Virus record (IMG/VR): IMGVR_UViG_3300017716_001756
Coordinates: 1-64,000 of that record
Length of the DNA stretch: 64,000 nucleotides
Source of the DNA: a virus
Lineage: Duplodnaviria > Caudoviricetes
Reading direction: 5' to 3' (one strand)
In this document: positions 1 to 64,000 of the stretch, piece by piece
Layout of the letters: the number at the start of each line of letters is the position of its first letter
How positions within the stretch are numbered: the stretch's first letter is position 1
Notes under the pieces: generated by a model
What the model was told of the DNA's origin: nothing
The model's database searches: none
The model's input: the letters and a program-made list of their open reading frames with translations, nothing else
Position numbers and translations under genes: made by a program

Positions 1-760
1 GCACCAGTAATAGTTCCAGTAAGGTCAGTGGTAGCGGTGGTCGAAATAAAGCTCGTACCATTGTGACGATAGAGTTTGTTATCCGAGGTCAGGAAAACAG
101 TTCGGCCAGCAAAGTTCCCGGTACCGGGGAGGCTGGCAAAGATTTCAACAGGAGCAATCCCTGTAGCGAATTTGGCAGCAGTGATTACGGCGTTCGTGAT
201 CTGAGCATTAGTAATGGTTCCGCTAAGATCAGTGGTAGCAGTGGTCGAAATAAAGCTCGTGCCATTGTGGCGATAGAGTTTGCTGTCCGAGGTCAGGAAA
301 ACCGTTCGACCAGCAAAGTTTCCCACAGCGGGGAGGGTGCCGACGACCTCAATAGGAGTCAGCCCCGCCGCGAATTTGGCGATGGCGATGGCTCCGTCAG
401 AGATTTGAGCACCAGTAATGGTGCCGGTCAGATCAGCGGCGGCAGTAGTAGAAATCCAAGCCGATCCGGTATAGCGATATATTTTATCGTCGGTAGTCAG
501 ATAGGCCATGCGGCCTTCGTAGTTACCAGTTACTGGCAGAGTCGCCACAGTCTCAACACCCGCACCGACTTGATCAGGAGCAGTACGCTCCCAAGCCGTG
601 CCGTTCCAGTTGTAAAGATTGTTATCACTCGTCAGCATCACAGTACGACCTGTGAAGTTTCCAGTTACAGGCAGAGTGGCGACGATTTCAACGGGGACCA
701 GCCCCGAGGCGAACTTAGGCAGAGTGACAGCACCAGTACCGATATCTCCCGTACCAGCGG
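1..760 (-). repeat. About 204-bp (68-aa) tandem coding repeats in the tail fibre C-terminal part
   Basis: TCGAAATAAAGCTCGT recurs at 41 and 245. Protein unit: KFAxGxxPVEIxxxLPxxGNFxGRTVFLTSDxKLYRxNGTxxISTTAxxDLTGTIT, with more degenerate copies up to about 760. Confidence 0.85.
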
Positions 761-3449
761 GGGTCGTAGTGGCGGAGGCCCCTCCAACGGAAGTGAAAGG
801 ACCGACGTTACCGAGGTTGTCTTCGAATTTAACCCAATAGAAATTAGTGACGATGCCAGAAAGCCCCGCACGAATGAAGGTATCAGAATCAGTCATACCG
901 ACGTAGGTGGCCCCGGCGCTGTTGTTGACCGCAGACTCATAAACACGGGCGTAACGGATATCCGTTTGGGCAGGGTAGGTTACTTTCACAGTAATCTGGT
1001 TCAGACCCCCAGCGACGGAAGACAGAGAACCCCCCGTAATGGCGAGAGACTTTTCGATAGGTGTCGGCGTAATCGCGGGCGAGACCCAGAGACTTTGCTG
1101 ATCCCAGATATTCCTCGATTGGGCTTGGAACTCCCAATCACCTTCGCGAGGAAGACTGACTGCAAGTCCAGTACCATCTGTCTCAACAACGTCGTACTCA
1201 ACTTCACCATCAATACGATATCGGATGAAGAAACGATTAGCGTAAGGGTCCGAGGGGGGAGTGAAATCTACACGCGCTTCATAGATCATCGTGCCGTCAG
1301 GGGCGGCGCGAGAGACATTGCTCACTACGAGATTGGTAGGAGACGCCGGTTCCCGATTGATAGGGAAACTGTAACGGGGCTCACCCACAACGGTAGCGTC
1401 GTCTTCAGCAGCGAACTTCAGGCGGTTGACTTCGATAGCCATAACAGACCAAGCGTCAGGGTCTTCTTCCAGCTTGAGGTCCAGAATACGATAGGGTTTC
1501 GGAAGTCCAAGAGCCCCCCCATCCTGAGTAAGAGAGAATTGAGCCTTCTGATACACGCCCGCAGGGAACGCGGAGTTAATCGTCAACGTGGAAGTAAACC
1601 CGGTAGTGCCGGTGGTGACGGTCCTGCTGACAATGCCGTCAGTGGACTCAACTTCTAGGCCGTAGGTAACTCCGGTTTCGATATAGATGGGATCGCGCAG
1701 AGTGATGGTAGTCCCAGCGTAGGACTTGAAACGACCAGATTGCCCGTAGCCCTTATAAGGATCGGTAATAAGAACGATATCGTAAGGGGCAAGAAATTGA
1801 GCCTTACGATTGGTCTTGAAGTTGACCATTTCAGTTTCAGTCGTGGCAGCGACCAGACGGCGTGAGGCTTTACGAACAGCTTCGTTAGCGTCCGTAGTGC
1901 CAACGGCAATAAAATCAAAAGGAATGCGACCGTGTTGTGCGATTTGGTCGTCGTCTTTAATCCCACGTCGGTCCTCATTGTAATCGATTTCCGGGTTTCG
2001 GAAGATCACAGTCAGATCGTTATAACGGGTATTAGTATCGGTATGAGTGTACTCAAAGTCTCCAATGATCGACTCAGGACCAAAGATGGCGACCGCAGGG
2101 TCGTCCTTATCCATCAAAACGCGAACGTTCCCATTGTCGTCATCGACAATAATGGAGTTGAAGGAGCCCGCCATATAGCGGCAGAAATCCCGACCATCCA
2201 TAGGGTCGGTCAGATAGGCGTTAAATGTGTAGCGGGGTTTACCGCTAGGCAAGATATGGTCAGTAATTTGAGCCAGAGCGTAGGCTTCGTAACGGCTCCA
2301 ATTGACCGGGGTATATGCCGACCAACCCCAGCGGTCGTTGTGGATGGCTTCGTACAGAAGCCATACGGGGCTATTAGTCCATTCTTCTTTCCATAGACCA
2401 TCCCAGACGCCAGTGTAGACCCTAGTGATAGGGTTAAAGTTAGTAGGCACCTTGACGATAAGACCGTCGCCCTCACCGGAGATTTGTGGAACAGAAGTAA
2501 ATTGGTCGGTGGACTTAGCTACAATTTGCAGGAAGCCAGTGTTGGCGTAACGCTTAGGAGACTTATCAATGGTCTGGAAGCTCTCCCAAGTAACTTCAGC
2601 GTAATAACGGGGGTCGCCGCTAAGAGAACTGTCGGCAGTGAGACGCTCGATCTGAATTGTGTAGGGCTCAGGAATCCGCTGGACAGGGATACGGTATTCC
2701 TTAACATAGGAAGAAGTAGTCTTACCTCGGATAAAGAGCCCTTGGGGAGGCCCCGAAACGCCGGGTTGACCTGAATATGAACCTTGTGCCCAAGTGGCGG
2801 CGTCATCAAAAACGTCCGCGCTCCAAGTCCTTCCGGGGTCGGAAGGGTCAGTCCAGACACCGCCACCATCGACACTACTTCCGGGGGACCAAGAGGTATC
2901 GTACCATTCGAGGTACGGGTTGGTGGAGGTAGGGGCCATGTAGGTGGCTTCTTGCCATTCGACCCACTCAGTTGCACTGAGCGCCTTATAGCGAATTTTG
3001 AAATTGAAGCTATGGTCAAAAACACCAGTGTTGTTGCCGTTCTCTACAGACTTCATGAGTTGAGTAACGACCATACGGATATCGATAGCGTCGATATTAC
3101 CATGTGGTGTCTGACGAGTAATAGGAATGCCAAAGGCGGTAGCAATACCAACGGCGTGGTTGCTCGACTCCCCTCCAAGCTTGAAGTTCAGAACCTCAGG
3201 AAAGGCGGTACCGGGGTAAACCGTGCTTTCAAATTCCTCAAAGTTATATTCATCGTCTTGGCGCTGAAGAACTGTGTCGCCCACCATGAGGCTTTTATCG
3301 CCGTCAGTGAGGCCCTGCCAAGGGCCTTCCGTAACCCCGATAACGAGTTCAACAGTATCTTCCGAACGCAAGTTATCAGGCGTCTGAGTCGGAGCCGGGG
3401 GGGTTTTCGGCTTACCACCAGCGCCTCTGATAATTTTACGCTGCGACAT
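1..3449 (-). CDS. Central tail fibre / host-specificity protein (lambda J-like), 3' end outside the window
   Basis: Manual translation from ATG at 3449: MSQRKIIRGAGGKPKTPPAPTQTPDNLRSED..., J-type segments (WTNSPVWLLYE, RYTFNAYL), an FN3-like region and then 68-aa repeats. No stop seen before base 1, so it is absent from the ORF track. Follows the I/K/L/M genes. Confidence 0.9.
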   Translation of the reverse strand, partial: MSQRKIIRGAGGKPKTPPAPTQTPDNLRSEDTVELVIGVTEGPWQGLTDGDKSLMVGDTVLQRQDDEYNFEEFESTVYPGTAFPEVLNFKLGGESSNHAVGIATAFGIPITRQTPHGNIDAIDIRMVVTQLMKSVENGNNTGVFDHSFNFKIRYKALSATEWVEWQEATYMAPTSTNPYLEWYDTSWSPGSSVDGGGVWTDPSDPGRTWSADVFDDAATWAQGSYSGQPGVSGPPQGLFIRGKTTSSYVKEYRIPVQRIPEPYTIQIERLTADSSLSGDPRYYAEVTWESFQTIDKSPKRYANTGFLQIVAKSTDQFTSVPQISGEGDGLIVKVPTNFNPITRVYTGVWDGLWKEEWTNSPVWLLYEAIHNDRWGWSAYTPVNWSRYEAYALAQITDHILPSGKPRYTFNAYLTDPMDGRDFCRYMAGSFNSIIVDDDNGNVRVLMDKDDPAVAIFGPESIIGDFEYTHTDTNTRYNDLTVIFRNPEIDYNEDRRGIKDDDQIAQHGRIPFDFIAVGTTDANEAVRKASRRLVAATTETEMVNFKTNRKAQFLAPYDIVLITDPYKGYGQSGRFKSYAGTTITLRDPIYIETGVTYGLEVESTDGIVSRTVTTGTTGFTSTLTINSAFPAGVYQKAQFSLTQDGGALGLPKPYRILDLKLEEDPDAWSVMAIEVNRLKFAAEDDATVVGEPRYSFPINREPASPTNLVVSNVSRAAPDGTMIYEARVDFTPPSDPYANRFFIRYRIDGEVEYDVVETDGTGLAVSLPREGDWEFQAQSRNIWDQQSLWVSPAITPTPIEKSLAITGGSLSSVAGGLNQITVKVTYPAQTDIRYARVYESAVNNSAGATYVGMTDSDTFIRAGLSGIVTNFYWVKFEDNLGNVGPFTSVGGASATTTPAGTGDIGTGAVTLPKFASGLVPVEIVATLPVTGNFTGRTVMLTSDNNLYNWNGTAWERTAPDQVGAGVETVATLPVTGNYEGRMAYLTTDDKIYRYTGSAWISTTAAADLTGTITGAQISDGAIAIAKFAAGLTPIEVVGTLPAVGNFAGRTVFLTSDSKLYRHNGTSFISTTATTDLSGTITNAQITNAVITAAKFATGIAPVEIFASLPGTGNFAGRTVFLTSDNKLYRHNGTSFISTTATTDLTGTITG

Positions 3450-4053
3450 TCTTGGAATCCACGTTGAAAGAAATGATGTGTCCGTAGAACTTGTGACGAC
3501 CCATTAGAAGGGAAATTGGAGTACCGATCTTAACAGTGTTTCCATTAGAACCCAAGTATTTACTTGATTCCAAATCGTTGGCCGCACTCATATCCATCTT
3601 TGGCTGAGGCATCATTGCCTCCATCAGGCCACCAACGATCAGTCCGATACCGGTGGTCAACATCATAGAACCGAGGGCCGTAAGATTAGCTAGACCTACC
3701 AAGATACCACCACCAGTCACGACAATGGCCCAAGCAACAATGGCTACGAGAATAACTCCGATGATGATTTTCAGAAGACCGTTACCACCACCACCGCCAA
3801 GGAGCGTCGGGTAAACGTGAATTTCTTCAACTCCCTCGTCGAGGGGAGCGCGGATCGCCTCTTCAGTTTCGTAATCTCTGATCTTCACAACAACGCGCGA
3901 CCGGTCGGGAGAAGGCTGAAGCTCTTTATGAAACATGGCAGAAAGACCGTCGATCAGTTCATAGACACTTCCGCCAGCCAGTTGAACGGAGTCCACCCCG
4001 GTAAGGGTCTTAAGAATTCCGTAGAGATATACTGTCTTTAAGGACTTGTCCAT
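3436..4053 (-). CDS. Tail assembly protein I-like
   Basis: N-terminal ubiquitin-like segment (VYLYGILK...EEIHVYPTLLGGGG), hydrophobic Gly-rich helices, C-terminal GTPISLLMG. ATG at 4053 preferred over TTG at 4083. Confidence 0.8.
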   Translation of the reverse strand: MDKSLKTVYLYGILKTLTGVDSVQLAGGSVYELIDGLSAMFHKELQPSPDRSRVVVKIRDYETEEAIRAPLDEGVEEIHVYPTLLGGGGGNGLLKIIIGVILVAIVAWAIVVTGGGILVGLANLTALGSMMLTTGIGLIVGGLMEAMMPQPKMDMSAANDLESSKYLGSNGNTVKIGTPISLLMGRHKFYGHIISFNVDSKNVAA

Positions 4054-4360
4054 CTTCAACCTTGTAAATCCGTAGCCCGTCAAAACCGATCACTATATGT
4101 TTATGCTCAGGGAAATTAAGAAACCCGAGATAATCCTCGTAACTCAATTGAGAGGTCTTGCTAGGTTGAGTATGCCAAATAGCAGAAGCTTTAGCAAGGT
4201 AAGCTTCTTGGTCTTCGAAGCTTACTTCGAACAACTCTTTAGACAGTGGGTGCTGGTTCTCAACTTCAACCACTTCATTATCAACAATGAACCCAACCCT
4301 TTCAGGACCGGTGGCGCTATACTTCGCCTTGAGTTCTTCCAAGTAATCTGGCTCTGACAT
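4010..4360 (-). CDS. JAB/MPN-domain tail tip protein (N-terminal half of lambda K)
   Basis: ERVGFI...AIWHTQP...LSYED JAB motif; position between NlpC and I genes. Confidence 0.8.
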   Translation of the reverse strand: MSEPDYLEELKAKYSATGPERVGFIVDNEVVEVENQHPLSKELFEVSFEDQEAYLAKASAIWHTQPSKTSQLSYEDYLGFLNFPEHKHIVIGFDGLRIYKVEDGQVLKDSISLRNS

Positions 4361-4787
4361 TGGGGGGCAATAGCTCCGTTATTTCGGTCATCTTGACCGG
4401 AGGTTTAACTTCTCTAAAAGACTCGTGACGAAGAATCATTAGGGGCCGTCTCCAAACGCCTTTGAAGTCATCGGCGGAAGAGAACCTACCAGTATAATGA
4501 TGAAGCACCTTGTTGTCATCCACCAGCATTCCGATATGAGTCGGGAAGCCTACAGTGATGCTACCAGCTACAAGAAGAACGTCGTGGAGTTGAGGCTTCC
4601 AATCGTCGGTATCGACCTGATAAAATCCCTCTCGCTTGAAAAGACGGACGTACATATTGTCTTCGTAATCCCAGAAATCGCTAGGGAAAGCGTAGTCTCG
4701 AATATGAATGCCCAAGGGTTCGAAATACTTTCGACCCATCTGGAAACAATCATTTACTTCGGGAATGTAAGGAAGACCAAGCAGCAT
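4317..4787 (-). CDS. NlpC/P60 tail tip protein (C-terminal half of lambda K)
   Basis: LLGLPY...NDC...THIGMLVDDNKVLHH; start at ATG 4787. Confidence 0.85.
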   Translation of the reverse strand: MLLGLPYIPEVNDCFQMGRKYFEPLGIHIRDYAFPSDFWDYEDNMYVRLFKREGFYQVDTDDWKPQLHDVLLVAGSITVGFPTHIGMLVDDNKVLHHYTGRFSSADDFKGVWRRPLMILRHESFREVKPPVKMTEITELLPPNVRARLLGRTQGEV

Positions 4788-4788
4788 A

Positions 4789-5295
4789 TCAATACATCTT
4801 AACTTGAGGGAACTCAGGTGGTAGATATTTACGAGCAGGGATCGTAAACCTCGGACCATCGAGCGTGTTGCGGAGTTCCAGCATAATCATGTTAGGGGTC
4901 TCCGAGGTGATTCTGGACACCTTCCATCGGCGCTCCTGCTTGATATTAGTGTTCGCTTCCGCATGGGTCTTCAAAACCCTGCGCCAAATAACCGTAGCAC
5001 CCTCGATAGAATCCTCGGCGTGTAGTGCCGAGAATACCCCTCGAATAGGGTTCTGTTCAGCATCATAGGTGAAGTTTGCAAGTCCAAGCTTCGGGCGAGA
5101 AGTGGCGTCATCGCTACTGCGAGCAATGCCAGTCAGCTTCATACCCCAATTCTCATAAGTGTTACCCTGCCATGTGGTCGTGGCCTCTGGCGTAAGATAG
5201 AGAACACCTGTGGGGTAAAGTTGGAACTCAAACAGATTCCGGTAGGCCCCACCGGTTAGAGTAAGAGCGTCTTCAATATGTTCGTCAGGTATCAC
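4789..5295 (-). CDS. Minor tail protein L-like
   Basis: TWQGNTYE, RPKLGLAN, GATVIWRRVL, LELRNTLD...TIPARKY resemble gpL; synteny. Confidence 0.8.
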   Translation of the reverse strand: MIPDEHIEDALTLTGGAYRNLFEFQLYPTGVLYLTPEATTTWQGNTYENWGMKLTGIARSSDDATSRPKLGLANFTYDAEQNPIRGVFSALHAEDSIEGATVIWRRVLKTHAEANTNIKQERRWKVSRITSETPNMIMLELRNTLDGPRFTIPARKYLPPEFPQVKMY

Positions 5296-6266
5296 TGGAC
5301 AATCTCCACCAACTCAATCGTGAAATCTTTAAGAGCACCGTTGCCATTCATCATCCCCTCCGGGATTTTGAGTGGGGAATAAAATTGTGCTTCAACATTA
5401 CCGTAAACCGGGTGTGGGTATATGAACGTCTTATGGAGCTTGTGACGATTATAAAAAGCCTCAAGCCGACCCATGTTGACTTGCATATGCCTGTCGAGAT
5501 TCAAAGACCCGAGTGTCCTAGTGACAGCGGCGGTCTTTGTCTGGATAAGACTTGAAGCCGTAGCGGCCTTCTCTAGCTGGATTCCCCCAATTCTGACAGT
5601 GAAGTCTACAGCTTGGGCAGACCAATCGAAGCCAAGGAAAGTTCTGACGTGGGCCGTTGAGGGCGACATTCCAGACAGAGTACGAGTAACACTTACTCTT
5701 GTTGTATCCAAAGGAACCTCCCGGCGGGGAGTTATGTTGGAGACGTTAGTGTTTGCAACAGACGAGAGGGCGGCGTTGGTCTCTTGGAGAGACAAGCGAC
5801 TAGCTATACCTGTAGGAGGTGGAACGATATATCTAGTATAAATCGAAGAGGTCCATACTTCTCCGACTACCGCAGGGATGAGAGTGTAGGGAGCGGTGAC
5901 ATAAATCTCCGCCAAGGTGGATGACCCGTTGCCAGTGATCCTGAGGTCCAAGTATGGGATATCGTTTTCCACCCCAATACCTACAACTACAATATTACCG
6001 CCTGTGGGATTGACCTTTACCCAGCCAGTGGGGAGCGCCCCTGTGCTTACAGAAGCGCCAAGGCCGAAATTGTTAGGAATATAATTAGTCGATGTGGGCT
6101 CTGAGTTCACGTCATAGAGCATAGTCGGGAACTTTAGAGAGAAGCGACGAAGATCAGGGCCGTTAGGAGGCGAAGAGAACATATAGCCCGCCCCAAGCTG
6201 TATCCGAGTACCACTCTCAGGGTACTCGGTCTGCTGGGTGTGAAAAGGAAAGTCAAAAGTTTCCAT
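5292..6266 (-). CDS. Distal tail protein (gpM-like) with large inserted beta-rich, probably carbohydrate-binding, domain
   Basis: gpM-like N-terminus (TEYPES...LGAGY) and C-terminus (LEAFYNRH...FIYPHP) enclose about 210 aa ending in a RIGGIQLEK-type segment. Confidence 0.65.
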   Translation of the reverse strand: METFDFPFHTQQTEYPESGTRIQLGAGYMFSSPPNGPDLRRFSLKFPTMLYDVNSEPTSTNYIPNNFGLGASVSTGALPTGWVKVNPTGGNIVVVGIGVENDIPYLDLRITGNGSSTLAEIYVTAPYTLIPAVVGEVWTSSIYTRYIVPPPTGIASRLSLQETNAALSSVANTNVSNITPRREVPLDTTRVSVTRTLSGMSPSTAHVRTFLGFDWSAQAVDFTVRIGGIQLEKAATASSLIQTKTAAVTRTLGSLNLDRHMQVNMGRLEAFYNRHKLHKTFIYPHPVYGNVEAQFYSPLKIPEGMMNGNGALKDFTIELVEIVQ

Positions 6267-9200
6267 TAGATAGCGCCACTCTGAATTGCCTTCGTCGTCT
6301 TGTAAACGGGGCCACGGTTAATCATATCTTCTTGGACCATAACGATAATTTGATCCCTAGTCGGTGGCGGCTGCTTATCCGGGGAGACTACATAGACTTC
6401 CAACGGGCGCTCCGGCTTACCTTGTGGTGCAATAATAACAGGTTTGGCTGCAAGAGCACTAGAGTTAATCTTGTTCCCTTGGGCGTTAATCTGATTCAGA
6501 TTATCGACACCGATAGCATCCACCGCCGATTTACGAAGAACGTACTCACCGGGCATGGCTTTAATGTCAACGCTGTCACGCCCACGGACAGGACCGTAGC
6601 CCGTAGCGGCATGGATAAGACCCCCTTCACGGTAGAACTCGGGGGCAGGGCCACCGCCGAAGGGGGTGCCCGAGGGGTTCCAATTGCCGCCTCCCCAAAT
6701 GGCGTTCGCCAGTTGGAGAACCAGACGCATCATCTGCTTAGCCGCTTCAGAGGCTACAACGTCCATCATGGCCTTAAGGATAGTGGCTCCCATAGCCCTG
6801 AAGGCATCACCAACAGTGGCAGTACCGGACATAATGTCTGAGAAGAAGGTAGAGAAAGCCCCCTGAGTAGCGTCAAGAACGCCGGGGATGCCGTCGAGAA
6901 CATCAGTCATCATGGACTTGAAGACACCTTTTTCTTCAGCCCAACCTTCGACCACAAGTTTCAGACGGTCACTAAACAGTTGCTCATTTTCACCGAGGGC
7001 TTCCCCAAGGGCTTCCATTTCAATCATAAGGTCGCGCTCTTGAGTGCGATACTCGACCGCCTTCGCCAAGTTGGCTTCCATAACTTGAACCAGCGCCTGT
7101 TGCTCTCCATAGGCTTGAGTATTTTCCCGGTTCATGTTCGTGAGCTTCTCTTGCTCAGCCCTCAAACGGGCAAGATCAACGTCGCGCAGAGTCATACCAG
7201 TGTTGCCGAGTTGGCTATCCAGTGAACCAGTTACTTGCGACTGCATCATTGTTGCATTAGCAAATTGGGCGGGCATAAGCTGTTCATTCGCATAATTAGC
7301 CGCACGGCCACGAAGGACCGAACGTGCGTTAGCTTCGGCACCACTAAGAGTACCGAATGCGACTCGACGCTGATCGACCGCCGCAGCGATTCGTTCATTG
7401 GCCTCTTGGAACTGAATGGTCGTCATTTCATCGATGCTGTTGAAAGCTTCCATGAGGGCAGTCAGACTATCCTCGGTTCTATTGACGAGGTTCGTGATCG
7501 AGCCAGCAAACTGAGGCAGCTTCGTGTACATCGAAGTGAAGGCTGCGATGCTATCTTCCTGCACCCGCTCCATTTCGTTATCGCGGGCGTTCATCAAATC
7601 CTGAATCTCGGTATTCAATTCAGCAAGACGTTCGGGGGTCAGCCGAGCCGCAGCGTCCATACTATCACGGTACTTGATCAGAGCATCAATACGAAGACGA
7701 TAGTACCGGCCTGTTTGATCTTCGACCTCTTGCAGTGCTACACCAATTTCAGTAACAGCAGCAGCGGCATTTTCGTCAGAAGTATTGGAGCCGAGGTTAC
7801 GAAGAGTACGAGTTGCCAGATTCTTGGCAGTAGTAGCGACGGTGCGAGCGCCGTCAGCAACCGACTCAAGGTTCTTACGAGCTTCTTCAGCCATGGCTTC
7901 AGCAGCTTCTCCGAGGGATCGCATCGATTCATTACTGGCGTTGCCAGCTTGACGGGCGTAGGTCTGACGTACATTGGCGGCAAACTGTCGGTTGTTGAGA
8001 CCCGCGCCAGCATTCAATGCCGCCTCTTGGCCACCAACAGTGGCGGCAAGATTGGCATCAGGATTCTGAAGGATATTAGTTGCCCCCCTGACGCCTTGTT
8101 GCCAAGCAAGGTACATTTCCCAATCTTCAGGACGACGACCGAGGTTCTCAGTCATCTGTGCAATCCGGCTAGTCATTTCTTCCATGGCGAACACCATGTT
8201 TTGTTCGGGGTCTAGGCGGGGATCGTTAGGGTTACGGTCAGCGATCCGGGTACTAACTTGCTGATCTGGTCGCTTCTCATTCCAAGTAGCTGCCATGATC
8301 TGGAAAAGACCACGGGCGGTGGATTCAGGGTTAGTAGCGTCAGCGTTGAAGCGACCCCCGGTTTCGTAGGAGGCTACGTTACGCATCAGATCAGGACTGA
8401 GACCATACTCAGTGGCCATATCACGGATGCGTTGGGCCATAGGGATACGCTCACGTTGAGCAACTCGGCCACCTTGAGCTATAGTGTCTTCTTCAACACT
8501 CTGTCGCCAAGTGGCAAAGCCCCCTCGGCCAAGAAGGGTTTCAACGTTAACCCCGCTACTACGCCGAGAAATCTCACGACTGATCCAGTCTTCAAACTCA
8601 GATTTATTACGGACGGTGTCGGGGATAGTAAGACCCCCAGCGGTGGCTTCTCTTTTCAGTGCGTCGATATCGCTGGAAGGAGCGTTAGCGACAAGAGGTT
8701 GTAGAGCCTGAAGATTACGAAGAGCGAGAGCATCGTTTTCACGTTGGGTGTTGATGAGAACCTCGCGAATACGAACAAGCTCGTCGTTGACAGGGTTCAT
8801 CACTTGCTCAAAAGCGTAACGCTGCTCTGGGGTTCTCTCTACGGAGAAATAGGTCTCCCTAGCGGTTTCCAACTCAGTAGTGATCTTACGGAAAGTTGCT
8901 CCATACTGCGCGATTATGCGTTCACTAGCCCGCAGACGCTCAGCAGGGTCTTCTCGGTTTGCCCGTGCTGACGCGGACATATCCCCCGTCAGGTTACCGA
9001 GGGGGGCAATTCGAGCCGCCTCGCGGTTTCTGAAAGCTTGCCAGTCGGGGTTAGACAGAAGCGCCATACCCCCCGCGTTTACTTGCGCTTGTTGATTCTG
9101 GCCGCGAGCGGCCATCAGGGTCGCAGTGGAGAAGCGAACAGAGTTGAGCCTTTCGATTGCCCCAGCACCGGTCCCGGCCTTCGTAAGAAGGTTAATAAGA

Positions 9201-12178
9201 ACTTGAGAATTGGTCATAAGATTCTGAAGTTCGCCTGTGTCGAGTTGGTCGTACTCCTGAGCGCCGAGAGATTTGAGAATATTAAATGCGTTGGTGATAT
9301 TTGTCTCTTCTTGAGCGGTCAGCCTGTTGCCAGCAACGGCTTCCGCAACAGCGCGACCGCCGGGGCCTTCGGTGCTGGTGTAGGGTTTCAAGGCAATGAA
9401 GCTGGATTGGAAGTTATTAGTAGCTTCTTGTTGAGCCTTAGCTGCCTCGATAGCGGCTTGTCTGGCCTGTTCCTCAGCGAGGGCGCGGACAGCCTCTTTA
9501 GCCCCTTCAAGTTGGTTGATATACTCGACCAGCCGGGTGTTCGTCGAATCAATACTCGCACCATATTCGTTAAAGGTAGAAGCGCCGTTGAGGACTTCGA
9601 TACGCAGAGCCTCGGAACCATCCTTCAGACTATCGGAACGTTGTTTGAGTCGGGCAATAGTTTGCTCGATTTGGCTAAGAACCTGTTGGTACTTATCTTG
9701 AGCGGCTTTAGATTCATTGAAAGCCGTTTGCTGTTCGTCCAGAGCGTCGGTGAAGGTCTTAGCAGAAGATTCACCTTGATTCATATTCTGATACAGGAAG
9801 TAGAATCCCGCACCCAAGGCAGTGATAATACCAACAAGCGGGAGCGCGAGAGTAAAGGCCCTCATCGCCAGCGTGGCTCGCACCGTAGCGGCGGCACCAG
9901 TGTTAATAGAAACGATGAAGGCAGTATGAGCCGCAGCAGCAGCAGTAGCCATACCGCCGACACCCCCAAGAATGCCGGAATAGCTGATAAACGCCGCACC
10001 AAGCTTTACGATACTGGCAATGGAGGCAGCACCGAAGGCTATAATCAAAGTCGCCGTCAGGGCTTTCAGGAGAGGAATAGCAGGACCAATCGAGTCCCCA
10101 AATTCCTTCATGGTCTTAGCACCGACGATAAGCATTTGAAGAACTGGACGAGCGGCGTCGTTCATGAAGCTCATGAATTCGTTTTTCAGTTCAAGCATGG
10201 AATTCTTGAAGGACTCACTCTGCTTGGCAGCGGCTTCTTCAGCCGCACGAGTGAAGGTGAATTGTTCTTGCACTTGACGGATGAAGTCCACCTGATTAGT
10301 GGCGGCAACAAGGGCGGCAGCAGTACGAGTCTCAAAAGCCCCCATCGCATCGCCAGCAGTGAGGCCAGCTTCAGCGAAGTTAGCGAGGACGCCAGTGAGC
10401 CCTTGGGTTTTGATATCAACGTCGTTCATCGTCAGCCCAAGGTCCGAGACCAGTTGGATGATTTCTTCAGTAGGATTGGCGAGAGAAATCATGATCTGAC
10501 GGAGACCAGTACCAAGCATAGACCCAGAGCGAATACCCGCTTGGGACATACCCGCGAGGGTGGCAGTCAGTTCCTCGAAAGTAACCCCCGAGTCGGCGGC
10601 GATGTTGGCGGAATACTGGAAGCCGAGAACCAGTTGGTCCATAGACAGTTTCGACCTGTTCAGGGCCTCAGTCAGGACGTTGGTGATTCTCTGGGTCTGG
10701 TCCGTATTCATATTGAAGACCGTCAGGGAGGTGGTGACGATATCCACGGCGTTCTTCATATCGGTACCAACGGCCATGGCGAAGGCCGAGATAACCGGAA
10801 GGGTGTCTTCAATTTCACGAACCGATTGACCGACTTGGGCCAGCATGACCGAGGCTTCAGCCAATTCGACGGCGGAGAACTTGGTATCTTCAGAGGTCTT
10901 GATAACGACCGAGCGGAGTCCTTCGAACTCTCGGTTGGTCGCGCCAGCGATGGCTTGAAGCTCACGGAGCTTGGCGTCAAGATCGACGACCCCGGCGGTC
11001 ATAGCGCCAATAGCCGCTACACCTCCACCCAGAAGGCCATAGTTCATCAGAAGATTGCCCTGCATACCGAGCAGGGAAGCACGGCTCTCATCACTATTCT
11101 GAAGACGGCGGGCACCAATGATGTTGTTCTGCATAACCTCTCGGTTAGCGCCTCCACCTTTGGCGAAATCACGAGACTCTTGCAGACGAGCTTGATCGCG
11201 CAGTTCCTTGGTACTGACTTTACGGGACTCGTTCAAACGCTGTTGTTCGGCGTTAAGGCTGGCGATCAGCCCAAGCTGCTTCTGGAATTCGGCGCTTTCT
11301 TCCTTGACGCCACGGAGGGCCATCTGGTCAAGGCGGAGGCTCTCCTGCTTGAGGCGACCTTTAAGAACAGCGCCGTTGTCTCCGCGCTGCGTAGCCTTAT
11401 AGATATTCAGGTTCTCGCGCTCGATAGCGTTCTGCTTTTGCAGCGCCTCAATTTGCTGGCGCATAGGCGTCAGACGGCTGTTGGACATACTGGCGATCTT
11501 GCCCATCAGTTGTTCTTGTTGACGAAGCTCGCCGTTTACTTGAGCGATCTGAGCCTTGTAAGCGGACTCCCCTGCCAGAAGCTTATCAAGAGCGGCTTGT
11601 TCCGAACGGAGCGTACCGAGGTTTTGAATACCGAGGGCGTTAGCATTTTCAGTAATGGTGCCACGGACGTTACCACGAGTACCGCTCAATTGCGTGGCGA
11701 AGCCTACGCGGGCTCTCTGTGCAGCAATCTGAGCAGCACGAATCTCGGCGTCTACGTTAGCAAGGTCTTGCTTACTCTTGGCAAGACTAGCAATCAGCGC
11801 GGATTTGACCGACCGCGCAACGTTCTTGTAAACATTCGCTTGGAAGTTTACTGCGTCAGCGACGAGCACTTCCTCAGTTTGGGCAATAGCAGACTTTCGG
11901 GAATTGGCGTTAGACTGTCGAACGCGGCCCGCGACAGTCCCACCCCCCGCGAGGGCAAGATCGCGAACAGTCTGTCCTGCGTTCGAACCTTCGCGGGTAA
12001 TGGCGTCAAGGTCTTTTAGAATCTTACCGAGGCGCTTTTCATAAGAAGCAAAGGCCCCACCAGTCAGATCAACACTGCGCTTGATAGCGGAGACTGCGTC
12101 ATGAATCTGTTTCAGCGATCCTTGACTGTCAACACTAGCTTGGATTTCTACCTTAGGGCCGTTACCTGTCGGGGTCAT
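6266..12178 (-). CDS. Tape measure protein with lytic transglycosylase domain
   Basis: 1970 aa, Ala/Gln-rich helical, TP901-type core (FSAVELAEA...SKLSMDQL). SLT motifs VASYETGGRFNADATNPESTARGLFQIMAATW. Confidence 0.95.
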   Translation of the reverse strand: MTPTGNGPKVEIQASVDSQGSLKQIHDAVSAIKRSVDLTGGAFASYEKRLGKILKDLDAITREGSNAGQTVRDLALAGGGTVAGRVRQSNANSRKSAIAQTEEVLVADAVNFQANVYKNVARSVKSALIASLAKSKQDLANVDAEIRAAQIAAQRARVGFATQLSGTRGNVRGTITENANALGIQNLGTLRSEQAALDKLLAGESAYKAQIAQVNGELRQQEQLMGKIASMSNSRLTPMRQQIEALQKQNAIERENLNIYKATQRGDNGAVLKGRLKQESLRLDQMALRGVKEESAEFQKQLGLIASLNAEQQRLNESRKVSTKELRDQARLQESRDFAKGGGANREVMQNNIIGARRLQNSDESRASLLGMQGNLLMNYGLLGGGVAAIGAMTAGVVDLDAKLRELQAIAGATNREFEGLRSVVIKTSEDTKFSAVELAEASVMLAQVGQSVREIEDTLPVISAFAMAVGTDMKNAVDIVTTSLTVFNMNTDQTQRITNVLTEALNRSKLSMDQLVLGFQYSANIAADSGVTFEELTATLAGMSQAGIRSGSMLGTGLRQIMISLANPTEEIIQLVSDLGLTMNDVDIKTQGLTGVLANFAEAGLTAGDAMGAFETRTAAALVAATNQVDFIRQVQEQFTFTRAAEEAAAKQSESFKNSMLELKNEFMSFMNDAARPVLQMLIVGAKTMKEFGDSIGPAIPLLKALTATLIIAFGAASIASIVKLGAAFISYSGILGGVGGMATAAAAAHTAFIVSINTGAAATVRATLAMRAFTLALPLVGIITALGAGFYFLYQNMNQGESSAKTFTDALDEQQTAFNESKAAQDKYQQVLSQIEQTIARLKQRSDSLKDGSEALRIEVLNGASTFNEYGASIDSTNTRLVEYINQLEGAKEAVRALAEEQARQAAIEAAKAQQEATNNFQSSFIALKPYTSTEGPGGRAVAEAVAGNRLTAQEETNITNAFNILKSLGAQEYDQLDTGELQNLMTNSQVLINLLTKAGTGAGAIERLNSVRFSTATLMAARGQNQQAQVNAGGMALLSNPDWQAFRNREAARIAPLGNLTGDMSASARANREDPAERLRASERIIAQYGATFRKITTELETARETYFSVERTPEQRYAFEQVMNPVNDELVRIREVLINTQRENDALALRNLQALQPLVANAPSSDIDALKREATAGGLTIPDTVRNKSEFEDWISREISRRSSGVNVETLLGRGGFATWRQSVEEDTIAQGGRVAQRERIPMAQRIRDMATEYGLSPDLMRNVASYETGGRFNADATNPESTARGLFQIMAATWNEKRPDQQVSTRIADRNPNDPRLDPEQNMVFAMEEMTSRIAQMTENLGRRPEDWEMYLAWQQGVRGATNILQNPDANLAATVGGQEAALNAGAGLNNRQFAANVRQTYARQAGNASNESMRSLGEAAEAMAEEARKNLESVADGARTVATTAKNLATRTLRNLGSNTSDENAAAAVTEIGVALQEVEDQTGRYYRLRIDALIKYRDSMDAAARLTPERLAELNTEIQDLMNARDNEMERVQEDSIAAFTSMYTKLPQFAGSITNLVNRTEDSLTALMEAFNSIDEMTTIQFQEANERIAAAVDQRRVAFGTLSGAEANARSVLRGRAANYANEQLMPAQFANATMMQSQVTGSLDSQLGNTGMTLRDVDLARLRAEQEKLTNMNRENTQAYGEQQALVQVMEANLAKAVEYRTQERDLMIEMEALGEALGENEQLFSDRLKLVVEGWAEEKGVFKSMMTDVLDGIPGVLDATQGAFSTFFSDIMSGTATVGDAFRAMGATILKAMMDVVASEAAKQMMRLVLQLANAIWGGGNWNPSGTPFGGGPAPEFYREGGLIHAATGYGPVRGRDSVDIKAMPGEYVLRKSAVDAIGVDNLNQINAQGNKINSSALAAKPVIIAPQGKPERPLEVYVVSPDKQPPPTRDQIIVMVQEDMINRGPVYKTTKAIQSGAI

Positions 12179-12546
12179 TTCTTGAATATATTCCCTAGCA
12201 TTGACTGTGCTTCTTCCTTAGAACTCGGAGTGTGGGTAACAACATTCTCTTCGTTTTTACCGCCGCCGAAAGCTTGTTTCAGGATTATACGCAGAACTTC
12301 ATGCTGTTGGAAAGCTTGTGCTTGGAACCACGACAGCCTCAGCCGTGCATACTCTTGAATATCTTCCAAGCTATTAGACCAATACACAGAGTCTAGTGAT
12401 GCGGGGTTTACTTCAAACGCCCACATCACTGATTCCCTGAAAGTTAGCCCTTTGAACCATCTGATGGTTGCGTTGATGGAGTCTGCTCCGTCAGGCTGGG
12501 CGTCTCCACCTTTTTGGTCAGCACTGCGATCACGCGAATAAAAAAA
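12175..12546 (-). CDS. Tail assembly chaperone GT extension (reached by -1 frameshift)
   Basis: Open frame entered at slippery T TTT TTT (12546-12540), giving ...AFFYSRDRSADQ...; lies between G and the tape measure. Confidence 0.7.
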   Translation of the reverse strand, partial: FFYSRDRSADQKGGDAQPDGADSINATIRWFKGLTFRESVMWAFEVNPASLDSVYWSNSLEDIQEYARLRLSWFQAQAFQQHEVLRIILKQAFGGGKNEENVVTHTPSSKEEAQSMLGNIFKK

Positions 12547-12902
12547 GCCGTGACGTGTTCGACCACCCATTCCAGCATTTCTTCTACGGCTTCTTGTTCA
12601 ACGATGTACATATCGAATGGACGCATAGTAGTAATCTTGCCGGTAGGGGATCGGTCGGCCAGCACTTGTTCGATGATTTTATTACGGATATCGGGGTCCG
12701 TGTAAACAAGGGCGATCAGGTTAGTATCAGGGATAAGTCGCAGCAACTCATTCAGGAGACCATAGCTCATAAAAAGCTCTCGGTCGTTATTATCGACCTT
12801 GATAGTGATAGTTTTAGAGGGGGTATTAGGCTTGGACAATATAGTTGCTCCTAAAAGAAATCCTCCTGTAGCATAGCCACAGGAGGATTCAAATGCAACC
12901 AC
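12444..12902 (-). CDS. Tail assembly chaperone G
   Basis: Lies between tail tube and tape measure and carries the slippery heptamer. True start may be downstream of 12902. Confidence 0.7.
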   Translation of the reverse strand: MVAFESSCGYATGGFLLGATILSKPNTPSKTITIKVDNNDRELFMSYGLLNELLRLIPDTNLIALVYTDPDIRNKIIEQVLADRSPTGKITTMRPFDMYIVEQEAVEEMLEWVVEHVTAFFIRVIAVLTKKVETPSLTEQTPSTQPSDGSKG

Positions 12903-12917
12903 TTTGATTACTGACTA

Positions 12918-13694
12918 TTAGGTCAGGATCGCGGCGGGGACGGCACCAAACTGAGCGAAGTGCGGATCAGTCGGGATCAGGTCGTAGATACCAAGTTCGA
13001 TGGGCATATTGCCGTAATCGTTGGTCGCGAACGAGAGGTTCAGACCGTTGGTGATGCGGACCTTAGGCAGAGCGACCGAGATTTCGTCACCGTTAGCCAG
13101 AGTACCGTGGGCGATAGCCGAGAAGAAGGGCTGCTCGACCTTGGAACCAACTTCAATGAAGTTCATCCGACGAACAACCGAGCCGGTGGCAAGGTTACGC
13201 TGAATGTTCGGGTTCGTGGTAATCACGTTCGTCGCGATAGCCGAAATCTTGCGAATCACCGAGTCGTCCGGGGTCGTCGGGTCTTGAATCAGAACCCAAT
13301 CATTAACGGCAAAACCGGTGCCCGAAGTGGCGGTGAAGGTAGTCGCCGGAGAGCCCGAGGAAGCAGTGACACCAGCCGAGAGGGTGGTCTCGATGTTGGT
13401 GGCAGCAACCAGTGCAGCACCATTCAGTTGGGCGACGTAGGCGAGGTTTTTAGGCGAGAACTCGTACAGTTCAGCCGAAGCTCGCGCCGTGTGGCCAGTC
13501 ATAACCGAGAAGACCACGGTGTTCTTGACGCCTTGCGAGAGGTCGGTGTAGGTGGGTTCCGCAGTCACGGCAAAGTTCTTGACCAGACCAACCGAGTGGA
13601 GGGCGCGGGTCAGGTTGAACAGGTCGGCTTGAGGGCCGATCAGGAGCGTAGCGGCCCCAAGCATGAAACGGTTGGACATTGCTAGACCAAACAT
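12918..13694 (-). CDS. Major tail (tube) protein
   Basis: FMLGAATLLIG N-terminus, C-terminal DYGNMPIEL; typical position upstream of the chaperones. Confidence 0.8.
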   Translation of the reverse strand: MFGLAMSNRFMLGAATLLIGPQADLFNLTRALHSVGLVKNFAVTAEPTYTDLSQGVKNTVVFSVMTGHTARASAELYEFSPKNLAYVAQLNGAALVAATNIETTLSAGVTASSGSPATTFTATSGTGFAVNDWVLIQDPTTPDDSVIRKISAIATNVITTNPNIQRNLATGSVVRRMNFIEVGSKVEQPFFSAIAHGTLANGDEISVALPKVRITNGLNLSFATNDYGNMPIELGIYDLIPTDPHFAQFGAVPAAILT

Positions 13695-13707
13695 AGAGAT
13701 TAGCTCC

Positions 13708-13735
13708 TTTACAAAATCGATAGCATCATTATACT
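13708..13735 (+). promoter_or_regulatory. Putative sigma70 promoter of the Arc-like gene
   Basis: TTTACA-16 nt-TATACT upstream of AAGGAG RBS and GTG at 13784. Confidence 0.45.
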
Positions 13736-13783
13736 TAAACCCAACAGCCTAGTAATGGTTTGTTTTCAACTAAAGGAGTTCTC

Positions 13784-13987
13784 GTGGAAGAGAAAAGTTT
13801 TACAATTCGTCTACCCATTGATCTTGTGGACCAACTCGATATGAGAACCCAGATTAACTACCGATCCCGCACTAAAGAGATTCAATCTCTGCTCATCTTC
13901 GCATTGGACAATCTGGCCCAAGAGGCTAAAGAATCTAGGGCAGAAGCGAAGTTGAGCCCCGATCAAAAGCAAACCCCTGAAGAATAA
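13784..13987 (+). CDS. Arc/ribbon-helix-helix DNA-binding protein
   Basis: KSFTIRLPIDLVDQLDMRTQINYRSRTKEI matches the Arc RHH pattern; RBS AAGGAG; opposite strand to the late cluster. Confidence 0.8.
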   Translation: MEEKSFTIRLPIDLVDQLDMRTQINYRSRTKEIQSLLIFALDNLAQEAKESRAEAKLSPDQKQTPEE

Positions 13988-14378
13988 ACTTGAATTGGCG
14001 GTTGGTGGTTTTGTTGACGGGGCTTACGGCCAACTCATTCAAAGCCACCATTTGGCCGATAACAGCTTGGTTGCCGTAGTTGACGAATTGGTGCTTAGTC
14101 TGAGAACGTACAAGATTGACCAGTTCTCCCGTGGCCTTGTTAAGCGTGAAAGTGTCGTTGATGTTAAGGACGAACATCAGCCTAGAGTACATTAGAGAAT
14201 CGTCTTCAGTGTAATCAAACTGGTAGATTCCAACCAGATTACCGGCAGGGAATTCCTGCTCATTAACGTTCTCGTCAAAATCAAAAACAGTTAGATTATA
14301 CTCAGGGTGTTGAGCCTTGAAGAGCTTAACGATTGCCAAGGCTGACGCCCATGCATTTTGATAATTATTCGGAACCAT
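13935..14378 (-). CDS. Probable tail terminator protein
   Basis: 147 aa directly upstream of the tail tube gene; synteny only. Confidence 0.5.
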   Translation of the reverse strand: MVPNNYQNAWASALAIVKLFKAQHPEYNLTVFDFDENVNEQEFPAGNLVGIYQFDYTEDDSLMYSRLMFVLNINDTFTLNKATGELVNLVRSQTKHQFVNYGNQAVIGQMVALNELAVSPVNKTTNRQFKFILQGFAFDRGSTSLLP

Positions 14379-15046
14379 CAGCCCATCCTCTTGACCATGT
14401 TAAGTATTGCGGCCCTTACTTTAGTCTCAACGAACCATTCTGTATAGGGCTCCATCAAGGGGCGCTTACCGTCGTTGTAAGAGAGCTTACGCTTATTCTT
14501 AGTATCGATAGGCAGGGCGCGGATAATAGACTCACTGTCCCTATAGGAGACATTAGGGAAAGGGTTCACAATCACCCTCACATTCTTTCTAGCCTGAGCA
14601 TTAGCTACAGCGAAGCGGCCTCTATCATCACGGAAGACTGTTTTGATTTGTCTTTTGATGCGGGGGTTATACCAACCATCGGTTTCGACTTGCTCAAGTC
14701 GTGTGCGAAGAGTCGTCTTACCGAACAGGCGTTCGCCCGGTAGATTGAACAAGGCAGAAGCTAGAGAATCGTGGGGCTTCGACATACCCTTATAGAACCT
14801 GTTACTCATATCGCCTTTAGGGTTTTTCCTACGACGCCACGATTCAGAAAGCTCTGCCCAAGTCTCAGTTCTATTTCCAAACACCGGAGCGGCGTTATCC
14901 CTGCCGATGAAGGTAGCTCTCAAAGTCTTACCGTATTGGTTTTTAAGAACTTCCACTTGGTCAACAAGAGGTTCAAAGTAGGCGGCTGCTCCTACCAAGG
15001 CTAGATTCCTGATAGTCTCACTAACCGCATAATCAAAGTCTTCCAT
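14378..15046 (-). CDS. Probable tail completion / neck protein (HK97 gp10 or gpG-like)
   Basis: WAELSESWRRRK segment and synteny in the head-tail block. Confidence 0.55.
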   Translation of the reverse strand: MEDFDYAVSETIRNLALVGAAAYFEPLVDQVEVLKNQYGKTLRATFIGRDNAAPVFGNRTETWAELSESWRRRKNPKGDMSNRFYKGMSKPHDSLASALFNLPGERLFGKTTLRTRLEQVETDGWYNPRIKRQIKTVFRDDRGRFAVANAQARKNVRVIVNPFPNVSYRDSESIIRALPIDTKNKRKLSYNDGKRPLMEPYTEWFVETKVRAAILNMVKRMG

Positions 15047-15588
15047 TACGACTTCCTAGCAGTAGCGAAATACAATCCCAACTGAGGTTCAGCGTTAATG
15101 ATTGTGTATCCAGCGATCATATCGTTCGGAACCAAGGGTACGTTGGCGATGATACGGACCAGATCGGCGCTGATTCTCATTTCATCTTCTTGCATTTTAG
15201 TATACTCGATAACGACAGGGATGGTTGTGGTCGAGGTGGAACTAGTTTTCTTCAGCCCCGTTACGGTATCCGTTCCAGTGGCCCGCGTGGTAAGGACCGC
15301 TGCGGGGTGTGTAATCTCAAAGAGCTTCAAAGTCTTATGGATGATCCTGTTGGAGAACATCGAAGGACCATTCTCTCCTGCTAGGTACTGTTTACCAGTT
15401 GTCTCGTCGCGGATACGGTCCCCCGGCGTGGCTACAGAATCAGGGTAAGTCTTCAACAGCCTACGCGGCAGGAAGAAATAAGAAGAAGATTCCTCTAGCG
15501 GGATAGCAAGAAGCTGGGCGCTGAACGTGGTTTTTCCGTAGGCGTAGAACTTGCTTGCGAAAAGATCGATAGCTCTAGTGAGGTCCAT
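15046..15588 (-). CDS. Probable head closure protein
   Basis: Start at MDLTRAID (15588); coupled to the upstream stop; synteny. Confidence 0.5.
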   Translation of the reverse strand: MDLTRAIDLFASKFYAYGKTTFSAQLLAIPLEESSSYFFLPRRLLKTYPDSVATPGDRIRDETTGKQYLAGENGPSMFSNRIIHKTLKLFEITHPAAVLTTRATGTDTVTGLKKTSSTSTTTIPVVIEYTKMQEDEMRISADLVRIIANVPLVPNDMIAGYTIINAEPQLGLYFATARKS

Positions 15589-15589
15589 T

Positions 15590-16306
15590 TTAGACTCCTG
15601 TGACAGGGTCGGCAGGACTCGTGACGACGAAGAGCGTCGGGGTAACCAAGGGGGAGCTAGTGTAGATGATCGCCAGATACTCGTTGTAGCGAGCATTGAT
15701 AAGAGCCTCTACCGGTTGTAGACTCGTAGAAGTGCTCAACCGAGTGATCTTCGAAGTCTCAGATTCTACAGACTTATAAAGTCGCATCCTAGTAATAGGT
15801 ACAAGATTCAGGAGGGTTTGCCAGAACAGCAACTGCTTGGCTGCAAAAACAAGGTCCATATCGGCGCTAGATAGGGCCGTCAGGAAGTCTTCACCATACT
15901 TACCTGAGCTAAGGTCAACGTAAGAGCGGTAGAAATCAATGTCTGCATCAGGCACCTCAACATCGTTAACTCCAAGAATCAATCGCACCTCATCAGGGGT
16001 ATGACTGATGAAAAGATCGGGGACAACGTAGTAGGCGTATTGAATATCGAAAACCATATTAGATACCTCGTAGGATACCTCAATACGGTGTTGGCGGTAT
16101 TTCTCACCACCCGTCAGGACGTGGGCGATAGCTGGGATAACGATCCAAGCAGACGTAGCTCCTGACACAATGGTAATAGGGGTGGAAGTGACCACAATGC
16201 CGTCCATATCGCGGACAACAAAGGCCGCAACAGTAGGGGACGCCGGGTCGTCCCCAATCTTGAAGTCTACTCTAACATTAAGGGTTTTCCCCGGAAAGAC
16301 GTACAT
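15590..16306 (-). CDS. Probable head-tail adaptor
   Basis: C-terminal HTPDEVRLILGVNDVEVPD adaptor-like domain; synteny. Confidence 0.55.
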   Translation of the reverse strand: MYVFPGKTLNVRVDFKIGDDPASPTVAAFVVRDMDGIVVTSTPITIVSGATSAWIVIPAIAHVLTGGEKYRQHRIEVSYEVSNMVFDIQYAYYVVPDLFISHTPDEVRLILGVNDVEVPDADIDFYRSYVDLSSGKYGEDFLTALSSADMDLVFAAKQLLFWQTLLNLVPITRMRLYKSVESETSKITRLSTSTSLQPVEALINARYNEYLAIIYTSSPLVTPTLFVVTSPADPVTGV

Positions 16307-16321
16307 AGTCTTTATACCTTA

Positions 16322-16726
16322 TTACTCAGCGGCGGTCGTATCTACGGCGGCTTCACCAGAGCGCGTTCCACGGCCCCGTTTGGCGGTGGCTGTTCGCTCA
16401 GCCTCTTGGTCTTCTTGTCGCTCAAGATCAGCGGCGCTCTCGACGGATCGCATTCGCTCAACACCGTTGTCTGCGGAAGGAACGACCTTACGATACGCAG
16501 CCAGAGCGGCGTCTTCATCACCATTAGCACGAGCCAGATGATTAACGTATTCAGTCCAATCCGAGTTTTCGAGAACTTCGACGATCTTCAGTTGACCATG
16601 ATTGACCAGACCTTCAGCCCACGGGCCGAAAGGAGCAATCGTGTCGCGCTTGCTCGAAACATATACGCCAGTGCGCGGGTCTTGCAGACCACCTTCACCA
16701 ATGGCACGGAGAATAGCTACCTTCAT
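16322..16726 (-). CDS. Hypothetical virion-associated protein
   Basis: 134-aa ORF with AAGGA RBS between capsid and adaptor genes. Confidence 0.6.
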   Translation of the reverse strand: MKVAILRAIGEGGLQDPRTGVYVSSKRDTIAPFGPWAEGLVNHGQLKIVEVLENSDWTEYVNHLARANGDEDAALAAYRKVVPSADNGVERMRSVESAADLERQEDQEAERTATAKRGRGTRSGEAAVDTTAAE

Positions 16727-16818
16727 GATGGAATTCCTTTTTATCGGGGTCGTAACCCCAGAGACCTCATTGTAATGCGAAGGCGGGGGTGATTACAACG
16801 GTTAATATGCAACAGAGA

Positions 16819-16845
16819 AAGGGCCGGGAATAAATCCCGGCCCTT
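16819..16845 (-). terminator. Intrinsic terminator after the major capsid gene
   Basis: 11-bp stem AAGGGCCGGGA/TCCCGGCCCTT, 5-nt loop, T-rich tail on the minus strand. Confidence 0.8.
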
Positions 16846-16864
16846 CTTCATTCTTAAGCTTCAA

Positions 16865-18079
16865 TTACGAAGCTTGCGTGTAGTCATAGACCGAACGAGT
16901 GTCACCGTGGATCAGGCGGAAGCCCGTATTCATGGTGCGGAAGTAGCTGATCGTCTGGTTACGAACCGAACGTTCCGATTCGTTAATCAGCGAGCCAGAT
17001 TCAACCAGTTCTTCCAGCGTGTCGGCTTTCGAGAAGCCGATCAGCTTACCAGCCGGGGCCGAGGACGAGAGAACGAAGTTCACCGGGCCTTGGAACAGCG
17101 GGACAGTGCCGATTTGGAAGCCGGAGCGAGCGAGGTTCTCGTTCACACCGCCACCTTGGGCAGCTTGCGGGACTGCGAACAGTTGCAGCCACTGGAAGTA
17201 AGCGTCGTAGTTACCAACGACAGTGTCAATCGGCAGTTGATCTTTAGCACGATCAACCAGCCACTTCAGGAGACCCTTCCACGACAGCGTACCAGCGGTG
17301 TGTCCAGCGTCGAGGGCAAACTGGTTGACCTCAGGGGCGGCACCGTAGGTGGCGTCGATACCGGTGGTCAGGGCGTGACCGTTGACCAGCAGATTCGTGG
17401 CAGAGCGGACACGGGACAGTTCCATGGCGCGTTGAGCACGGTTAGCGTAGGGAGTCATGATATCCAGCGAGACACGACGTTCGAACTCGTAGGAGGTCCG
17501 ATAACCCATACCGTGTTTGAAGATACCGACCGACTGTTGGCTGGTACGGATCGCGGAGACCGGGATATTGCCCGATTCAGCGATGATACCGGCGACTTCG
17601 TAGTCATCAGCCTTGTCAGCAACAACCGTCGAAATCATTTCCACGCCGTTAATGGTACGCGACTGAGAGACAAGCGATTCGACCGTTTCCAGTTGGTTCT
17701 GCTTGTACTTGTAGGTCACCATATCGTCGATGACTTCCGGGAACATGGCACGGGTGCCGGGGAAGGTTTGGAACGTGTCAGCGGCGGCTTGCAGGAGAAT
17801 GCCCTGTTCGAAGTCGTTAGCAACCGGCAGAGCCAGAGCAACCTTGACCAGATCGTAACCATTCAGACCGGCGTTAAGAGCTTGGGCCTTCAGATCAGCG
17901 TCCTTGGTACCACGAACATCAACCGACAGGTTGAGGTAGTCACGCATCGACAGACCAGCTTCCTTAGCCCTCGCGACCAGAAGCTCACCAGCGGCACGAG
18001 ACTCAGCAGGGTTTTCATGACGGAGATTACCGATCACGTCCTCTACAGCTTGTCGCTTCACAGTAGCGAGATTATACAT
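16865..18079 (-). CDS. Major capsid protein
   Basis: 404 aa, downstream terminator, KHGMGYRTSYEF...MELSRV capsid-like segment; follows decoration and scaffold genes. Confidence 0.85.
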   Translation of the reverse strand: MYNLATVKRQAVEDVIGNLRHENPAESRAAGELLVARAKEAGLSMRDYLNLSVDVRGTKDADLKAQALNAGLNGYDLVKVALALPVANDFEQGILLQAAADTFQTFPGTRAMFPEVIDDMVTYKYKQNQLETVESLVSQSRTINGVEMISTVVADKADDYEVAGIIAESGNIPVSAIRTSQQSVGIFKHGMGYRTSYEFERRVSLDIMTPYANRAQRAMELSRVRSATNLLVNGHALTTGIDATYGAAPEVNQFALDAGHTAGTLSWKGLLKWLVDRAKDQLPIDTVVGNYDAYFQWLQLFAVPQAAQGGGVNENLARSGFQIGTVPLFQGPVNFVLSSSAPAGKLIGFSKADTLEELVESGSLINESERSVRNQTISYFRTMNTGFRLIHGDTRSVYDYTQAS

Positions 18080-18102
18080 AATTACTTTCTCCGTCTTTCA
18101 AA

Positions 18103-18504
18103 TTAAAGGAAGTGAACGTGGGCGCGCAGATTCGGAACGTCGAGGAAGACAGTCCGGTTATGAGCAGTACCCGTAGCAAATTTGACTTCACCAGCACCAG
18201 CGCCAACGATGGCTTTACCAATACCAGCAACATCACCCGAGGTCAGGCCGGTCTTGTAGGGAACCCAATCGATGAACTTCATCGAAACAGTGGCAACCTT
18301 GACGCCTTCTTGAACGCGGTCTTCGTAAACTTCCAGACGACCGACGATGATATCGCCATCCGCTGCCAGCTTAACAGTCTTGGGGGCAGTCGCATCAAGC
18401 GACAGGGCCTTGCCGAGGTCGGCTTGGGTTACCGTGCCCGAAATGTAGAAGGTCTCTTGAAAGTCTTCAAGGTAGCGACCCTTAGTCGAAATAACACCGT
18501 ACAT
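18103..18504 (-). CDS. Head decoration / cement protein
   Basis: 133 aa, GKALSL...TVKLAADGDIIVGRL pattern; immediately upstream of the capsid gene. Confidence 0.65.
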   Translation of the reverse strand: MYGVISTKGRYLEDFQETFYISGTVTQADLGKALSLDATAPKTVKLAADGDIIVGRLEVYEDRVQEGVKVATVSMKFIDWVPYKTGLTSGDVAGIGKAIVGAGAGEVKFATGTAHNRTVFLDVPNLRAHVHFL

Positions 18505-19694
18505 TATTTGGTCTCCTTAGAACGGGCTCGGAATGCGCTGAAATCAGCAACGTCGTTTTTGGCAAGCTTCAGGCTACCAGTATCCACCGGAGTTTCCTTG
18601 GTGGCGAACAGATTAACCAGATTTTTACCGGATTCTTTGATCAGAGTGATCGCAGCTTTCGAATCCACCGCTTCTTGCGGGGCCTTGACACCAGTTGCGA
18701 CCTGAGCCGCAGTGGCTTGTTCGATAAGGAAAGCCCGAACTTCAGTCAGTTCAGCTTCAGCAGCGGCCAGCTTCGTACCGGCTTCCGCATCAATCTTACC
18801 TTCGGCTTCAGCCAGAGCATCCGTCAGACGGGCGACTTCAGCGTCGGCAGCGGTCTTGGCGGCGTTGGCAGTAGCAATCTCTGCATCTTTAAGAGCGATC
18901 AGAGTATCAGTAGCTGCGCCTTGCTCTTTGAACTTGGCGTCCAGAAGGGCGGAAATGTCATCTTTATTCATCGAAGGGATTTCCTCACTAATTATGTCCG
19001 CTAGGTTAGCGATGAGCGGCAAAAATGTCTTATGGTCATTTTGGTGATTTTTGGCTGCGAGCTTGTAGAATTCAGTATTCGCAAATCGCGAAGAATCGTT
19101 ACCTACAACACGAGAGCCTTTAGAAGCGCCAGTATCGACAATAGATTGTTCGATCCATTGAGCCAGCCCATCAACAATGATGTGAGCACCATCGACGCCA
19201 AGCTGGTGACCGTTATCGCAAGTCAGGTCCATCAGATTTTCCATCGTGCCTGTCTTATAGTCGAAGTTACAGGCAGAGCAAAGCAGCTTCTCAGCATTGA
19301 TGCCGATGCTTACTTGATCAGTCGTACCGGTGTTGATGCTCTCAATAAGCTCGACGTTGGTACGGGGTACATAGAACAGCGAGCTAAGTTCAAAGGCACC
19401 GTCGTTTGCTTGATCGACACGAGCCATGAAAAGACGACCTACGTTCAGCAGTTCGGTGTCATGCATCTGGTGCAGAGGAATACCTTCGTCGGAGCTATTG
19501 AGGGTCTGGGCCATTTCTTCCAGAGTACGCCGGGTATTGACGGCCTTTTGGAACAGTCCCTTTTCCCGGCGGAGTGGGCGGGTGTTGAGAGAGCGGGATT
19601 CGAAGACAGCGATCTTCGAGAGGTCAACCTTAGCCCCACCGTTAACACGGGTGATGGCGGCGGCAATCTCAGAAGTAACAGGTAGCTCACGCAT
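18504..19694 (-). CDS. Prohead protease-scaffold
   Basis: Protease-like N-terminus (HQMHD...VSIG...CSAC...EQSIVDTGA) with Ala-rich coiled-coil C-terminus; between portal and decoration genes. Confidence 0.7.
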   Translation of the reverse strand: MRELPVTSEIAAAITRVNGGAKVDLSKIAVFESRSLNTRPLRREKGLFQKAVNTRRTLEEMAQTLNSSDEGIPLHQMHDTELLNVGRLFMARVDQANDGAFELSSLFYVPRTNVELIESINTGTTDQVSIGINAEKLLCSACNFDYKTGTMENLMDLTCDNGHQLGVDGAHIIVDGLAQWIEQSIVDTGASKGSRVVGNDSSRFANTEFYKLAAKNHQNDHKTFLPLIANLADIISEEIPSMNKDDISALLDAKFKEQGAATDTLIALKDAEIATANAAKTAADAEVARLTDALAEAEGKIDAEAGTKLAAAEAELTEVRAFLIEQATAAQVATGVKAPQEAVDSKAAITLIKESGKNLVNLFATKETPVDTGSLKLAKNDVADFSAFRARSKETK

Positions 19695-21196
19695 TATGCA
19701 GCCTTTCTAGTAGAGTCTGACCCCGCAGCGGCGTCAGAGCCGGGTGCCTTGGCTTGACGGTCAAGAGAGCTTCCTTGCTTCTTGGCGTCACCAGAGGGGT
19801 CGGCAGTTGTAGAACCATCGACAGCGGCATCAGCCGCAGCAGCTACAGGATTCATGAATCCTGTTCCACTAAGCTCTTGAGCATCAGTGGGCTTGGGGCG
19901 ACCAAACATTTCGATGTGGAAGTAGTCGTCTGTAATAACTCCGTAAGACAGTAGCATCAGCAGACGATTTTGCTTCATAGTTCTTTGCGGTTCAAGTTCC
20001 AGATCGGGTCGAAGCTCAACTTTGTCGAAGCCGAACTCCACGCGGGACTGTGATCCATTAAGACGAAGAGCAAGAGTGAGCATTTCCGACATAAAGTGAG
20101 CGATAGGAGTATTCACCGCATCAGAGTGCATCGAGAAGATACGAGATTCGACCGACGCGGTATTCACGCCTTTATCACCCCGACCAATCACCGTGGCCAT
20201 GGTCTTGAGAGCAGCTTGGTTCTGATCGTTGAACATATCGATCATAGGTTTGATATCGAGGGCCATGCCCGCCGATTTCTCATTCATCATCCCCGGCTCT
20301 ACAGCGTCGGAGTGAACGAAGGCTTGATCCACAGTAAGGGTGGAGATAGTCGTGCTGATTTCTTGGAGGCGAGCTTGCATCCAAGTGTTCATGATGTTCT
20401 CATCAGCCTGAGCATCAGCCGGGGCGTTCTTACGAAGGACTTCTTCCACCACCTTGATATGCATTCGGGGGTAACCCGTCTTACGCATGATGCGGTACAT
20501 ATCGTTGACCACTTGCTGGCGAGCAGCAATGGTATTGATGGCGGAAACGAAGGGCGAGTGAGCGTAAACCCCTGTCGGGTCGCGCTTGAGGAAGGAGACG
20601 AAGAAGGTAGGGATATCGAGACTGATTTCGTCGGAGCTACCAGCGGGGACTTGGACAGGCTTCAGTTGGCCGGGGGTCTTCTCTCGCCATTGAACAGTGG
20701 CCAAATCAATGTGGCGTAGTTCTGCGGGCAGCATGGTCTTGTCGAGAACAAGCTCAGTGCCAATACCACCACGGAGCAAGAGAAGATAACGAAGCTCGTC
20801 GAAGAAGGGGGCCATCGAAGGCTTCAGTTGGAAGCCGAGGCTATAATCGTTCTTCGAGAAGAGACCTTGGAGAAGAATGTTTACTTGGTCATGACCCTGA
20901 GAGTCGATTTTGCCGGATTGGTCGTAGACCACCCACCAAGGTTCCGCTGAAGAGGCCACCGTCAGGTAAGCGTTCACGGATGCTGAAACGTCAGGGTCAT
21001 GTTTGAAAAGATTTTGAAGCAGGGTGCGGGAATCGTCCGACGCACGAGACGCGAAGATATCGATCATATGATCGCGGTAGCCGGGTACGGTCAGTACCTG
21101 ATCGGTATTCTGAGCATTAAACGTCGGCGTTTGGCCGGTCCCCTTGGGGTTAGCACGTTTTTTGTTCAGAATTATCTGGATTGCTGATTGCGCCAT
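19694..21196 (-). CDS. Portal protein
   Basis: 500 aa between terminase and protease genes. Confidence 0.8.
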   Translation of the reverse strand: MAQSAIQIILNKKRANPKGTGQTPTFNAQNTDQVLTVPGYRDHMIDIFASRASDDSRTLLQNLFKHDPDVSASVNAYLTVASSAEPWWVVYDQSGKIDSQGHDQVNILLQGLFSKNDYSLGFQLKPSMAPFFDELRYLLLLRGGIGTELVLDKTMLPAELRHIDLATVQWREKTPGQLKPVQVPAGSSDEISLDIPTFFVSFLKRDPTGVYAHSPFVSAINTIAARQQVVNDMYRIMRKTGYPRMHIKVVEEVLRKNAPADAQADENIMNTWMQARLQEISTTISTLTVDQAFVHSDAVEPGMMNEKSAGMALDIKPMIDMFNDQNQAALKTMATVIGRGDKGVNTASVESRIFSMHSDAVNTPIAHFMSEMLTLALRLNGSQSRVEFGFDKVELRPDLELEPQRTMKQNRLLMLLSYGVITDDYFHIEMFGRPKPTDAQELSGTGFMNPVAAAADAAVDGSTTADPSGDAKKQGSSLDRQAKAPGSDAAAGSDSTRKAA

Positions 21197-22929
21197 ACGC
21201 GATTATCACCTTTGCTAACGCCGAGATTGTCATTGACTTGTCTCTTCAAGTCAATGTTCGAAGTTAGAACCAAAGTTCTGACCTCATCTTTCGAGTTTGC
21301 CATGATGTAGTCCGACAACTTCTTTGAGGCCAGCATGAAGGCTAGGGCATGGAAGTAGTGGTCATTACCAGTCTGTTTCTTCCAGACTGCTTTCTCGCCT
21401 TCTTCCTCGTGACGGACGTTATCCATCATATGCTGGATCAATGTAGATTGTTGGTCACCAAAGTTGTTAAAGGTCATATGGTTTGTACGAATAGCCTTGG
21501 CAACATCGTCCAGCAGCGCGGTTTTGTTTACCTGAGCATAGGTCTCATCATCGACAAGCTCGTTCTCCTTGACCGTAACCTCAGTGAGCCCACGGTATTC
21601 GACCGGGATGATCTTACCTTTGGAGATAGCCCTCACCGCGATTGCGGTGGGAGTGTAGGGGTGGCGGTCAATAGCTCCTGAAACAATTTTGTAGGTAGCC
21701 AGCAATTCTTCAACCCGCTTCTCAAGCTGAGTGGCAGGGACAGTTTCCCAGACGAAGACGTTCCATCCATCGACCTTGTTGTAGGTACCCATGACGATGT
21801 GGCACGTTTGGCCAACGTCGATACCGATGAAAACTTGCTGGTCGCTGTACTTCCAGCCGATAGCGCGGCCCAAGGCGGCACGAACCATATCCTCTGATAG
21901 TGCGATAGAGTCGTCGATGTAGGCTTCGCCAAGCACCGTGTTGTGGAAGCGACGAAGGTTCGTCTTCTTCTTGGCCTCGATCAATTCCCCGACGATGTAG
22001 CGGATATCTAGGCCATCCAGAGAGAAGGGCCGAACCCGATACCCCCTAGATATGTCGGATAGGGAAGGCAGTAAGGGAACCCACTCTCTGGACTCATGGT
22101 CTCCGAGGTTGAGGGGTTCTCTGCATCGCTCACAGACAACGTGGGAGTTTCGTAGGTCGAGTTCTCCCACGTTGTCGATATTGATCTGGTCCACCAAGGA
22201 GGAATGCTGGTCTCCGATACCGGGAATATCGCAGAAATCTCGGGTGAAAGTTGGAATTTGCTGATGGTTGCAGTGAGAGCACTTAATGAAGAATTCATGT
22301 TGATCTGACTCCGTGAAGTCCTTGTTGATTCCCGCTTTGGGGTATGTGGGGGTAGAGAACTTCTGGTTAATCTTGTAGCGAGAGCCCTGAAGACGCGACC
22401 GGAACAGGTTCAGCATTTCAGGGTCGTCCATCAGGTCGATTTCGTCGTTCATGACCATATCGGCGGGGATAGAGGTAGCGTCACCTTCTTTCGAGCCGGT
22501 GAGGTAGAGGAAGCTCTGACCGAACTGCATCAGGCCCTTGGCGCGGACAGCGTCTTCGTCAAACTCAGACATAAACACAGCGTCGTTCTCGACGATAGGC
22601 TTGATACGGGTCTGAGAGACCCGGTCCCTCATCACATCGTTAGGCATCGTGTAGATTACGCTGACGCCGTCGAGACGACGCACCCATGCGAGGGCTTTAC
22701 GGACCTGAATCTCTGTCAGGCCCACCTGAGAGGGCTTGACCACGCTCATGTTCTGGTGAAAGTCGTCTGCGATCTGGCGCTGGAACTCATAACCCTTGAT
22801 GGAGAAGGGGCGCTTACGAAGCGTCGTATTATGTTCCAGCCACTCCGTCGTTCCCATGGTCTCCGAATCGATGGAGTAACGGTGGCGAAGACGGTTGAGG
22901 AATTTATCCATCAGGTCTTGTTCGTTCAT
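21172..22929 (-). CDS. terL: Terminase large subunit (GpA-like)
   Basis: VVKPSQVGLTE Walker A variant, MNDEID Walker B, STPT motif, CxxC zinc motifs, nuclease IGIDVG and NDHYFHA. Confidence 0.93.
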   Translation of the reverse strand: MNEQDLMDKFLNRLRHRYSIDSETMGTTEWLEHNTTLRKRPFSIKGYEFQRQIADDFHQNMSVVKPSQVGLTEIQVRKALAWVRRLDGVSVIYTMPNDVMRDRVSQTRIKPIVENDAVFMSEFDEDAVRAKGLMQFGQSFLYLTGSKEGDATSIPADMVMNDEIDLMDDPEMLNLFRSRLQGSRYKINQKFSTPTYPKAGINKDFTESDQHEFFIKCSHCNHQQIPTFTRDFCDIPGIGDQHSSLVDQINIDNVGELDLRNSHVVCERCREPLNLGDHESREWVPLLPSLSDISRGYRVRPFSLDGLDIRYIVGELIEAKKKTNLRRFHNTVLGEAYIDDSIALSEDMVRAALGRAIGWKYSDQQVFIGIDVGQTCHIVMGTYNKVDGWNVFVWETVPATQLEKRVEELLATYKIVSGAIDRHPYTPTAIAVRAISKGKIIPVEYRGLTEVTVKENELVDDETYAQVNKTALLDDVAKAIRTNHMTFNNFGDQQSTLIQHMMDNVRHEEEGEKAVWKKQTGNDHYFHALAFMLASKKLSDYIMANSKDEVRTLVLTSNIDLKRQVNDNLGVSKGDNRVWRNQQSR

Positions 22930-22936
22930 TCAAAGA

Positions 22937-23359
22937 TTATTGCACTAAAAACAACGGATGGAAATAGGGCATTGTTTGTTTGGAGATATCGAAGTTGTTG
23001 GATTTCTCTCTGTTCTCTTCTTCTGTGAGAATCTGAAGGTTGGCGGGAACATGAAGGCCGCAAACTAGAGGGTGGTTAACCGGTACGATATGATCGACCT
23101 GATACTGCACACCCTCTAGCAGGGTTTTAAGGGCCGCATCAATGTAAATCTCACGAACGTCCTTGGCAAAGTGTTTTGCAACAGCCGTTCCGGTGCCTTT
23201 TGCACGGCGCATTGCGTCTCTCGCCGCACGGTATCCGGGGTGACGGCGGTTGATTTGGGAGGATCGGGCGCAGAAAACACAGTGCTTGTTGCTGACGTAC
23301 CTTTCGGTATTTTCACAACGTTTACAAGGCTTTCCGTGGTATTTTTCGGCTGGCTTCAT
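22937..23359 (-). CDS. HNH homing endonuclease
   Basis: CKRC/CVFC zinc motifs and [34 protein letters not shown]. Confidence 0.9.
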
Positions 23360-23452
23360 GTTTTATATATTATATTAAACAAATTTTGACGCGCCTCTTT
23401 TATTCTGTCACAGTCACACCATATACCCATCTGAGAGAACAAGGAGAACACC

Positions 23453-23869
23453 ATGAAGACCGAGAGTATCTGGGATTTTGTCCAGCTAATGCAACGCCTG
23501 ACTACCGAACCCGAACTGTTGGATACGGACCAGTTTCCCCCAGAGTTCCGTGCGCTGGTCAAACCGCTGCTGCAAACGACGGTGGCGAAAGCCCAAACCA
23601 TCGACGACCTGATGACTGAAATCCAGAGTCTGTATAACGAACTCAATCAGTTCTCTCCCGGTATCCTTGAGGCAGATAGGGAAACATACACCCAATACCT
23701 CAAGCTGAAAACATCGCTGATCGGAAAGATCGTGGAGCTTAAGGAACGCACCATGAACCTTCGGACTGTAAAGACCTTCCAAGATAGGGTGCTCGCAGCC
23801 GTTGACAAGGTGCTGACTTCAGAACAGCGCACCGAGTTCATGAATATTCTAGGGGTGTCGGAGAAATGA
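23453..23869 (+). CDS. Probable terminase small subunit
   Basis: Helical 138-aa protein (KTSLIGKIVELKERTMNLRTVKTFQDRVL) with AAGGAG RBS, next to terL. Call is by position and resemblance only. Confidence 0.45.
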   Translation: MKTESIWDFVQLMQRLTTEPELLDTDQFPPEFRALVKPLLQTTVAKAQTIDDLMTEIQSLYNELNQFSPGILEADRETYTQYLKLKTSLIGKIVELKERTMNLRTVKTFQDRVLAAVDKVLTSEQRTEFMNILGVSEK

Positions 23870-24187
23870 GGTACGACGTTTTCCTTCGGTGTGAGACTCA
23901 CCGCAAGGTAGATAAAGAGAAGGCCGAGGCTCTGATTGGTCAGACTTGGGCTCCCTACTACGTTTATGAGGCAGGGACTTTCAAGATCGCACAGGAGTTT
24001 ATACCGTTTTGAAACATGAAATCTGGGGTCCAGCGGCTGGATCGACACTTATGACAATCGCCCCGACAGATCATGGTCGGGTTGGTATCAATCTCGGACA
24101 CGACTTCTCAACGACCTACGGAGTCTTCACCTACGAGGGTATTGAGAAAATGAGAGACGCACTGAACGAAATTTTGAAAGACAGGAA

Positions 24188-26653
24188 ATGAGCAGCACTA
24201 TTACGACCCGTCGCGATGCGACACCTATCTTCTCTGCGGTGGCACGAGACTATCTGAAGGCTGGCCTGAGCGTCATCCCTCTCGTGTACCATGAGAAGCG
24301 GCCTATCCCGCAGGATTGGTCCCGCTTCCACAACGAGCAGCCTGATCAGGAAGAGTTTGCCGAATGGATGCGTGATCACCCGAACGGTAACATCGGTCTG
24401 GTGCTTGGTGAGCAATCCGGCATCACTGTGATCGATATCGACCTTGATACCACTCAGGAGTCGAACCAGAGGATCATGGCCATCATTGAAGCGGCCCTTC
24501 CGAAGTCCCCTTGGCACCGTATCGGTAAGAAGGGGAAGGTCATGGCCTTCAAATTCAACAACGTCCCGACGTTCCGTATCAAGGACGCTGGCGGGAATAT
24601 GCTTGTAGAGCATCTGGGAGCCCGTACACAGGTTGTTCTGCCTCCGAGCATCCACCCCTCCACTCAGCAGCCTTATCAAGCCAACGTGCCCCTCCTGAGC
24701 GTTCTGGACCAGCTTCCGATCCTGCCCAACAATATCGAAGATATCCTTCGGAAGATTTTGCAAGATAACGGGCTGAATCTGAGCCTGTCTGGCCGTACCC
24801 GAGTCACCGATTTTACGGCTTCTGGTGCCCGCGACTCCAAGATGATTCAAGTTGCGGGTTCTTATGCCAACGGTGTGATGCGGGGGGAGCGTCCCTTGTC
24901 GGAGGCTATCCACCTTATGCGTGGTTGGTACGAAGGTTTCGTCGAACACGTTGCTGGTGACAAGATCGATATCGACAAAGGCATCCAGCGGATGATCGAA
25001 TTCATCCTGCGTGACGTTCAAGAGCGCAAGAAGCCCCTTCCCAAGGGGTGGGATGAAGGTCTGAGCGACGAAGACAAGCGGTCTATGCATCTGGACTTCA
25101 CCGAAGATCAGGTGGAATGGGACTTCGACCAGATCAAAGAGTACATTCAGGCTCAGTTTGAACTGTACCCCGAGAACGACTACCGCCGTACCGAGACCAT
25201 GGATAAGGTTCTTGAGAAAATCGCTCAGAGCCAGCAAATGAATTCGCTGGATCAAGAGCGACTCATGAAATACATGATCGATGTATCGAAAGAGAAGATC
25301 ACCATCAGCAGCTTGAAGAAGCGGCTCAAGGAAATCGGCTCTGGTGACCTCTCTGGGGAAGATCATACCGAGATTGCCCAAGCAGTCATCCGTGACTTCC
25401 AGCAGTTTGGCGATCTGAGGAACTATGGAGACCGTATCTGGACGTGGGCTGGTAGCCATTGGGTCGAAAAGCCCAAGTTCGAAATCATGAAGTGGATCGC
25501 TGAAGAGTATGGTGCCATGCCTATGGCTCGCCGTGAGAGCGATCACAAGCAGATTATGAGCATCGTGAAGACCCTTCTGCCCGCCGGAATCCAGACTATT
25601 GCCCAGAAAGGGGTCAATTTCGCTAACGGTTTCTTGGCTACAGACGGTAAATTGTACGATCACAGCCCCGCATATGGTGCAACTTACACCCTTCCCTTCC
25701 GATATCTGCCTGAATTGGCAGGAAAAGCGCCGAAATTCTTCGAATTTCTCCATCAAGCGTGGGGAAATGACCGGGATTACCAAATGAAGGTGCAAGCACT
25801 GCAAGAAGCCATGGCGGTGACCCTCTTTGGTATGGGGCCACGGTTCCAGAGGGCTATTCTGCTGGAAGGTGCTGCGAAGACGGGTAAATCCCAGCTTTTG
25901 AAGATTGTCAGCCATATTGTGCCTGATGCAGCACGTTGCGTCTGTCCTCCCGATACTTGGGGCGACAAATTCAGTCCTGTGACCATGGATAATAAGATTT
26001 TGAACGTTGCTGGCGAGCTTCCTGAGGAAAGCAGGATCAATGGTCAGCGTTTCAAGGACATTATCTCTGGTGACGAGATTCAGGTGCAGTACAAGGGGGG
26101 CCAGTTGTTCCAAACGAGCATTCAGGCCACTCACTGGTTCGGCTCTAACCACTTGCCGAAGTCGCAGGATACTTCTGAGGGCTTTAATCGCCGTTGGTTG
26201 ATCTTCCGCTTTGATAACGTGATCAAGGCAGAGCAGCGTATTCTCGACTACGGTGAAATCATTGCCATGGAAGAGCGTGAGGGTATCGTTGCTTGGGCCG
26301 TGGAGGCGCTTCCTCGTCTGCTTCAGCAGAACGAGTACACCCTTCCGCCGAGCCACGCTGGTCGTGTCGCTGAAATGGCGAACATCAACAACAGTGTTCG
26401 CTTCTTCCTGTCGGAAGGACAGGCTGTTACCTTCAAGCGCGGTTCCAGCATCGGTGAAATGAAGCTGCACCAGAAGTATTATAGCTTCTGTGTCGGGCCG
26501 GGTAATATGCAAGCGTATGGTATGCGACAGTTCAGGACCAAGATGCGTGATCTATCTCACGAGTTCGGGTTCACTATCAAGATGGAAATGCACCCCTCTG
26601 GTTCCATGCAGTGTGTCTATGAGGGAATTGGTCTTTACGAAGGAAAGAAATAA
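24188..26653 (+). CDS. Bifunctional primase-polymerase / D5-like SF3 helicase
   Basis: Prim-Pol motifs (NIGLVLG, VIDID, QVVLPPSIHP) and C-terminal P-loop LEGAAKTGKS with GSNHLP. Confidence 0.92.
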   Translation: MSSTITTRRDATPIFSAVARDYLKAGLSVIPLVYHEKRPIPQDWSRFHNEQPDQEEFAEWMRDHPNGNIGLVLGEQSGITVIDIDLDTTQESNQRIMAIIEAALPKSPWHRIGKKGKVMAFKFNNVPTFRIKDAGGNMLVEHLGARTQVVLPPSIHPSTQQPYQANVPLLSVLDQLPILPNNIEDILRKILQDNGLNLSLSGRTRVTDFTASGARDSKMIQVAGSYANGVMRGERPLSEAIHLMRGWYEGFVEHVAGDKIDIDKGIQRMIEFILRDVQERKKPLPKGWDEGLSDEDKRSMHLDFTEDQVEWDFDQIKEYIQAQFELYPENDYRRTETMDKVLEKIAQSQQMNSLDQERLMKYMIDVSKEKITISSLKKRLKEIGSGDLSGEDHTEIAQAVIRDFQQFGDLRNYGDRIWTWAGSHWVEKPKFEIMKWIAEEYGAMPMARRESDHKQIMSIVKTLLPAGIQTIAQKGVNFANGFLATDGKLYDHSPAYGATYTLPFRYLPELAGKAPKFFEFLHQAWGNDRDYQMKVQALQEAMAVTLFGMGPRFQRAILLEGAAKTGKSQLLKIVSHIVPDAARCVCPPDTWGDKFSPVTMDNKILNVAGELPEESRINGQRFKDIISGDEIQVQYKGGQLFQTSIQATHWFGSNHLPKSQDTSEGFNRRWLIFRFDNVIKAEQRILDYGEIIAMEEREGIVAWAVEALPRLLQQNEYTLPPSHAGRVAEMANINNSVRFFLSEGQAVTFKRGSSIGEMKLHQKYYSFCVGPGNMQAYGMRQFRTKMRDLSHEFGFTIKMEMHPSGSMQCVYEGIGLYEGKK

Positions 26654-26654
26654 G

Positions 26655-26807
26655 ATGACGTTCACTACCGGTCTAGCTCTCTATGGCCTGATTACCGCTG
26701 GCACTGCCAGTGGTCTGGCACTGTTTCAGTATGTGGTGATGCCTTTTGTGGAGGGGATCACCAAGTTGAAGGAAATTATCAATGAACGAAGTTCCCGAGC
26801 AAAATGA
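26655..26807 (+). CDS. Small membrane protein
   Basis: ATG 26655; hydrophobic helix LALYGLITAGTASGLALFQYVVM. Confidence 0.5.
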   Translation: MTFTTGLALYGLITAGTASGLALFQYVVMPFVEGITKLKEIINERSSRAK

Positions 26808-26961
26808 GGAAATCGAAGAACCACCAATCTATCGCTATATCGTTATAGTGGATGGGTCGCCTCATACAAAGTCGGTGACCTTGGAGGCTTCGGTCATATC
26901 AGCTAGAGAGGCAGATACAGTGACTGACGATCCTATTGGTATTTACTCTCTGCATTAAACG

Positions 26962-26992
26962 GGGCCTGTCGCAAGACAGGCCCTTTTCTTTT
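26962..26992 (+). terminator. Intrinsic terminator closing the terS-primase unit
   Basis: GGGCCTGTC-GCAA-GACAGGCCC followed by TTTTCTTTT. Confidence 0.85.
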
Positions 26993-27201
26993 GGGCTCTT
27001 CATTAACCCGGCGAGCACATACAGAGAAGCCCCCGTCTTGCAGGACGAGGGCTTCGGGAGAGAGGACAATATACACATGAGACAGTCGAACGTTGCTAAT
27101 ATAAGCATCAAAGCGCGAAGCGCAAGTGTGGTTCAAAGTGGTTATCTGGAAATGTGAAAAGTTTCCCCGGAGTGTGAGTGGCATGACCACCCCCAGAACG
27201 T

Positions 27202-27216
27202 GAACGAAACAAGAAC
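27202..27216. promoter_or_regulatory. Alphaproteobacterial LexA (SOS) box-like site
   Basis: GAACGAAACAAGAAC = GAAC-N7-GAAC. Confidence 0.5.
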
Positions 27217-27500
27217 AAAGGGCCATAGGGGTCTTGTTGCGAGCGGTTCGCAAAGATAAATGTCTAACCATATCAGTCACTTAGACAGCCCAGGGCGATT
27301 GTCACAAAAGGTTCACAATACATCCCGTTCTTTCTCCGATCTAGGGGCCACTCCACCCCGCCCCTCAACTACCGGGCAAGCCTACCTCCACCCCCCGCCA
27401 CCCCGGCGGGACTTGCGCCCCTTGCATAGGGGGCAAGATGAACCGCCACCGGAACCGGCCTAGCCCGGTTTCACGGCACCGTGAAAAAAGGGACCACCCT

Positions 27501-28337
<837 letters not shown>

Positions 28338-28347
28338 GGTCCAACCT

Positions 28348-28373
28348 TCCCGCCATCCGAAAGGGTGGCGGGA
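28348..28373 (+). terminator. GAAA-capped 11-bp hairpin after the first early gene
   Basis: TCCCGCCATCC-GAAA-GGGTGGCGGGA. No U-tract, so it may stabilise RNA rather than terminate. Confidence 0.55.
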
Positions 28374-28405
28374 CACTTGGACCCTAGACCACCCGGAACA
28401 AAACG

Positions 28406-28442
28406 GAACGGAATGAGAACAAACCGTGAACAAACCGTGAAC
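28406..28442. promoter_or_regulatory. Tandem LexA-box-like array (four GAAC at 11-bp period)
   Basis: GAAC at 28406, 28417, 28428, 28439 (N7 spacers GGAATGA, AAACCGT, AAACCGT), plus one at 28396. Confidence 0.6.
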
Positions 28443-28583
28443 ATTCGTGACATACCCGCTTTCTCGCGCTCGCGCCCAGAGGAAAAGCCTTTCCAAAGGT
28501 TAAGAAGCGGGCGCTAGAACATTCCGGGAGTTTTCACGGCACCGTGAAAGTTCCAAAAAATCTTGACCCTGAAAGGACTTGCC

Positions 28584-28757
28584 ATGTTCGTTCCCTTTAT
28601 CTGCATCGTCGCAGGACTGTGCCTCGCTCTTTATGCAGCGGCATCCGCCGGAATGGCGTTCGACCGAAAGGCCCTTGTGCCACTGGCGGGGTGGTCTATC
28701 GTGTCTGTGGCATCGTGGGCAGGGGCGCTTGCTGCGGCATCGTCGGTGCTGGCATGA
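28584..28757 (+). CDS. Small two-helix membrane protein
   Basis: GAAAGGA RBS, hydrophobic, downstream of operator 28534. Confidence 0.6.
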   Translation: MFVPFICIVAGLCLALYAAASAGMAFDRKALVPLAGWSIVSVASWAGALAAASSVLA

Positions 28758-29015
28758 TTGGGGATAGCCGGGCCAGTCGCACGGAACAGCGCACCTTTCC
28801 GTCGCACGTCCAAGCCCAATCGTGGCTGGACACCCTCGCAGGGCAACTGTGTTCCTACGCCCGGTGGCAGGACGCGCAGGGGTGTCATGTGGAGGCGCGT
28901 TACAAGTAACCTCCCCCTCGCGCAGGGGAGAACCGTCTTCTAATAGTAAGAAGCGCGAGCACCATTATTTCGGGACTTTTTCACGGCACCGTGATTTTCA
29001 AGAAAGGACGAGCCA

Positions 29016-29333
29016 ATGACTGAAATACCTCACATCAATCAGACCGTGCTCCTTCAGGATTTGGAGCGGGAGTCTCGTGAGTTCGATCCCACCATCACTA
29101 TGCCCAAGCCCCCGCGCCATGATCTATACAGCGCGGCGCTGGCAGCAGTGCGCGAGACCGAAAACCTGATCTGGGAGCAGCAACAGATCGATGCTGGACG
29201 TGTCATCTACCATGCTGGAACGATCATGGCGCGGGGGGATTGTGAACCGGACCGTCCGGGTACAATTCGTCGTCCGGGTACCCGCAGAATCGGCCATAAG
29301 AAGCAAAAGTGGGCGATTTGGGCCGGTCAATAA
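29016..29333 (+). CDS. Hypothetical early protein
   Basis: GAAAGGA RBS, downstream of operator 28981. Confidence 0.6.
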   Translation: MTEIPHINQTVLLQDLERESREFDPTITMPKPPRHDLYSAALAAVRETENLIWEQQQIDAGRVIYHAGTIMARGDCEPDRPGTIRRPGTRRIGHKKQKWAIWAGQ

Positions 29334-29580
29334 ACCATACTAAATTCTTAAAATACTTTGAATTTGTTGGTTTATTTTAATGTTACAGTCAGATTCCTTA
29401 ATATCAATTATATATATGGTTTTTGACTTTTTAATATTAAAACCGTTTTTATATATTATATAAAACCCTTTATTTTAATATATAGAACAATTCCCCTATA
29501 GGGACGAATTTCCCTAGTGTGACTGTAACATTTGCTTTTCTTGTTACATTTCAAAGGATTTTAAGAATTTAGTATGGTTT
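29332..29580. repeat. 249-bp AT-rich concentric inverted-repeat element (candidate origin or terminus signal)
   Basis: 31-bp arms 29332-29362/29550-29580 (1 mismatch), 13-bp arms 29379-29391/29520-29532, central palindrome TTTTATATA-T-TATATAAAA at 29447-29465; all centred on about 29456. Confidence 0.9.
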
Positions 29581-30377
29581 TTTGCCCCAAAATTTCCATG
29601 CTCCACCACCATGCCCGAAAAAGCAGCAGATGCGCTAAGGGTATGATGTTACACGACTTTCCCTAATTCGGGCGATTGGGGACTTTTGGGCTAAGCCTAA
29701 AATATCCCCCTTCCCCGAGCCAGTCAGCCTTTCAACCTGACTGGCGCTTACCACCACCATGCTGCAATGCTTTCGCCTAGCAGCATGGTGCTATGAGACC
29801 TCCTGAAACCTCGGCCAAATCCAAGGCCAAAATCACGGTGCCGTGAAAATGTTCAGACATTACATCATCAGCGACGGCTGCGATGAAGATGGCCTCGGCC
29901 AGTTTCAAATCCGGGTCCAAGAGTTTCAGTTGAAACTCCTTCTCGATCATGACCTGATCTACGAGGACACCGTCTCGGAATACGTCAAACCCTCCGGTCG
30001 TCGGCACTTCCACCCGATGCATGAGCGCACCGATATGGCCGAACTGACGGAAATCGTCATGAACTGGCCCGGTTTCGGGAGCGTGAGCCGCGCTCAAATG
30101 CTGTACCAAGCCAACCACGATCTGACCGTCAACGTCCCCTCTAACGAGTATCTGAAATGAAACAGAACCTCTACCTTCTCGCAATCATCGTCACGCTGAC
30201 CGCGATTGGTATCGCAATGGTCAGCATTCAAGCCTACGCCGACGCAGAATCACGGTACCGTGATTTCACCGAGCACACGATCATCTGCGACGGCGAAAGA
30301 GTCACCCTCACCCAAATGTCGGTGCGCGAAGCCGCCTCGTGGGGTGTAGATCGCTGCGAAAATATGGAGATTCTGCC

Positions 30378-30719
30378 GTGACTCGGGAATTCCACAGGCG
30401 CGAGCGAGCCGTCGTAATCTACATGAATGGCACACTCGCCGGTCATGTTGAAATCGACCGGAATAATTTCATCCACTTTCAGATTCGCGAAGATTTCCGC
30501 CGTCAAGGTCTGATGACCGAGGCGGTCGATTATCTTCGCGAAATCTATGAGCCCCGCTGGTGTGATGACCCCGCCGTCGTCGATTCTTCCTGCTTCATGA
30601 CCGAGAACGGTCAAGCCTTCGCTGATGCCTACCGCACCTCGCGGGGGCTTCCCCTTTCGACCATGATGTGGGTTCCCTGCGGTGAATGGGGGCGTGAACT
30701 TCAACCCCGCATCGCCTGA
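30378..30719 (+). CDS. GNAT-like acetyltransferase (small)
   Basis: IREDFRRQGLMTEAVDYL matches acetyl-CoA binding motif A (R/Q-x-x-G-x-A/G region). Confidence 0.55.
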   Translation: MTREFHRRERAVVIYMNGTLAGHVEIDRNNFIHFQIREDFRRQGLMTEAVDYLREIYEPRWCDDPAVVDSSCFMTENGQAFADAYRTSRGLPLSTMMWVPCGEWGRELQPRIA

Positions 30720-30799
30720 TTTCACCACTTATCCTAGTGTCGAGAGGGACTAGGATTTGTCGTGCAATTAGCACGATCACGCTAACGGGAGTCAAACCA

Positions 30800-31051
30800 A
30801 TGCGTATCACGACCTACATCCGCAATCTGATCTTCGGCACCGAAGCGCCGATCACTGAATCGGTGCCCGCACCCCCCGAAACCGACACCGGCGACACCTG
30901 TGGTTTTTCGGTCGGTGACGCCGTCGTCACCCCCAAGGGGAACGTCGGCTCCATTCGGGCCATCGTGGACAGCGAGGCGTGGGTGAAAACCGGCGGCAAG
31001 GGACAGAACGTCGTCGTCCACTGCTCGCTGCTCGACCGCCCGAACCTGTAA
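30800..31051 (+). CDS. KOW/SH3-like small protein
   Basis: FSVGDAVVTPKGNVGSIRAIVDSEAWV. Confidence 0.6.
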   Translation: MRITTYIRNLIFGTEAPITESVPAPPETDTGDTCGFSVGDAVVTPKGNVGSIRAIVDSEAWVKTGGKGQNVVVHCSLLDRPNL

Positions 31052-31720
31052 ACCCTCCCACCCCTCTCGAAAGGAAAACCCGCACCATGAACAGCATCCG
31101 CTGGCTCATCACCGACCGCAAGACCGGCAAGGTCCACACGGTCCCCCACCCCGCCAACAAGCAGGAACGGGAGGAATTCCAGCAAATCCTCCATAACGTC
31201 CTGTAACCCCCGATCCGGGTTCTGAGCCCCTTCCTCCCCATCTACTGCGTTAGCGGTGGGTGGGGAGATTTGGTCTCAAAATCACGGTGCCGTGAAATGT
31301 CGTTGAATATGTCTGTCATCCTGAATAAGGATGGTTCCGTCCTGAAATTTCCTGTGGCCAGCGAGGGTCTCTATGCCGAAATCAAAAAGCTTCCTGAGGT
31401 TTTTTCGGTCTCCCTCTACGACGGCGACGAACACGTCAAAACACACGTTCAACGCTTCGCCCAGCGTTAAACACCTGATCCTCTGGTTCTGCCTCGGCTG
31501 GATTTTGGCCGCAATTCTCGCTCCCTTCATAAAGGTTGACCATGACTGGCCCGAAGACGACGCTGGCTATCGCTGAAGTTTGGCAAGGCACCACACTTCT
31601 GGAAAGTTTCACGGCTTACCGTGAAACTGATGCCCGCTGGAAGGCTCACCTCTATTGCCGGTCAACCGGCGTTCGTGGACACCGTATCCACGTCTATTTC
31701 AATCTCTGTGGAGAAGACCT

Positions 31721-32413
31721 GTGACCCCACCTTTCACCCGCCTACGCAAGATGGGCGATGAAGTTCGCATCATCAGCGATTTCGATTCCAAAAACAACGG
31801 TCGCATCGGCACGATCAGACAGGTGGTCCAAGCATTCGGACCAATCGTCTACATCGTCGATTTTCCAAAAAACCCATGCTGCCCCAAGGCCGATGTTGCA
31901 GGGACTTTTCCCGAGCATAAGGTGATGGATGCGGCCCTGAAGGTCGGTGACCGCGTTCGCACTGCCGTTGATGGGAAACTTAACGGCGCTTCGGGTACCG
32001 TTGAACGTATCCGCACCGATGGTGCCTTCGTCCTCTTCGACGGCCAATCCACCTCCACCTACCACCACGGATCGTGGTTGGTGGTGCAGCGCCCTCTCCC
32101 CCAGAAAATCGAGGTGGGTGACACTGTTCGAATCACTCAAGAATTCAAAATCACCAACATCAGCCCTTACGGTGATGTTGGTACCCCCTTCGGTCACTTC
32201 AGCCAAGAGTTCCTGAGAAATCACGGTGCCGTGATTACTGACAAGGCACCATTGCCCTATATTCCGAAGGTGGGTGAAAAATTCACCGTCGAACACTGCG
32301 GCCCCTACGTCGCCGTGTACGTTGATGCCCTTGTGGTGGCCTTCACCAATGGTCAGCCCCACGATCTTGCTGCGATCATGAAGATCGCTGAGACCAACTT
32401 CCGTCCCGCTTAA
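31721..32413 (+). CDS. Multi-KOW/SH3-like repeat protein
   Basis: KMGDEVRI, LKVGDRVR, IEVGDTVRI and PKVGEKF modules. Confidence 0.65.
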   Translation: MTPPFTRLRKMGDEVRIISDFDSKNNGRIGTIRQVVQAFGPIVYIVDFPKNPCCPKADVAGTFPEHKVMDAALKVGDRVRTAVDGKLNGASGTVERIRTDGAFVLFDGQSTSTYHHGSWLVVQRPLPQKIEVGDTVRITQEFKITNISPYGDVGTPFGHFSQEFLRNHGAVITDKAPLPYIPKVGEKFTVEHCGPYVAVYVDALVVAFTNGQPHDLAAIMKIAETNFRPA

Positions 32414-32427
32414 CAAACGAGGAAAAA

Positions 32428-34083
32428 ATGTTCAGAATTCAATATGTTGGGGAATACGAATTCCTCTACAATCTTTCAGCGGTGTATGAATCGGAGGAAG
32501 CCGCCAAGGCCGCTTTCCCGCCGATCCACTCTGAAGATCGTTCCAGCTACTACACCCGTCGCGACTACTACCCTGAAGGCGCTCCGCTCTTCAAGGCGTA
32601 CAAGATGAGTGCCTTTGATGCGATGAGGCACGTCACGGATTTTTCGAGCTTCGCTCAGAATCCGTGGCGCAACGAGCGCAACATCGTTCGCTATATTTCG
32701 AAGGATATGTATATCCACCCCGATCCCGAGAATAACGCTCTCGTTCGTTTCTGGGATTTCGGGGCTGAACGCTGGACTTCGATGAAGCCGGGGAAATTCC
32801 TCAAGAAATTCTTCGAAGGCACTTTCACGGATCGCCAGATCGATTTCTACTCCGAATTCTGGCGCTCTGGCGAGCGCCCTATGCCCGCCGTCAACTTCGC
32901 CATTGCGATGACCGAAGAGGAAATGGTCTGGGTCTACAAGCATGGCCCTCAGTCCTGTATGAAGGGGTTCGATGCCGTCAAGGTCTATGCCGCCGGAGAC
33001 CTCGGCCTCGGCTACCTGACGGACGAACAGGGGCGGGTTATGGCCCGCGCTCTCTGCTGGCCCGAACGCAAAATCTACGGTCGTGTCTATCCCACCGAAG
33101 GCCGCGCGGATTCTGACCGCATTCTCTATGAGAGCGAAGAGGTTCTCCAATCGATGAGAAACGCCCTCATCAAGAAATTCAGGGACGACGGCTATTCCTC
33201 CTTGGCCGAAAATCCTGCGGGTCTCGATGGTGCTCGAATCCGCTACATCAAGCACGAGAATGGGGCAGTGATGCCCTACCTCGACAATAATCTGAAGCTT
33301 CAGATTACGGATTCCTCGGCGGGGCATTTCACGGTCAGCCGTGATCCTCTGGCTATCGCTGCGGGCACCACCAGCGGCTATATGTCGATCCAGTGGCAGA
33401 CTTGCCACCACTGCAAGGTGGAGGCTATGTCTGGATCGGCGCAGCCTCAAGTCAATCGGAACTGGAAGAATTTCAATACCAGCGGTGGCACCAGAGTCCA
33501 TGTGTGTACCGCCTGCAACAACCTCGAAACGCCCGCCTCGTGGAGAGACTCTGATGGCATTTGGTGGCTGACGAAGGGCAATACCCCCATCAACGCCCTG
33601 ACGCAGGACTTGCCCACCAATCATCCCGACTACTCCCGCTACATGAAGAAAATTCACCCTGAATCTGATGCTGCAAGGCGTATCTGGGTCTCGGACGGCA
33701 ATGGGTTGAGCTATCATGGCAGATATGTCGCTGCCCAAATTCTCCCGAACGGGAAAAAATACGCTCCTTCCGAACTGATCGAGTACCCCCGCTGGTCGGG
33801 CCAATACTTCCTCAAGGACAGTTCCGAGCATATTCAGGCCAAGAAAGACGCCGCCAAGGTTCGTTTGAAGCTCAAGGCCGAACAGGCGCAAGCCCAATTG
33901 GGCTGGCTGAAAGAAGACAAGTCGTACTACGACAAGCACGGCGAATACGAAACGTCCAAGCGGATTTCCGCTCAAATCATGACGGCGGGCATGAAAGCCT
34001 CCCTCGCCGCCAAGAAAGCTTCGTTGCAAACCCGCAACGAGCAACTTAATTCCCTGAGAGGGTCTACCTTCAATGTCGGCTAA
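32428..34083 (+). CDS. Large hypothetical protein preceding the M28 peptidase
   Basis: 551 aa; SCM, RALCW...IYGRVY and PYLD segments; CHHC/CTAC zinc-like pairs; overlaps the peptidase start. Confidence 0.75.
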   Translation: MFRIQYVGEYEFLYNLSAVYESEEAAKAAFPPIHSEDRSSYYTRRDYYPEGAPLFKAYKMSAFDAMRHVTDFSSFAQNPWRNERNIVRYISKDMYIHPDPENNALVRFWDFGAERWTSMKPGKFLKKFFEGTFTDRQIDFYSEFWRSGERPMPAVNFAIAMTEEEMVWVYKHGPQSCMKGFDAVKVYAAGDLGLGYLTDEQGRVMARALCWPERKIYGRVYPTEGRADSDRILYESEEVLQSMRNALIKKFRDDGYSSLAENPAGLDGARIRYIKHENGAVMPYLDNNLKLQITDSSAGHFTVSRDPLAIAAGTTSGYMSIQWQTCHHCKVEAMSGSAQPQVNRNWKNFNTSGGTRVHVCTACNNLETPASWRDSDGIWWLTKGNTPINALTQDLPTNHPDYSRYMKKIHPESDAARRIWVSDGNGLSYHGRYVAAQILPNGKKYAPSELIEYPRWSGQYFLKDSSEHIQAKKDAAKVRLKLKAEQAQAQLGWLKEDKSYYDKHGEYETSKRISAQIMTAGMKASLAAKKASLQTRNEQLNSLRGSTFNVG

Positions 34084-35260
34084 AGGAAAATACGTCGATC
34101 CGCTCCTGATGCGGATGCTTCAGTATAAACGACCGGCATGGTCAGCGACTGAAGAGATTTTCATCGATAAATTCTTGATGGTGCTCCCCGGCGCTCACCA
34201 AGACGACTTCGGCAATGTTCTCGTCGAAGTCGGTGACAATCCCAACATCATGTGGTCGGCTCACACCGATACTGTCCACCACAAGGATGGGATTCAGGGT
34301 CTCAGGGTCAATGGCCCTTGGATTACCCCGATCACCGGCAAAAAGCGCGAGCTTTCCAATTGTCTGGGAGCCGACGACACCGCTGGAATCTGGCTCATGG
34401 TCAAGATGATCGAAGCCAATATTCCCGGCCTCTACATCTTCCACCGTGCCGAAGAAGTCGGTGGTCTTGGGTCCAAGCACATCGCTTCCAAGACCCCCGA
34501 AGTAGTTGAGAGCATCGATTACTGTATCGCCCTTGACCGCAAGGACTATACGTCAGTCATCACCCACCAACGCGGCACCCGTTGCTGTTCCGCCGATTTT
34601 GCCGACAGTCTCTGTGGCATTCTGGGGTCCAATGACTGGAAACCCGACCGTACCGGCGTCTTTACTGACAGCGCCAACTACACCGATTTGATCGGTGAAT
34701 GTACGAATTTGAGCGTCGGATATTTCGCTCAACATGGCCCCGCCGAAAAGCAAAACTGGCTCTTCCTTCAGAATATGCTGGAAATCCTGATTGCCGCCGA
34801 TTGGGGCCTCTTGATCGCCAAGCGCAAGCCCGGTGAAGCTGACCCCGACAAGCCGGTCTGGAAGCCCTACTCTGGCGCTGGTGGCAGCTACGTCGGCGGC
34901 GGTCACCCCTACAAGCCGTGGCAGGGGTATCAAGACGACGGCGATTGGGTCGGCAAATCTGATACGGCTCCGAAACATATCAAGAGCCGTCAAGATTACG
35001 TCGCTTCTGTCGAAGATTTCTGCTACCAGAATTACGCCTCTGTCGCAGAATTCTTCGAGGAACTCGGAATCACCCTCGAAGACCTCGAAGAATACCGTGA
35101 GGGTACCTCTGACGCCTTCGATATCATCATCCGATCCGGTATCGATGAAGTCGGCGGTGACGAGCCTCCGCCTAAGGCCCTCCCGGCACCGGCTCCGAAA
35201 AAGCCTACCAAGGTTGCTCCCAAGCCCAAGGGCCGGGGTAAAATCGTTCAGGTCCACTGA
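34073..35260 (+). CDS. M28/M20-family Zn metallopeptidase-like protein
   Basis: SAHTDTVH, LGADDTAG, AEEVGGLGS, ALDR, TDS, NLSVGYFAQH metal-binding motifs. Confidence 0.85.
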   Translation: MSAKGKYVDPLLMRMLQYKRPAWSATEEIFIDKFLMVLPGAHQDDFGNVLVEVGDNPNIMWSAHTDTVHHKDGIQGLRVNGPWITPITGKKRELSNCLGADDTAGIWLMVKMIEANIPGLYIFHRAEEVGGLGSKHIASKTPEVVESIDYCIALDRKDYTSVITHQRGTRCCSADFADSLCGILGSNDWKPDRTGVFTDSANYTDLIGECTNLSVGYFAQHGPAEKQNWLFLQNMLEILIAADWGLLIAKRKPGEADPDKPVWKPYSGAGGSYVGGGHPYKPWQGYQDDGDWVGKSDTAPKHIKSRQDYVASVEDFCYQNYASVAEFFEELGITLEDLEEYREGTSDAFDIIIRSGIDEVGGDEPPPKALPAPAPKKPTKVAPKPKGRGKIVQVH

Positions 35261-35334
35261 TTAGGGCCTTGTGCTCTTATCAAAAGTGACTATCTGAGAT
35301 AGCCGGGAGTTTCCGACAGTTTCTCCCCGGTTAC

Positions 35335-35461
35335 GTCTGCGTGGCTGAGTGGCTTAAGGCATTGGTTGTGACCCAATAATCTACCTCATGGGTCTAGACT
35401 AATGGCAAGTGGCGAATGGTAGTGTCGTACTTGCCCGTGGGTTCGAATCCCACCACAGACA
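35335..35461 (+). tRNA. Atypical tRNA-like gene, most simply tRNA-His(GUG), with a 59-nt variable region; no encoded CCA
   Basis: Acceptor GTCTGCG/CACAGAC (1 mismatch) + A73; D arm GCTGAGTGGCTTAAGGC; ATTGG-TTGTGAC-CCAAT; T arm GTGGG-TTCGAAT-CCCAC. Confidence 0.7.
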
Positions 35462-35507
35462 AATAATTCTCCAAGGGGGCTTATGCCTTTCGACCCTTGG
35501 AGTTTCA

Positions 35508-35542
35508 GCCCCGACGCTCCCTCGCGGGTAGAGCGTCGGGGC
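35508..35542 (+). terminator. 12-bp GC hairpin downstream of the tRNA-like gene
   Basis: GCCCCGACGCTC/GAGCGTCGGGGC followed by ACAGTTTT. Confidence 0.55.
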
Positions 35543-37197
35543 ACAGTTTTCACGGAGCCGTGATTTTGAAATACTCTGATCTTGGCAAAGTCTCGTGGCG
35601 CAATCATGAGCGCGACGATGAAGACTCCCGTAAGAATTGGCGGAAATTCAACCGCCATGGCCAGCCCGAGGAATTTTCCCGCGAAGAATGGGAATCCAAA
35701 GGCAAAAAACCCAAGCGTAAGGACCACCGATAATGTACGGTTCAGTAGGCTCTGATTTCCGAAACACCGATCCTGCGGCCTATCGCGCCTCTTCCAATGC
35801 CAATCAGGCAAGGTTCAAGCGCGACGACCGCCAACGCATTCTCAAAGCCATGCTGGATGAAGGCTTTGACCCGAACGTGAGTCTGGGCGAGACTTACAAA
35901 ACCATAATCCGAGGATAAAATGAAAGCCCCGAATTCCGAAGCTGCTGACCGCGCCCGCATCACGAAGCAATACGCGGATATGCAGAAGACCCAAGCCCTT
36001 CTTCAAATTCCGATTCTGGAATCGATGGGTTACGTCGTCACCCTTCCCGACACTCTGGTCCCTGAATTGGGGTAACTGATATGGTCATCAAGAAAATCAA
36101 TGCGGCTCGCGCCGCTGCGTATCTTGCGTGTAAGCGCAATCGGCACCATATCGTCCGACACGGACTTCTGGGAACCGCTCTGATCGTCTTCTTTCTTGAT
36201 GCCGCTATGTCGGCATTCCCCATGGTGTCGGCATTCGCCCACACCTTTCTGAAACCGTTCGCCGTTCCTATTGCGGCATTCGCTGGTCACCTCGGGTTTC
36301 TCATGAAACCCGAGCCCAAAGCTCCCGCGTAAAAAGCGGGTATTGCGGGGCCGGGAGGGGGCTTGACTCCACCTTCTTTCGGCCCCGCCTCCTTTTCTGG
36401 ATATCTGAAATGATCCTCGATCCTGTCGAAATTCTTCTGTACGGCACTGCCGCTTTTTTCCTGACTACGATTATCTACCCCGCTTGGGTGATGACTCGTA
36501 AGGAGAAAAAGCGTGAAGAAGCCAAACCCGCAGCCGCGATCTTCTACGGAATTCTGGAACAAGACGTAGGAAGTGGAGCGCGAACGTGGCTCACACCCTT
36601 CGATATTCCGACTATCGATAAAGCTCTGCATGAAGCCGCTGTTTGTTTGAGGGATCGCCGGATCGCTTCTACCACTGTCTTCGTCAGCAAAAATGGGGTC
36701 ATGACCCCCTTGGTTACGATTACTCGCGCCGACTCCAATATTCTGGAACCGAAAACTCATGCTTAACGTCTTTCAAGCCGTCAAGAAGTACGAAATGGGT
36801 GCCCCTTGGGCAGATGCCGCCAGTGAATTGGCGCTGCACCCCGAGAGTGGCCTCTTCATGCACCAAGGCGAATACGCCGTGGTCGAACTTCCGCTCAATT
36901 TCGCCTTCCCTCCTGTTCACCTTACGTTCCTGACCGCTGAAGGCGTCATGGTCAACGCTGGTGAAGACTTCGCCTGTTTTGAAACTGAAGATGACCGCCA
37001 CTGCCTGTGGCGTCTGGATGCGCTGAAGAAGCCTCCTGTCATCCCACCGCTGGTGGCTTGAAAAAAGTTTCCCCTATGCCCTTGATCGACGGTCAAGGCT
37101 CCCCATCTTCGTGTCTCACGAAGACCACCGACTGTCATTCTGGCAGTCTTAACCTGCTGGTCAAAATCCAGCTTCTACAAGAGAAAGTGACTAAACC

Positions 37198-37545
37198 ATG
37201 TGTGGATCGACTCAAACCACTGCTTCGCGTACCGCCTCCGCTTCGGTGAAGGCTTCCGCCCGCCGCACTTTCGCGGTCGGTGACACCGCCCGTACTCCGG
37301 GTGGCTCGACCGGCACCATCATCGCTCAAGATGGTGGTATGTCGTGGATCAAGACGGCGAGCGGGAAGAATTTCTTCCGCAACACCGCTGATCTGCTGGA
37401 TCGCTCGCTGATCGCTGGCGATGCGGTCATCACCCAGAAGGGCAACAAGGCCACGGTTCGCGCCGTTGTCGATGGTACCGCTTGGGTTCAGACCCGTGGC
37501 AACCGTCAGGTCGCTCGTTCGGTTGACAGCCTGACCCGCGCCTAA
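37198..37545 (+). CDS. Tandem KOW/SH3-like protein
   Basis: FAVGDTARTPGGSTGTI and LIAGDAVITQKGNKATV modules. Confidence 0.65.
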   Translation: MCGSTQTTASRTASASVKASARRTFAVGDTARTPGGSTGTIIAQDGGMSWIKTASGKNFFRNTADLLDRSLIAGDAVITQKGNKATVRAVVDGTAWVQTRGNRQVARSVDSLTRA

Positions 37546-37588
37546 GCATCTTGATCACGGTGCCGTGAATTTTCACGGCACCGTGATT

Positions 37589-37645
37589 GCTGCCTCTAAG
37601 CCTGTTAGTCTAAATCACTGACGGTCTTAGAGGCGGCAATTTTTC
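37589..37645 (+). terminator. Long intergenic hairpin following the double operator
   Basis: GCTGCCTCTAAG...CTTAGAGGCGGC then AATTTTT. Confidence 0.55.
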
Positions 37646-37666
37646 CGTCTGAAACCAGAGAAGAAA

Positions 37667-39160
37667 ATGAAACTCGCAGATTTGAAACCCGGCCAACGTG
37701 TCCGAGTGACCGTTGAGGGCGTTGTCTCAACGACCGGCGACCCGAATTACGTTCGTCTGGATGGTGTCGAAGGTAAGGGAGTCTTCCTCGGCAGAAAACA
37801 CCCCGGCGTCACCAACATCGAAGTTCTGCCCGAGCCTCTGAAGGTAGGCGACAGGGTCAAGCCCGGTGCCTCACGATCCTCACAGAAGCACCTTCGAGGG
37901 GAAATTCGGTACATTGACGAAGGTGACCAAGCCGTCGTCCGTTGGACCAACAGTGGTTACGCCCTGAATATCTGGAATCTCTCGAATCTTGAGAAGGCCG
38001 ACGACTGTGAGTGCTAATCGAAAAACGACGCAGTACCCCATGATAGGGGACGAAATCGTCGGAGGAATTTTCGACGGCTATACTCTTGCCGCTGAGAAAG
38101 CGAACAGGAGTATCGTTCTGACCCGTAATAAAGACGAGCGCATCGTCATTACGGGAACTTCATGGGCGAATTTCCCCCACTTCGATTTTGCCCCTCCGAT
38201 CCCCCCGATGAAAGTCGGTGATCGTGTTCGTGCAGCGAAACCCGGTGATTATAGCTCTACAACAAGCGCAGGAACGATCCGGTTTATCGTACCCAATATG
38301 GACTACGGCGTCGTGGTCCAATGGGATTCACAGGAGCGTCTCAACGTCTGGAAAGCTGAAAACTTGGAGCACCTCAATGATTGCTGATCGACAACTCTAT
38401 CGTAAGGGTGATCTGATCGTCCTTCAGACAAAACCTGAACGTCCTTATCAGATGAGTGCCAACAAAGGCGCTGTCGCTATCGTCGTCGCACCTGAAACGA
38501 GTGGTCAGGTTCGTGTCCGATGGCTTTGTGGCCAAAATGGTCAGATGGACGGTGGGTATCGTTCACCGAATTTCCGCTACGCCAACCTCACTGACCAAAG
38601 AACCGCCGCCCAAATTCTTCAGAATGAGGCTGATGCTGCTGTTTGCTGGACCCCACCCCCACCTCCGCCAGTGCCTCTGAAGGTGGGGGACAAAGTTTCG
38701 ACCCGTCTCCACGGAGCCAAACTTGGAGAAATTCGTTTCATCGAAGACGACTACGCCTTCATCAAAAATTCAAGCGAATATGTCGCTTGGAGAATCAACA
38801 ACCTCAAACTCACGGAGAACCCCTGTGACTGTTAAAGTTTCGAGCCTGAAAAAAGGACAGCGCGTCCGAATCGTCGTTGAAGGCGTCGTAAATGACCCGA
38901 GTGCGGCAGATATTTATCTCCGACTGGATTCTGTGGGAGACAAAAAATCCGTCTATATCGGTCACGATCACCCCTCCCTGAAAACCCTCGAACTCGTAGA
39001 CGACCCCATCGTTCAAGGAACGAAGGTCGCGCTCCCTTCAGGGTCAATCGGTGTTGTTCTCTTCCAAGATGGCGGCAAATCTTGGGTTCGCTCCGGCAAT
39101 TCCCATGGCACCTACCTGACCGACTCTCTCCGCAACGCAGATTTTGATAAGGACTGCTGA
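37667..39160 (+). CDS. Four consecutive KOW/SH3-like paralogues (37667-38017, 38007-38387, 38377-38835, 38825-39160)
   Basis: Repeated LKVGDRV / GEIRFI / VVRW / NLE modules; the first and last genes share LKxGQRVRxxVEGVV...RLD. Confidence 0.7.
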
Positions 39161-39948
39161 TGATCGATTCCCCTCACGCCACCCAATTCACCCAGACAGG
39201 CGAACATGACTTCACCAACCGGAAACCGTTTCGCACAAAAGCTCAGAAAAAAGCTGCGAAAGCTGATGCGTGGCGTGATGATCGCGGTATTTGGCACAGC
39301 CCCGCTCCTGTGAGTTATCACTAATGCGGAAACTTTTCCTCATCCCCCTTCTGGATGAACTGCCCATGCCCCAACCCCGAACTGATTCCGAAAAGCTGGC
39401 GCTGTTGATGGAATATCTGGCGAATTCTCTAGCCAGTTTCCAGATGGACCCGGCTGATTCCCCCTTCCAACGTGGCTACGAAGCCGCAATCAAGGAAACT
39501 GAAACCTATGCCCGAGACCTTTAACCCCGGCGATGCGGTCACTTATACCGCTCACGCCGTCGTCATTGCTGTTGATGACGACGGCGTTGCTTTCCTGAAT
39601 GATGGACAGGCCATCCACGTCGATAATCTGGTGCTGTCCGATGGAGGATAGTTACGTCTTCGAGATTGATGACGAAGTCGAAGTCGATATCGAAGTCATT
39701 CTCTGGATGCACCCCGCCTACTCCGTGGATAACTATGCCAATGCAATTTCCGACACTTGAAGCTGTAGAGGTGGCTTCTCAGTTAGAACTGGCTCGATGG
39801 ATGAGACACCTACCTTCTCCGGGGCTCAGAGCAGCGGGGCAACCTGATTTTGAAGCCGTTTTTAATTCCGAGAATTTGATAATGACCCGGATTTCTGATC
39901 GATTTCAAGGCTGGACTCCTGCGCTCAGCAAAGGCGTAGGCTGGTAAA

Positions 39949-40383
39949 ATGCAACTCCAAAGAGCCCCTGCTGGCGGGCTAGATAAATTCGGTCAGCATT
40001 ACGGCGGAGGGGAATTCGTCCCCTTCTTCGTTCCCCGCATCCTCATGCCCCAAGTGGAAGGACAGTATTACGATGAATTTCGTCAATTCGCTGGTGATCT
40101 GGTTTCTGAAGCTCGCAGCGTTGATCCACACACGCTGGTCCCCCACCAAAAAATCGAAGTGTCCTACGCCATTAACCTCACACCCGAGATTGCTGGCAAA
40201 CCCATTCTCGTCTCACGAGATAGCTACATTCTTGATGGACACCACCGATGGTACTGGCACATCACGCAGCCCCAAGAAATGAACACGTTGGTAGTGGATA
40301 AGGACTTCGAAGACGCGATTGCGTTCCTTTTCGAATTTCCGAAAACCTACTGCTATCGGGACAATCCGGGGGATGAGCGGTGA
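39949..40383 (+). CDS. ParB/sulfiredoxin-like N-terminal domain protein
   Basis: LVPHQ...PILVSRDSYILDGHHRW motif. Confidence 0.75.
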   Translation: MQLQRAPAGGLDKFGQHYGGGEFVPFFVPRILMPQVEGQYYDEFRQFAGDLVSEARSVDPHTLVPHQKIEVSYAINLTPEIAGKPILVSRDSYILDGHHRWYWHITQPQEMNTLVVDKDFEDAIAFLFEFPKTYCYRDNPGDER

Positions 40384-41802
40384 GTGTCAAATTCGTAGAT
40401 GAAGCCCCGACACCGTTTCAACGGGCGTCTCATTGGGTTCATTTCAATCTCTATGAAATCGAAGAAGTTCGCCAAGGGCGCGACCGAAGTTACTCGGCGC
40501 GAGAAGACGGATGCATCATGGAGAGCACAGACTTCGAATACGAGTGCGTAGGTACTTGGAAACTCGAAGGAAACAACATCGTCATCGAAATCGAGAGCTA
40601 CTGATGCCTGACGAAACAGACGACGACTACATCACAGGCGAGTTTTACTCGCCTGATGAACTCCAACGTGGAGTAAACCTGATTATCGACGAGTTTGTCG
40701 ATAACTTTGAAGAGGACTACCCCCAATGAAATCTCTTAAGACCCTTATGATCGAGGCCAAGGTACAGAAGGCAGCAAAGCGAGCCGCATTCCCCCCCAAG
40801 AAACCTCCGATCAACAATCGGCTGATCGCAATGATGCTTCTGCCTAACGATTTCATCCAAGGATTGATCGTTGGCGCTACGCAATCGACCTACGTTCCCG
40901 TCCCGAAAGGCGATGGGCGTCCGCTGGCGATGCTTCATCGTACCCGCAAGGAAGACAAGCGCCGCCGTGATTGGCAGGGAATCGTCGCTTGAGTCCGAAA
41001 TTTGCTTCCGCTGCAACTAGCTATGCAGCGATTGTAAGTCACGCCTCAGCAAATATGGGGGAGAAGGTCATGGCCTTCTCCCAAGTCCTCGGTGCCGCCG
41101 TTTTCATGAATGGTGAAAACTGGACTGACCAAGAAAAAGCGCAATTCTTGGCAGCAATCGTAACTACCGCGCTCAACAATATGCCTGAGCTTGAACTCGA
41201 ATTCGATATAGCTAGGGCACAGATGCAGGAACTCACCTGATGGACGACAAAGCCCACGACACTCAAGATGCTCTCGTTACGAATTTCGTGACGGATGGTT
41301 TTTTGGACAGCGATGGAGTAGCTGAATTTACTACTCTTCTTGCCAAAACCCTTGGCGCTTCTGCCAAGGCGCTTGAAATGACCGGGTTTACCCCCGAGCA
41401 GCAAGCTGGTGTTCTCGTTGCTGCCCTTAACTCGGTCGGCAAGGTCATGCCCCACCTCCACGCTCCCCTGAATGCAATGATGCTGAAGGCCCTCACTCTT
41501 AACGGAACCGCCCAATGAAAATTCGTCTGACTCTCGACGCCCACGCTCTCCAATCCGGCCCTGTTCTGAAGGCGGCTCGTACCGCCTTCGGGGACGGCTT
41601 CGTGGATAAGTACAAATTCCGAAGTCAATCGATTGACGTGGATTGTACCGCCGAGCAACTGGCGCGTTTCCTCGTCCTTCGTGATGACCTTGGCGCACAG
41701 AACCTGTGGAAGGCCCTGAACGTGCGTATCATGGAAGATTGCCCGGTGCCACCCTCGGTTCTGGTTGATGTTCGTCCCATCAATGGCCGCTGCGGCTAAG
41801 AC

Positions 41803-42444
41803 TTGACCACCCGCGAGGCGCTCACTATATGGGCGTCTCGCATTTCTAAAACCCCTGCGGAGAAATCTCTAATGCTTCAACCAGTAAATCAGGACTTCAA
41901 CGATTGGTCCAACTTTATCGCTTCAGAGATTTTTCCTCTGGGCTTCGAACGCTGTCATCGTGCCCCCAACACGATGCACGAACTTCACGTTTGGTGTAAC
42001 ATCAAGGGTCGAATGGCTATTTGGACGGGGGACTACACCCACTCCTGTTTCGCTGATTCCGAAACTTGGCTCCAATTCCGTGCTTGGCACGATTGGATTC
42101 ACCAACGCTACGACTGCCCCTTCACTCTCGAAGGCGAACATAAGGCTTGTATCATACAGGCCGGTCAACTCATGCGCCTCTATGGACGGGGCGAAGACGT
42201 GCGCGACGTTATCGCGTTGATGTTTAGCGAAATCCTCTCCAAGTTGGAGTACATCGTGGAACATGGCTCCCCTGTCTCGGATGGTCATGCCTTCACGAAG
42301 GAAGTCTGGAAAGATTGGATTCCGTATGCCCAAAACATCATCGAAACCCAAGGTCACACCGACGTTGATGCCATAGCGTTTGCCAAAAGCGCCTACGACT
42401 TCCGTGACCAATTCGGCCCGAAGGTGCCTGTTCCCAATGTCTGA
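41803..42444 (+). CDS. Hypothetical protein with an FRAWHDWIH motif (possible metalloprotein)
   Basis: 213-aa ORF; HDxxH followed by E resembles a zincin-like site. Confidence 0.5.
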   Translation: MTTREALTIWASRISKTPAEKSLMLQPVNQDFNDWSNFIASEIFPLGFERCHRAPNTMHELHVWCNIKGRMAIWTGDYTHSCFADSETWLQFRAWHDWIHQRYDCPFTLEGEHKACIIQAGQLMRLYGRGEDVRDVIALMFSEILSKLEYIVEHGSPVSDGHAFTKEVWKDWIPYAQNIIETQGHTDVDAIAFAKSAYDFRDQFGPKVPVPNV

Positions 42445-42648
42445 TTGCCCCGAATCTGTCCGTCAGATTGTGCTGAGCCACGGCATTCAGCAGACCCTTC
42501 GGCATATCCTGACTCATGTAGTTGAACAGAAAAAACGCGCACAAGCGGCCTGTTGTTCTTATGAAGCCGATGAAATGGATTACCACCAACTTCGCGAGAC
42601 CACTCGATGCCACGAAGTTTTGAGCCGAACTTGTGAAGACCTGAACAA

Positions 42649-43161
42649 GTGAGGAAATCGACGCCTGTACTCGAAAGAATCCAGAATCACCTTCTTGTCA
42701 CCATCATCGGAGACTTGTCTAACGACGTGAGGGACGACCACTGGACTTGGCACGGTAAACTGTCGCCACTAGCAAGGCGGAAAGTATTGATGGGTCTTAA
42801 ACAGCCAATCTTTCGAGACAGGATACAGGTTCCGCCGAGAATTCGTGACGAAGACGGGAAAATCAAATCCGTTTCTCGCATTCTCTTCAGAATCTTCAGG
42901 GGTATTGACTACGGCCATTCCCCTAGCCGAATTGAAGGCTGTGACTACACTTGCGTAAACCCTTTCCACATGAAACCCTCCAACAGCATCATTCCCGATG
43001 CAGAAGTAGCTGAACCCGATGAAGATGCCGACATTGAAGGACTTACTGATGAAATCCGTGACTTCATCGCCTCTCATGGTCGCAGCGAACAAGCCATTCG
43101 TGATCGTTTTGGCCTCGACTACACCGACACCGAAATAAATTTAGCTCTCAGAAAGATATGA
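42649..43161 (+). CDS. Degenerate HNH-like (His-Cys box type) protein
   Basis: HWTWHGK...SRILFRIFRG...CDYTCVNPFHM resembles the CWxWxG...CxNxxCVNPxHL pattern. Confidence 0.45.
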   Translation: MRKSTPVLERIQNHLLVTIIGDLSNDVRDDHWTWHGKLSPLARRKVLMGLKQPIFRDRIQVPPRIRDEDGKIKSVSRILFRIFRGIDYGHSPSRIEGCDYTCVNPFHMKPSNSIIPDAEVAEPDEDADIEGLTDEIRDFIASHGRSEQAIRDRFGLDYTDTEINLALRKI

Positions 43162-43460
43162 AAATGAATTCGACTCAAATTCTCGACGCCACCCAACAAG
43201 GTCATCTTGCAGGAAAGGCTCTCTTCGCCGCCGAGGGCGGTGATATCCATAAGATTTCCGGCGTTGTCGGTTTCCTGCTGGCTTCGCTCTACGACCGCTT
43301 CCTTGAAACCCAAGGTCAAGCCGCCGCTGATCACTTCATGGTCCATGTTGACCAAGTAATTGACGTAATTGTACAGGATGACACCCAACTTGTGCCTTTT
43401 TACGGTCAACCTTTGGACCTGAATTTCAAAGTACAAGGTTCTCCGACATAGGAGAACCAA

Positions 43461-43892
43461 ATGAGGAAAATCCTCTTAACACTGATCGCCGCTGTTGCCC
43501 TAGTCTCTTCGACTACGGGCTTCAGCGCAGATTCAGAGGTAAATTGTCTTGCCCAAAACATCTATCATGAGGCTCGTGGAGCATCAGCGTTGGATCAAAG
43601 AGCGGTTGGCCACGTTACACTCAACCGAAAAGAGTCGGGAAGATTCCCTAACACGATTTGTGCAGTCGTGCGCCAGCCGAGCCAATTCAGTTGGGTGCGC
43701 CGAAACCCCGGCATCACAGACACGATTTCCTACAATAGGTCTATAAGGACCGCAGAGGCGGTCCTGAGCGGCAACTCGTCTGATCCGACTCATGGTGCCA
43801 CTTACTTCTGGAATCGCTCTGTGAACCCCCCGTGGAGCCACAGGATGACCGTTACCCTCAGAACCCAAGGACATACCTATGCGAGACACTAA
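43461..43892 (+). CDS. SleB-like cell wall hydrolase with signal peptide
   Basis: CLAQNIYHEARG, VTLNR, FPNTICAVVRQPSQFSW, DPTHGATYF; N-terminal MRKILLTLIAAVALVSS. Confidence 0.9.
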   Translation: MRKILLTLIAAVALVSSTTGFSADSEVNCLAQNIYHEARGASALDQRAVGHVTLNRKESGRFPNTICAVVRQPSQFSWVRRNPGITDTISYNRSIRTAEAVLSGNSSDPTHGATYFWNRSVNPPWSHRMTVTLRTQGHTYARH

Positions 43893-44089
43893 GGTCATCA
43901 CCGCGATTTACGATGCATTGAACAAAGCGGCCCTTACTTACTCAGCAATGAGTTGGTCGGGCTTCAATCTTGTCGGAGACAAGAAGAGCATCGATAAGCT
44001 GACGAGTCTTGTCCACCACGAAAACTCCATCGAAACTTTCTGGCGTCCTGAAGTAATCAAACTTCGCGCCGAAATAGAGGCGCTGAAGA

Positions 44090-44719
44090 ATGCAAATCGG
44101 GTCTTTGGTCCCTAACATAACTTGTTTCCAACGCGATGCACTCGCTATCGCCGGGGCGATGCGTGAAGAGCCTGAAATTCTCCACCGAACTATTGTCATG
44201 GTTCTGCTATCGATTCGCCAACCTTGGTACAAGGTGCCGGAGCAATTCGCAGACGTGATGAAGCGTGGGGCCGACTCCAAATACCTGTTTGGCTTCAAGC
44301 GCGACGGCTATGAGAAATCGCGTCAGTACGAAAAAATCATCCACAAAATGATTTTCGAGAATCCTGACGATCTTGACTTCGTAATCCTGACCTTGATGAA
44401 AATCCCCGGCCTTGGTCTTGCAAAAGCCTCCTTCGTTGCCCAAATGGCTGTAGGCGATGGGGCCTGTCTCGACAGTCACAACCTTCGCCGTATAGGATTA
44501 ACTGCCGACTTCACGCGATTGAACAAGAACGCCAATGGGGCAATCATCAAGAGCAAAATCGAGACCTACAATGAAGCATGGAAAACCTATGGAGACTCCG
44601 AATTTTGGTGGAATTCATGGTGTGAGGCCCTCGCCCAACGATCCCCGACGAAGTTTGAGTCGGCATCCGCAGTATCAACAATTCATCGTCTTCCCCTATA
44701 TGATTGGTACGTTAAATGA
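44090..44719 (+). CDS. HhH-GPD DNA glycosylase-like protein (OGG/AGOG-like)
   Basis: HhH LMKIPGLGLAKASF followed by ACLDSH (catalytic Lys/Asp pattern). Confidence 0.65.
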   Translation: MQIGSLVPNITCFQRDALAIAGAMREEPEILHRTIVMVLLSIRQPWYKVPEQFADVMKRGADSKYLFGFKRDGYEKSRQYEKIIHKMIFENPDDLDFVILTLMKIPGLGLAKASFVAQMAVGDGACLDSHNLRRIGLTADFTRLNKNANGAIIKSKIETYNEAWKTYGDSEFWWNSWCEALAQRSPTKFESASAVSTIHRLPLYDWYVK

Positions 44720-46214
44720 CCGGGTTTGAAATTACTTTGGCTGTAATGGCATACATCATCGTTGGGATGATTGTTGCCGAAACCGCCCGAGTCTGGGCGG
44801 GTATGTGGTGGTTGAGCGTTAGTTTCTCGACCATTCTTCTTTGGCCGCTAATCGCTATTTCTGCAATCTTTGGAAAGCACCATGATTGAATTTCACGCTA
44901 TGCACCCCCGCGCCGCCGATCTGGTTGGCTTTCTTCCCATGATGCTGGACGACAGCGACTCTCGCCTTGCCGCCGAACAATTCAACGAAAGCTACGCCCA
45001 TGGTGGTGGATGGAACCCCTTCAAGGGATTCGTTTTCCGCCCTGATGACCAGAGCATCAAGTACCCCGGAGACCCCGCATATAAGCCGGTGGCCATGGCG
45101 CTTCTGGGCGACGAAACGATCTACGTTTATGAACACGCTTGGGTCGCAATCGTGCAACCTGACGGTTCCTACGAAATTTCGAGGATGGATTAGGTGAAAA
45201 TCAATCCTAGACGTGTACACAATAATATCGATGGGTATCTTGAAAGTGATAATGATTACCTCGAAAATAATCTTGAAGCAGCCGTGAGGCTTCTGGATCA
45301 AGAGCTTGCGAGGCAGTCGGCCCGCCCACCAAAATCTGGTCCTTGGATCGTTGTGGTGAGACGTAATCGTAGAACAAATTATGTGACTGCGGCATCTACC
45401 GATGTTAAAGGCAACATAATTGCTGAAAGCGTACAATTGGTGAATGTCCGTGGGGGTGCCCATGGTTTCAGTTTCAATATAGCCAGCCAGTTGGTGAATT
45501 ACTTCGGTGGCGATATTGCTGAAGCGGAGAATATTGTAGGATGAAACTCACAGACTTGAACGTGGCTATTCGAGACCTGAAGGGTAATCCTCAAATTACC
45601 CTTCGTCTCAGCCCCGACGACACTGTTGGACTTCCTCTGACAGTTGAGAAATCCAAACTACTGGCGGCGCTCAAGGAACGGTTCGTTGAGCGTAGTGCTG
45701 AAACCAACCTTCGTCTGCGCGACGATGGTTTTCTGAGTACGGAGACGAATGATGGCGACCTCTAACTGCATGATTCTGCTGGCACGGCACGAAGAAGCTT
45801 CCAACGATTACATGAACGCAGTCACTGCTATGGATCGTCAGGATGCCCTTGAAGAACTGAATGATCTTGAAGACCAACTTTGGAAGGCTGGTTGTAGGTG
45901 AAAACCATAGTGACTGATCCGTTTCCCCTTTTAGAACGACAACGAGTAGAGCAAGTCGTAAAAAGTTTTTACGACTATAAAATGCCACTTTCGACTTTGA
46001 TCGATAGTCTGACTGAAGCTAACACTAAAGCCACAACAGACGATGTTGTTGATCTTTATTATGAAATGGGTAGTCAAAGTAGCTTCCTCATTGGCAAGCG
46101 ATGGGAAACTGACACCGAGCTTCGTGAACGGAGCCGACAAGATTATCTAGCAAATCGAAGACAACGAGAAACTCGACGCGCCCAATATGAAGCACTGAAG
46201 AAGGAATTTGAAAC

Positions 46215-47279
46215 ATGAGTAAAGGCGCAGAAGTTTATGCCGTCGCTATTGAAGAGCATCCAAACGCAGACCGGCTTGAGCTTGCCATTATCGGAGGCTA
46301 TCGCAGCCTCGTTAGCAAGGGCCAATTCCAGACAGGCGACTTGGTGGCCTATATCCCCACAGGGTATATTGTACCACAACCCCTCCTTGCCGAAATGGGA
46401 CTCGAAGGGAAGCTTAACGGGTCGGCTCGTAACAGGGTCAAGGCTCAGAAATTCAGGGGAATTCTGAGCGAAGGTCTTTGCTATCCTGCACGTCCTGAAT
46501 GGACTGAAGGCGAAGACGTAACCGAAGCCCTTGGGCTGGTTAAATTCCAAGCTCCGATTCCTCGCCAGCTTGAAGGCTTCATGTACCAACTTGAGGATCA
46601 TGAACGTCTGGGCTTCGACATTGAGAACCTGAAGCGTGAACCCGATCTTCTCCAACTCGGTGAGGAAGTCATCATCACCGAAAAAATCCACGGCACCTTC
46701 ATGCTGGTCGTTGGTCTGCCTGAACGTCTGCGTCGTGACGACACCTTCCACTTTGAAGGCCGAGCGATTGTGACTTCCAAGGGTCTCGGCGGCAAGAGCA
46801 TCGGTCTGAAACAGACCGAAGAGAACGACGGTAACCTCTACATTCGTGTCGCCAAACAATATGGTCTTCGTGAAATTGCTATGCAAATGGCTGATGCTTA
46901 CGACCAGCCAGTCTATCTCCTTGGCGAAGTTTATGGACAAGGTGTCCAAGACCTTCATTACGGCGCAGAGCTTCCCAAGTACGCCAATTTCGATATTAAG
47001 ATTGGCCAAGACTGGTTGCCCTCAATCGATTGGGGGATGAACGCTCAGACATTTCAATACCCTACGGTCCCTGTTCTTTACAAAGGCCCCTTTGATCCTG
47101 CAATTGTCGCTCAACTGACCGAAGGCATGACGACACTGGCCGATGTTCCACCCCATATCCGAGAGGGTGTGGTGGTGAAAGGTACTACTAACCGAGCCGA
47201 CCGCCATGGTAGTCGGATCATTCTGAAATCAGTGAGTGAGGCATACCTCACTCGTAAAGACGGAACGGAATTTAACTGA
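46215..47279 (+). CDS. ATP-dependent RNA ligase (DRB0094/Rnl family)
   Basis: OB-like HPNADRLE N-terminus; TEKIHGT (motif I), GEVYG, FDI, REGVVV, ILKSVS. Confidence 0.9.
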   Translation: MSKGAEVYAVAIEEHPNADRLELAIIGGYRSLVSKGQFQTGDLVAYIPTGYIVPQPLLAEMGLEGKLNGSARNRVKAQKFRGILSEGLCYPARPEWTEGEDVTEALGLVKFQAPIPRQLEGFMYQLEDHERLGFDIENLKREPDLLQLGEEVIITEKIHGTFMLVVGLPERLRRDDTFHFEGRAIVTSKGLGGKSIGLKQTEENDGNLYIRVAKQYGLREIAMQMADAYDQPVYLLGEVYGQGVQDLHYGAELPKYANFDIKIGQDWLPSIDWGMNAQTFQYPTVPVLYKGPFDPAIVAQLTEGMTTLADVPPHIREGVVVKGTTNRADRHGSRIILKSVSEAYLTRKDGTEFN

Positions 47280-49410
47280 TGTTTACGAAGTATTATCTGG
47301 TCGCTGATGGTGGCGACGGCTCATCCAGTATTCAGTGGTTTGATGAGAAGCCTGATCTTGAGGCTCTTCAAGACGAAGACCCCGAGACCTATAATCAAAA
47401 CGATTATGTAGGTGAAATTTCTTCAGCCTCTGAAATTAAGGTGCGTTAAATGAGATACTCTCTCTCAAGAACCCGAGACGGTGCTGGTGATTCCGGCCCA
47501 ATGTCTCTCGCCATTGATTATGTTGACGGCAAGTATGTGGAAGACGGCAATCGTCCCAAGATTGGCTACGCCATGAGGGTGGGTTCTTATCGCGCGGGTA
47601 CCTACAGCACTCAAGATTACTGGACAACGACCCGAGTGACCGAGATTCTGGAAGAGCGTGACGATTACGTTCGCTTCAAGACTGGTAACTCTGAGTACGA
47701 GTGGGGAACTTTTTAGTGGCCGAACTGAAGAAAATTAAGGTAAATCTTGACTCCCTCTATATGGATGGAACCAAGGTCGATGCCTTTATCTCTGAACTTC
47801 AAAAAGCCAAGACGAAGTACGCCAAGAAGGGTTACGCCGACTTTACGCTCGAAAGAGAAGATGAGGGGTATGGCGAACCCTACCACGTCTGGTACCTTGC
47901 TGGTGAGCGGATCGAAACAGTTGCAGAAGCTACTGCTCGTGAAGCCAAGGAAAAAGAAGCTGCGGATAGGCAACTGTTTTACCAGCGTCAGCAATTCGAG
48001 GCATTGAAGAAGAAGTTTGGTAATGACCAAGATTGATCAACTCGTAGCAGACCTTCGCCATATAGGGGGGTGCCGCGATGGAAACTGTAAGGTTATCCGC
48101 CCTGTAGGAATGCACACGAACGGGGGTTGCAAATGCCTTCGGCATGACCCAATTAAGGCTGAACGAGTCGTTGCCGCGTACCAGCGTTACGTCGGCTACG
48201 AAAAATTAGACGAAGCGAGGAAGAAATGAAACTCAAGAAAATCAAGAAGCGCCTTAGGGCGCTTGAAGAACACTCTCACGAGCCGCAAGAAATTGCCCCC
48301 CGCATTCATACAGAACTGGAACGGATGCGAATTCTTGCGGAACTTTTTCAAGACGTACCCACCGTCTATCTCAAAGAAGTTGCCTATAAAGGACTGGAAA
48401 ATATCAAATGAAACTCTATCAAATTCTCATCCCCAATCTCGACAACAAGGGGCTGACGTTCCCTTCTGATATCCGACGCGACTTTCTTCTGAAGGTGAGC
48501 GGAATCGTTGGCGGTGCCACTATGTTGAACGCCACCCAACAGGTCTATGGCGTTTGGCGGGGCCACGATGGTTCTCTGTTCACAGATTCCTCAGCACCGA
48601 TGCTGGTCGCTGTTGAAACCAAACATCAACTGCAACAAATCATGAGTCTCGCACGAACCACGTTTGAGCAAGATTCGATCATGGCTTGGTTGGTGAGTGA
48701 GGAAGTCATCTTCAATGAAGACTCCGGTAACTGACTTCTTTCGAAGTCTACTTTCAATTCCTCTGGCGCTTCTTGGGGGGATCGAACCGCGTTGCAAAAG
48801 CACAGGCAAATCCACGTTTATCGTGGGCTGCTCAATCCTGACGCCTATGGGAAGCGGAGTGGTAACGTACTTCAGTAACCACTTCGTAACCATAAGCATT
48901 GAGGGCGTAAGATATACCTTGCATCCTGACTGCGTAACACTATATCTGGGGGGAGACGCAGGAGAATCCCCTCATGACAAATTTGTTTCGAATTGCATCC
49001 CAAGCTGCATCAGAACTTGAAAATACTATCCCCGATATGGTCGATGCTATCGAAACAGAAAAGGAGCGTAAACAAATACGAGCGATTCTAAATCGCCTAG
49101 CGGTTCTGGTGAATGAATCACGGAATCAAATGTAACTTTAAGGATTACCATGCGCTATCTCATCATCGACTCCGAAATCTATCCGCCGAACGCCGATGGA
49201 GTAGGAGACCGGTACCGTATCATCTACGATACTCAACGGGCTCACTTCCATACTGTTCAGAAACATACCCCCGACCCCCGGCCCAACGATGCAGATCGAA
49301 AGATTTGGAAGAACGCCCCTCTGGTGGCTGACGCCGAATTTTACGATTACTACCCCGGTCACGCCAAGAATATTCGAGGCACAGACAAACTCCCCAACTG
49401 GAAATAAACC

Positions 49411-49953
49411 ATGAACCGGCTACGTCCCCCTGAGGAAACTGACTCTCCTGCTAAGAAGATCATTTCCGAGCGGGACGAACAAATTGTGTCTGCTTATGAT
49501 GCTCAAGGAAACTCGCCGGATATCCCGGCGCTTGCTTACCGATTCAAAATAAGTGCACAAACAATCAGGAACACTCTGGAAAGAAATGGTATCAAGCCCA
49601 TTTCAAACAGTAAGCGGGGTCGTAAATCTATCTCAGGTATGCGGCCCAATACTCCTGTTCACGCACACATCGCACAGGTTCTTCGTAAAATTTACGCTGA
49701 CTATGAACTCCAAACAGGCTATCCACCATCACACACGCTGGTAGCTGAAGAGATTGGTTTGAATAGAGCAGCGTTCCTTGAGCTTTCAGCCGGTCGTAGA
49801 GACGCCCGACTCAGTGAGTTGATTGTGATCGCAAAAGCTGCGAAGATTTCTCTCGCAGAACTAGTAACCCCTAAATGGATAACAAAGAAAAATGCCACTG
49901 GAACAATCGATCACAAACTTCTGGATTCTAGCAAAGCACTGGCGTCGAACTAG
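49411..49953 (+). CDS. Two-HTH transcriptional regulator (C-terminal XRE/Cro)
   Basis: LAYRFKISAQTIRNTL helix-turn-helix plus VAEEIGLNRAAFLELSAGRRDARLSELIVIAKA. Confidence 0.75.
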   Translation: MNRLRPPEETDSPAKKIISERDEQIVSAYDAQGNSPDIPALAYRFKISAQTIRNTLERNGIKPISNSKRGRKSISGMRPNTPVHAHIAQVLRKIYADYELQTGYPPSHTLVAEEIGLNRAAFLELSAGRRDARLSELIVIAKAAKISLAELVTPKWITKKNATGTIDHKLLDSSKALASN

Positions 49954-50033
49954 AGACCCCCTGACCTATCAAACGCTCATGAGTTTGAAGCGTGAAGATA
50001 TCCCACCTTCTATCATGAAAAGAATTGTAGAGA

Positions 50034-50744
50034 TTGAGGCCAATGAACAAGCAACGAACGGATCACTACGGAGTGCATCTAGCCTCTAATGGCCTTTGGT
50101 TTCTTATCCAGAATGACGAGCAAAATGAACGTGGACTTCTCAATGTCAAAAGTAATATCGCAGTTAAAACACATCGTAACCGACCAGTCTCTCACTCAAT
50201 CCGGTTGGGTTCTGGCGAACTCGGTGACGATCTTTCTGCTGCAACTCTCGAATGGCTTTCTAGGGACAAGCTAGGAAGCCTTCTGCTCCCTGATCCTCGG
50301 AACGCGGGTAGGGTGGTCTTCGTAGAAGAAGACCCTAAACTTCACAATCAAATCTATCTTGTAGGCTCGCTGACTTCATCGATTCGTGCGCCAGTACGAC
50401 TGGCGTGGACCGTGACCTTGGGGGAGGCCAAGGCAGAATTTCGGCTCACAAATGTTCAACCCTTCATCATCACCGGTGTCACTCCTAAATGGATGGCGCA
50501 ACATGGTTCCGAAATCGCCGCCCTATTCAGGGCGGGTACTAGACCTCTTATCCTTGTTGGCTCTAGCGACGTTGTTATACCTCGCGAAGTCCAAGAAAGA
50601 TTGAAGCCCGGTGCCTTCCGTCGCCTAGGAAAACACACCCCTCAACAGCTTGAGCAAATGGGTTCAAGCTTTCTTCAGAAATGGTTTACCGATGCAAGAA
50701 AAAATAACGATCAGTGGCGAGCAGTATTCGTACCAAGAATTTGA
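50034..50744 (+). CDS. Hypothetical protein
   Basis: 236-aa ORF coupled to its neighbours. Confidence 0.6.
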   Translation: MRPMNKQRTDHYGVHLASNGLWFLIQNDEQNERGLLNVKSNIAVKTHRNRPVSHSIRLGSGELGDDLSAATLEWLSRDKLGSLLLPDPRNAGRVVFVEEDPKLHNQIYLVGSLTSSIRAPVRLAWTVTLGEAKAEFRLTNVQPFIITGVTPKWMAQHGSEIAALFRAGTRPLILVGSSDVVIPREVQERLKPGAFRRLGKHTPQQLEQMGSSFLQKWFTDARKNNDQWRAVFVPRI

Positions 50745-51144
50745 TTACATTCAGGAAGATACCACGGTATTGGCTCAGATTCTGAGAACACAAGCCAATC
50801 TCCTTGATAGAGGGGTCTCTGATGGACTCACCTTCAGCGCCGATGCCCCGGTTAACGTTCTCTATCATAAAGACCTAGTTGTAGGTTTCATGATTTATGA
50901 AGACACTGGCTCCATCGAACGCACGATCACTCTTGCGTGGGTCCATCCCGCACATCGACAGAAGGGTCTCCATAGTTTTCTGTTTAGGAAACTGAAGGAT
51001 CAGGCAACCGAACACGGATTCTTCCGAATCCTCCGAGGGCATCATAAGGAAAATTATGCGTCTGCTCTTGCACAAATGAGTCAGGGTTCCCAGATTTACG
51101 CCACGAACGGTGATTACGTTTACACGAGGAACGATCTGCGATGA
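50692..51144 (+). CDS. GNAT acetyltransferase
   Basis: VVGFMIY...AWVHPAHRQKGLHSFLF...ENYAS. Confidence 0.8.
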   Translation: MQEKITISGEQYSYQEFDYIQEDTTVLAQILRTQANLLDRGVSDGLTFSADAPVNVLYHKDLVVGFMIYEDTGSIERTITLAWVHPAHRQKGLHSFLFRKLKDQATEHGFFRILRGHHKENYASALAQMSQGSQIYATNGDYVYTRNDLR

Positions 51145-51153
51145 CCCCGATTT

Positions 51154-51369
51154 TTGTATTCAGCTCAAATCTCTCTGGTAACTTCTATCTATGTGCATAG
51201 ACCCGAGGGACATGAGGTAGATCATGAGATACCATTAAATCATCCTTTAGTATGTGGGCTACATTGTGTAGCCAATCTTCAGTATCTTATTGCTGAAGTT
51301 AACAGAGAAAAATCAAATAGGTTTAACCCCAATGACTTCAGTTACCCTTCGCGACTATCAACAGCTTGA
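51154..51369 (+). pseudogene. Truncated HNH endonuclease remnant overlapping the helicase start
   Basis: Only the C-terminal HNH core remains ([27 protein letters not shown]...NREKSNRF), with no credible start codon. Nearly matches the HNH at 22937-23359. Confidence 0.75.
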
Positions 51370-52816
51370 TCTAGCCTACATGATTCATAAGGGTCGAGGT
51401 CTCTTCATGCACGATCCGGGAGTTGGATAGCCCGAAAGGGCACATGGAAAAACCCCCCCCGCCTGTATCTTCATCTATTATGTCTGGGCCAAGCATAGGG
51501 CTAAGACACAGTGGGCAATGCCTACACATTTGATGAAGAAGAACAAGGCCGAACTACTGCGATGGAGTAATTTCAGGGATGAAGAGATTGTCATTGTGGA
51601 CGGTACCGCAAAGCAGCGAGACGCTCTGCGTAACAATAGTGTTGCCAAGGTATTCATTACTTCTTTCCCCGAACTTACCCGCAAGGATAAGCAGAAGGTT
51701 CCTGCTTGGCAAAAGTTCCCCGGCACCGATCTGATAGTTATCGACGAATTCCAGAAGTATTTCTCGAATCACGATAGCCCCTCTACTCAAGAGCTTTACC
51801 GATGCATGAAGAGCAAGAAATTCTTCCTCGGCATGAGCGGTACCGTGATGAAGGGAAGACTGGACAGCGCCTACCCGATGATTCAAATCATCGCCCCACA
51901 ATACTACGGGAACTATTGGGACTTCTTGATGCAACACGCTATCAAGGATTTCTGGGGTAAGGTTATTGGATGGAGAAACCATGAGAAGCTTAAACAAGTC
52001 CTCTATAGGATCGGTCGTCGTACATCTTTTGAAGATGTTTTTGGCAAGAGAGATATCGTTTTCTTTATTGAGGAAATTGATATGGGACTCGGTCAGAAAA
52101 AACTATACGACCAATTCAAATCCATGGGGATGGTTGAGCTTGAGAAAGTCGTCCTCGAAGGGTCGAACGAAGGCGTAAACCTTCTAAGACTCCGACAGAT
52201 TCTGGCACACCCCGAACGAATCTCTGTCCCGATGGAGAGAGATAAGGACGGAAAGATTACTAGGTTTGAAGTCGTCGATGCCTCAGGGAGCGTTGACACG
52301 GAACGTGACGAACGTATCAAGCTTCATATCCAAGACCACCTCGATACCAAGGAGCCACTTGTTATCGTATCGACCTTGATTCCCGAGCAAGAGCGTCTAT
52401 ATAAGCTCGCAACCAGCATGGGGATGAAGACGGCCCTCATCAATTCCAACACGCCTAACAGCACCCGATGGAAGATTGACGAGGACTTTCAGGCTGGAAG
52501 ACTTCAGTGCGTGGTAGGTTCGCCCACCACTATGGGCACAGGCTTCAATTGGTCGCACATCAACCATATCCTTTTTGCAGGATTGGATTTTGCGACTGAT
52601 GATTTCATTCAGATGCTGATGCGAGCCTTCCGGGGCAAGCGGAATCAGCCTCTGAAGGCCACACTGATTCAATACAAGAATTCTGTGGAGCAGCACTTGG
52701 ATAAGGTACACGACGAGAAGAGCCGACAGTCGAGCATTGTCGATCCTACTTATCTCACACTGAACCTGAGCGGGCATCATAGAACACCTGAAAATGGGGT
52801 CTTCGTGAGCGGTTGA
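51332..52816 (+). CDS. SF2 (SNF2-like) DNA helicase, interrupted in motif I by an in-frame UAG-containing 21-nt insert
   Basis: ATG 51332 gives MTSVTLRDYQQ (Q motif)...HDPGVG, then TAG, then in the same frame GKTPP...IVIDEFQKY...MSGT...GTGFN...QMLMRAFRG. Confidence 0.9.
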
Positions 52817-52841
52817 CAAAGACCCACACGGTCCCCATATT
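52813..52841 (+). promoter_or_regulatory. sigma70-type promoter upstream of the putative SSB gene
   Basis: TTGACA-17 nt-CATATT. Confidence 0.6.
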
Positions 52842-52898
52842 AGTTCGGCCTTAGGGCTAGAACTTGAAACTACGAATACGAAAAAGGAAATTGAAACT

Positions 52899-53558
52899 AT
52901 GAACGATATTGATAATCTCATCGCGCAAGCTGAAGATCGTGGCAGCGAAGTTGCCCAAAATGCTCCCCAAAATAACGCTGTAGCCGTGCGGACTGAGCCC
53001 AATGCTCTGGCCCGTCGCCCTTCGCTCGACAACCTGATGAACTCAGGCATGAGCGTTGATGACTACATCAAGGTGAGCGAACACGGTCTGTCGGTCGTCG
53101 TCGAAAACAAATCGACGCTGTTCGATGAAGTCCAAGCGGTCCTCGATATGACCGAAGTTGTCTCCACTGAGGCGATCAAGTTCGGCAACCCGCCGACCTA
53201 CTTCAAGACCATGGATGGTCTCGTCTGCGCCGATGGTCGCACGACTTGGACCCAAGCTATCGAGAAGGGTGCCGCGTACAATCCGCCCGCCACTCCGTAC
53301 TCGTCGGCTGATATCCCGTTCACGATCACGACTCCGATTGTGGACAAAAAGGGCGCTGTCGTTTACGACACTGGTACCCGTCTGGGCTACTCGCTGTCTA
53401 CTACGAACCGCGAAGCCTTCGCTCGCTTCCTCCGTGAAGTGAACGAGAACAATCTGCGCCATGAACGGGTCCGAGTGAAGATTGGCTACGAAGCCAAATC
53501 CAACAAGGATTACACTTGGGGCATCGTGACCTTCGAACTGCTTGGCGTTGCTGAGTAA
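52899..53558 (+). CDS. Probable single-stranded DNA-binding protein
   Basis: Own promoter, AAAGGA RBS and terminator; located between helicase and exonuclease genes. Function inferred from context. Confidence 0.45.
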   Translation: MNDIDNLIAQAEDRGSEVAQNAPQNNAVAVRTEPNALARRPSLDNLMNSGMSVDDYIKVSEHGLSVVVENKSTLFDEVQAVLDMTEVVSTEAIKFGNPPTYFKTMDGLVCADGRTTWTQAIEKGAAYNPPATPYSSADIPFTITTPIVDKKGAVVYDTGTRLGYSLSTTNREAFARFLREVNENNLRHERVRVKIGYEAKSNKDYTWGIVTFELLGVAE

Positions 53559-53579
53559 CCCAAGGTCCATGACAGACTG

Positions 53580-53609
53580 AATGGCGGGCTTCGGCCCGCC
53601 ATTTTCTTT
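53580..53609 (+). terminator. Intrinsic terminator
   Basis: AATGGCGGGC-TTCG-GCCCGCCATT followed by TTCTTT. Confidence 0.9.
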
Positions 53610-53979
53610 AGGAAAATCAAATGATGGAATTTATTCTAGGAATGCTGGTGTTCTGGCTCTTCTTCTGTGAGCAATGTCCGCGTCGTGTTTGACCTATTTG
53701 ACGCCGATTTCGCTGAGATTGAAGCAAGAGTTCTAGCAACCTCGACCGAAGACCGAGACTACGGAGAAGTCCGTCGTGTGGTTTCGGACGTTGAAGAAAC
53801 TGTAGACGACAGACTCGACGCAAAAGAAACAATCACCCGCCGTAAACTGGCTTACGCTCTCTATCGAGAAGATGCCTACACCTACGGCACCAAACCGGTC
53901 TCTGAGAGAGACCTTCCCAAGCTCGATCATCATACCTACATGATGAAAGCTGGCAGGATTATAGGATTTTCAAGGTAGT

Positions 53980-54423
53980 TCAAACGTTAAATGAGTTACC
54001 CTTTTCAACGTTGGCTTTAGCAGTTAGGTACTGGAAGTTCTGAACTGTGTGAAGTCCACAAACGTTCTTCCCCTTGAGAGGAATCACATGATCAACATGG
54101 TGTCCTTCAGGACAGGCTTCATAGAAAGCTTTGATCGCTTCTTGATCTGCCCATTTAGGTGTTTGATTTTTGGTTCTTAGACGACGAGCGTTAGTATGGT
54201 AGTTGACGAGACCCTTGTTGGCTTTTTTCCATTTAGGTCCGTAAGCTTTCATATAATCAGCATGATATCCCTTGTTGGCCCTGAAGAATTTTAATGTCCG
54301 TTCCTTATTACACACGACGCAATCGTTGTTGCTGACGTAGCGACCAGAATCGTGTCTGTACTTACAGACTTTTCCTGACGTATAAATGTTTGAGCCAGCG
54401 GCTATTGCTTCTGTCTTGGTCAT
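53980..54423 (-). CDS. HNH homing endonuclease (antisense insertion)
   Basis: GKVCKYRHDSGRYVSNNDCVVC; TPKWAD; HHVDHVIPLKGKNVCGLHTVQNFQYLTAKANVEKGN. Confidence 0.9.
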   Translation of the reverse strand: MTKTEAIAAGSNIYTSGKVCKYRHDSGRYVSNNDCVVCNKERTLKFFRANKGYHADYMKAYGPKWKKANKGLVNYHTNARRLRTKNQTPKWADQEAIKAFYEACPEGHHVDHVIPLKGKNVCGLHTVQNFQYLTAKANVEKGNSFNV

Positions 54424-54456
54424 CCCCTATCTTAACATCTGAAAACGAGAAAACAA

Positions 54457-55290
54457 ATGGTTACTTATACACTCATTGATGGGTCGAACTGGCTCCGTCG
54501 CAAGTTTGAGGAAGACCGGAATATCTCCGGTCTCCGTGCCAGCGTTAACGCACTCCGCAGCGAAATTGCACGACCGGGAAATCAGGTCGTCTTCTTCTGG
54601 GATGGTAGTGGTGGCAACGATTATCGCAAGGCGATCTTCCCCGACTATAAGGGCAACCGAGACAAGACCAACGATGGTCTTGAAGAGTTCTATATCCAGC
54701 AAAGAATTTTCCGTGAGATTGTGAGGAATCTTCCGATCCCCTACTTCCGCACCGATGGATATGAGGCCGACGATATCATCGCGGCTTTCGCCAGCGTCCT
54801 CCCCCCCGAATCCAAGGTTCATATCAAGTCCACAGATAAGGACTTCGAACAAATCCCCGGATCGACTCATGAAGGTAAGACCATTACTGAAGTCTTGCAG
54901 AAAGAAATCGATGCTGCTGCTGCAAAAGGTAAGCCGATTGTTGGCGCTGATCCTGTCGTCACTTCGGACCTTGTTATTCCCTTCAAGGTCATGGTTGGAG
55001 ATAAGTCAGACAATATCCCCGGTATACCCGGCTTCGGAGCCAAGAGGTGGCTGTTGTCTGACAAGGCAGCTATCGATAGATGGTTCCGATCCGACTTCGA
55101 TCCAATCTGTGTCCCCGAAATGTCCGACAAACTCCAACTGTGGTGTGCTGAGAACAGGGACTTGCTCCGTGCGATGAGAGACATTTGTAGGTTCCGAACC
55201 ATTGACAAAGAACTGCTCAACACTCATATGAAAATGGGTGTTGATAACCCCTCTGCCGTCGAGCAGATTTTGAAAGAGAACTTGGCCTAA
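54457..55290 (+). CDS. 5'-3' exonuclease / flap endonuclease (PolI N-domain-like)
   Basis: LIDGSN, FFWDG, YKGNR, YEADDII, STDKDFEQ, GDKSDNIPGIPGFG. Confidence 0.93.
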   Translation: MVTYTLIDGSNWLRRKFEEDRNISGLRASVNALRSEIARPGNQVVFFWDGSGGNDYRKAIFPDYKGNRDKTNDGLEEFYIQQRIFREIVRNLPIPYFRTDGYEADDIIAAFASVLPPESKVHIKSTDKDFEQIPGSTHEGKTITEVLQKEIDAAAAKGKPIVGADPVVTSDLVIPFKVMVGDKSDNIPGIPGFGAKRWLLSDKAAIDRWFRSDFDPICVPEMSDKLQLWCAENRDLLRAMRDICRFRTIDKELLNTHMKMGVDNPSAVEQILKENLA

Positions 55291-55639
55291 TGAACGCTGG
55301 CGTACAACTCACAGGAATTATCCAACCCTCCCCGGATATGATCTACGACCAAAATTATGAGACCGGAGAAACAATTCTCCCCCTCGTAGAGGGGCAGTGG
55401 ACTATATTCAGTGTGCAGCCGATCTTTACTCAAAAAGATGAAACCCTTCCTATCCAGCGGGACTACCATGCAGGACACCCTGCGGGTAGTCGTTGCCAAG
55501 TAACTTGGCTTGCTGCCGATCAGGTGGCCTACAAACACAGTGTTGGACTCTTCCTCGCTCAACAAGAAAAACAACGGCAAGCACAGATTGCCCAATCCTC
55601 CAAGCCTAAGCTCGTACTGCCCCAACTAGGATAAAGATC

Positions 55640-56134
55640 ATGTGGAAAGCTGCCGCAATCGCAGCGCACGGCGACCAGCGTTACGGAAACAAACCGTATT
55701 GGCGTCACCTTCAGGACGTTGAAGACGTTCTGAAGGACTTTGGATTCGTATCATCTGACTACCAAGCAGCCGCTTGGCTTCACGATGTAGTCGAAGATAC
55801 TGCGATCACCATCGACGATATTCATAACCAATTTGGTAAGGAAGTTTCTCGGTTGGTGTGGGCAGTCACGGGTGAAGGGCATAACCGCCGAGCCCGACAA
55901 GCCAGCATCATGAAAAAGCTCCACAACACGAAGGAAGCTTGCCCCCTGAAACTGGCAGATAGAATCGCTAACCTTGAGGCCGCTGTCCAAGAAGGCAACG
56001 TCCAAGGGAAGTTTGCGATGTACCATAAGGAACAGGCAGAATTCGCGAAGGTGGTCCAGAAACACGTTCCCGCTGAAATGTGGGACCGTTTGGTTCGCCT
56101 CTTTGACTATGCCGCAGCAAAAGGATGGGTCTAA
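55640..56134 (+). CDS. HD-domain hydrolase, RelA/SpoT (Mesh1-like) type
   Basis: AHGDQRYGNKPYWRH...AAWLHDVVEDT...FGKEV...KLADRIANL. Confidence 0.88.
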   Translation: MWKAAAIAAHGDQRYGNKPYWRHLQDVEDVLKDFGFVSSDYQAAAWLHDVVEDTAITIDDIHNQFGKEVSRLVWAVTGEGHNRRARQASIMKKLHNTKEACPLKLADRIANLEAAVQEGNVQGKFAMYHKEQAEFAKVVQKHVPAEMWDRLVRLFDYAAAKGWV

Positions 56135-56374
56135 TGACTCTTATCGGAAAACATATTCTGACTCTCGACGATATCTCTCACGTTATCTACGATAAAGGGA
56201 AAGACGAGTACACGCTTATCAACGAACACGGCCTTCCGTTCGTTTCCAACTTGAAGCTGGACGCTAATGAGTATGAGCAACTGTTGGTCGAGCTTGGCGT
56301 GGAATTCGATTTCCCACACACCGATATCGCTTGGGACGATTCCTCAGGACATTTCGTTACGGAGTGTCCGACTG

Positions 56375-56938
56375 ATGGTTCCTAACCCTTATTCAATCCG
56401 AACCCGGAGCGGCAGCTTTCTGGATTTCCAGAACCCTCAACCAGATGCGATTCATCTGGAAGATATCGCTGTCGCTCTGTCCCGAGCCCCTCGTTTCAAC
56501 GGCCACACTGGCCCCTTCTACAGTGTGGCCCAACACGCAGTCTTCGTAGCACGGTTCATTGATAGGGATAGGGATCAAGTTTCGCCAGTCAGCAAGTACG
56601 GGCTTCATCACGACGATAGTGAAGCCTATCTAGCCGACGTTCCTACGCCAGCAAAGCGGCTGATGCCGGAGTATTACGCTCTTGAAATGAAAGTCATGAG
56701 TGCCGTAGCGACCAAGTTTGATTTGCCACAAGATTTCCAGACCCATGGGCTTGTGATCGAAGCTGATCGAGCCATGTTGTTCATGGAACGGGATCAGATG
56801 ATCGATGATACGGTTCGATGGACTAACGAGGACCAACACCCCGGCCTCAAATTACTCGAAGTCTTCCCTGATTGGGAGCCTTGGAGCAGCGAAAAAGCCG
56901 CCAGTATTTTTTATTCCGAAGCATTGATGAGGAACTGA
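56375..56938 (+). CDS. HD-domain 5'-deoxynucleotidase-like (YfbR type)
   Basis: IHLEDIAVALS...RFNGH...YSVAQH...LHHDDSEAYLADVPTPAK...ADRAML. Confidence 0.88.
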   Translation: MVPNPYSIRTRSGSFLDFQNPQPDAIHLEDIAVALSRAPRFNGHTGPFYSVAQHAVFVARFIDRDRDQVSPVSKYGLHHDDSEAYLADVPTPAKRLMPEYYALEMKVMSAVATKFDLPQDFQTHGLVIEADRAMLFMERDQMIDDTVRWTNEDQHPGLKLLEVFPDWEPWSSEKAASIFYSEALMRN

Positions 56939-57833
56939 TGTATAAAGAAAAAGAAGACTATATGGAATTCCTAAACGGTCAGGAAGCTTACGACCGTGGG
57001 GACGAACGGGATGACACCCAGAGCCTTATGTGGGTTTCTGGATGGGATGAGGCTGAACGTCTTGACCCTCAGCAACAATTGTAATCGCCCCCTAAAGCAT
57101 TCCCTAGACCCTCACGTCAGGCATCTGGCGGAGACACATGAGCCCTACAATAAGGATCAATCAGATGAAACAAGACCAAATCAAATACGTCCGCGCGAGA
57201 GCGGAGAGCATTCTGGCCCAGAAACAAGCGAATCTTAAAAGGAAACACACTACCGGAGCCATCACACTGAGCAATCGTGAGAAGGCTCAAGCCATCCAAG
57301 ATGGGGAATTCACCATCGATGTTGAAGCTGCGAGCGATGACCGCTACGGCAACCAATGGTACGGTCTCATCAAGTTCCCGGCGGAACGTTACCAAAGCTT
57401 TGACCAAGATGAATACAATAAAATCAATGCCCCGCTCGTCGTCGCCTACAACAAACTGCTGGATGAACTGATGCTTGGGGACAACACTCAGGCTCTGGAA
57501 CTTCTGCGGGCTTTTGAGGCTCTTAGTGACTCCTAACGAGTTCAACAGGCAAACCGCCCAGACTCTGATTCATCTAGCCTCCGACCTGTTGAGTGGTAAA
57601 TACCAAGCCTCTCAATGGGAAGGTGGTGATGAAGACAGCGGAGAATTTTATGTCCGATACTACCGCCACAACCCCTGCAAATTTCAGGCTGATATATCCT
57701 AACCTCTTCATAGCTCTGGCTCTCGATTATAGTCACAGTAAGGATTGGGGTTACATTTACGCCATCATGTTGGGCGACACCAATTCAATGCGATTGTTCC
57801 GAGGAACAGGCAAAACCAAAGAGGAAGCTATCA

Positions 57834-58283
57834 ATGAAGCACTCCGATCATACGAAAACGAATTTCATTCTAAGCACTGAGACAAAATACGGCGTTGAAT
57901 ATGTAGGCTATTACGACCTCCCTGATGGTCGTGAGGGCATCTATGTATTCTATCAAAAGAATCCCCGTACCGATCTTGGTCACAGCAATTACATGGGGGT
58001 CTTCTTCGATGTAACTCAAGGATGGTTCGTTACGAATGCTAAATCAATCGTTCAAGCTAGGTTCCCCGCTATCCAGCTTCCGAACGGTAAATTCATTGTC
58101 TCTCGCTATCGTCATGATTTCGTTCAGGACGAAGACACAGGAAAATTTATTGATGGTGGATTGGATTACACCCGTAGTAATTCAGCAGTGAATGCCTATA
58201 TGAACATCATAGATGGTAAGGAAATTTTTTATGCAAACGCCCCCACACGACAAGATCAGATCGGTACTGATCGACCGGCGTAA
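57834..58283 (+). CDS. Hypothetical protein upstream of the DNA polymerase
   Basis: SRYRHDFV...FIDGGLDYTR segment; coupled to the polymerase start. Confidence 0.6.
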   Translation: MKHSDHTKTNFILSTETKYGVEYVGYYDLPDGREGIYVFYQKNPRTDLGHSNYMGVFFDVTQGWFVTNAKSIVQARFPAIQLPNGKFIVSRYRHDFVQDEDTGKFIDGGLDYTRSNSAVNAYMNIIDGKEIFYANAPTRQDQIGTDRPA

Positions 58284-60864
58284 CTTCCGGGGGTTCAAAG
58301 ATTTTCTGCTTAAACTCATGGCCAAGCCGGAACTCACCGGCATTGACCTTGAGACCCATAACGATAACGCCCACGCGGGCATCAAACAGTACGACGAAGA
58401 CGGTGTCTTCGATCTTCGTCGTACTGTCATCACTGGTTTCTCCCTCTACAAGGACGGTGAGAACGAAGCTTACTATTTCAATCTGGAACAGGCTGACGTA
58501 GAGAATCGGCTGACTTGGGAAGAAGTAAAACCTGTTCTTGAGGCGAACGCCAGTGGTCTGTGGATAGCTCACAACGCCACGTTTGAACGTACCATGCTGT
58601 TGTCCGTGAAGGATTACCAGCTTGATGATGAGCGCCTGATCGACACCATGCAAATGGCAGTGTCGAACCATAATCGCGACGAATATTCTATTGAGTCTCT
58701 CGTCAGCACCGGCATTGAGGCGTTTGCTCCGATCATTCCGAAGGCGGCTGTAGCCTTTGCCGAATTCGCTGGCCGTAATCATATGACCAGCGAACAATCT
58801 GAGGTTCTCGGCCAAGTCATTGGCAAATCCTCCAAGGCGGCGTTCAGTTATAACGGCTTGGTCAAGAGCATCGCTTACGGCTATGGCCTCAAGCAGATCG
58901 TTGAACGTTTCTTCGGGGTCAAGATGACGACCTACGAGGAAGTGCTGCGTGGGCGTAAGCACATGGGCCTTCTTACGGGTGACGAAGTTGTCGAGTATGG
59001 TGCCGATGATGCCTATTGGGCAGTGCGTGTCTTCAAGGAACTGAAGGACCGGATGCTGGAAAGCAACCCGCTGGTTCTCAAGACGTTCCTGACGCAAGAG
59101 AATCCGATGATCAAAGTGTACTCCGATGTTTGGAGACATGGGGTTCGCATCAATACCCCTAACGTCAAGGCCCGACAGGCAGTTGAGCGTGATGCTTACG
59201 CTATGAAGTTGCGTGAGCTTCGTCCCGTGATTCGGGGGCTTCTGCCGTTTGACGAAGCTCCCCACGCAGGGTTGGCTAAGGACGACAAGTCCTATATGAG
59301 AAACGAAGCTTACAAGAAATACCGTAAGCGTATCGAAGATTGGGCAAACACTGACGACAGTGGTATGACCAACTACGAAGTCAGTAAGCAAGTCTCCGGT
59401 GCGGTTTCAGAGTCGTGGACCTATGAGCACGACGATAAGAACGGCGACCTTAACTTCGCCTACTGGATGACGCAGCGCGTCTTGATGTACGACCTGTTCC
59501 GTATCCCTGTGCTCAAGTACAAGGGTAAGGTACAGTCGGACGCCGACGCCCGTGGTAAGCTCATGGAGAAAATGAGCGGTGAAAAGCTTGCCGCCATGAG
59601 GATTCTCAATGAAATGGTGGGTATTGAGCAGCGCATGAAGCTGTATCTCAATCCTTATCTGATGCTTCTTGATCCTGAAACTGATAGAATCTATCCGCAG
59701 CTTTCGTCTATGCTAAACACTCGGCGCATGGGTACTTCGTTCCCCAATCCTATGCAGCTTAGCAAGCGTGGTGAGAGTACCTATATTCGAGGATTCTATC
59801 TACCCGATGAAGAAGACCACGTTATTGTTTCATTGGATTGGTCTAGCTTTGAGCTTGTTATCATTGGTGAGCTTAGTGGTGATCCTGAATTTGCCCGTAA
59901 TTTTTCACAGCTTCCCTTTGGCGACCTCCATACTGGCGCTGCTGTCGATTGCCTACGGGTCACGATACCGGAACTCACGCTAGACCTGTTTAACAATCTG
60001 GACACTCTGTCCATTGAGGAAATCAATGCTATTAACCCGAAGATTCTTATCGATCCATCGGGTAATAGTATGGACCCCAAGAAGGCCAAGAAGTTCTGGC
60101 GAACTGTCGTCGGCAAAGGAGCCAACTTCAACTACTTCTACTCTGGTGCCCTCTCCACTGTTGGAGACACGCTAGGCTGGTCGTCTGATACCATGTGGGA
60201 AGCGACGGATAGATACCGTCAACGCTTCGCAGTGGCTGAAGCGTGGCGCGTTGATACCATCCAGCGTCTGCAACGTGACGGCTATCTGACCCTGCCTGAC
60301 GGCCACCGTAGGGTTCGTTATGAGGCTACCCAAGAGTGGGCCAGCTTCATGAAGAACCAGTTCTCTCAGAAGCAACAGTATCTTGGCCTCCAAACCAAGG
60401 CACTGACCACCTTCGGGGGGCTTGTTATCAAGTCCTTGCAGTCCAGAGCCAACAACCAAGGTGTAAACGCACTGGTGCAAGGCACTAACGCCTTCATCGC
60501 CAAGCGTTCCATCCTCAGGATCATCCCTGCGGCTACGGCTGCTGGTTTGAGGTTCCGTTTCATGTTCCCTGTTCACGACGAGCTTGTCTGGTCAGTTCAT
60601 AGGGACGATGTTGCAGCTTTCATTCAGATCGCTCGCGCCATTATGACGGATCACCCTGATATCTTCCCGACCCTGAAGCTAGATTGTACTCCCTCTGTTG
60701 GTCGTACCTTCGAGCCTTGGGACGCTAAGAAAGCCCCTGTGGGTCAGATTGAGCTTGCAGAAATCCAAGCTGATATGTTCGGGTTCAAGAGGAACCAGAA
60801 CATTGTAGAAGACACTAACGCTATCCAAGAAATTGTAAGGAACCTATATGAAAAACGGACCTGA
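58231..60864 (+). CDS. Family A DNA polymerase with 3'-5' exonuclease domain
   Basis: Exo motifs GIDLET, AHNATFE, YGADD; polymerase motifs LDWSSFEL (A), GKGANFNYFY (B), VQG, PVHDEL (C). Confidence 0.95.
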   Translation: MQTPPHDKIRSVLIDRRNFRGFKDFLLKLMAKPELTGIDLETHNDNAHAGIKQYDEDGVFDLRRTVITGFSLYKDGENEAYYFNLEQADVENRLTWEEVKPVLEANASGLWIAHNATFERTMLLSVKDYQLDDERLIDTMQMAVSNHNRDEYSIESLVSTGIEAFAPIIPKAAVAFAEFAGRNHMTSEQSEVLGQVIGKSSKAAFSYNGLVKSIAYGYGLKQIVERFFGVKMTTYEEVLRGRKHMGLLTGDEVVEYGADDAYWAVRVFKELKDRMLESNPLVLKTFLTQENPMIKVYSDVWRHGVRINTPNVKARQAVERDAYAMKLRELRPVIRGLLPFDEAPHAGLAKDDKSYMRNEAYKKYRKRIEDWANTDDSGMTNYEVSKQVSGAVSESWTYEHDDKNGDLNFAYWMTQRVLMYDLFRIPVLKYKGKVQSDADARGKLMEKMSGEKLAAMRILNEMVGIEQRMKLYLNPYLMLLDPETDRIYPQLSSMLNTRRMGTSFPNPMQLSKRGESTYIRGFYLPDEEDHVIVSLDWSSFELVIIGELSGDPEFARNFSQLPFGDLHTGAAVDCLRVTIPELTLDLFNNLDTLSIEEINAINPKILIDPSGNSMDPKKAKKFWRTVVGKGANFNYFYSGALSTVGDTLGWSSDTMWEATDRYRQRFAVAEAWRVDTIQRLQRDGYLTLPDGHRRVRYEATQEWASFMKNQFSQKQQYLGLQTKALTTFGGLVIKSLQSRANNQGVNALVQGTNAFIAKRSILRIIPAATAAGLRFRFMFPVHDELVWSVHRDDVAAFIQIARAIMTDHPDIFPTLKLDCTPSVGRTFEPWDAKKAPVGQIELAEIQADMFGFKRNQNIVEDTNAIQEIVRNLYEKRT

Positions 60865-61408
60865 ACTGTGGGACAAAATCCTGTCTCATTTCCCTGAAGA
60901 CACTATCCTCGCTGGTGGTGCTGTACGAGACTTCTTCCTTGGCGTAGAGCCGAAGGACTTTGATCTGTTCAGCCCCTATAGCTCATACAAAGCTGACATT
61001 GAGGGGATGAACCACATCGACTTCGATGATGGTGAAGGTACCCATGCTGAAGAATATGAGGCCATGGGTGAAATCGGTATCGTCATGAAGGGCGAGATTG
61101 AAGGTGTGAATGTCGATTACATCGGTATGCATCTGGACGATCCTGTCGCTATGATCGAGAGCTTCGATACGGATATCAACCAAGTCTTCTTTGCCCGTGG
61201 GGGTCGTCTGTATAAGAAGGCAGGGTTCATCAAGGCACTGGAAACCAAGATCGTGACAGTGCAACGGGGTGACCGATTGGAGCGTACCCAAGAACGCTTT
61301 GACCGCTTTAATCTCAAGATGCACGGACAGTTCACCCTCGTTGTCCCTGAGGGTTTAGCGATGCCTGAAGTTACGAACGATCCTGAGTTTAATTTCGGAG
61401 CAGACTAA
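60848..61408 (+). CDS. Nucleotidyltransferase (CCA/poly(A) polymerase head-like)
   Basis: LAGGAVRD...PKDFDLF and SFDTDINQV motifs. Confidence 0.8.
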   Translation: MKNGPELWDKILSHFPEDTILAGGAVRDFFLGVEPKDFDLFSPYSSYKADIEGMNHIDFDDGEGTHAEEYEAMGEIGIVMKGEIEGVNVDYIGMHLDDPVAMIESFDTDINQVFFARGGRLYKKAGFIKALETKIVTVQRGDRLERTQERFDRFNLKMHGQFTLVVPEGLAMPEVTNDPEFNFGAD

Positions 61409-61422
61409 GCTATACTGCCGGT

Positions 61423-61875
61423 ATGACAAAAGCAAAAAACACCGGCAAATCTAGTGAAGCTCTCTTCGACAACACCATCAAAAGTGTTTACGGAATCAAG
61501 GGCCACGTCCAAATCTTCTACGACGCTGCTTACCTTCATGGTTTGAACCGTCGTCCTGTACTAGCCCCGGAACAACCAGCCGACAGACTGGTGACCGTTA
61601 ATGGAACGACTTTCTACGCAGAGATTAAATCAGTTTCTGATGGAAAGTCGTTCCCATTTGGGATGATAAAAACGAATCAAAAGGCTGCTGCGAAGTTGCA
61701 AACGCTCGCTGAAGGACTATATAACTTCTTCGTCCACGATCTTGCTACAGATACATTCTACGTTGTCCCCGCCTCTCAAGTGCTCGCCACTATGGAGGCT
61801 GGTAAACAGTCTCTGAAGTGGAGCGAAATGACTGTCTGGCAAGACTACGAGACGTATAAGGAGTCACATGACTAA
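61423..61875 (+). CDS. PD-(D/E)xK nuclease, probable Holliday junction resolvase (RecU-like)
   Basis: QPADRL...FYAEIKS. Confidence 0.7.
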   Translation: MTKAKNTGKSSEALFDNTIKSVYGIKGHVQIFYDAAYLHGLNRRPVLAPEQPADRLVTVNGTTFYAEIKSVSDGKSFPFGMIKTNQKAAAKLQTLAEGLYNFFVHDLATDTFYVVPASQVLATMEAGKQSLKWSEMTVWQDYETYKESHD

Positions 61876-62419
61876 TCCCCCCTTCACCGACGTAATGGTT
61901 GATATCGAGACTACAGGAACACAGCCTAACCGATCAGGTATTCTTCAGATCGGTGCCGTGAAATTTAATCTTGCTGAGCGAACAGTTTCTCCAAACCTGT
62001 TCAACCGATCCCTTCGTGTCCCCGCGTGGCGGTCTTGGGATGAAGACACCCGAGAGTGGTGGGCCAAGCAGCCTGATGTTCTATACAACATCGTAGCTCG
62101 CTCAGAGTCCCCCCGAGTGGTGATGGACGACTTCGTCCAGTGGGCCATGCAGCCCGGTGGCCAGCTTCGGTTCTGGGCCAAGCCCACCAGCTTTGACTTC
62201 TCGTTTGTCAGTTCCTATCTGAGAGACTTCGAGCTTCCTCAGCCGTTTTCCTACAGGGATGCCACAGATATGAACTCGTTCTTCAGTGGGCTTTACTTCC
62301 CCCTTCCCGTTGACCGTGAGGGCGAGCCCACTATGGTCGGCACCGCACACAACGCATTAGCTGACGCCCTCTTCCAGACCAAGCTCGTGTTCCACCACGC
62401 AGATAAGGTAGGCAAATGA
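61868..62419 (+). CDS. DEDDh 3'-5' exonuclease
   Basis: VMVDIETTG, IGAVKF, WAKPTSFDF, HNALADALFQ. Confidence 0.88.
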   Translation: MTNPPFTDVMVDIETTGTQPNRSGILQIGAVKFNLAERTVSPNLFNRSLRVPAWRSWDEDTREWWAKQPDVLYNIVARSESPRVVMDDFVQWAMQPGGQLRFWAKPTSFDFSFVSSYLRDFELPQPFSYRDATDMNSFFSGLYFPLPVDREGEPTMVGTAHNALADALFQTKLVFHHADKVGK

Positions 62420-62551
62420 GTAGAGCAGAAATTGAAATCGGGGCCATCGCAATGTTTACAGTGGCGTATCCCGGAAGTAATTGGTACTCCGTAGGCTATG
62501 CTGTCCGTCATAGTTGGAGGGTCAAATTTAGCGAAATGGTGCGGGAGTCCT

Positions 62552-63544
62552 ATGCGTAACCCACAAATCGAACTGAACGGTAAGCTGTACCAAACCATCG
62601 GTGATAGCCACCTTGGTCGTAAATATGTGAATGGCGTCCCCCTCCATATGCGGGGCAAAATCGAGGAAATGCAGCGTGAAAAATTCGAAAGCCTTTTGGG
62701 AATTGATGGTGTTCAAGGGTATATTCTGGTTGGCGATAGCTTTGACGACTTTATCGTCGATCCTACTGACGTTGACTATGCTTCTAGCACTATTCTCACT
62801 GCTGCCCGTAATAATCCCGACCGCCGGGTTGTGGTACTTGGTGGGAATCATGATGAATCGAAAGACCTTACTCGCAAGTCTTCTTTCGACAACCTTAAAA
62901 CAATCCTCAAAGAAGCGGCGCTAAGCAATGTTTCCGTTATCGAGGAACCCACTATCATCGATGGAGTGGGGTATATTAGCTGGTCTGCTAAGTATTCCGC
63001 AAAAGAACTCGCTGAACAACTGGTTAGTAAAGCGGGGGATGAACGTCTTGCCGCTGTCTTCGGCCATTGGGACGTTGTACTGCCGTCCAACGCCAACCAT
63101 TACAACATGGTGCCCACAGACACGCTGGTAGCTATCACGAATAAGGTAGTCACTGGTCACGTCCATAAGCCCGGTGTGATTGAGCGTGATGGTATAGAGA
63201 TTACTATGACCGGATCGATCATGCCTCTGGCCCACGGAGAAGAGACGGATGAAGATGAACTGTTCTACACAATCACCAGACAGGACTACGATGCGGACCC
63301 GGCAAAGTACGAGGGCAAGTTTGTTCGCTTCACGCTATTTGAAGACGAGGAACTCCCTGATGGCAATTTCCTTCAGATCAAAGCCTACGTCAAACCCACT
63401 AAGCAATCTCTTGAAGATGATTCAGGGCCGACTGAGTTTGATATATCCAAGATTCTGACCAAGTTCCTGATCGATCAAGAGATTGCCCCCGACAAGACTG
63501 CCGAAGTAGTAGAGAGATTTAATGCTAAACAAGATCGAGATTAG
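62552..63544 (+). CDS. SbcD/Mre11-like metallophosphoesterase nuclease
   Basis: GDSH, VGDSFD, GGNHD, GHWD, GHVH, GS motifs. Confidence 0.9.
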   Translation: MRNPQIELNGKLYQTIGDSHLGRKYVNGVPLHMRGKIEEMQREKFESLLGIDGVQGYILVGDSFDDFIVDPTDVDYASSTILTAARNNPDRRVVVLGGNHDESKDLTRKSSFDNLKTILKEAALSNVSVIEEPTIIDGVGYISWSAKYSAKELAEQLVSKAGDERLAAVFGHWDVVLPSNANHYNMVPTDTLVAITNKVVTGHVHKPGVIERDGIEITMTGSIMPLAHGEETDEDELFYTITRQDYDADPAKYEGKFVRFTLFEDEELPDGNFLQIKAYVKPTKQSLEDDSGPTEFDISKILTKFLIDQEIAPDKTAEVVERFNAKQDRD

Positions 63545-64000
63545 AAATGTATTCGCACATAAACATACGGTTATCGATTTCAACACCGGACTTACTCGAC
63601 TTCATGGGGCTAACGAGGCGGGTAAATCCCAAGTCTTCGAAATGGTCAGATGGGCACTCTTCGGCAGCAAGGCGCTTCGTACCTCTGTCGAAGACTACAA
63701 AGGCGGCTCCGTTACCCTCACGTTCAATGGAGACTATACGGTACATAGAACCACTGCGAATGCCACCCTCCACTATAAGGGAGAGTTGGTCGCCCGGTCG
63801 TCCTCTGCTGTAAACAAGAAGATCATCGAAATCATCGGCTACGGTCTCAAGACGTTCGACAACGTTAACTCCATCCAGCAGGATGAAGTGACCAAGCTGA
63901 CCAAGATGAAAGCCGAAGAACGCAAGAAGTTCCTTGACGAATTGATTGGCGCTGCCCAGATCGATGCTCTTACTACTGAATACCGTACCGAGGTCGCTAT
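63522..64000 (+). CDS. SbcC/Rad50-like ATPase, 3' end outside the window
   Basis: Manual translation from ATG 63522: MLNKIEIRNVFAH...GANEAGKS...ALFG...IQQDEV; no stop before the window end. Confidence 0.88.
   Translation, partial: MLNKIEIRNVFAHKHTVIDFNTGLTRLHGANEAGKSQVFEMVRWALFGSKALRTSVEDYKGGSVTLTFNGDYTVHRTTANATLHYKGELVARSSSAVNKKIIEIIGYGLKTFDNVNSIQQDEVTKLTKMKAEERKKFLDELIGAAQIDALTTEYRTEVA

Follow-up and report, generated by a model that had tools for sequence, protein, structure and literature searches.

What kind of RNA would a freshwater phage make from 127 nucleotides that look like a tRNA gene and can fold their anticodon region in two mutually exclusive ways? We addressed this question for a locus in a window of 64,000 nucleotides, by which we mean the whole stretch of DNA that was analysed. 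The window covers the first 64 kb of an IMG/VR virus record of 79,046 bp; the record is estimated to be ~96% complete and derives from a freshwater metagenome. In the window are genes for a GpA-type terminase, a family A DNA polymerase, a primase-polymerase and an SNF2 helicase, and the tRNA-like gene, the only one in this phage, lies in the early region, with a peptidase gene on one side and a run of small genes on the other. The features of the locus are collected in Table 1, in which fold A is the cloverleaf with an ordinary anticodon arm, and fold B the alternative in which that arm pairs with sequence further downstream.

Table 1. Features of the tRNA-like gene, its cassette and its flank, in window coordinates.
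Feature	Position	Strand	Basis or remark
Whole cassette (leader and tRNA-like gene)	35262..35463	+	Apparently absent from a close relative
Leader hairpin, 13-nt loop UUUCCGACAGUUU	35300..35333	+	Predicted fold; conserved 20-mer at 35307-35326
tRNA-like gene, 127 nt	35335..35461	+	Rfam RF00005, 38.7 bits, model 1-71
D arm, serine-type class II	35344..35360	+	Inside 21-mer GTGGCTGAGTGGCTTAAGGCA, 35341-35361
Ancestral anticodon arm (fold A), AUUGG-UUGUGAC-CCAAU	35361..35377	+	Rfam alignment; MAFFT against class-II relatives
Fold B hairpin	35361..35403	+	7-bp stem, 2x2 loop, 6-bp stem, 13-nt loop; minimum free energy
26-nt insert	35378..35403	+	Gap in all 7 relatives, MAFFT alignment
V arm, 33 nt	35404..35436	+	~11 bp, one bulge, 9-nt loop; z -2.95
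T arm	35437..35453	+	Identical to the T arm of Afipia tRNA-Ser(UGA) (L170)
Two GC-rich hairpins	35469-35502 and 35508-35542 (span 35469..35542)	+	Downstream flank, outside the cassette

Detection and frame of the tRNA-like gene

How search tools score the gene, a check proposed in the sequence-only reading, depends on the tool. The Rfam tRNA family RF00005 matches the forward strand end to end and scores 38.7 bits, above the gathering score of 29. With an E-value of 1.3e-4 for the whole 64-kb window searched against 4227 Rfam families, or 8.5e-7 locally, this match is well beyond chance, and it was the only Rfam match in the window, as it was in a permissive local search (E up to 10, 421 nt). 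ARAGORN called no tRNA or tmRNA in the window with its default settings, and with introns allowed it read these 127 nt as a tRNA-Asn(GUU) interrupted at 35/36 by a 40-nt intron, which is a third way to carve a cloverleaf from the sequence. Other RNA classes were also considered for the element: a tmRNA was ruled out (ARAGORN -m was negative, and Rfam gave no such match in the window), and there was no Rfam match to a Y RNA (YrlA-like).

The acceptor stem (GUCUGCG/CACAGAC) forms six of its seven pairs, with a mismatch at C6.A67, the T arm is perfect (GUGGG-UUCGAAU-CCCAC), and the D arm consists of a 3-bp stem and the GAGYGGYYNAAGG loop that marks serine-type class II tRNAs. U8, A14, G18G19 and the T-loop GTTCGAATC are intact, and the acceptor/T branch is of the 7/5 type, with a 7-bp acceptor stem and a 5-bp T stem. 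Residue 26, between the D arm and the fold A anticodon arm, is missing. Scans with the 21-mer that contains the D arm returned 49 loci from one genome per prokaryotic species, and 13 loci from IMG/VR; it is identical in ordinary tRNA-Ser genes (GCU, GGA and UGA) of bacteria and phages, and many of its further holders are odd class II tRNAs. Because the 21-mer is identical to that of real tRNA-Ser genes, and the T arm to that of an Afipia tRNA-Ser(UGA), we assign the body, by its sequence, to a serine-type class II frame and not to a His-like one.

The sequence-only reading had described a tRNA-derived gene with two mutually exclusive anticodon-region folds, and this description is borne out by the RF00005 score and by the sequence itself, in which all of the arms, hairpins and pairings of both folds lie at the positions given. 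The GUG anticodon of fold A (35368-35370), the lack of a G at position -1 (C35334), the discriminator A73 (A35461) and the lack of an encoded CCA are likewise as it had reported. Its proposal of a tRNA with a His anticodon stands for the GUG of fold A, but does not extend to the body of the molecule.

The anticodon region and its two folds

A stretch of 59 nt (35378-35436), which contains both the TCTA/TAGA and the GGCAAGT/ACTTGCC hairpins, separates fold A from the T stem. The sequence-only reading took it for one variable region, and the Rfam alignment also places the 59 nt as an insertion in the variable region. In a MAFFT alignment with seven class-II relatives, fold A aligns with the anticodon arms of the relatives, one residue short, and the last 33 nt align with their V arms. 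The V arms of the closest class-II relatives measure 27 nt (L119), 31 nt (L101), 34 nt (L112) and 36 nt (L133), and those of ordinary tRNA-Ser with the same D arm 16-21 nt. The 59 nt are, as aligned, not one variable region, and instead divide into a V arm of relative-like size and a 26-nt insert. Either partition, 59 nt under fold A or 33+26 nt under fold B, goes beyond the natural range of tRNA variable regions (4-5, or roughly 10-23 nt). The sequence-only reading had also placed an insert near position 37/38; the 26 extra nucleotides exist, but the alignment puts them 3' of the anticodon arm and not in its loop.

The 3' half of the insert (35389-35403; UGGGUCUAGACUAAU, 15 nt) is an imperfect reverse complement of 35361-35375. 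By reading, 11 of its 15 positions are identical to the exact reverse complement and two more are compatible with G.U pairing, and the last two mismatches give rise to a 2x2 internal loop opposite G34 and U35 (G35368 U35369 / U35395 A35396). Fold B, with its pairings of 35360-67 with 35397-404 and of 35370-75 with 35389-94, is a consequence of this antisense relation between the 3' half of the insert and the anticodon arm. A tandem duplication of the anticodon arm was considered and rejected, as, by reading, no similarity links the 9-nt tails that follow the two "arms". Separately, a 12-nt complementarity between the loop at 35379-35390 and 51211-51222 was no better than chance (blast E 0.45).

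Minimum-free-energy prediction for the 127-mer gives fold B. The hairpin at 35361-35404 alone reaches -15.7 kcal/mol (z -3.7), and none of 200 shuffles was as stable; for the V-arm hairpin, two of 200 shuffles were. With the cloverleaf frame enforced, fold B (-44.9 kcal/mol) lies 9.7 kcal/mol below fold A (-35.2 kcal/mol), and the shares of the unconstrained ensemble are 0.68 and ~4e-7, respectively, in an energy model that leaves out tRNA tertiary contacts, modifications and proteins, so that the gap is a thermodynamic one only. A gap of ~10 kcal/mol makes a spontaneous, balanced two-state switch unlikely, and the conformational switch suggested by the sequence-only reading proves to be lopsided. 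An accessible anticodon arm, with a 5-bp stem and a 7-nt loop, is not the dominant fold in the thermodynamic model. As transcribed, the RNA should, on these predictions, be tRNA-shaped with a long closed anticodon branch. Since an inverted copy yields a stable helix automatically, the stability of fold B is not proof of selection.

The cassette, its relatives and the neighbouring genes

Upstream of the element lies an M42/M28-like peptidase gene (34073-35260; phrog_4191). Among the sequencing runs recorded as containing the phage, none is of RNA. We compared contigs from four other freshwater/aquatic DNA runs over 34600-36400, of which none covered 35271-35575. The contig from run X4 is ~92% identical to the window over 35017-35261, and then continues with CTAATTCTCCAAG, which corresponds to 35464-35475. 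The leader hairpin, the conserved motif and the entire tRNA-like gene (35262-35463) are missing from this relative, suggesting that they form an optional cassette, a hint that comes from a single low-depth contig. The right border of the cassette is 2 nt past the discriminator, and its site is between the peptidase stop codon and the terminal hairpins of that gene; in the cassette-less relative, the first GC-rich hairpin starts directly 3' of the stop codon. No sigma-70-like promoter or terminator of the cassette's own was found, and no integrase or recombinase gene was seen to adjoin it.

The leader contains a 20-mer, GAGTTTCYGACAGTTTCTCC, which is unique in the window (0.02 occurrences expected by chance) and in the genome, and which recurs at 5724-5743 in a locus (L001) of a more distantly related phage, whose peptidase is 62% identical. 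By reading, the motif forms the loop and the inner stem of a hairpin in both phages, and the outer stem differs. The 20-nt motif is all that the second phage has in common with the cassette. One gene further downstream, L001 carries a 560-nt insertion with two RNA elements: an aberrant tRNA (33.2 bits), whose anticodon loop has 6 nt, and a structured RNA that bears a T arm but is a different RNA from that of the window, and that is preceded by the 20-mer at another intergenic site. Assignment of the latter as tRNA-Sec or Y RNA was ambiguous, at 17.4 bits each and far below both cut-offs (80 for the Deinococcus Y RNA model). No tRNA-like gene was present behind the peptidase in five further related loci (L003, L004, L073, L074 and L075). 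The element is very probably an accessory cassette of ~200 bp in a ~79-kb freshwater phage, composed of a leader hairpin and a serine-type class II tRNA-derived gene.

Searches for homologues of the element were uniformly negative. GenBank phages gave no blastn match; IMG/VR contained no exact match to a 22-mer of the T arm and acceptor or to the leader 20-mer, and single-protein scans of IMG/VR with the peptidase and the terminase recovered no relatives. An 18-mer of the leader matched metagenome contigs 67 times, all chance-like and none followed by a tRNA-like sequence. Neither the cassette nor the leader motif was found in 80 IMG/VR loci with distant peptidase homologues, which held only five ordinary tRNAs, and no second copy of the insert occurred in the 79-kb genome or in any retrieved locus. 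The element is a singleton, known from one genome, and thus shows neither covariation nor a sign of selection.

Relatives of the frame were identified more widely. The closest class-II relatives (L119, L101, L112, L098 and L133) share with the window gene the same D arm, the same or nearly the same T arm, and anticodons outside the Ser/Leu/Tyr set (UAC, CCC, GUU and CAA, in normal anticodon arms, with a triloop hairpin instead in L133); L098 is exceptional in its ordinary 17-nt V arm. These genes differ from the window gene in having a 17-nt anticodon arm and residue 26, and mostly G73, and none contains the 26-nt insert. The C6.A67 mismatch also occurs in L119, which differs from the window gene by two compensatory acceptor pairs (G-C to U-A), indicating that the mismatch was inherited and is not a product of decay.

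We additionally searched IMG/VR with a pattern that requires a T loop 66-96 nt after a serine-type D arm, and obtained 27 loci, approximately 20 of which are single expanded tRNA-like genes of 114-138 nt; since the pattern is based on the frame, the frame that they have in common is so by construction. Taken with L130 to L133, expanded serine-type frames in phages measure 100-138 nt, score 30-52 bits with RF00005, and are mostly found in phage tRNA clusters. Eight loci form a family, F1 (L138, L140, L142, L143, L147, L148, L155 and L163), in which the frame and a conserved core are kept and hairpin modules are present or absent. A second family of three, F2 (L141, L149 and L150), has a 6-bp stem at the position of the anticodon stem, which encloses 52 nt and shows two compensatory pairs, with weak statistics given only three sequences. 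The remainder stand alone (L130 to L133, L145, L151, L152, L156 and L159). Each of the expanded genes tried with default ARAGORN (L130 to L133, L136 and L137) was missed. The expanded genes resemble the window gene in their serine-type D arm, intact acceptor and T arms, and remodelled anticodon and/or V branch. In contrast, they show no similarity to the 26-nt insert, belong to unrelated phages and are mostly clustered, whereas the window gene is a lone one.

Several genes of the phage concern RNA ends. A protein of 186 aa (60848-61408) contains a GGxVRD...DxD motif, and the top 46 PDB matches of its AlphaFold model (pLDDT 83.9) are solely class II CCA-adding enzymes and their close kin (best E 5e-7, query TM 0.56-0.59); as modelled, it corresponds to a form similar to class II CCA-adding enzymes that consists of the head (and neck) only. 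A homologue of this nucleotidyltransferase-like gene is also encoded on a 46,184-nt ENA contig. The phage furthermore encodes an RNA ligase of the Rnl5 type, whose closest counterpart is the Naegleria enzyme, together with an Rv2179c-like 3'-5' exoribonuclease, and its 79-kb genome lacks EndA (PF01974), RtcB (PF01139), an AAA_33-type kinase and TGT. These context genes point to a phage stake in RNA or tRNA ends; their tie to the cassette is circumstantial, as they are core genes throughout the phage group and show no linkage to the cassette.

Possible roles and known systems

The reading that we rank first, with a probability of a little under 0.4, is that the RNA is a non-decoding tRNA mimic. 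It would be co-transcribed with the early genes, and would probably be released by RNase P and 3' maturation enzymes, because the acceptor/T minihelix that they need is intact; CCA would probably be added after transcription, because none is encoded. The RNA would adopt fold B, in which a 13-bp helix makes up the anticodon branch and its small internal loop exposes G34 and U35 only, a form that would be unable to read codons. As a mimic, it might bind, titrate or be modified by a tRNA-directed factor, for instance a host anticodon nuclease or another tRNA-targeting defence, a synthetase or a modification enzyme. The serine frame would be a natural chassis for such a molecule, because its synthetase ignores the anticodon. 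We count in favour of the mimic the full-length tRNA score, the intact frame with its tRNA-Ser D and T arms, the ancestral mismatch, the stable hairpins, the nature of the cassette, the analogous expanded genes of other phages and, circumstantially, the phage genes for RNA-end enzymes; we count against it that the element is a singleton, that a relative lives without the cassette, that the analogues share the frame only, and that the loss of residue 26 and the inverted-repeat insertion also resemble mutational damage.

The same two lesions are at the centre of a possible but less probable account, in which a serine-type class II tRNA gene that came in on a mobile cassette was killed by a 26-nt fold-back (template-switch) insertion and by the loss of residue 26. 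Any RNA made from it would then be functionless, and the cassette would be in the course of being lost. The orphan status of the element, the ~92% identical relative that lacks it, the form of the lesions (an inverted partial copy of the adjacent arm and a loss of 1 nt), the cost of ~10 kcal/mol for the decoding fold, rejection by default ARAGORN and the aberrant tRNA of L001, with its 6-nt anticodon loop, are all consistent with a dead gene. However, the remaining frame is undamaged and its sole mismatch is ancestral, and the pattern of divergence within the repeat is not obviously random: its arms differ at 4 of 15 positions, two of which keep G.U pairs, while the other two make a symmetric 2x2 loop exactly at G34-U35. 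Junk is, moreover, seldom retained in phage genomes, and other phages conserve expanded serine-type frames of a similar kind. Removal of a 26- or 40-nt piece from a pre-tRNA, with the halves rejoined into a class II tRNA that reads the G-U-N box, is unlikely. Excision of 35372-35397 would yield GUG (His), of 35370-35395 GUA (Tyr), and of 35370-35409, the ARAGORN solution, GUU (Asn); with three equally good excisions, the product is not specified by structure. It is true that AUUGG would then pair with CUAAU (35399-35403) and, by reading, leave a canonical 7-mer loop with U33 and a purine at 37, that the gene is accepted by the intron mode of ARAGORN, and that the phage encodes an RNA ligase; the combination of a class II body with A73 and G1-C72 is also one that we take to fit the bacterial tRNA-Tyr identity set. 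Rnl5-type ligases, however, are known to seal nicks in duplexes and not those in anticodon loops, and the splicing entertained in the sequence-only reading has no visible machinery. There is no bulge-helix-bulge, as fold B has a 2x2 loop in place of 3-nt bulges 4 bp apart and the 37/38 junction falls inside its 6-bp stem; no group I intron or self-cleaving ribozyme family of Rfam is matched, and 26 nt is far too short; EndA, RtcB and an AAA_33 kinase, a family that includes the kinase domain of Pnkp-type repair enzymes, are absent from the genome; and the insert aligns after the anticodon arm, not within its loop.

Two further accounts retain a use for the gene as it stands, and both are less probable still. 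Fold B could be the off state of a caged decoder, from which a helicase, cleavage of the 13-nt loop, temperature or a protein frees fold A to decode CAY, either correctly or as a deliberate mistranslator of the allo-tRNA kind. This is quite improbable: the energy gap of 9.7 kcal/mol leaves fold A unpopulated unless a factor acts on it, fold A bears a 59-nt appendage and lacks residue 26, A73 is not the serine discriminator, and the element is a singleton. What speaks for a caged decoder is that the two folds are mutually exclusive and that the anticodon loop of fold A is a proper one, that the nearest class-II relatives bear the non-serine anticodons UAC, CCC, GUU and CAA, and that allo-tRNAs with non-serine anticodons are active in translation (PMC5389517). 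Alternatively, the tRNA shape might serve the DNA or the transcript, as a target for recombination or insertion where the cassette ends, or as RNase P/Z punctuation of an early polycistronic mRNA. Its support comes from the layout of the locus (the border only 2 nt after the discriminator, the location between the stop codon and the terminal hairpins, and the lack of a sigma-70-like promoter or terminator of its own), but a complete tRNA with elaborate hairpins exceeds the needs of an att site or a cleavage signal, no integrase or recombinase was seen to adjoin it, and a cut would strip the peptidase mRNA of its protective 3' hairpins. This is the least probable of the accounts, and a very doubtful one.

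Genes for tRNAs in phages are now viewed as a means of fighting those host defences by which tRNAs are cut or modified. If the window gene is functional, it would provide a tRNA-shaped RNA that keeps all the handles for tRNA processing, with the anticodon hidden by an antisense strand that it encodes itself, a mimic and not a decoder; if it is a dead gene, it would be an example of a tRNA killed by fold-back insertion, and little more. A side result is of practical use: default ARAGORN misses a set of serine-type tRNA-like genes of 100-138 nt in unrelated phages, and one family of them or more is conserved, so that a class of RNAs may escape censuses of phage tRNAs. It is conceivable, although we consider it doubtful, that the serine frame, being independent of the anticodon, has been converted by phages time and again into tRNA-shaped effector RNAs that do not decode and that travel on cassettes which are gained and lost. 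The cis-antisense insert would then be a built-in cage on a serine-type tRNA with a foreign anticodon of the His/Tyr box, such RNAs would be decoys or handles for defence nucleases, synthetases or phage tRNA-end enzymes, and the element, together with F1 and F2, would represent an undescribed class of viral tRNA-scaffold RNAs.

Among known systems, class II tRNA-Ser (RF00005) shares with the window gene the 7/5 branch, the identical 21-nt D-arm stretch, the Afipia T arm and a V hairpin that abuts the T stem. The window gene is set apart by its GUG anticodon, the lack of an encoded CCA and of residue 26, its 33-nt V arm, its antisense insert, its total length (127 nt, versus 88-93 nt in tRNA-Ser), and its A73, where every tRNA-Ser recovered with the same D arm has G73. 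A group of Alphaproteobacteria has a tRNA-His with A73 and without G-1, as the sequence-only reading had stated and as is repeated by Mukai et al. (PMC5389517). The window gene resembles alphaproteobacterial tRNA-His in these features, with C and not G at -1, and in its GUG within a UUGUGAY loop, in fold A only; tRNA-His is a class I molecule whose variable loop is short and whose D arm differs, in contrast to the serine-type class II body of the window gene. Among 401 genomes drawn from the class to which a Hyphomicrobiaceae genome belongs, none had a serine-type D arm with a YTGTGR loop after it.

Intron-containing tRNAs (with bulge-helix-bulge introns in archaea and eukaryotes, or with group I introns in the anticodon loops of bacterial tRNAs) are similar in that extra sequence extends the anticodon stem and hides the anticodon, and in that removal of 26 nt would restore a 7-nt loop; they differ in their motifs, of which the window gene has none, in the size of group I introns, far above 26 nt, and in the position of the insert, which here is 3' of the anticodon arm. 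Allo-tRNAs (Mukai et al. 2017, PMC5389517) have an 8/4 or 9/3 branch, a Sec-like D arm in which a long stem carries a tetraloop, and, with non-serine anticodons, are translation-active and associated with toxin-antitoxin loci. The window gene shares with them a long V arm (33 nt) and a non-serine anticodon (GUG), and differs in its 7/5 branch and serine-type D arm; allo-tRNAs are the nearest published concept for the non-serine class II relatives, most of which have long V arms. Finally, the phage tRNAs that counter host defences (van den Berg et al. 2023, PMC10264068) are comparable in being phage-borne, in having an altered anticodon region, and in occurring in phages that encode RNA-end enzymes. 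Those tRNAs decode functionally, and their anticodon loops carry point changes, whereas in the window gene the whole anticodon arm is predicted to be sequestered.

Expanded serine-type tRNA-like families in phages

Two families of expanded serine-type tRNA-like genes were drawn from IMG/VR by a pattern of the serine D arm and T loop. The first, F1, comprises genes of 114-139 nt on eight phage contigs. The acceptor GGAAGGA and the T arm are invariant across this family, and its conserved core reads ...GGAAUAAGCYGCUGAAA...GGCGGYGAAGAAAGCGUAGGACAUC; an ordinary anticodon arm is missing, and members vary by the presence or absence of hairpin modules. Three of the eight, L138, L140 and L142, were scanned with the Rfam tRNA covariance model RF00005 (gathering score 29 bits); they score 37-52 bits and lie close to ordinary tRNAs. 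The second family, F2, contains three genes of 137 nt each, in which the place of the anticodon stem is taken by a 6-bp stem that closes around 52 nt, with two compensatory pairs among the three sequences.

We additionally identified aberrant serine-type tRNA-like genes within phage tRNA clusters at six loci, none of which was called by ARAGORN at default settings. In one of these (L132), the anticodon-arm slot is filled by a 6-bp tetraloop hairpin, and a second hairpin bears a perfect UUGGAAA (Ser GGA) loop.

Coordinates of the features discussed (L-numbers denote comparison loci from phages, bacteria or MAGs)
Feature	Location	Strand	Remark
F1 members	L138:4279-4397; L140:6691-6804; L143:8861-8978; L148:6050-6170; L155:4132-4247	-	
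F1 members	L142:5111-5248; L147:9567-9701; L163:737-875	+	
F2 members	L141:3617-3753; L150:7538-7674	+	
F2 member	L149:3230-3366	-	
Aberrant serine-type genes	L130:4910-5008; L131:4335-4454; L132:~1860-1965; L133:6578-6682; L136; L137		
Aberrant tRNA	L001:5492-5566		related phage
T-arm-bearing RNA	L001:5741-5870		related phage
Palindrome	window 35550-35563; L001 ~5046-5059; L003 ~5076-5089; L004 ~4206-4219		
Rnl5-type RNA ligase	window 46215-47279	+	Naegleria gruberi RNA ligase is the nearest solved structure
GNAT acetyltransferase	window 50650-51144	+	
Class II CCA-adding-enzyme-like protein	window 60848-61408	+	head(+neck)-only, 186 aa
Rv2179c-like 3'-5' exoribonuclease	window 61868-62419	+	
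Metallophosphoesterase	window 62498-63544	+	
Class II ribonucleotide reductase	L119:3133-7941	-	LAGLIDADG intein; Polarisedimenticolia MAG
84-nt tRNA-like genes	L077-L079, L082, L091, L094, L096, L113, L115, L124		Afipia and relatives
84-nt tRNA-like genes	L084, L088, L100, L102, L105, L106, L111, L116		further loci
GGAGAGG-type class II tRNAs	L080, L090, L123		UUA
GGAGAGG-type class II tRNAs	L103, L110		CAC
GGAGAGG-type class II tRNAs	L109		GAA
GGAGAGG-type class II tRNAs	L081, L122		CGC
GGAGAGG-type class II tRNAs	L087, L089, L093, L097, L104		GCAA loops

RNA elements and enzymes of the window phage and its relatives

The related phage L001 carries two structured RNAs. Its tRNA has an anticodon loop of 6 nt and an acceptor stem longer by a further 5 bp, and in its T-arm-bearing RNA the 5' UCGAGGAAA is paired with the 3' UUUCCUCGA; the latter RNA weakly matches the Deinococcus Y RNA (17.4 bits vs a cut-off of 80).

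A palindrome, TCACGG-NN-CCGTGA, was found a few bases upstream of the next gene's start codon. Its presence in three related phages as well as in the window suggests that it has been conserved, as an operator or as a site of translational control.

The window phage also encodes several enzymes, including a CCA-adding-enzyme-like protein with the precomputed Pfam label PF26128. This protein shares 36-64% identity with nine metagenomic homologues, found on phage-sized and shorter contigs.

Serine-type variants in bacterial genomes

Beside the tRNA pair of L119, a close class-II tRNA relative, we noted an adjoining ribonucleotide reductase. The window phage itself has a homologue of it at 31%, a 605-aa open frame that begins near base 67,930 of the full record and so lies outside the window.

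Serine-type tRNA-like genes of 84 nt, of GGAGAGG/GGAAAGG type, occur in Afipia and Bradyrhizobium-group genomes, in more than one copy per genome, with CCA encoded and the anticodon arm swapped for a short hairpin. GGAGAGG-type class II tRNAs were found in Verrucomicrobia, Acidobacteria and others, with non-serine anticodons or anticodon loops of 8-9 nt, and with one extra base separating the T stem from the acceptor stem. These are similar to allo-tRNAs, although their D arm is of serine type.

Follow-up and report, generated by a model that had tools for sequence, protein, structure and literature searches.

A mini-HNH endonuclease gene beside a 21-nt insert in the Walker A codons of a phage SNF2-type helicase: a possible endonuclease and bypass cassette

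The DNA analysed here (the window) comprises positions 1 to 64,000 of the IMG/VR virus record IMGVR_UViG_3300017716_001756 (Caudoviricetes). A helicase gene in this stretch is interrupted within the codons of its Walker A motif by a short in-frame insert. Directly upstream lie a GNAT acetyltransferase gene, a 19-codon stub and the catalytic core of an HNH endonuclease, and two further HNH genes are found elsewhere in the window (Table 1). The ATG of the stub overlaps the stop codon of the GNAT gene (ATGA), for which the record's own call starts at ATG 50692 and the protein P0064 is a 150-aa call. The HNH frame overlaps the helicase start by 38 nt, confirming the coordinates of the sequence-only reading. 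That reading also placed the end of the HNH about 55 nt before the insert; the two are indeed close, and the exact distance from the HNH stop to the TAG at 51428 is 58 nt. The exact limits of the insert are ambiguous owing to a flanking TGGA repeat.

Table 1. Features of the helicase locus and HNH paralogs in the window
Feature	Position	Strand	Remarks
Intact HNH paralog, 140 aa	22937-23359	-	Directly upstream of large terminase gene
GNAT acetyltransferase gene	50650-51144	+	Pfam PF00583 E 7e-05; PHROG acetyltransferase families
19-codon stub	51141-51200	+	MTPIFVFSSNLSGNFYLCA, then stop; ATG 51141, TAG 51198-51200
HNH catalytic core frame	51154-51369	+	71 codons, TTG 51154 to TGA 51367-51369
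Helicase codons 1-32	51332-51427	+	MTSVTLRDYQ...MHDPGVG; ends in putative take-off GGA 51425-51427
21-nt in-frame insert	51428-51448	+	TAG, hairpin GCCC-GAAA-GGGC (51430-51441), ACAT, second GGA 51446-51448
Rest of SNF2-type helicase	51449-52816	+	KTPPACIFIYYVW... to stop; Pfam SNF2-rel_dom, Helicase_C; PHROG 62 E 1e-47
Intact free-standing HNH paralog, 147 aa	53980-54423	-	Between replication genes

The insert occurs once in the window and has several features of a bypass gap, namely matched GGA codons for take-off and landing, a stop codon in the A-site at take-off and a 5' stem-loop. The folding energy of the hairpin is -8.2 kcal/mol (z -2.7). When the N-terminal 60 residues of ten relatives are aligned to the window, each match runs through the insert without a change of frame, as a single match with a gap of 6-7 residues. 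The relatives read HDPGVGKTPPAC unbroken across the site, and L002, the relative compared at the DNA level, has GGT GTC GGT AAG ACA there and no insert. Downstream of the insert the helicase is intact, with all invariant residues of the family kept. It is 71-80% identical to P0002-P0009, and comparison with L002 gave dN 0.19 and dS 2.2 (dN/dS about 0.09), making it the best conserved gene of the neighbourhood.

Two other accounts of the interruption were rejected. Read-through or recoding of the TAG would add seven residues that destroy the GxGKT loop; no tRNA was found in the window, where TAG serves as an ordinary stop. A helicase split by the HNH gene would leave a second N-terminal fragment upstream of the HNH, and there is none. 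A search of the protein collection for fragments from the helicase N-terminus recovered the 32-aa call of the window itself and no other. A scan of IMG/VR for the 17-mer GGATAGCCCGAAAGGGC returned 9 matches, about the level expected by chance, with none in a helicase.

The HNH core matches PHROG 26577 (E 2.6e-07) and PHROG 1035 (endonuclease VII/HNH; E 7e-06), the same two families that are matched by both intact paralogs. Homology to the family spans approximately 51169 to 51350. The Pfam HNH models gave no match to the core at E 0.1. A profile search of PDB sequences was without a match. In an alignment of 22 sequences, the window copy retains each of D23, H24, P27, G35, H37, N41, Q43, N50, K53 and N55; the catalytic and invariant residues tested, the D-H of VDH, the N of NLQ and N..K.N, are present. 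An AlphaFold2 model of the 71-aa ORF shows a helix-strand-strand-helix core with pLDDT 77 (H3-14, E20-24, E42-46, H47-53), and its best Foldseek rows are HNH nucleases (Cap5, Gme HNH 4h9d and Cas9 HNH), all short of E 0.001. The F.HE motif that precedes the core is lost in the window copy. The N-terminal zinc-ribbon (YFTGxxCKxGH...CxxC) and the basic linker are absent from this copy and from P0063, a related phage protein, and are present in both intact paralogs, in P0065-P0075 and in P0100 and P0101. The frame at 51154-51369 encodes the whole catalytic core of an HNH nuclease, with the N-terminal zinc-ribbon missing, and the earlier description of an N-terminally truncated HNH stands. No Shine-Dalgarno-like sequence was seen ahead of TTG 51154 or GTG 51193. 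A possible extension of the HNH homology into the C-terminus of the GNAT protein was dropped, as that stretch aligns weakly and fits the GNAT fold.

The relationship between stub and core is clarified by P0063, an intact ORF of 81 aa that joins "M..IFVFG" to the same HNH core. Its N-terminus, MNNDEIFVFG, leads straight into the core. Because both parts are carried in one intact ORF in P0063, stub and core are a single mini-HNH gene at 51141-51369, in which the stub is the N-terminal piece, now out of frame with the core. The distance between IFVF and HRPEGH is 75 nt in P0063 and 46 nt in the window; the deletion that broke the gene in the window is therefore of about 29 nt. P0100 shares RTFKHE..RPEG..YLTIESNRIKSN with P0063, and as this homology begins only at P0063 residue 11, P0063 is itself truncated relative to the full-length family. 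The sequence-only reading had taken the stub for the start of a destroyed gene of an "IFVFGSN" family, which has to be given up: the stub matches the P0063 N-terminus, and Pfam and PHROG scans of a 20-aa stretch covering it gave no match at E 10, although 19 aa is too short for a firm negative. No other IFVFGSN-like motif was found within the window or the fetched loci.

The window core is 68% identical to P0063, and 32% of sites differ. Synonymous sites between phages this divergent are saturated (dS about 2). Since the invariant residues are kept despite this saturation, the core was under selection until recently, and the word "decayed" applied to it previously is too strong.

Both intact paralogs resemble the window core. 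The copy at 22937-23359 is 59% identical over 46 aa (tblastn 2e-17) and 69% identical over 106 nt at the nucleotide level. The resemblance to this copy that had been pointed out is therefore real, but over the whole remnant the paralog at 53980-54423 is closer (53% vs 43%), and the former lies on the minus strand. With the remnant, the family has three copies in this genome. Full-length members of PHROG 1035/26577 have 150-200 aa, in which a zinc-ribbon at the N-terminus is followed by a basic linker and, at the C-terminus, the HNH core; natural members of 70-91 aa are also known (P0109, P0171, P0173, P0175 and P0219). The paralog at 53980-54423 is missing at the matching place in L002, and the family member renfri_36 of Salmonella phage renfri immediately precedes a helicase whose Walker A is intact. 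These placements suggest that the family behaves as free-standing endonucleases. Such free-standing members, annotated as "endonuclease VII" or "HNH homing endonuclease" and including renfri_36, have the C-terminal core motif EVDHxIPL..VCGLH..NLQYL..N..K.N in common with the window copy. In placement, renfri_36 is also similar to the window HNH, as it overlaps the SF2 helicase that it precedes, by 11 nt. In contrast to the window copy, free-standing members are full length (about 150-200 aa with zinc-ribbon), and the renfri helicase is uninterrupted. A profile of P0063 and the remnant identified one full-length family member in IMG/VR, which follows a lysis gene and is not close to any helicase.

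A second phage appears to carry both the mini-HNH and an interrupted helicase. P0063 and the helicase P0003 are each found on a single Logan contig, 17,849 nt long in both cases, from which we infer that their genes are adjacent. The tail of P0063 (NPDDFSYS), read one base on, gives MTSVT, the start of the window's helicase, and the 448-aa P0003 call begins at MYYVW, 9 residues past GKT. The helicase P0076, a 90% sibling of P0003, is uninterrupted and has a different start (MPKESS...); judged by this N-terminus, the HNH tail is probably absent there. L002 has neither the HNH nor the insert.

Short helicase calls (421-448 aa) are scattered among full-length ones in at least four lineages. Compared with the full-length P0099 and P0097, the short call P0094 has 5 and 7 differences in 426 residues, none of them beyond the first 200 aa. 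Truncated calls were found in at least 12 independently assembled relatives (Logan, ENA and JGI). As judged from these calls, the interruption is polymorphic, being present in some close relatives and absent in others. Contigs of the lengths of those with the 12 other interrupted helicase calls yielded no P0063-like ORF, which is a weak negative because short ORFs often go uncalled, and a full-length HNH did not turn up next to any interrupted helicase. When HNH clusters were matched to helicase contigs by length, only 17,849 nt (P0063, P0003) and 55,800 nt (P0070, P0012) were shared; the helicase P0012 is uninterrupted. Searches for related loci with the helicase protein or alignment found none in viral or genome contigs, and only L002 and the 3' fragment L003 in metagenome contigs; a blastn comparison of the locus with the phage collection found nothing. 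The closest cultured relatives are Achromobacter phages JWF and 2-1, with a helicase only 40% identical. The split helicase of phage 2-1 is unrelated, being a plain 2-nt frameshift after Walker A. On the question raised earlier, whether insert and HNH go together across genomes, L002, which has neither, and the pair on the 17,849-nt contig speak in favour, and the renfri HNH beside an uninterrupted helicase speaks against.

[quoted passage not shown] 2011, as cited in Manning and Atkins, 10.1101/2022.08.31.505936). In both phages the interrupted gene is immediately preceded by a nuclease ORF, which runs at its 3' end into the start of that gene in another frame. The overlap is 8-32 nt in MobA elements, 20 nt in T4 itself (defective mobA/60.1 over the gene 60 start) and 38 nt in the window. 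The gap is 46 codons into the gene in T4 and 32 codons in here, in each case inside a highly conserved catalytic motif (Toprim DxD...G and Walker A, respectively). GGA UAG CC is followed by a tetraloop hairpin in T4 and by a GAAA hairpin in the window; the first 8 nt (GGAUAGCC) are identical, and a matched GGA landing codon is present in both. A defective nuclease with the gap kept is known from the T4 laboratory strain, KARL1 and Aes012, and the same is found here. With this overlap, gap position and GGA UAG CC plus hairpin, the T4-like layout proposed earlier for the HNH and the adjoining Walker A interruption is borne out.

The two systems also differ. The window HNH has its core at the C-terminus and belongs to a family unrelated to T4 MobA; BLASTP against T4 gp60.1 gave no alignment at E 100. 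The target is an SNF2 helicase rather than Topo2L, and the host gene is unsplit and without CTE/NTE tails, whereas the T4 element splits the Topo2L gene. The gap has 21 nt in frame, as compared with 50 nt, and no element-encoded nascent-peptide signal is evident. The window phage is a JWF-like siphovirus and T4 is a myovirus. Bypass and cleavage in the window are putative. Bypassing of the gene 60 type is known only from a single mobile element and a single gene of T4-like myoviruses. A 2022 survey reported it for no gene but Topo2L and described the cassette as unique (Manning and Atkins, 10.1101/2022.08.31.505936). Our literature search found no paper reporting the arrangement of an HNH with a helicase insert. 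A second, independent origin of the endonuclease and bypass strategy is plausible because neither the HNH family nor the target gene is that of T4, and T4 gp60.1 shows no similarity to the window HNH; it depends on the putative hop.

On our preferred reading, to which we assign a probability of roughly 0.45, the mini-HNH is the remnant of a free-standing homing locus and the 21-nt insert is a target-site disruption tolerated by a ribosome hop. The ancestor would have been a full-length phage HNH of PHROG 1035/26577, with zinc-ribbon, basic linker and C-terminal core, that came to sit in the variable slot immediately preceding the SNF2 helicase. An old deletion would have taken the zinc-ribbon and linker, leaving the 81-aa ORF that is still intact in the related phage, and the loss of about 29 nt more, close to the 5' end, would have put the first 8-19 codons out of frame in the window. 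The homing target would be the Walker A DNA, highly conserved, in the adjacent helicase gene, and the insert, GGA-TAG-hairpin-GGA, may shield carrier genomes by disrupting it. Ribosomes would hop from GGA to GGA, rebuilding HDPGVG|KTPP. The cassette idea of the sequence-only reading gains from the interruption polymorphism, the P0063/P0003 pair, the lack of both elements in L002 and the T4-like geometry; it is held back by the 58-nt linkage and by the lack of a full-length HNH next to any interrupted helicase found.

Linkage might account for the association by itself, which we consider possible if somewhat unlikely. The slot would be a hot spot for accessory or selfish genes in which an HNH landed and decayed, and the insert would have a separate origin, perhaps as a scar left by another element or by a different endonuclease. 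As the two are 58 nt apart they would travel together, and their co-inheritance says nothing on function; a functional link between the HNH and the helicase gap is putative. The contents of the slot do vary (GNAT here, a metallophosphoesterase in L002, nothing in Achromobacter phage JWF), and HNH genes are frequent in this genome. The uninterrupted renfri helicase and the lack of a detected HNH on the contigs of the other interrupted relatives point the same way. Against this, the geometry closely matches T4 mobA and gene 60, and the pair seems to recur on the 17,849-nt contig. In addition, HNH and insert are unlikely to be adjacent by chance: as 79 kb contain three HNH copies, the probability that one falls within about 500 nt of a given site is roughly 4%, by our own estimate.

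Both known copies of the mini-HNH are without the zinc-ribbon, the presumed DNA-binding part, and the conserved gene may have a selected role unrelated to homing. It could be a small nuclease acting by nicking in replication, recombination or packaging, or together with the helicase, translated from TTG 51154 or by ribosomes that re-initiate once they have read the GNAT gene or the stub. The retention of all invariant residues in the window copy and P0063 over 32% site differences, the saturated synonymous sites, the natural members of 70-91 aa and the modelled fold of a complete core are in line with such a role. Nevertheless, the missing Shine-Dalgarno-like sequences, the frameshifted P0063-type N-terminus and the lost F.HE motif speak against it, and we regard it as improbable. 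Least probable is that there is nothing to protect, the interrupted helicase being dead or dispensable, or the insert an assembly artefact, and the HNH one more decaying neighbour: the window is a metagenome-assembled record and the hop is putative, but the helicase 3' of the insert is intact with dN/dS of about 0.09, truncated calls recur in the independently assembled relatives, and the insert is in frame with matched GGA codons and a stable GNRA hairpin.

If the cassette reading is true, another nuclease family, acting on another essential gene and leaving a shorter gap, would represent convergence on the strategy "disrupt the target, let the ribosome skip it". A wider proposal, which we regard as doubtful, is that JWF-like siphoviruses have an independent second cassette, in which an HNH of the zinc-ribbon family homes into the SNF2 Walker A, the 21-nt GGA-UAG-hairpin-GGA gap is hopped and, after shrinkage of the nuclease to the conserved mini-HNH, the gap persists and spreads among near-identical phages. 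On that proposal, bypassing as in T4 gene 60 would be a general way of accommodating homing into essential catalytic motifs and not a single oddity of the topoisomerase gene. As a natural variant with 21 nt, a GNRA hairpin and no dedicated nascent peptide, the gap would be useful for probing the requirements of the ribosome hop. The result also bears on annotation: gene calls for the helicase fall 50-60 residues short in at least 13 related phages, and without it stub and core would pass for two unrelated fragments.

Small HNH proteins associated with terminases exist, of the HK97 gp74 type. The window remnant is similarly small, and the paralog at 22937-23359 adjoins the large terminase gene; the remnant differs from that type in lying within the replication module, far from the packaging genes.

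The HNH core frame 5' of the helicase matched PHROG 26577 (E = 2.6e-07) and PHROG 1035, endonuclease VII/HNH (E = 7e-06), as did both intact HNH paralogs of the window genome. Every invariant residue of a 22-sequence family alignment is present in it, confirming the HNH that the sequence-only reading had placed here. An AlphaFold2 model showed the expected helix–strand–strand–helix core (pLDDT 77), and a Foldseek search with this model put HNH nucleases at the top of the list, none of them significant. Full-length family members (150–200 aa) carry an N-terminal zinc-ribbon (YFTGxxCKxGH...CxxC) and a lysine-rich linker ahead of the C-terminal core. The remnant has neither and keeps the core alone, which bears out the proposed N-terminal truncation. 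Its reported likeness to the paralog beside the terminase also stands (59% identity over 46 aa), with the corrections that this copy is on the minus strand and that the copy beside the exonuclease (53% identity) is the closer paralog over the whole remnant.

The best match of the remnant in the database search was P0063, an 81-aa HNH ORF (E = 2.6e-24, 68% identity; MNNDEIFVFGRELRQRTFKHETSAITEFYFHRPEGHEVDH...). P0063 fuses "M..IFVFG" to the same HNH core; the window stub reads MTPIFVFS. Both also share an unusual tail (NRFNPDDFSY for P0063, NRFNPNDFSY for the window). The spacing from IFVF to HRPEGH is 75 nt in P0063 compared with 46 nt in the window, indicating a loss of about 29 nt from the window, corresponding to the RELRQRTFKHE segment, that shifted the frame. 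Since the likeness of P0063 to full-length proteins starts only at residue 11 (P0100 reads ...RKLKERTFKHE..RPEG..YLTIESNRIKSN), this loss points to a history in which a full-length HNH first became a mini-HNH of 81 aa that had gained a new N-terminus, and then the frameshifted window copy. The earlier view of the stub as the start of a destroyed 'IFVFGSN'-family gene is without support, as the stub matches the N-terminus of P0063 and is part of the HNH gene. With a stub of only 19 aa, that family might conceivably be a distant source of the new N-terminus.

"Decayed" describes the HNH gene only in part: the frame is broken by the ~29-nt loss, but the core keeps 68% identity to P0063 with its invariant residues intact. 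On reading the window sequence, no ribosome-binding site was seen for the ORF that remains. The helicases of the window and of L002, a metagenomic relative, are 77% identical and saturated at synonymous sites (dS about 2.2, dN 0.19). The phage encoding the related helicase P0003 likewise shows 77% helicase identity to the window, while the HNH cores are 68% identical and all invariant residues are retained. As an equally long neutral drift would leave the core unrecognisable, the mini-HNH would have been either under selection until recently or recently transferred between lineages. Natural family members of 70–91 aa exist.

Features of the helicase locus and the intact HNH paralogs in the window, which covers the initial 64 kb of an IMG/VR phage record of 79,046 nt
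Feature	Position	Strand	Remarks
Intact HNH paralog	22937-23359	-	directly upstream of large terminase (21172-22929) and portal gene
236-aa conserved gene	50034-50744		31% identity to JWF gp65
GNAT acetyltransferase	50650-51144		stop overlaps stub ATG as ATGA
Stub, 19 codons	51141-51200		ATG shared with GNAT stop
HNH frame, 71 codons	51154-51369		
SNF2-type helicase	ATG at 51332		38-nt overlap with broken HNH
Intact HNH paralog, 147 aa	53980-54423	-	between 103-aa gene and 5'-3' exonuclease

Helicase codon 32 (51425-51427) is GGA, after which come TAG CCC GAA AGG GCA CAT GGA and then AAA ACC. Helicases of relatives are uninterrupted here (HDPGVGKTPPAC(I/L)F) and the L002 DNA at Walker A is GGT GTC GGT AAG ACA, so the 21 nt are an insert between the Walker A G and K. 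The insert hairpin has a dG of -8.2 kcal/mol. A 17-mer spanning the putative take-off site and the hairpin recurs outside any helicase in four related IMG/VR contigs (L008 768, L009 11046, L011 4725, L012 7497), which read ...ETVGTG, then GGA TAG CCCGAAAGGGC ATAG; it resembles the ordinary end of a gene, hairpin included, and is probably a chance occurrence. The slot 5' of the helicase start varies, holding GNAT in the window (50650-51144) and a metallophosphoesterase in L002 (27-248) and being empty in Achromobacter phage JWF (L001 2200-2908), a distant relative of the window phage with 40% helicase identity. In both the window and L002 an upstream ORF enters the helicase 5' end, in equal relative frame.

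P0063 and P0003 each occur on one Logan contig, in both cases 17,849 nt long. One base on from the P0063 tail (...NPDDFSYS) the sequence reads MTSVT, the start of the window helicase, which makes it very probable that the two genes adjoin each other, as in the window. The P0003 call begins nine residues past GKT, at an internal Met (the M of ...CLFMYYVW), which is the start that a gene caller gives if the frame is closed by a stop at Walker A. P0076, from the same 90% cluster, is uninterrupted (495 aa) and has a different start, MPKESSTTTTPLSLRDYQ. L002 (helicase identity 76–77%) is without the insert, and a metallophosphoesterase gene, not an HNH, runs into its helicase start. In Salmonella phage renfri (L015 2171-4331, MT074445.1), renfri_36, a full-length HNH of 166 aa from the remnant's family, lies directly upstream of a DEAD-box helicase and overlaps its start by 11 nt. 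The Walker A of that helicase (MPTGSGKS), about 32 codons in, is uninterrupted, and the insert is therefore not needed for HNH adjacency.

Short helicase calls numbered 13, comprising P0001 from the window (427 aa), P0003 (448 aa) and 11 of 421–431 aa whose first residues are MPTHL, MKKNK or MIWAM. Their 90% siblings are full length (476–495 aa), and in a maximum-likelihood tree the short forms are scattered among the full-length ones, occupying at least four distinct positions. No P0063-like ORF was found on contigs with the lengths of those encoding the other twelve short helicases; short ORFs, the window remnant included, often go uncalled. The first 70 codons of the helicase are mosaic among near-identical phages. 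The short P0094 differs from the full-length P0099 and P0097 at 5 and 7 of 426 residues, respectively, all within the first 200. P0007, P0097, P0099 and P0094 are mostly >98% identical and mosaic over the first ~70 residues (GVGKTPPSC, GTGKTIPAC, differing N-termini), which suggests that the helicase 5' end often undergoes recombination or co-conversion. Short P0084 and full P0081 show one difference in the first ~280 aligned residues and 40 in the C-terminal third; the helicase is a recombinant, and its 5' parts, identical in other respects, differ in the interruption. The annotation of Achromobacter phage 2-1 (L004 2377-3826, OQ974181.1) gives the helicase as two CDS that overlap. A window-like insert was rejected there, the break being a 2-nt frameshift relative to JWF, about 48 codons in and past Walker A, and either a sequencing error or real.

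The T4 reference genome retains a defective mobA in two fragments, mobA and 60.1, the latter extending 20 nt into the start of gene 60; in the window, too, the broken HNH overlaps the start of the interrupted gene (38 nt). The T4 gap opens 46 codons in, past ...DADHDG (GGA UAG CCUUCGGGCUAUC...), and the window gap 32 codons in, past ...MHDPGVG (GGA UAG CCCGAAAGGGCAC). The first eight gap-region bases are identical, a tetraloop hairpin occupies the same position and the GGA landing codon is matched. Unlike in T4, the window HNH belongs to an unrelated family, its putative target is an unsplit SNF2-type helicase gene, the gap keeps the frame with its 21 nt, and an element-borne nascent-peptide signal is not evident. 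Given these likenesses and differences, the window locus, if it works at all, would operate like a MobA cassette yet stand outside the MobA element family. The short/full helicase polymorphism in the window's clade is the pattern given for MobA elements, where pairs 96–99% identical differ by the element (Manning and Atkins, bioRxiv 10.1101/2022.08.31.505936). According to that 2022 preprint, the MobA cassette occurs exclusively in Topo2L. The phiHau3 terminase bypass forms a case of its own, without any relation to HNH genes. Full-text searches of the literature found neither a bypass reported for the Walker A of a helicase nor, beyond Topo2L, a gap linked to an HNH.

On the most likely reading, with a probability of roughly 45%, a homing-endonuclease locus has shrunk here, and the disruption of its target site persists as a ribosome-hop gap. 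The idea of an HNH-plus-bypass cassette is partly supported: the HNH does lie beside the insert and P0063/P0003 appear to provide a second such pair, but neither the stub as a separate gene relic nor full decay of the HNH core was upheld. Its main rival, a less likely one, is that HNH and insert are merely physically linked; being 58 nt apart, the two would be co-inherited regardless of any functional relation. As regards ALTERNATIVES for the insert, read-through of the TAG is unlikely, the window having no tRNA gene and using TAG as an ordinary stop, and seven extra residues would ruin the GxGKT loop. A dead helicase gene is also unlikely, as it is intact 3' of the insert and the best conserved in its neighbourhood.

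An HNH is absent from the L002 site (2380-2955) that matches the paralog beside the exonuclease, which makes this copy look like a free-standing insertion of its own. The paralog beside the terminase occupies the usual site of packaging-associated HNH proteins.

Follow-up and report, generated by a model that had tools for sequence, protein, structure and literature searches.

A 21-nt insert in the Walker A codons of a phage helicase gene as a candidate ribosomal bypass element linked to a small HNH nuclease gene

How a phage helicase might be made from a gene in which an amber stop codon lies within the Walker A codons is the question raised by one locus in the 64,000-nt stretch of viral DNA we have analysed (referred to here as the window), which comes from a freshwater phage of some 80 kb related to the JWF and Seuss groups. 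The answer we consider probable, from the comparisons of sequence given here, is that the 21 nt at 51428–51448 are the part of a small mobile HNH cassette that provides recoding and immunity, and are bypassed by the ribosome. The features of the locus are listed in Table 1.

Table 1. Features of the helicase locus, with positions given as those of the window.
Feature	Position	Strand	Basis or remark
HNH-type nuclease gene remnant, 71 codons, catalytic core only; 3' end overlaps the helicase start	51154..51369	+	
Helicase coding part 1, codons 1–32, MTSVTLRDYQ...FMHDPGVG	51332..51427	+	Aligns with N-termini of uninterrupted relatives
21-nt insert relative to uninterrupted relatives, made up of an 18-nt untranslated gap (51428–51445, proposed) and one Gly codon	51428..51448	+	Codon alignment
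UAG (then C) directly 3' of the proposed take-off codon, in frame	51428..51430	+	Invariant in 7/7 insert-bearing sequences
Hairpin GCCC-GAAA-GGGC, 4-bp G+C stem, GNRA tetraloop	51430..51441	+	Predicted fold
Candidate mini Shine-Dalgarno GGG, within the hairpin 3' arm and 5 nt upstream of the landing GGA	51438..51440	+	Sequence reading
Proposed landing codon GGA, Gly of GKT	51446..51448	+	GGA AAA AC invariant in 7/7 insert-bearing sequences
Helicase coding part 2, GKTPPAC... to TGA; SNF2-related and Helicase_C domains	51446..52816	+	

The helicase frame opens at ATG 51332, as the earlier note had proposed, and the same frame runs unbroken after the insert to the TGA ending at 52816. Gene callers place the start at ATG 51518 or later, and the ORF-track start at ATG 51518 lies in frame 186 nt downstream of ATG 51332; beginning there would cost the protein both its Q motif and Walker A. 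The SNF2-rel_dom (PF00176) and Helicase_C (PF00271) domains were both found above the Pfam cut-offs, the protein matches the PHROG 62 DNA helicase, and it is the single SNF2-type helicase copy in the 79,046-bp genome. Motif I is whole only when the insert is skipped, and deleting the 21 nt leaves an ORF of 487 codons with HDPGVGKT, in which the IDEF, SGT and QxxxRxxR motifs claimed earlier can all be read. The same 21-nt skip yields HDPGVGKTPPAC, which is identical to the sequence of the uninterrupted relative P0006.

The insert itself is arranged as the earlier note had described. Codon 32 is GGA (51425–51427), the proposed take-off codon, and is followed at once by TAG, the G of which is also the first base of the hairpin; beyond the hairpin come A-CAT (51442–51445), the second GGA, and then AAA ACC. 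TGGA is present as a direct repeat (51424–51427 and 51445–51448), AGGG lies upstream of the second GGA and ends 5 nt short of it, and the gap has no further GGN triplets besides GGG and GGC, which both fall within the stem. The hairpin was predicted in 3/3 sequences folded, the local folding energy being unremarkable when compared with shuffles (z of –0.4 to +1.0), and the expected count of the 12-nt hairpin word in the window, with at most one mismatch, is 0.29, with 25/100 shuffles containing it. The bare features of the insert are not improbable by chance, and it is the comparison with relatives that lifts the insert above chance.

A homologous 21-nt insert was found at the same codon in six metagenomic loci from other sequencing runs (L004, L005 and L019–L022), which together with the window form a set of seven carriers representing some four to five independent lineages (L005, L019 and L020 are almost alike). 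The truncated calls P0040, P0041, P0044, P0045, P0054, P0055 and P0058 were left out of this DNA-level comparison; the last three, which fall in the P0011 cluster, may represent a third lineage. The insert is 21 nt long and in frame in all seven carriers. In uninterrupted relatives with 71–80% protein identity the sequence is an ungapped MHDPG[VT]GKTPPAC, the more distant phages JWF and Lumi are also without the insert, and codon alignment with L006, L008, L009, L010 and L017 leaves a clean seven-codon gap opposite it; the earlier note had predicted that orthologues would read DPGxGKT in this way. Its further expectation, that relatives with the insert would keep GGA–UAG–hairpin–GGA with matched take-off and landing codons, was borne out in part: the UAG, the stem and the landing GGA are kept, but the take-off GGA is found only in the window and L004, with GGU or GGC at the corresponding codon and GGA at the landing site in L005 and L019–L022.

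The stem is invariant at 8/8 nt in the seven carriers, and all four bases of the loop change from GAAA to UGCG (UNCG-type) in five of them. When the window and L004 are compared with these other five carriers, the stop codon and stem are identical at 10/10 nt and the loop at 0/4 (GAAA and UGCG both being stable tetraloop classes), whereas identity is 0.55 in the spacer and 0.43 at the third codon positions of the flanks. There is no compensatory change in the stem because the stem never varies among the seven carriers. The GGG triplet, which doubles as the 3' arm of the stem, ends 5 nt 5' of the landing GGA in 7/7 carriers, and the landing-site codons of uninterrupted relatives vary (GGT, GGG or GGA, and AAG or AAA). 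This pattern of conservation indicates that the insert is constrained at the nucleotide level.

Wider searches found no near-identical phage records and, by single-protein search, no close relatives in IMG/VR, and a profile search of IMG/VR gave 15 distant relatives (36–41% identity), all of them uninterrupted. The pattern DPGxG-TAG-18nt-GK had no matches in viral contigs, and its four matches in JGI metagenomes, all outside helicases, were discarded as chance; the specific hairpin form had no matches in genome contigs and viral contigs. When the phage genome was scanned for a Gly codon followed by a stop codon, a hairpin and GG, the helicase site alone lay in a meaningful context. An apparent N-terminal truncation of P0034 proved to be a mis-called start in an intact gene. 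Amber reassignment or a phage suppressor tRNA was rejected, as TAG is an ordinary stop in the phage genome, ending 20/91 long ORFs, and no tRNA genes were found there; two compensating frameshifts (+1 at GGA-U and –1 on the A run) were also rejected, as the P-loop would still gain seven foreign residues. A longer conserved structure around the insert was set aside because none of the extra pairs suggested by RNAalifold has compensatory support, and so was a possible AUGC/GCAU pairing of the Met-His codons with the insert's 3' end, which is of 4 bp only and does not keep its register in all sequences.

Synonymous sites in the helicase gene are saturated (pS of 0.64–0.99 over the coding parts), and dN/dS is 0.04–0.18 for the whole gene in insert-bearing lineages. 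Where dS could be estimated, dN/dS is 0.09–0.18 for exon 1 and 0.07–0.11 for the 23 codons from the insert to ATG 51518. Purifying selection on both sides of the insert therefore argues that the full-length protein is needed, and its action on the 23-codon stretch that this is translated and that a start at ATG 51518 alone is insufficient. The sequence also stands at the level of the reads, as the probable source run, assembled a second time in Logan, shows zero differences in this region at a depth of 36. The insert is not covered by any of the other runs, and no RNA sequencing runs were listed as containing the helicase-insert sequence.

The nuclease gene remnant upstream has 63–68% identity with the C-terminal portions of HNH ORFs found upstream of the L005 and L004 helicases. 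The HNH proteins, the remnant included, match PHROG 1035 'endonuclease VII' (E of 3e-14 to 1e-17), and in their alignment the motif VDH...CG.H...N.Q.L...N..K.N is invariant, with the window remnant being without the N-terminal Cys-rich region. Fold matches to the HNH model are nearly all HNH domains and weak (Z of 3.2 or less), and sequence searches of Pfam, NCBIfam and PDB gave no family call. Among the tblastn matches listed, the relatives are siphovirus proteins annotated as 'homing endonuclease' or 'endonuclease VII', and there is no T4-like match among them.

A plus-strand HNH gene or remnant abuts the helicase start in 7/7 insert-bearing loci and is absent from this position at the uninterrupted L008, L010 and L017/18; the uninterrupted L006/7 have a different HNH gene on the minus strand, and the ORF upstream of the L009 helicase (81 aa, ending at the contig edge) is not HNH-like. 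The insert carriers are not monophyletic in the helicase tree. L022 and L007 have near-identical flanks (99.6% on one side, 98.6% on the other) and differ in an 810-bp tract consisting of the HNH gene, exon 1, the insert and 24 nt past the insert, and the same kind of tract swap separates L004 and L017. These comparisons indicate that the insert is linked to the HNH gene and is exchanged together with it, and that it is part of a mobile cassette which includes the HNH gene, is patchily distributed among close relatives and has its flanks co-converted. We note that this linkage, which is the closest parallel to T4, was absent from the earlier note.

We propose that the cassette consists of a free-standing HNH gene just upstream of an SNF2-type replication helicase gene, together with the insert some 95 nt downstream within the Walker A (GKT) codons. 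Codons 1–32 would be translated and the ribosome would then stall, with peptidyl-tRNA-Gly on the GGA of codon 32 in the P site and the poorly decoded UAG-C in the A site, where the GCCC-GAAA-GGGC hairpin would fold. The peptidyl-tRNA would unpair, the mRNA would slide by 21 nt, and the tRNA would re-pair with the second GGA, a step in which the GGG lying 5 nt upstream would help as a mini Shine-Dalgarno, so that decoding would restart at AAA ACC to give the 487-residue helicase with a normal HDPGVGKT loop. Both this hop and its efficiency we infer from the sequence. At the DNA level, and by analogy with T4 gene 60 and MobA, the insert probably breaks the target of the nuclease, which we infer to be the conserved Walker A coding sequence, and would in this protective role spare the carrier from self-cleavage; in the window the nuclease gene has shrunk to its 71-codon remnant with the insert remaining.

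Other explanations would make different use of the same 21 nt. Readthrough of the UAG, by a host suppressor tRNA or near-cognate decoding, would produce a working but lengthened P-loop with seven extra residues (G-x-PERAH-GKT), and it fits an insert which is exactly 21 nt and in frame in 7/7 carriers, which still leaves a Gly 5' of K-T, and in which two codon changes, GCA to GCG and TTA to CTA, would be silent in a translated product. We nevertheless consider it unlikely given that TAG is a normal stop in this phage, which is without a tRNA gene, that uninterrupted relatives, near and far, all have a tight DPGxGKT or DPxxQKT loop, and that the inserted peptide varies (PERAH, PERAL, PCGAL and PCGAS) while the stem nucleotides are conserved and the four loop bases change together; readthrough also offers no reason for a stop codon to be invariant amid saturated synonymous change. 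It is similarly improbable that the 21 nt are lost before translation, through RNA excision and ligation at the hairpin or skipping by RNA polymerase, to leave a contiguous mRNA. The conserved hairpin and exact length would fit any structure-recognising process, and an RNA and a ribosomal process are indistinguishable from sequence data alone, but we know of no bacterial or phage mechanism for the precise excision of so small a segment. Such removal would also leave unexplained the conserved Gly-adjacent stop codon and the Gly landing codon, both of which are specific requirements of bypassing (Manning and Atkins 2022, bioRxiv 10.1101/2022.08.31.505936).

Termination at the UAG followed by a nearby restart, at or near the GGA or at Met 51518, would give a 32-residue peptide and a separate C-terminal protein with joint or lone function. 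The G-rich element 5 nt 5' of the GGA does look like a ribosome-binding site, the gene callers' choice of start would agree with a restart, and homing-endonuclease insertions split other phage genes into two working parts (bioRxiv 10.1101/2022.08.31.505936). We judge it to be very unlikely here, as none of the seven carriers has an in-frame ATG, GTG or TTG between the UAG and GKT, neither half of a P-loop cut between its G and K could bind ATP, and the loss of the Q motif and Walker A from a protein starting at 51518 sits poorly with the purifying selection seen in the 23 preceding codons and the 32-codon exon 1. Hardly credible, finally, is a helicase pseudogene resulting from a small insertion, or an insert that is a sequencing or assembly error: an in-frame stop within a catalytic motif is typical of a dead gene and the adjoining HNH gene is also a remnant, but the low dN/dS over the whole gene with synonymous sites saturated, the lack of any other helicase copy in the genome, a stop codon and stem that are invariant in seven sequences from different runs, and the agreement of the second assembly all speak against it.

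There are also points which count against bypassing itself. Under standard wobble (E. coli tRNA-Gly isoacceptors) no single tRNA reads both GGU/GGC and GGA, and the five carriers with GGU or GGC as the putative take-off codon and GGA for landing are outside the same-tRNA rule, so that P-site re-pairing would rest on two G–C pairs only. This combination is unlike every published gene-60-type cassette (bioRxiv 10.1101/2022.08.31.505936). The stem is just 4 bp with no compensatory change and an unexceptional folding energy, and the gap is in frame and a multiple of three, which is needed by readthrough and not required by bypassing. The nascent peptide is without a carrier-specific residue: the proposed take-off is preceded by only 29–32 codons, codon alignment of carriers with uninterrupted relatives found no carrier-specific residues among these, and the basic patch (KGR, KRK, KKK) upstream of take-off is also present in uninterrupted relatives. 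It should be noted that the HNH assignment is made up of the PHROG match, the motif and the weak fold matches, and this counts against the cassette reading.

The locus can be compared directly with T4 gene 60, which reads GAU GGA UAG CC-UUCG-GG...UGGA (record NC_000866) and with which the window has nine bases, UGGAUAGCC, in common, a tetraloop hairpin coming next. In both, a GGA take-off codon (proposed for the window) is followed by UAG-C, the tetraloop hairpin begins at the stop codon, a G-rich triplet lies 5 nt 5' of the GGA landing codon, and the gap is without a free GGN triplet. As with T4 gene 60 and mobA, a replication enzyme has the insert within a catalytic motif that is invariant, an HNH gene is close by, carriers and non-carriers are closely related, and the nuclease gene decays (a mobA remnant is found in laboratory T4) while the insert persists. 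The host gene, however, is that of an SNF2-type helicase (Walker A) rather than of the topoisomerase II large subunit, and the phages are ~80-kb freshwater relatives of JWF and Seuss rather than T4-like myoviruses. The gap is of 18 nt (a 21-nt hop) compared with 50 nt in T4, and the stem is 4 bp and excludes the take-off codon. Unlike the MobA element, the helicase is not split into two ORFs and has no N- or C-terminal extension peptides, and the nuclease gene is upstream of the helicase gene and not inside it. The full-length HNH versions at related loci have 161–174 residues (161 for the L005 type) and belong to a family common in siphoviruses, while MobA, compared here by description, has 269–279 residues.

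Published gene-60-type variants include GNRA loops, an extra C–G pair at the stem tip and a 20-nt gap, and in the cassettes G-rich triplets precede the landing site by 5–7 nt (Manning and Atkins 2022, bioRxiv 10.1101/2022.08.31.505936). The Aeromonas phage clade 6 cassette, which is evidence that very short programmed hops occur in phages, resembles the window in its ~20-nt gap and much reduced take-off structure, and differs in being found in the topoisomerase gene with MobA, in its take-off at the Asp codon GAC, and in having a reduced stem-loop with no clean tetraloop hairpin (bioRxiv 10.1101/2022.08.31.505936). Free-standing phage homing endonucleases that spread by intronless homing, such as MobE, which lies between nrdA and nrdB, offer another parallel, with an intergenic nuclease gene beside a conserved target gene, a patchy distribution, flank co-conversion and a carrier protected by differences in the target sequence. 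Such protection is usually through substitutions, and L006 and L007 look to be of this kind with SDPGTGKSIPAA, whereas the window would owe its protection to an insertion which then has to be skipped in translation. The byp elements of Magnusiomyces mitochondria, which are 27–55 nt long, are likewise short untranslated coding inserts skipped by ribosomes and tolerate imperfect take-off and landing matches, but there are many per genome and they are not tied to a nuclease gene, whereas the phage genome has one.

In the 2022 survey all T4 gene 60 bypass homologues occurred in one and the same topoisomerase gene, always together with the MobA element, and the cassette was termed unique by its authors (bioRxiv 10.1101/2022.08.31.505936). 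We give even credence to the fuller claim that the helicase insert represents a second natural bypass family outside the topoisomerase/MobA system, one with a minimal 18-nt gap (the stop codon, a 4-bp tetraloop hairpin and a 4-nt spacer) which would operate within 32 codons of the start, tolerate GGY-to-GGA re-pairing, and provide self-immunity for an HNH homing nuclease targeting the Walker A coding sequence of phage helicases. What would be new is a compact natural bypass in another enzyme, phage group and HNH lineage, as bypassing of this type was known from that survey for topoisomerase genes only. Natural variation in the loop (GAAA or UGCG), the take-off codon (GGA or GGY) and the spacer (four versions) provides a ready mutational series. 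If the reading is true, genes of this kind would be systematically mis-annotated by gene callers as N-terminally truncated (here 51518 instead of 51332), and bypassing may need no more than a stop codon with a 12-nt hairpin and a Gly codon close by. Selfish nucleases would then have, in hop-over inserts, a general means of disrupting their own target within an indispensable motif.

Reading of the sequence confirmed the layout that the earlier note had claimed for the helicase gene, with a start codon, GGA, TAG, a hairpin, a second GGA and a frame running on to the final TGA (see table), and the product was rightly called an SF2 helicase, being SNF2-related according to Pfam and assigned to PHROG 62. 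The gene is present in one copy in the phage genome (a contig of 79,046 bp and 51.6% G+C whose first 64 kb make up the window, probably from a run labelled as a freshwater metagenome), and the start of the ORF call, ATG 51518, is the conserved Met of WAMPTHLM. The TAG and the 21-nt insert in Walker A (51428–51448) are also present when the probable source run is assembled a second time, the region being identical there at a depth of 36. Taken alone, the features of the window's insert are not improbable.

Features of the helicase start in the window, and take-off to landing sequences of all seven loci carrying the insert
Feature	Position	Strand	Detail
HNH-type nuclease gene remnant	51154–51369	+	71 codons, directly upstream of helicase
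Helicase 5' part	ATG 51332 + 31 further codons	+	3' end reads ...ATG CAC GAT CCG GGA GTT GGA
In-frame stop TAG	51428	+	directly after codon-32 GGA
Sequence after TAG		+	CCC GAA AGG GCA CAT, then GGA AAA ACC
Hairpin GCCC-GAAA-GGGC	51430–41	+	first G is the G of TAG
Helicase 3' part	to TGA at 52816	+	single open frame from GGA AAA ACC
Window, take-off to landing			GGA TAG CCC GAA AGG GCA CAT GGA
L004, take-off to landing			GGA TAG CCC GAA AGG GCA TTA GGA
L005 and L020, take-off to landing			GGT TAG CCC TGC GGG GCA TTA GGA
L019, take-off to landing			GGT TAG CCC TGC GGG GCG TTA GGA
L021, take-off to landing			GGC TAG CCC TGC GGG GCA TCA GGA
L022, take-off to landing			GGT TAG CCC TGC GGG GCA CTA GGA

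The nearest cultured relatives of the helicase are from Achromobacter phage JWF (40% identity), Xylophilus phage Lumi, Caulobacter phage Seuss and Acinetobacter phages, all with N-termini that lack the insert and have SDPGAQKT or HDAGTGKT instead. The DPGxGKT predicted for uninterrupted orthologues was found in metagenomic relatives at 71–80% identity, which read MHDPG[VT]GKTPPAC, and codon alignment leaves a clean seven-codon gap in relatives opposite 51428–51448. In the distant JWF-like relatives (L023–L037 from IMG/VR, and L001) motif I has Q where its second Gly would be (SDPGAQKT, SDPATQKT, SDPACQKT), which is unusual for an SF2 helicase. The helicase of Achromobacter phage 2-1 (OQ974181.1; L002:1341-2790) is annotated as two overlapping CDS with an apparent 1-nt frameshift relative to JWF near L002:1475, downstream of Walker A, which may reflect an error in sequencing or a further site of recoding.

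Six more insert loci from different runs were traced through gene calls with seemingly truncated N-termini, and the seven carriers represent about four or five independent lineages. The expectation that they would keep GGA-UAG-hairpin-GGA was borne out for the UAG, stem and landing GGA in all, but not for the codon used at take-off, GGT or GGC in L005 and L019–L022. AAA AC comes directly after the landing codon in 7/7 carriers, all of which have GGA AAA as landing and Lys codons, whereas uninterrupted relatives have GGT, GGG or GGA and then AAG or AAA. The Pro-Pro codons just 3' of the landing site (window 51455–51460) are CCC CCC in six of the seven (window, L005, L019–L022; CCC CCT in L019) and CCT, CCA, CCG or non-Pro codons, never CCC, in five uninterrupted relatives; in the RNAalifold prediction these C residues pair with the GG of both the take-off and the landing codon, and the run could have a function as a 3' element or could just be part of the cassette that was co-converted. 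Truncated calls whose first residues are MPSHLMKKN or MKKN also occur, on contigs as long as 82 kb, in one 90%-identity helicase cluster (the P0011 cluster: P0054, P0055, P0058, also P0059 and P0057), and these, together with at least three distinct intact 5' ends (MHDPGVGKTPPSC, MHDPGTGKTIPAC, MSDPGTGKTIPAC), suggest that Walker A is interrupted in a third lineage and that this segment is often exchanged.

Synonymous sites between carrier lineages are saturated (pS 0.64–0.99), and there are few nonsynonymous changes either in exon 1 (helicase codons 1–32) or in the 23 codons from the insert to ATG 51518, with dN/dS about 0.1 where dS was still estimable. Low change on both sides of the insert indicates that selection maintains the entire 487-codon reading frame in carriers. 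When the window and L004 were compared with the other five, the stop and stem were identical at 10/10 nt and the loop at 0/4 (GNRA versus UNCG type), with identities of 0.55 in the spacer and 0.43 at flanking third codon positions; no stem covariation could be counted among the seven carriers because the stem is invariant.

The insert very likely has to be neutralised during expression. No carrier (0/7) has an in-frame start codon between UAG and GKT. The gap is in frame and so its geometry is compatible with UAG readthrough, but this is disfavoured by a stop codon that is invariant among carriers, by the lack of conservation in the peptide the insert would encode, and by the tight P-loop of all relatives. 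TAG terminates 20 of the 91 long ORFs of the phage genome, in which ARAGORN found no tRNA genes. We infer instead a probable ribosomal hop over the insert; the original interpretation of a gene-60-type bypass in Walker A is supported and extended.

In the T4 record, gene 60 is a joined CDS whose 'translational bypass region' measures 50 nt and which lies beside a defective H-N-H mobA, the gap starting GAU GGA UAG CC-UUCG-GG and ending at UGGA. Dozens of homologues are known, all in the myovirus topoisomerase gene and with a MobA element, in which the conserved features are a Gly or Asp codon for take-off, a rare codon or a stop (UAG in most), a stem-loop at take-off capped by UUCG or GNRA and, 5–7 nt before landing, a triplet rich in G, with gaps as short as 20 nt; the insert confers protection from MobA, and the nuclease gene often decays while the bypass persists (Manning and Atkins 2022, bioRxiv 10.1101/2022.08.31.505936). 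The window element shows each of these sequence features on a smaller scale and also has the linked nuclease. It lies in another gene, which is unsplit, and with another HNH lineage; our literature searches found no report of bypass in a helicase. In published cassettes one tRNA always reads both take-off and landing codons (Manning and Atkins 2022), and the pairing of GGY with GGA in L005 and L019–L022 is never seen, though re-pairing in the P site by means of two G-C pairs is plausible because latitude has been reported.

All seven carriers have a plus-strand HNH gene or remnant of one family ending at the helicase start: full genes of 161–174 codons in L005 and L019–L022, and in L004 a remnant of 81 codons that is fused to the beginning of a neighbouring gene. 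The family matches PHROG 1035 'endonuclease VII' and, besides a VDH...N...N core, has an N-terminal region rich in Cys; the matches to its predicted C-terminal domain are almost exclusively HNH domains, but weak, and 'homing endonuclease' is sometimes the annotation of phage relatives. No HNH gene lies at this position in the uninterrupted loci L008, L010 and L017/18, and the upstream ORF of L009 (81 aa, cut by the contig end) is not HNH-like. At the same intergenic site, uninterrupted L006/L007 carry on the minus strand another HNH gene (L006:182-754), of 190 aa and 40% identical, and their Walker A region (L006:784-830) is changed by substitutions, SDPGTGKSIPAA instead of HDPGTGKTPPAC, which may represent a second, substitution-based escape from a nuclease targeting this sequence.

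Window positions 50650–51144, which in relatives are occupied by a conserved gene of about 138 aa (MDEIFVFGSNEAGRHGAGAA...), hold an ORF for a GNAT-type acetyltransferase (164 aa, Pfam PF00583); this ORF shares the frame of the HNH remnant with a TGA between them, and weak HNH similarity in tblastn reaches back across the TGA to 51019. Several free-standing nuclease genes are present in the phage, including two further paralogues of this HNH family, both on the minus strand, at 22937–23359 and, only 1.2 kb downstream of the helicase, 53980–54423.

Carriers are scattered among non-carriers in the helicase tree. L022 and uninterrupted L007 are 99.6% identical over 462 bp of left flank and 98.6% over 692 bp of right flank, but differ throughout an 810-bp tract containing the HNH gene and exon 1 together with the insert and the 24 nt that follow the landing codon; L004 and L017 show a comparable replacement, and thus nuclease gene and insert have been exchanged as one unit. 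Identity between L022 and L007 (L022:1950-2600) also drops from about 99% to about 71–80% at L022 ~1965, within the helicase gene, a second recombination boundary in strongly mosaic phages. That the insert and HNH gene form a mobile cassette is likely, and the whole model, ribosomal hop included, is somewhat favoured. The best reading of these sequences is that a compact gene-60-like bypass would provide an HNH homing cassette with its immunity module.
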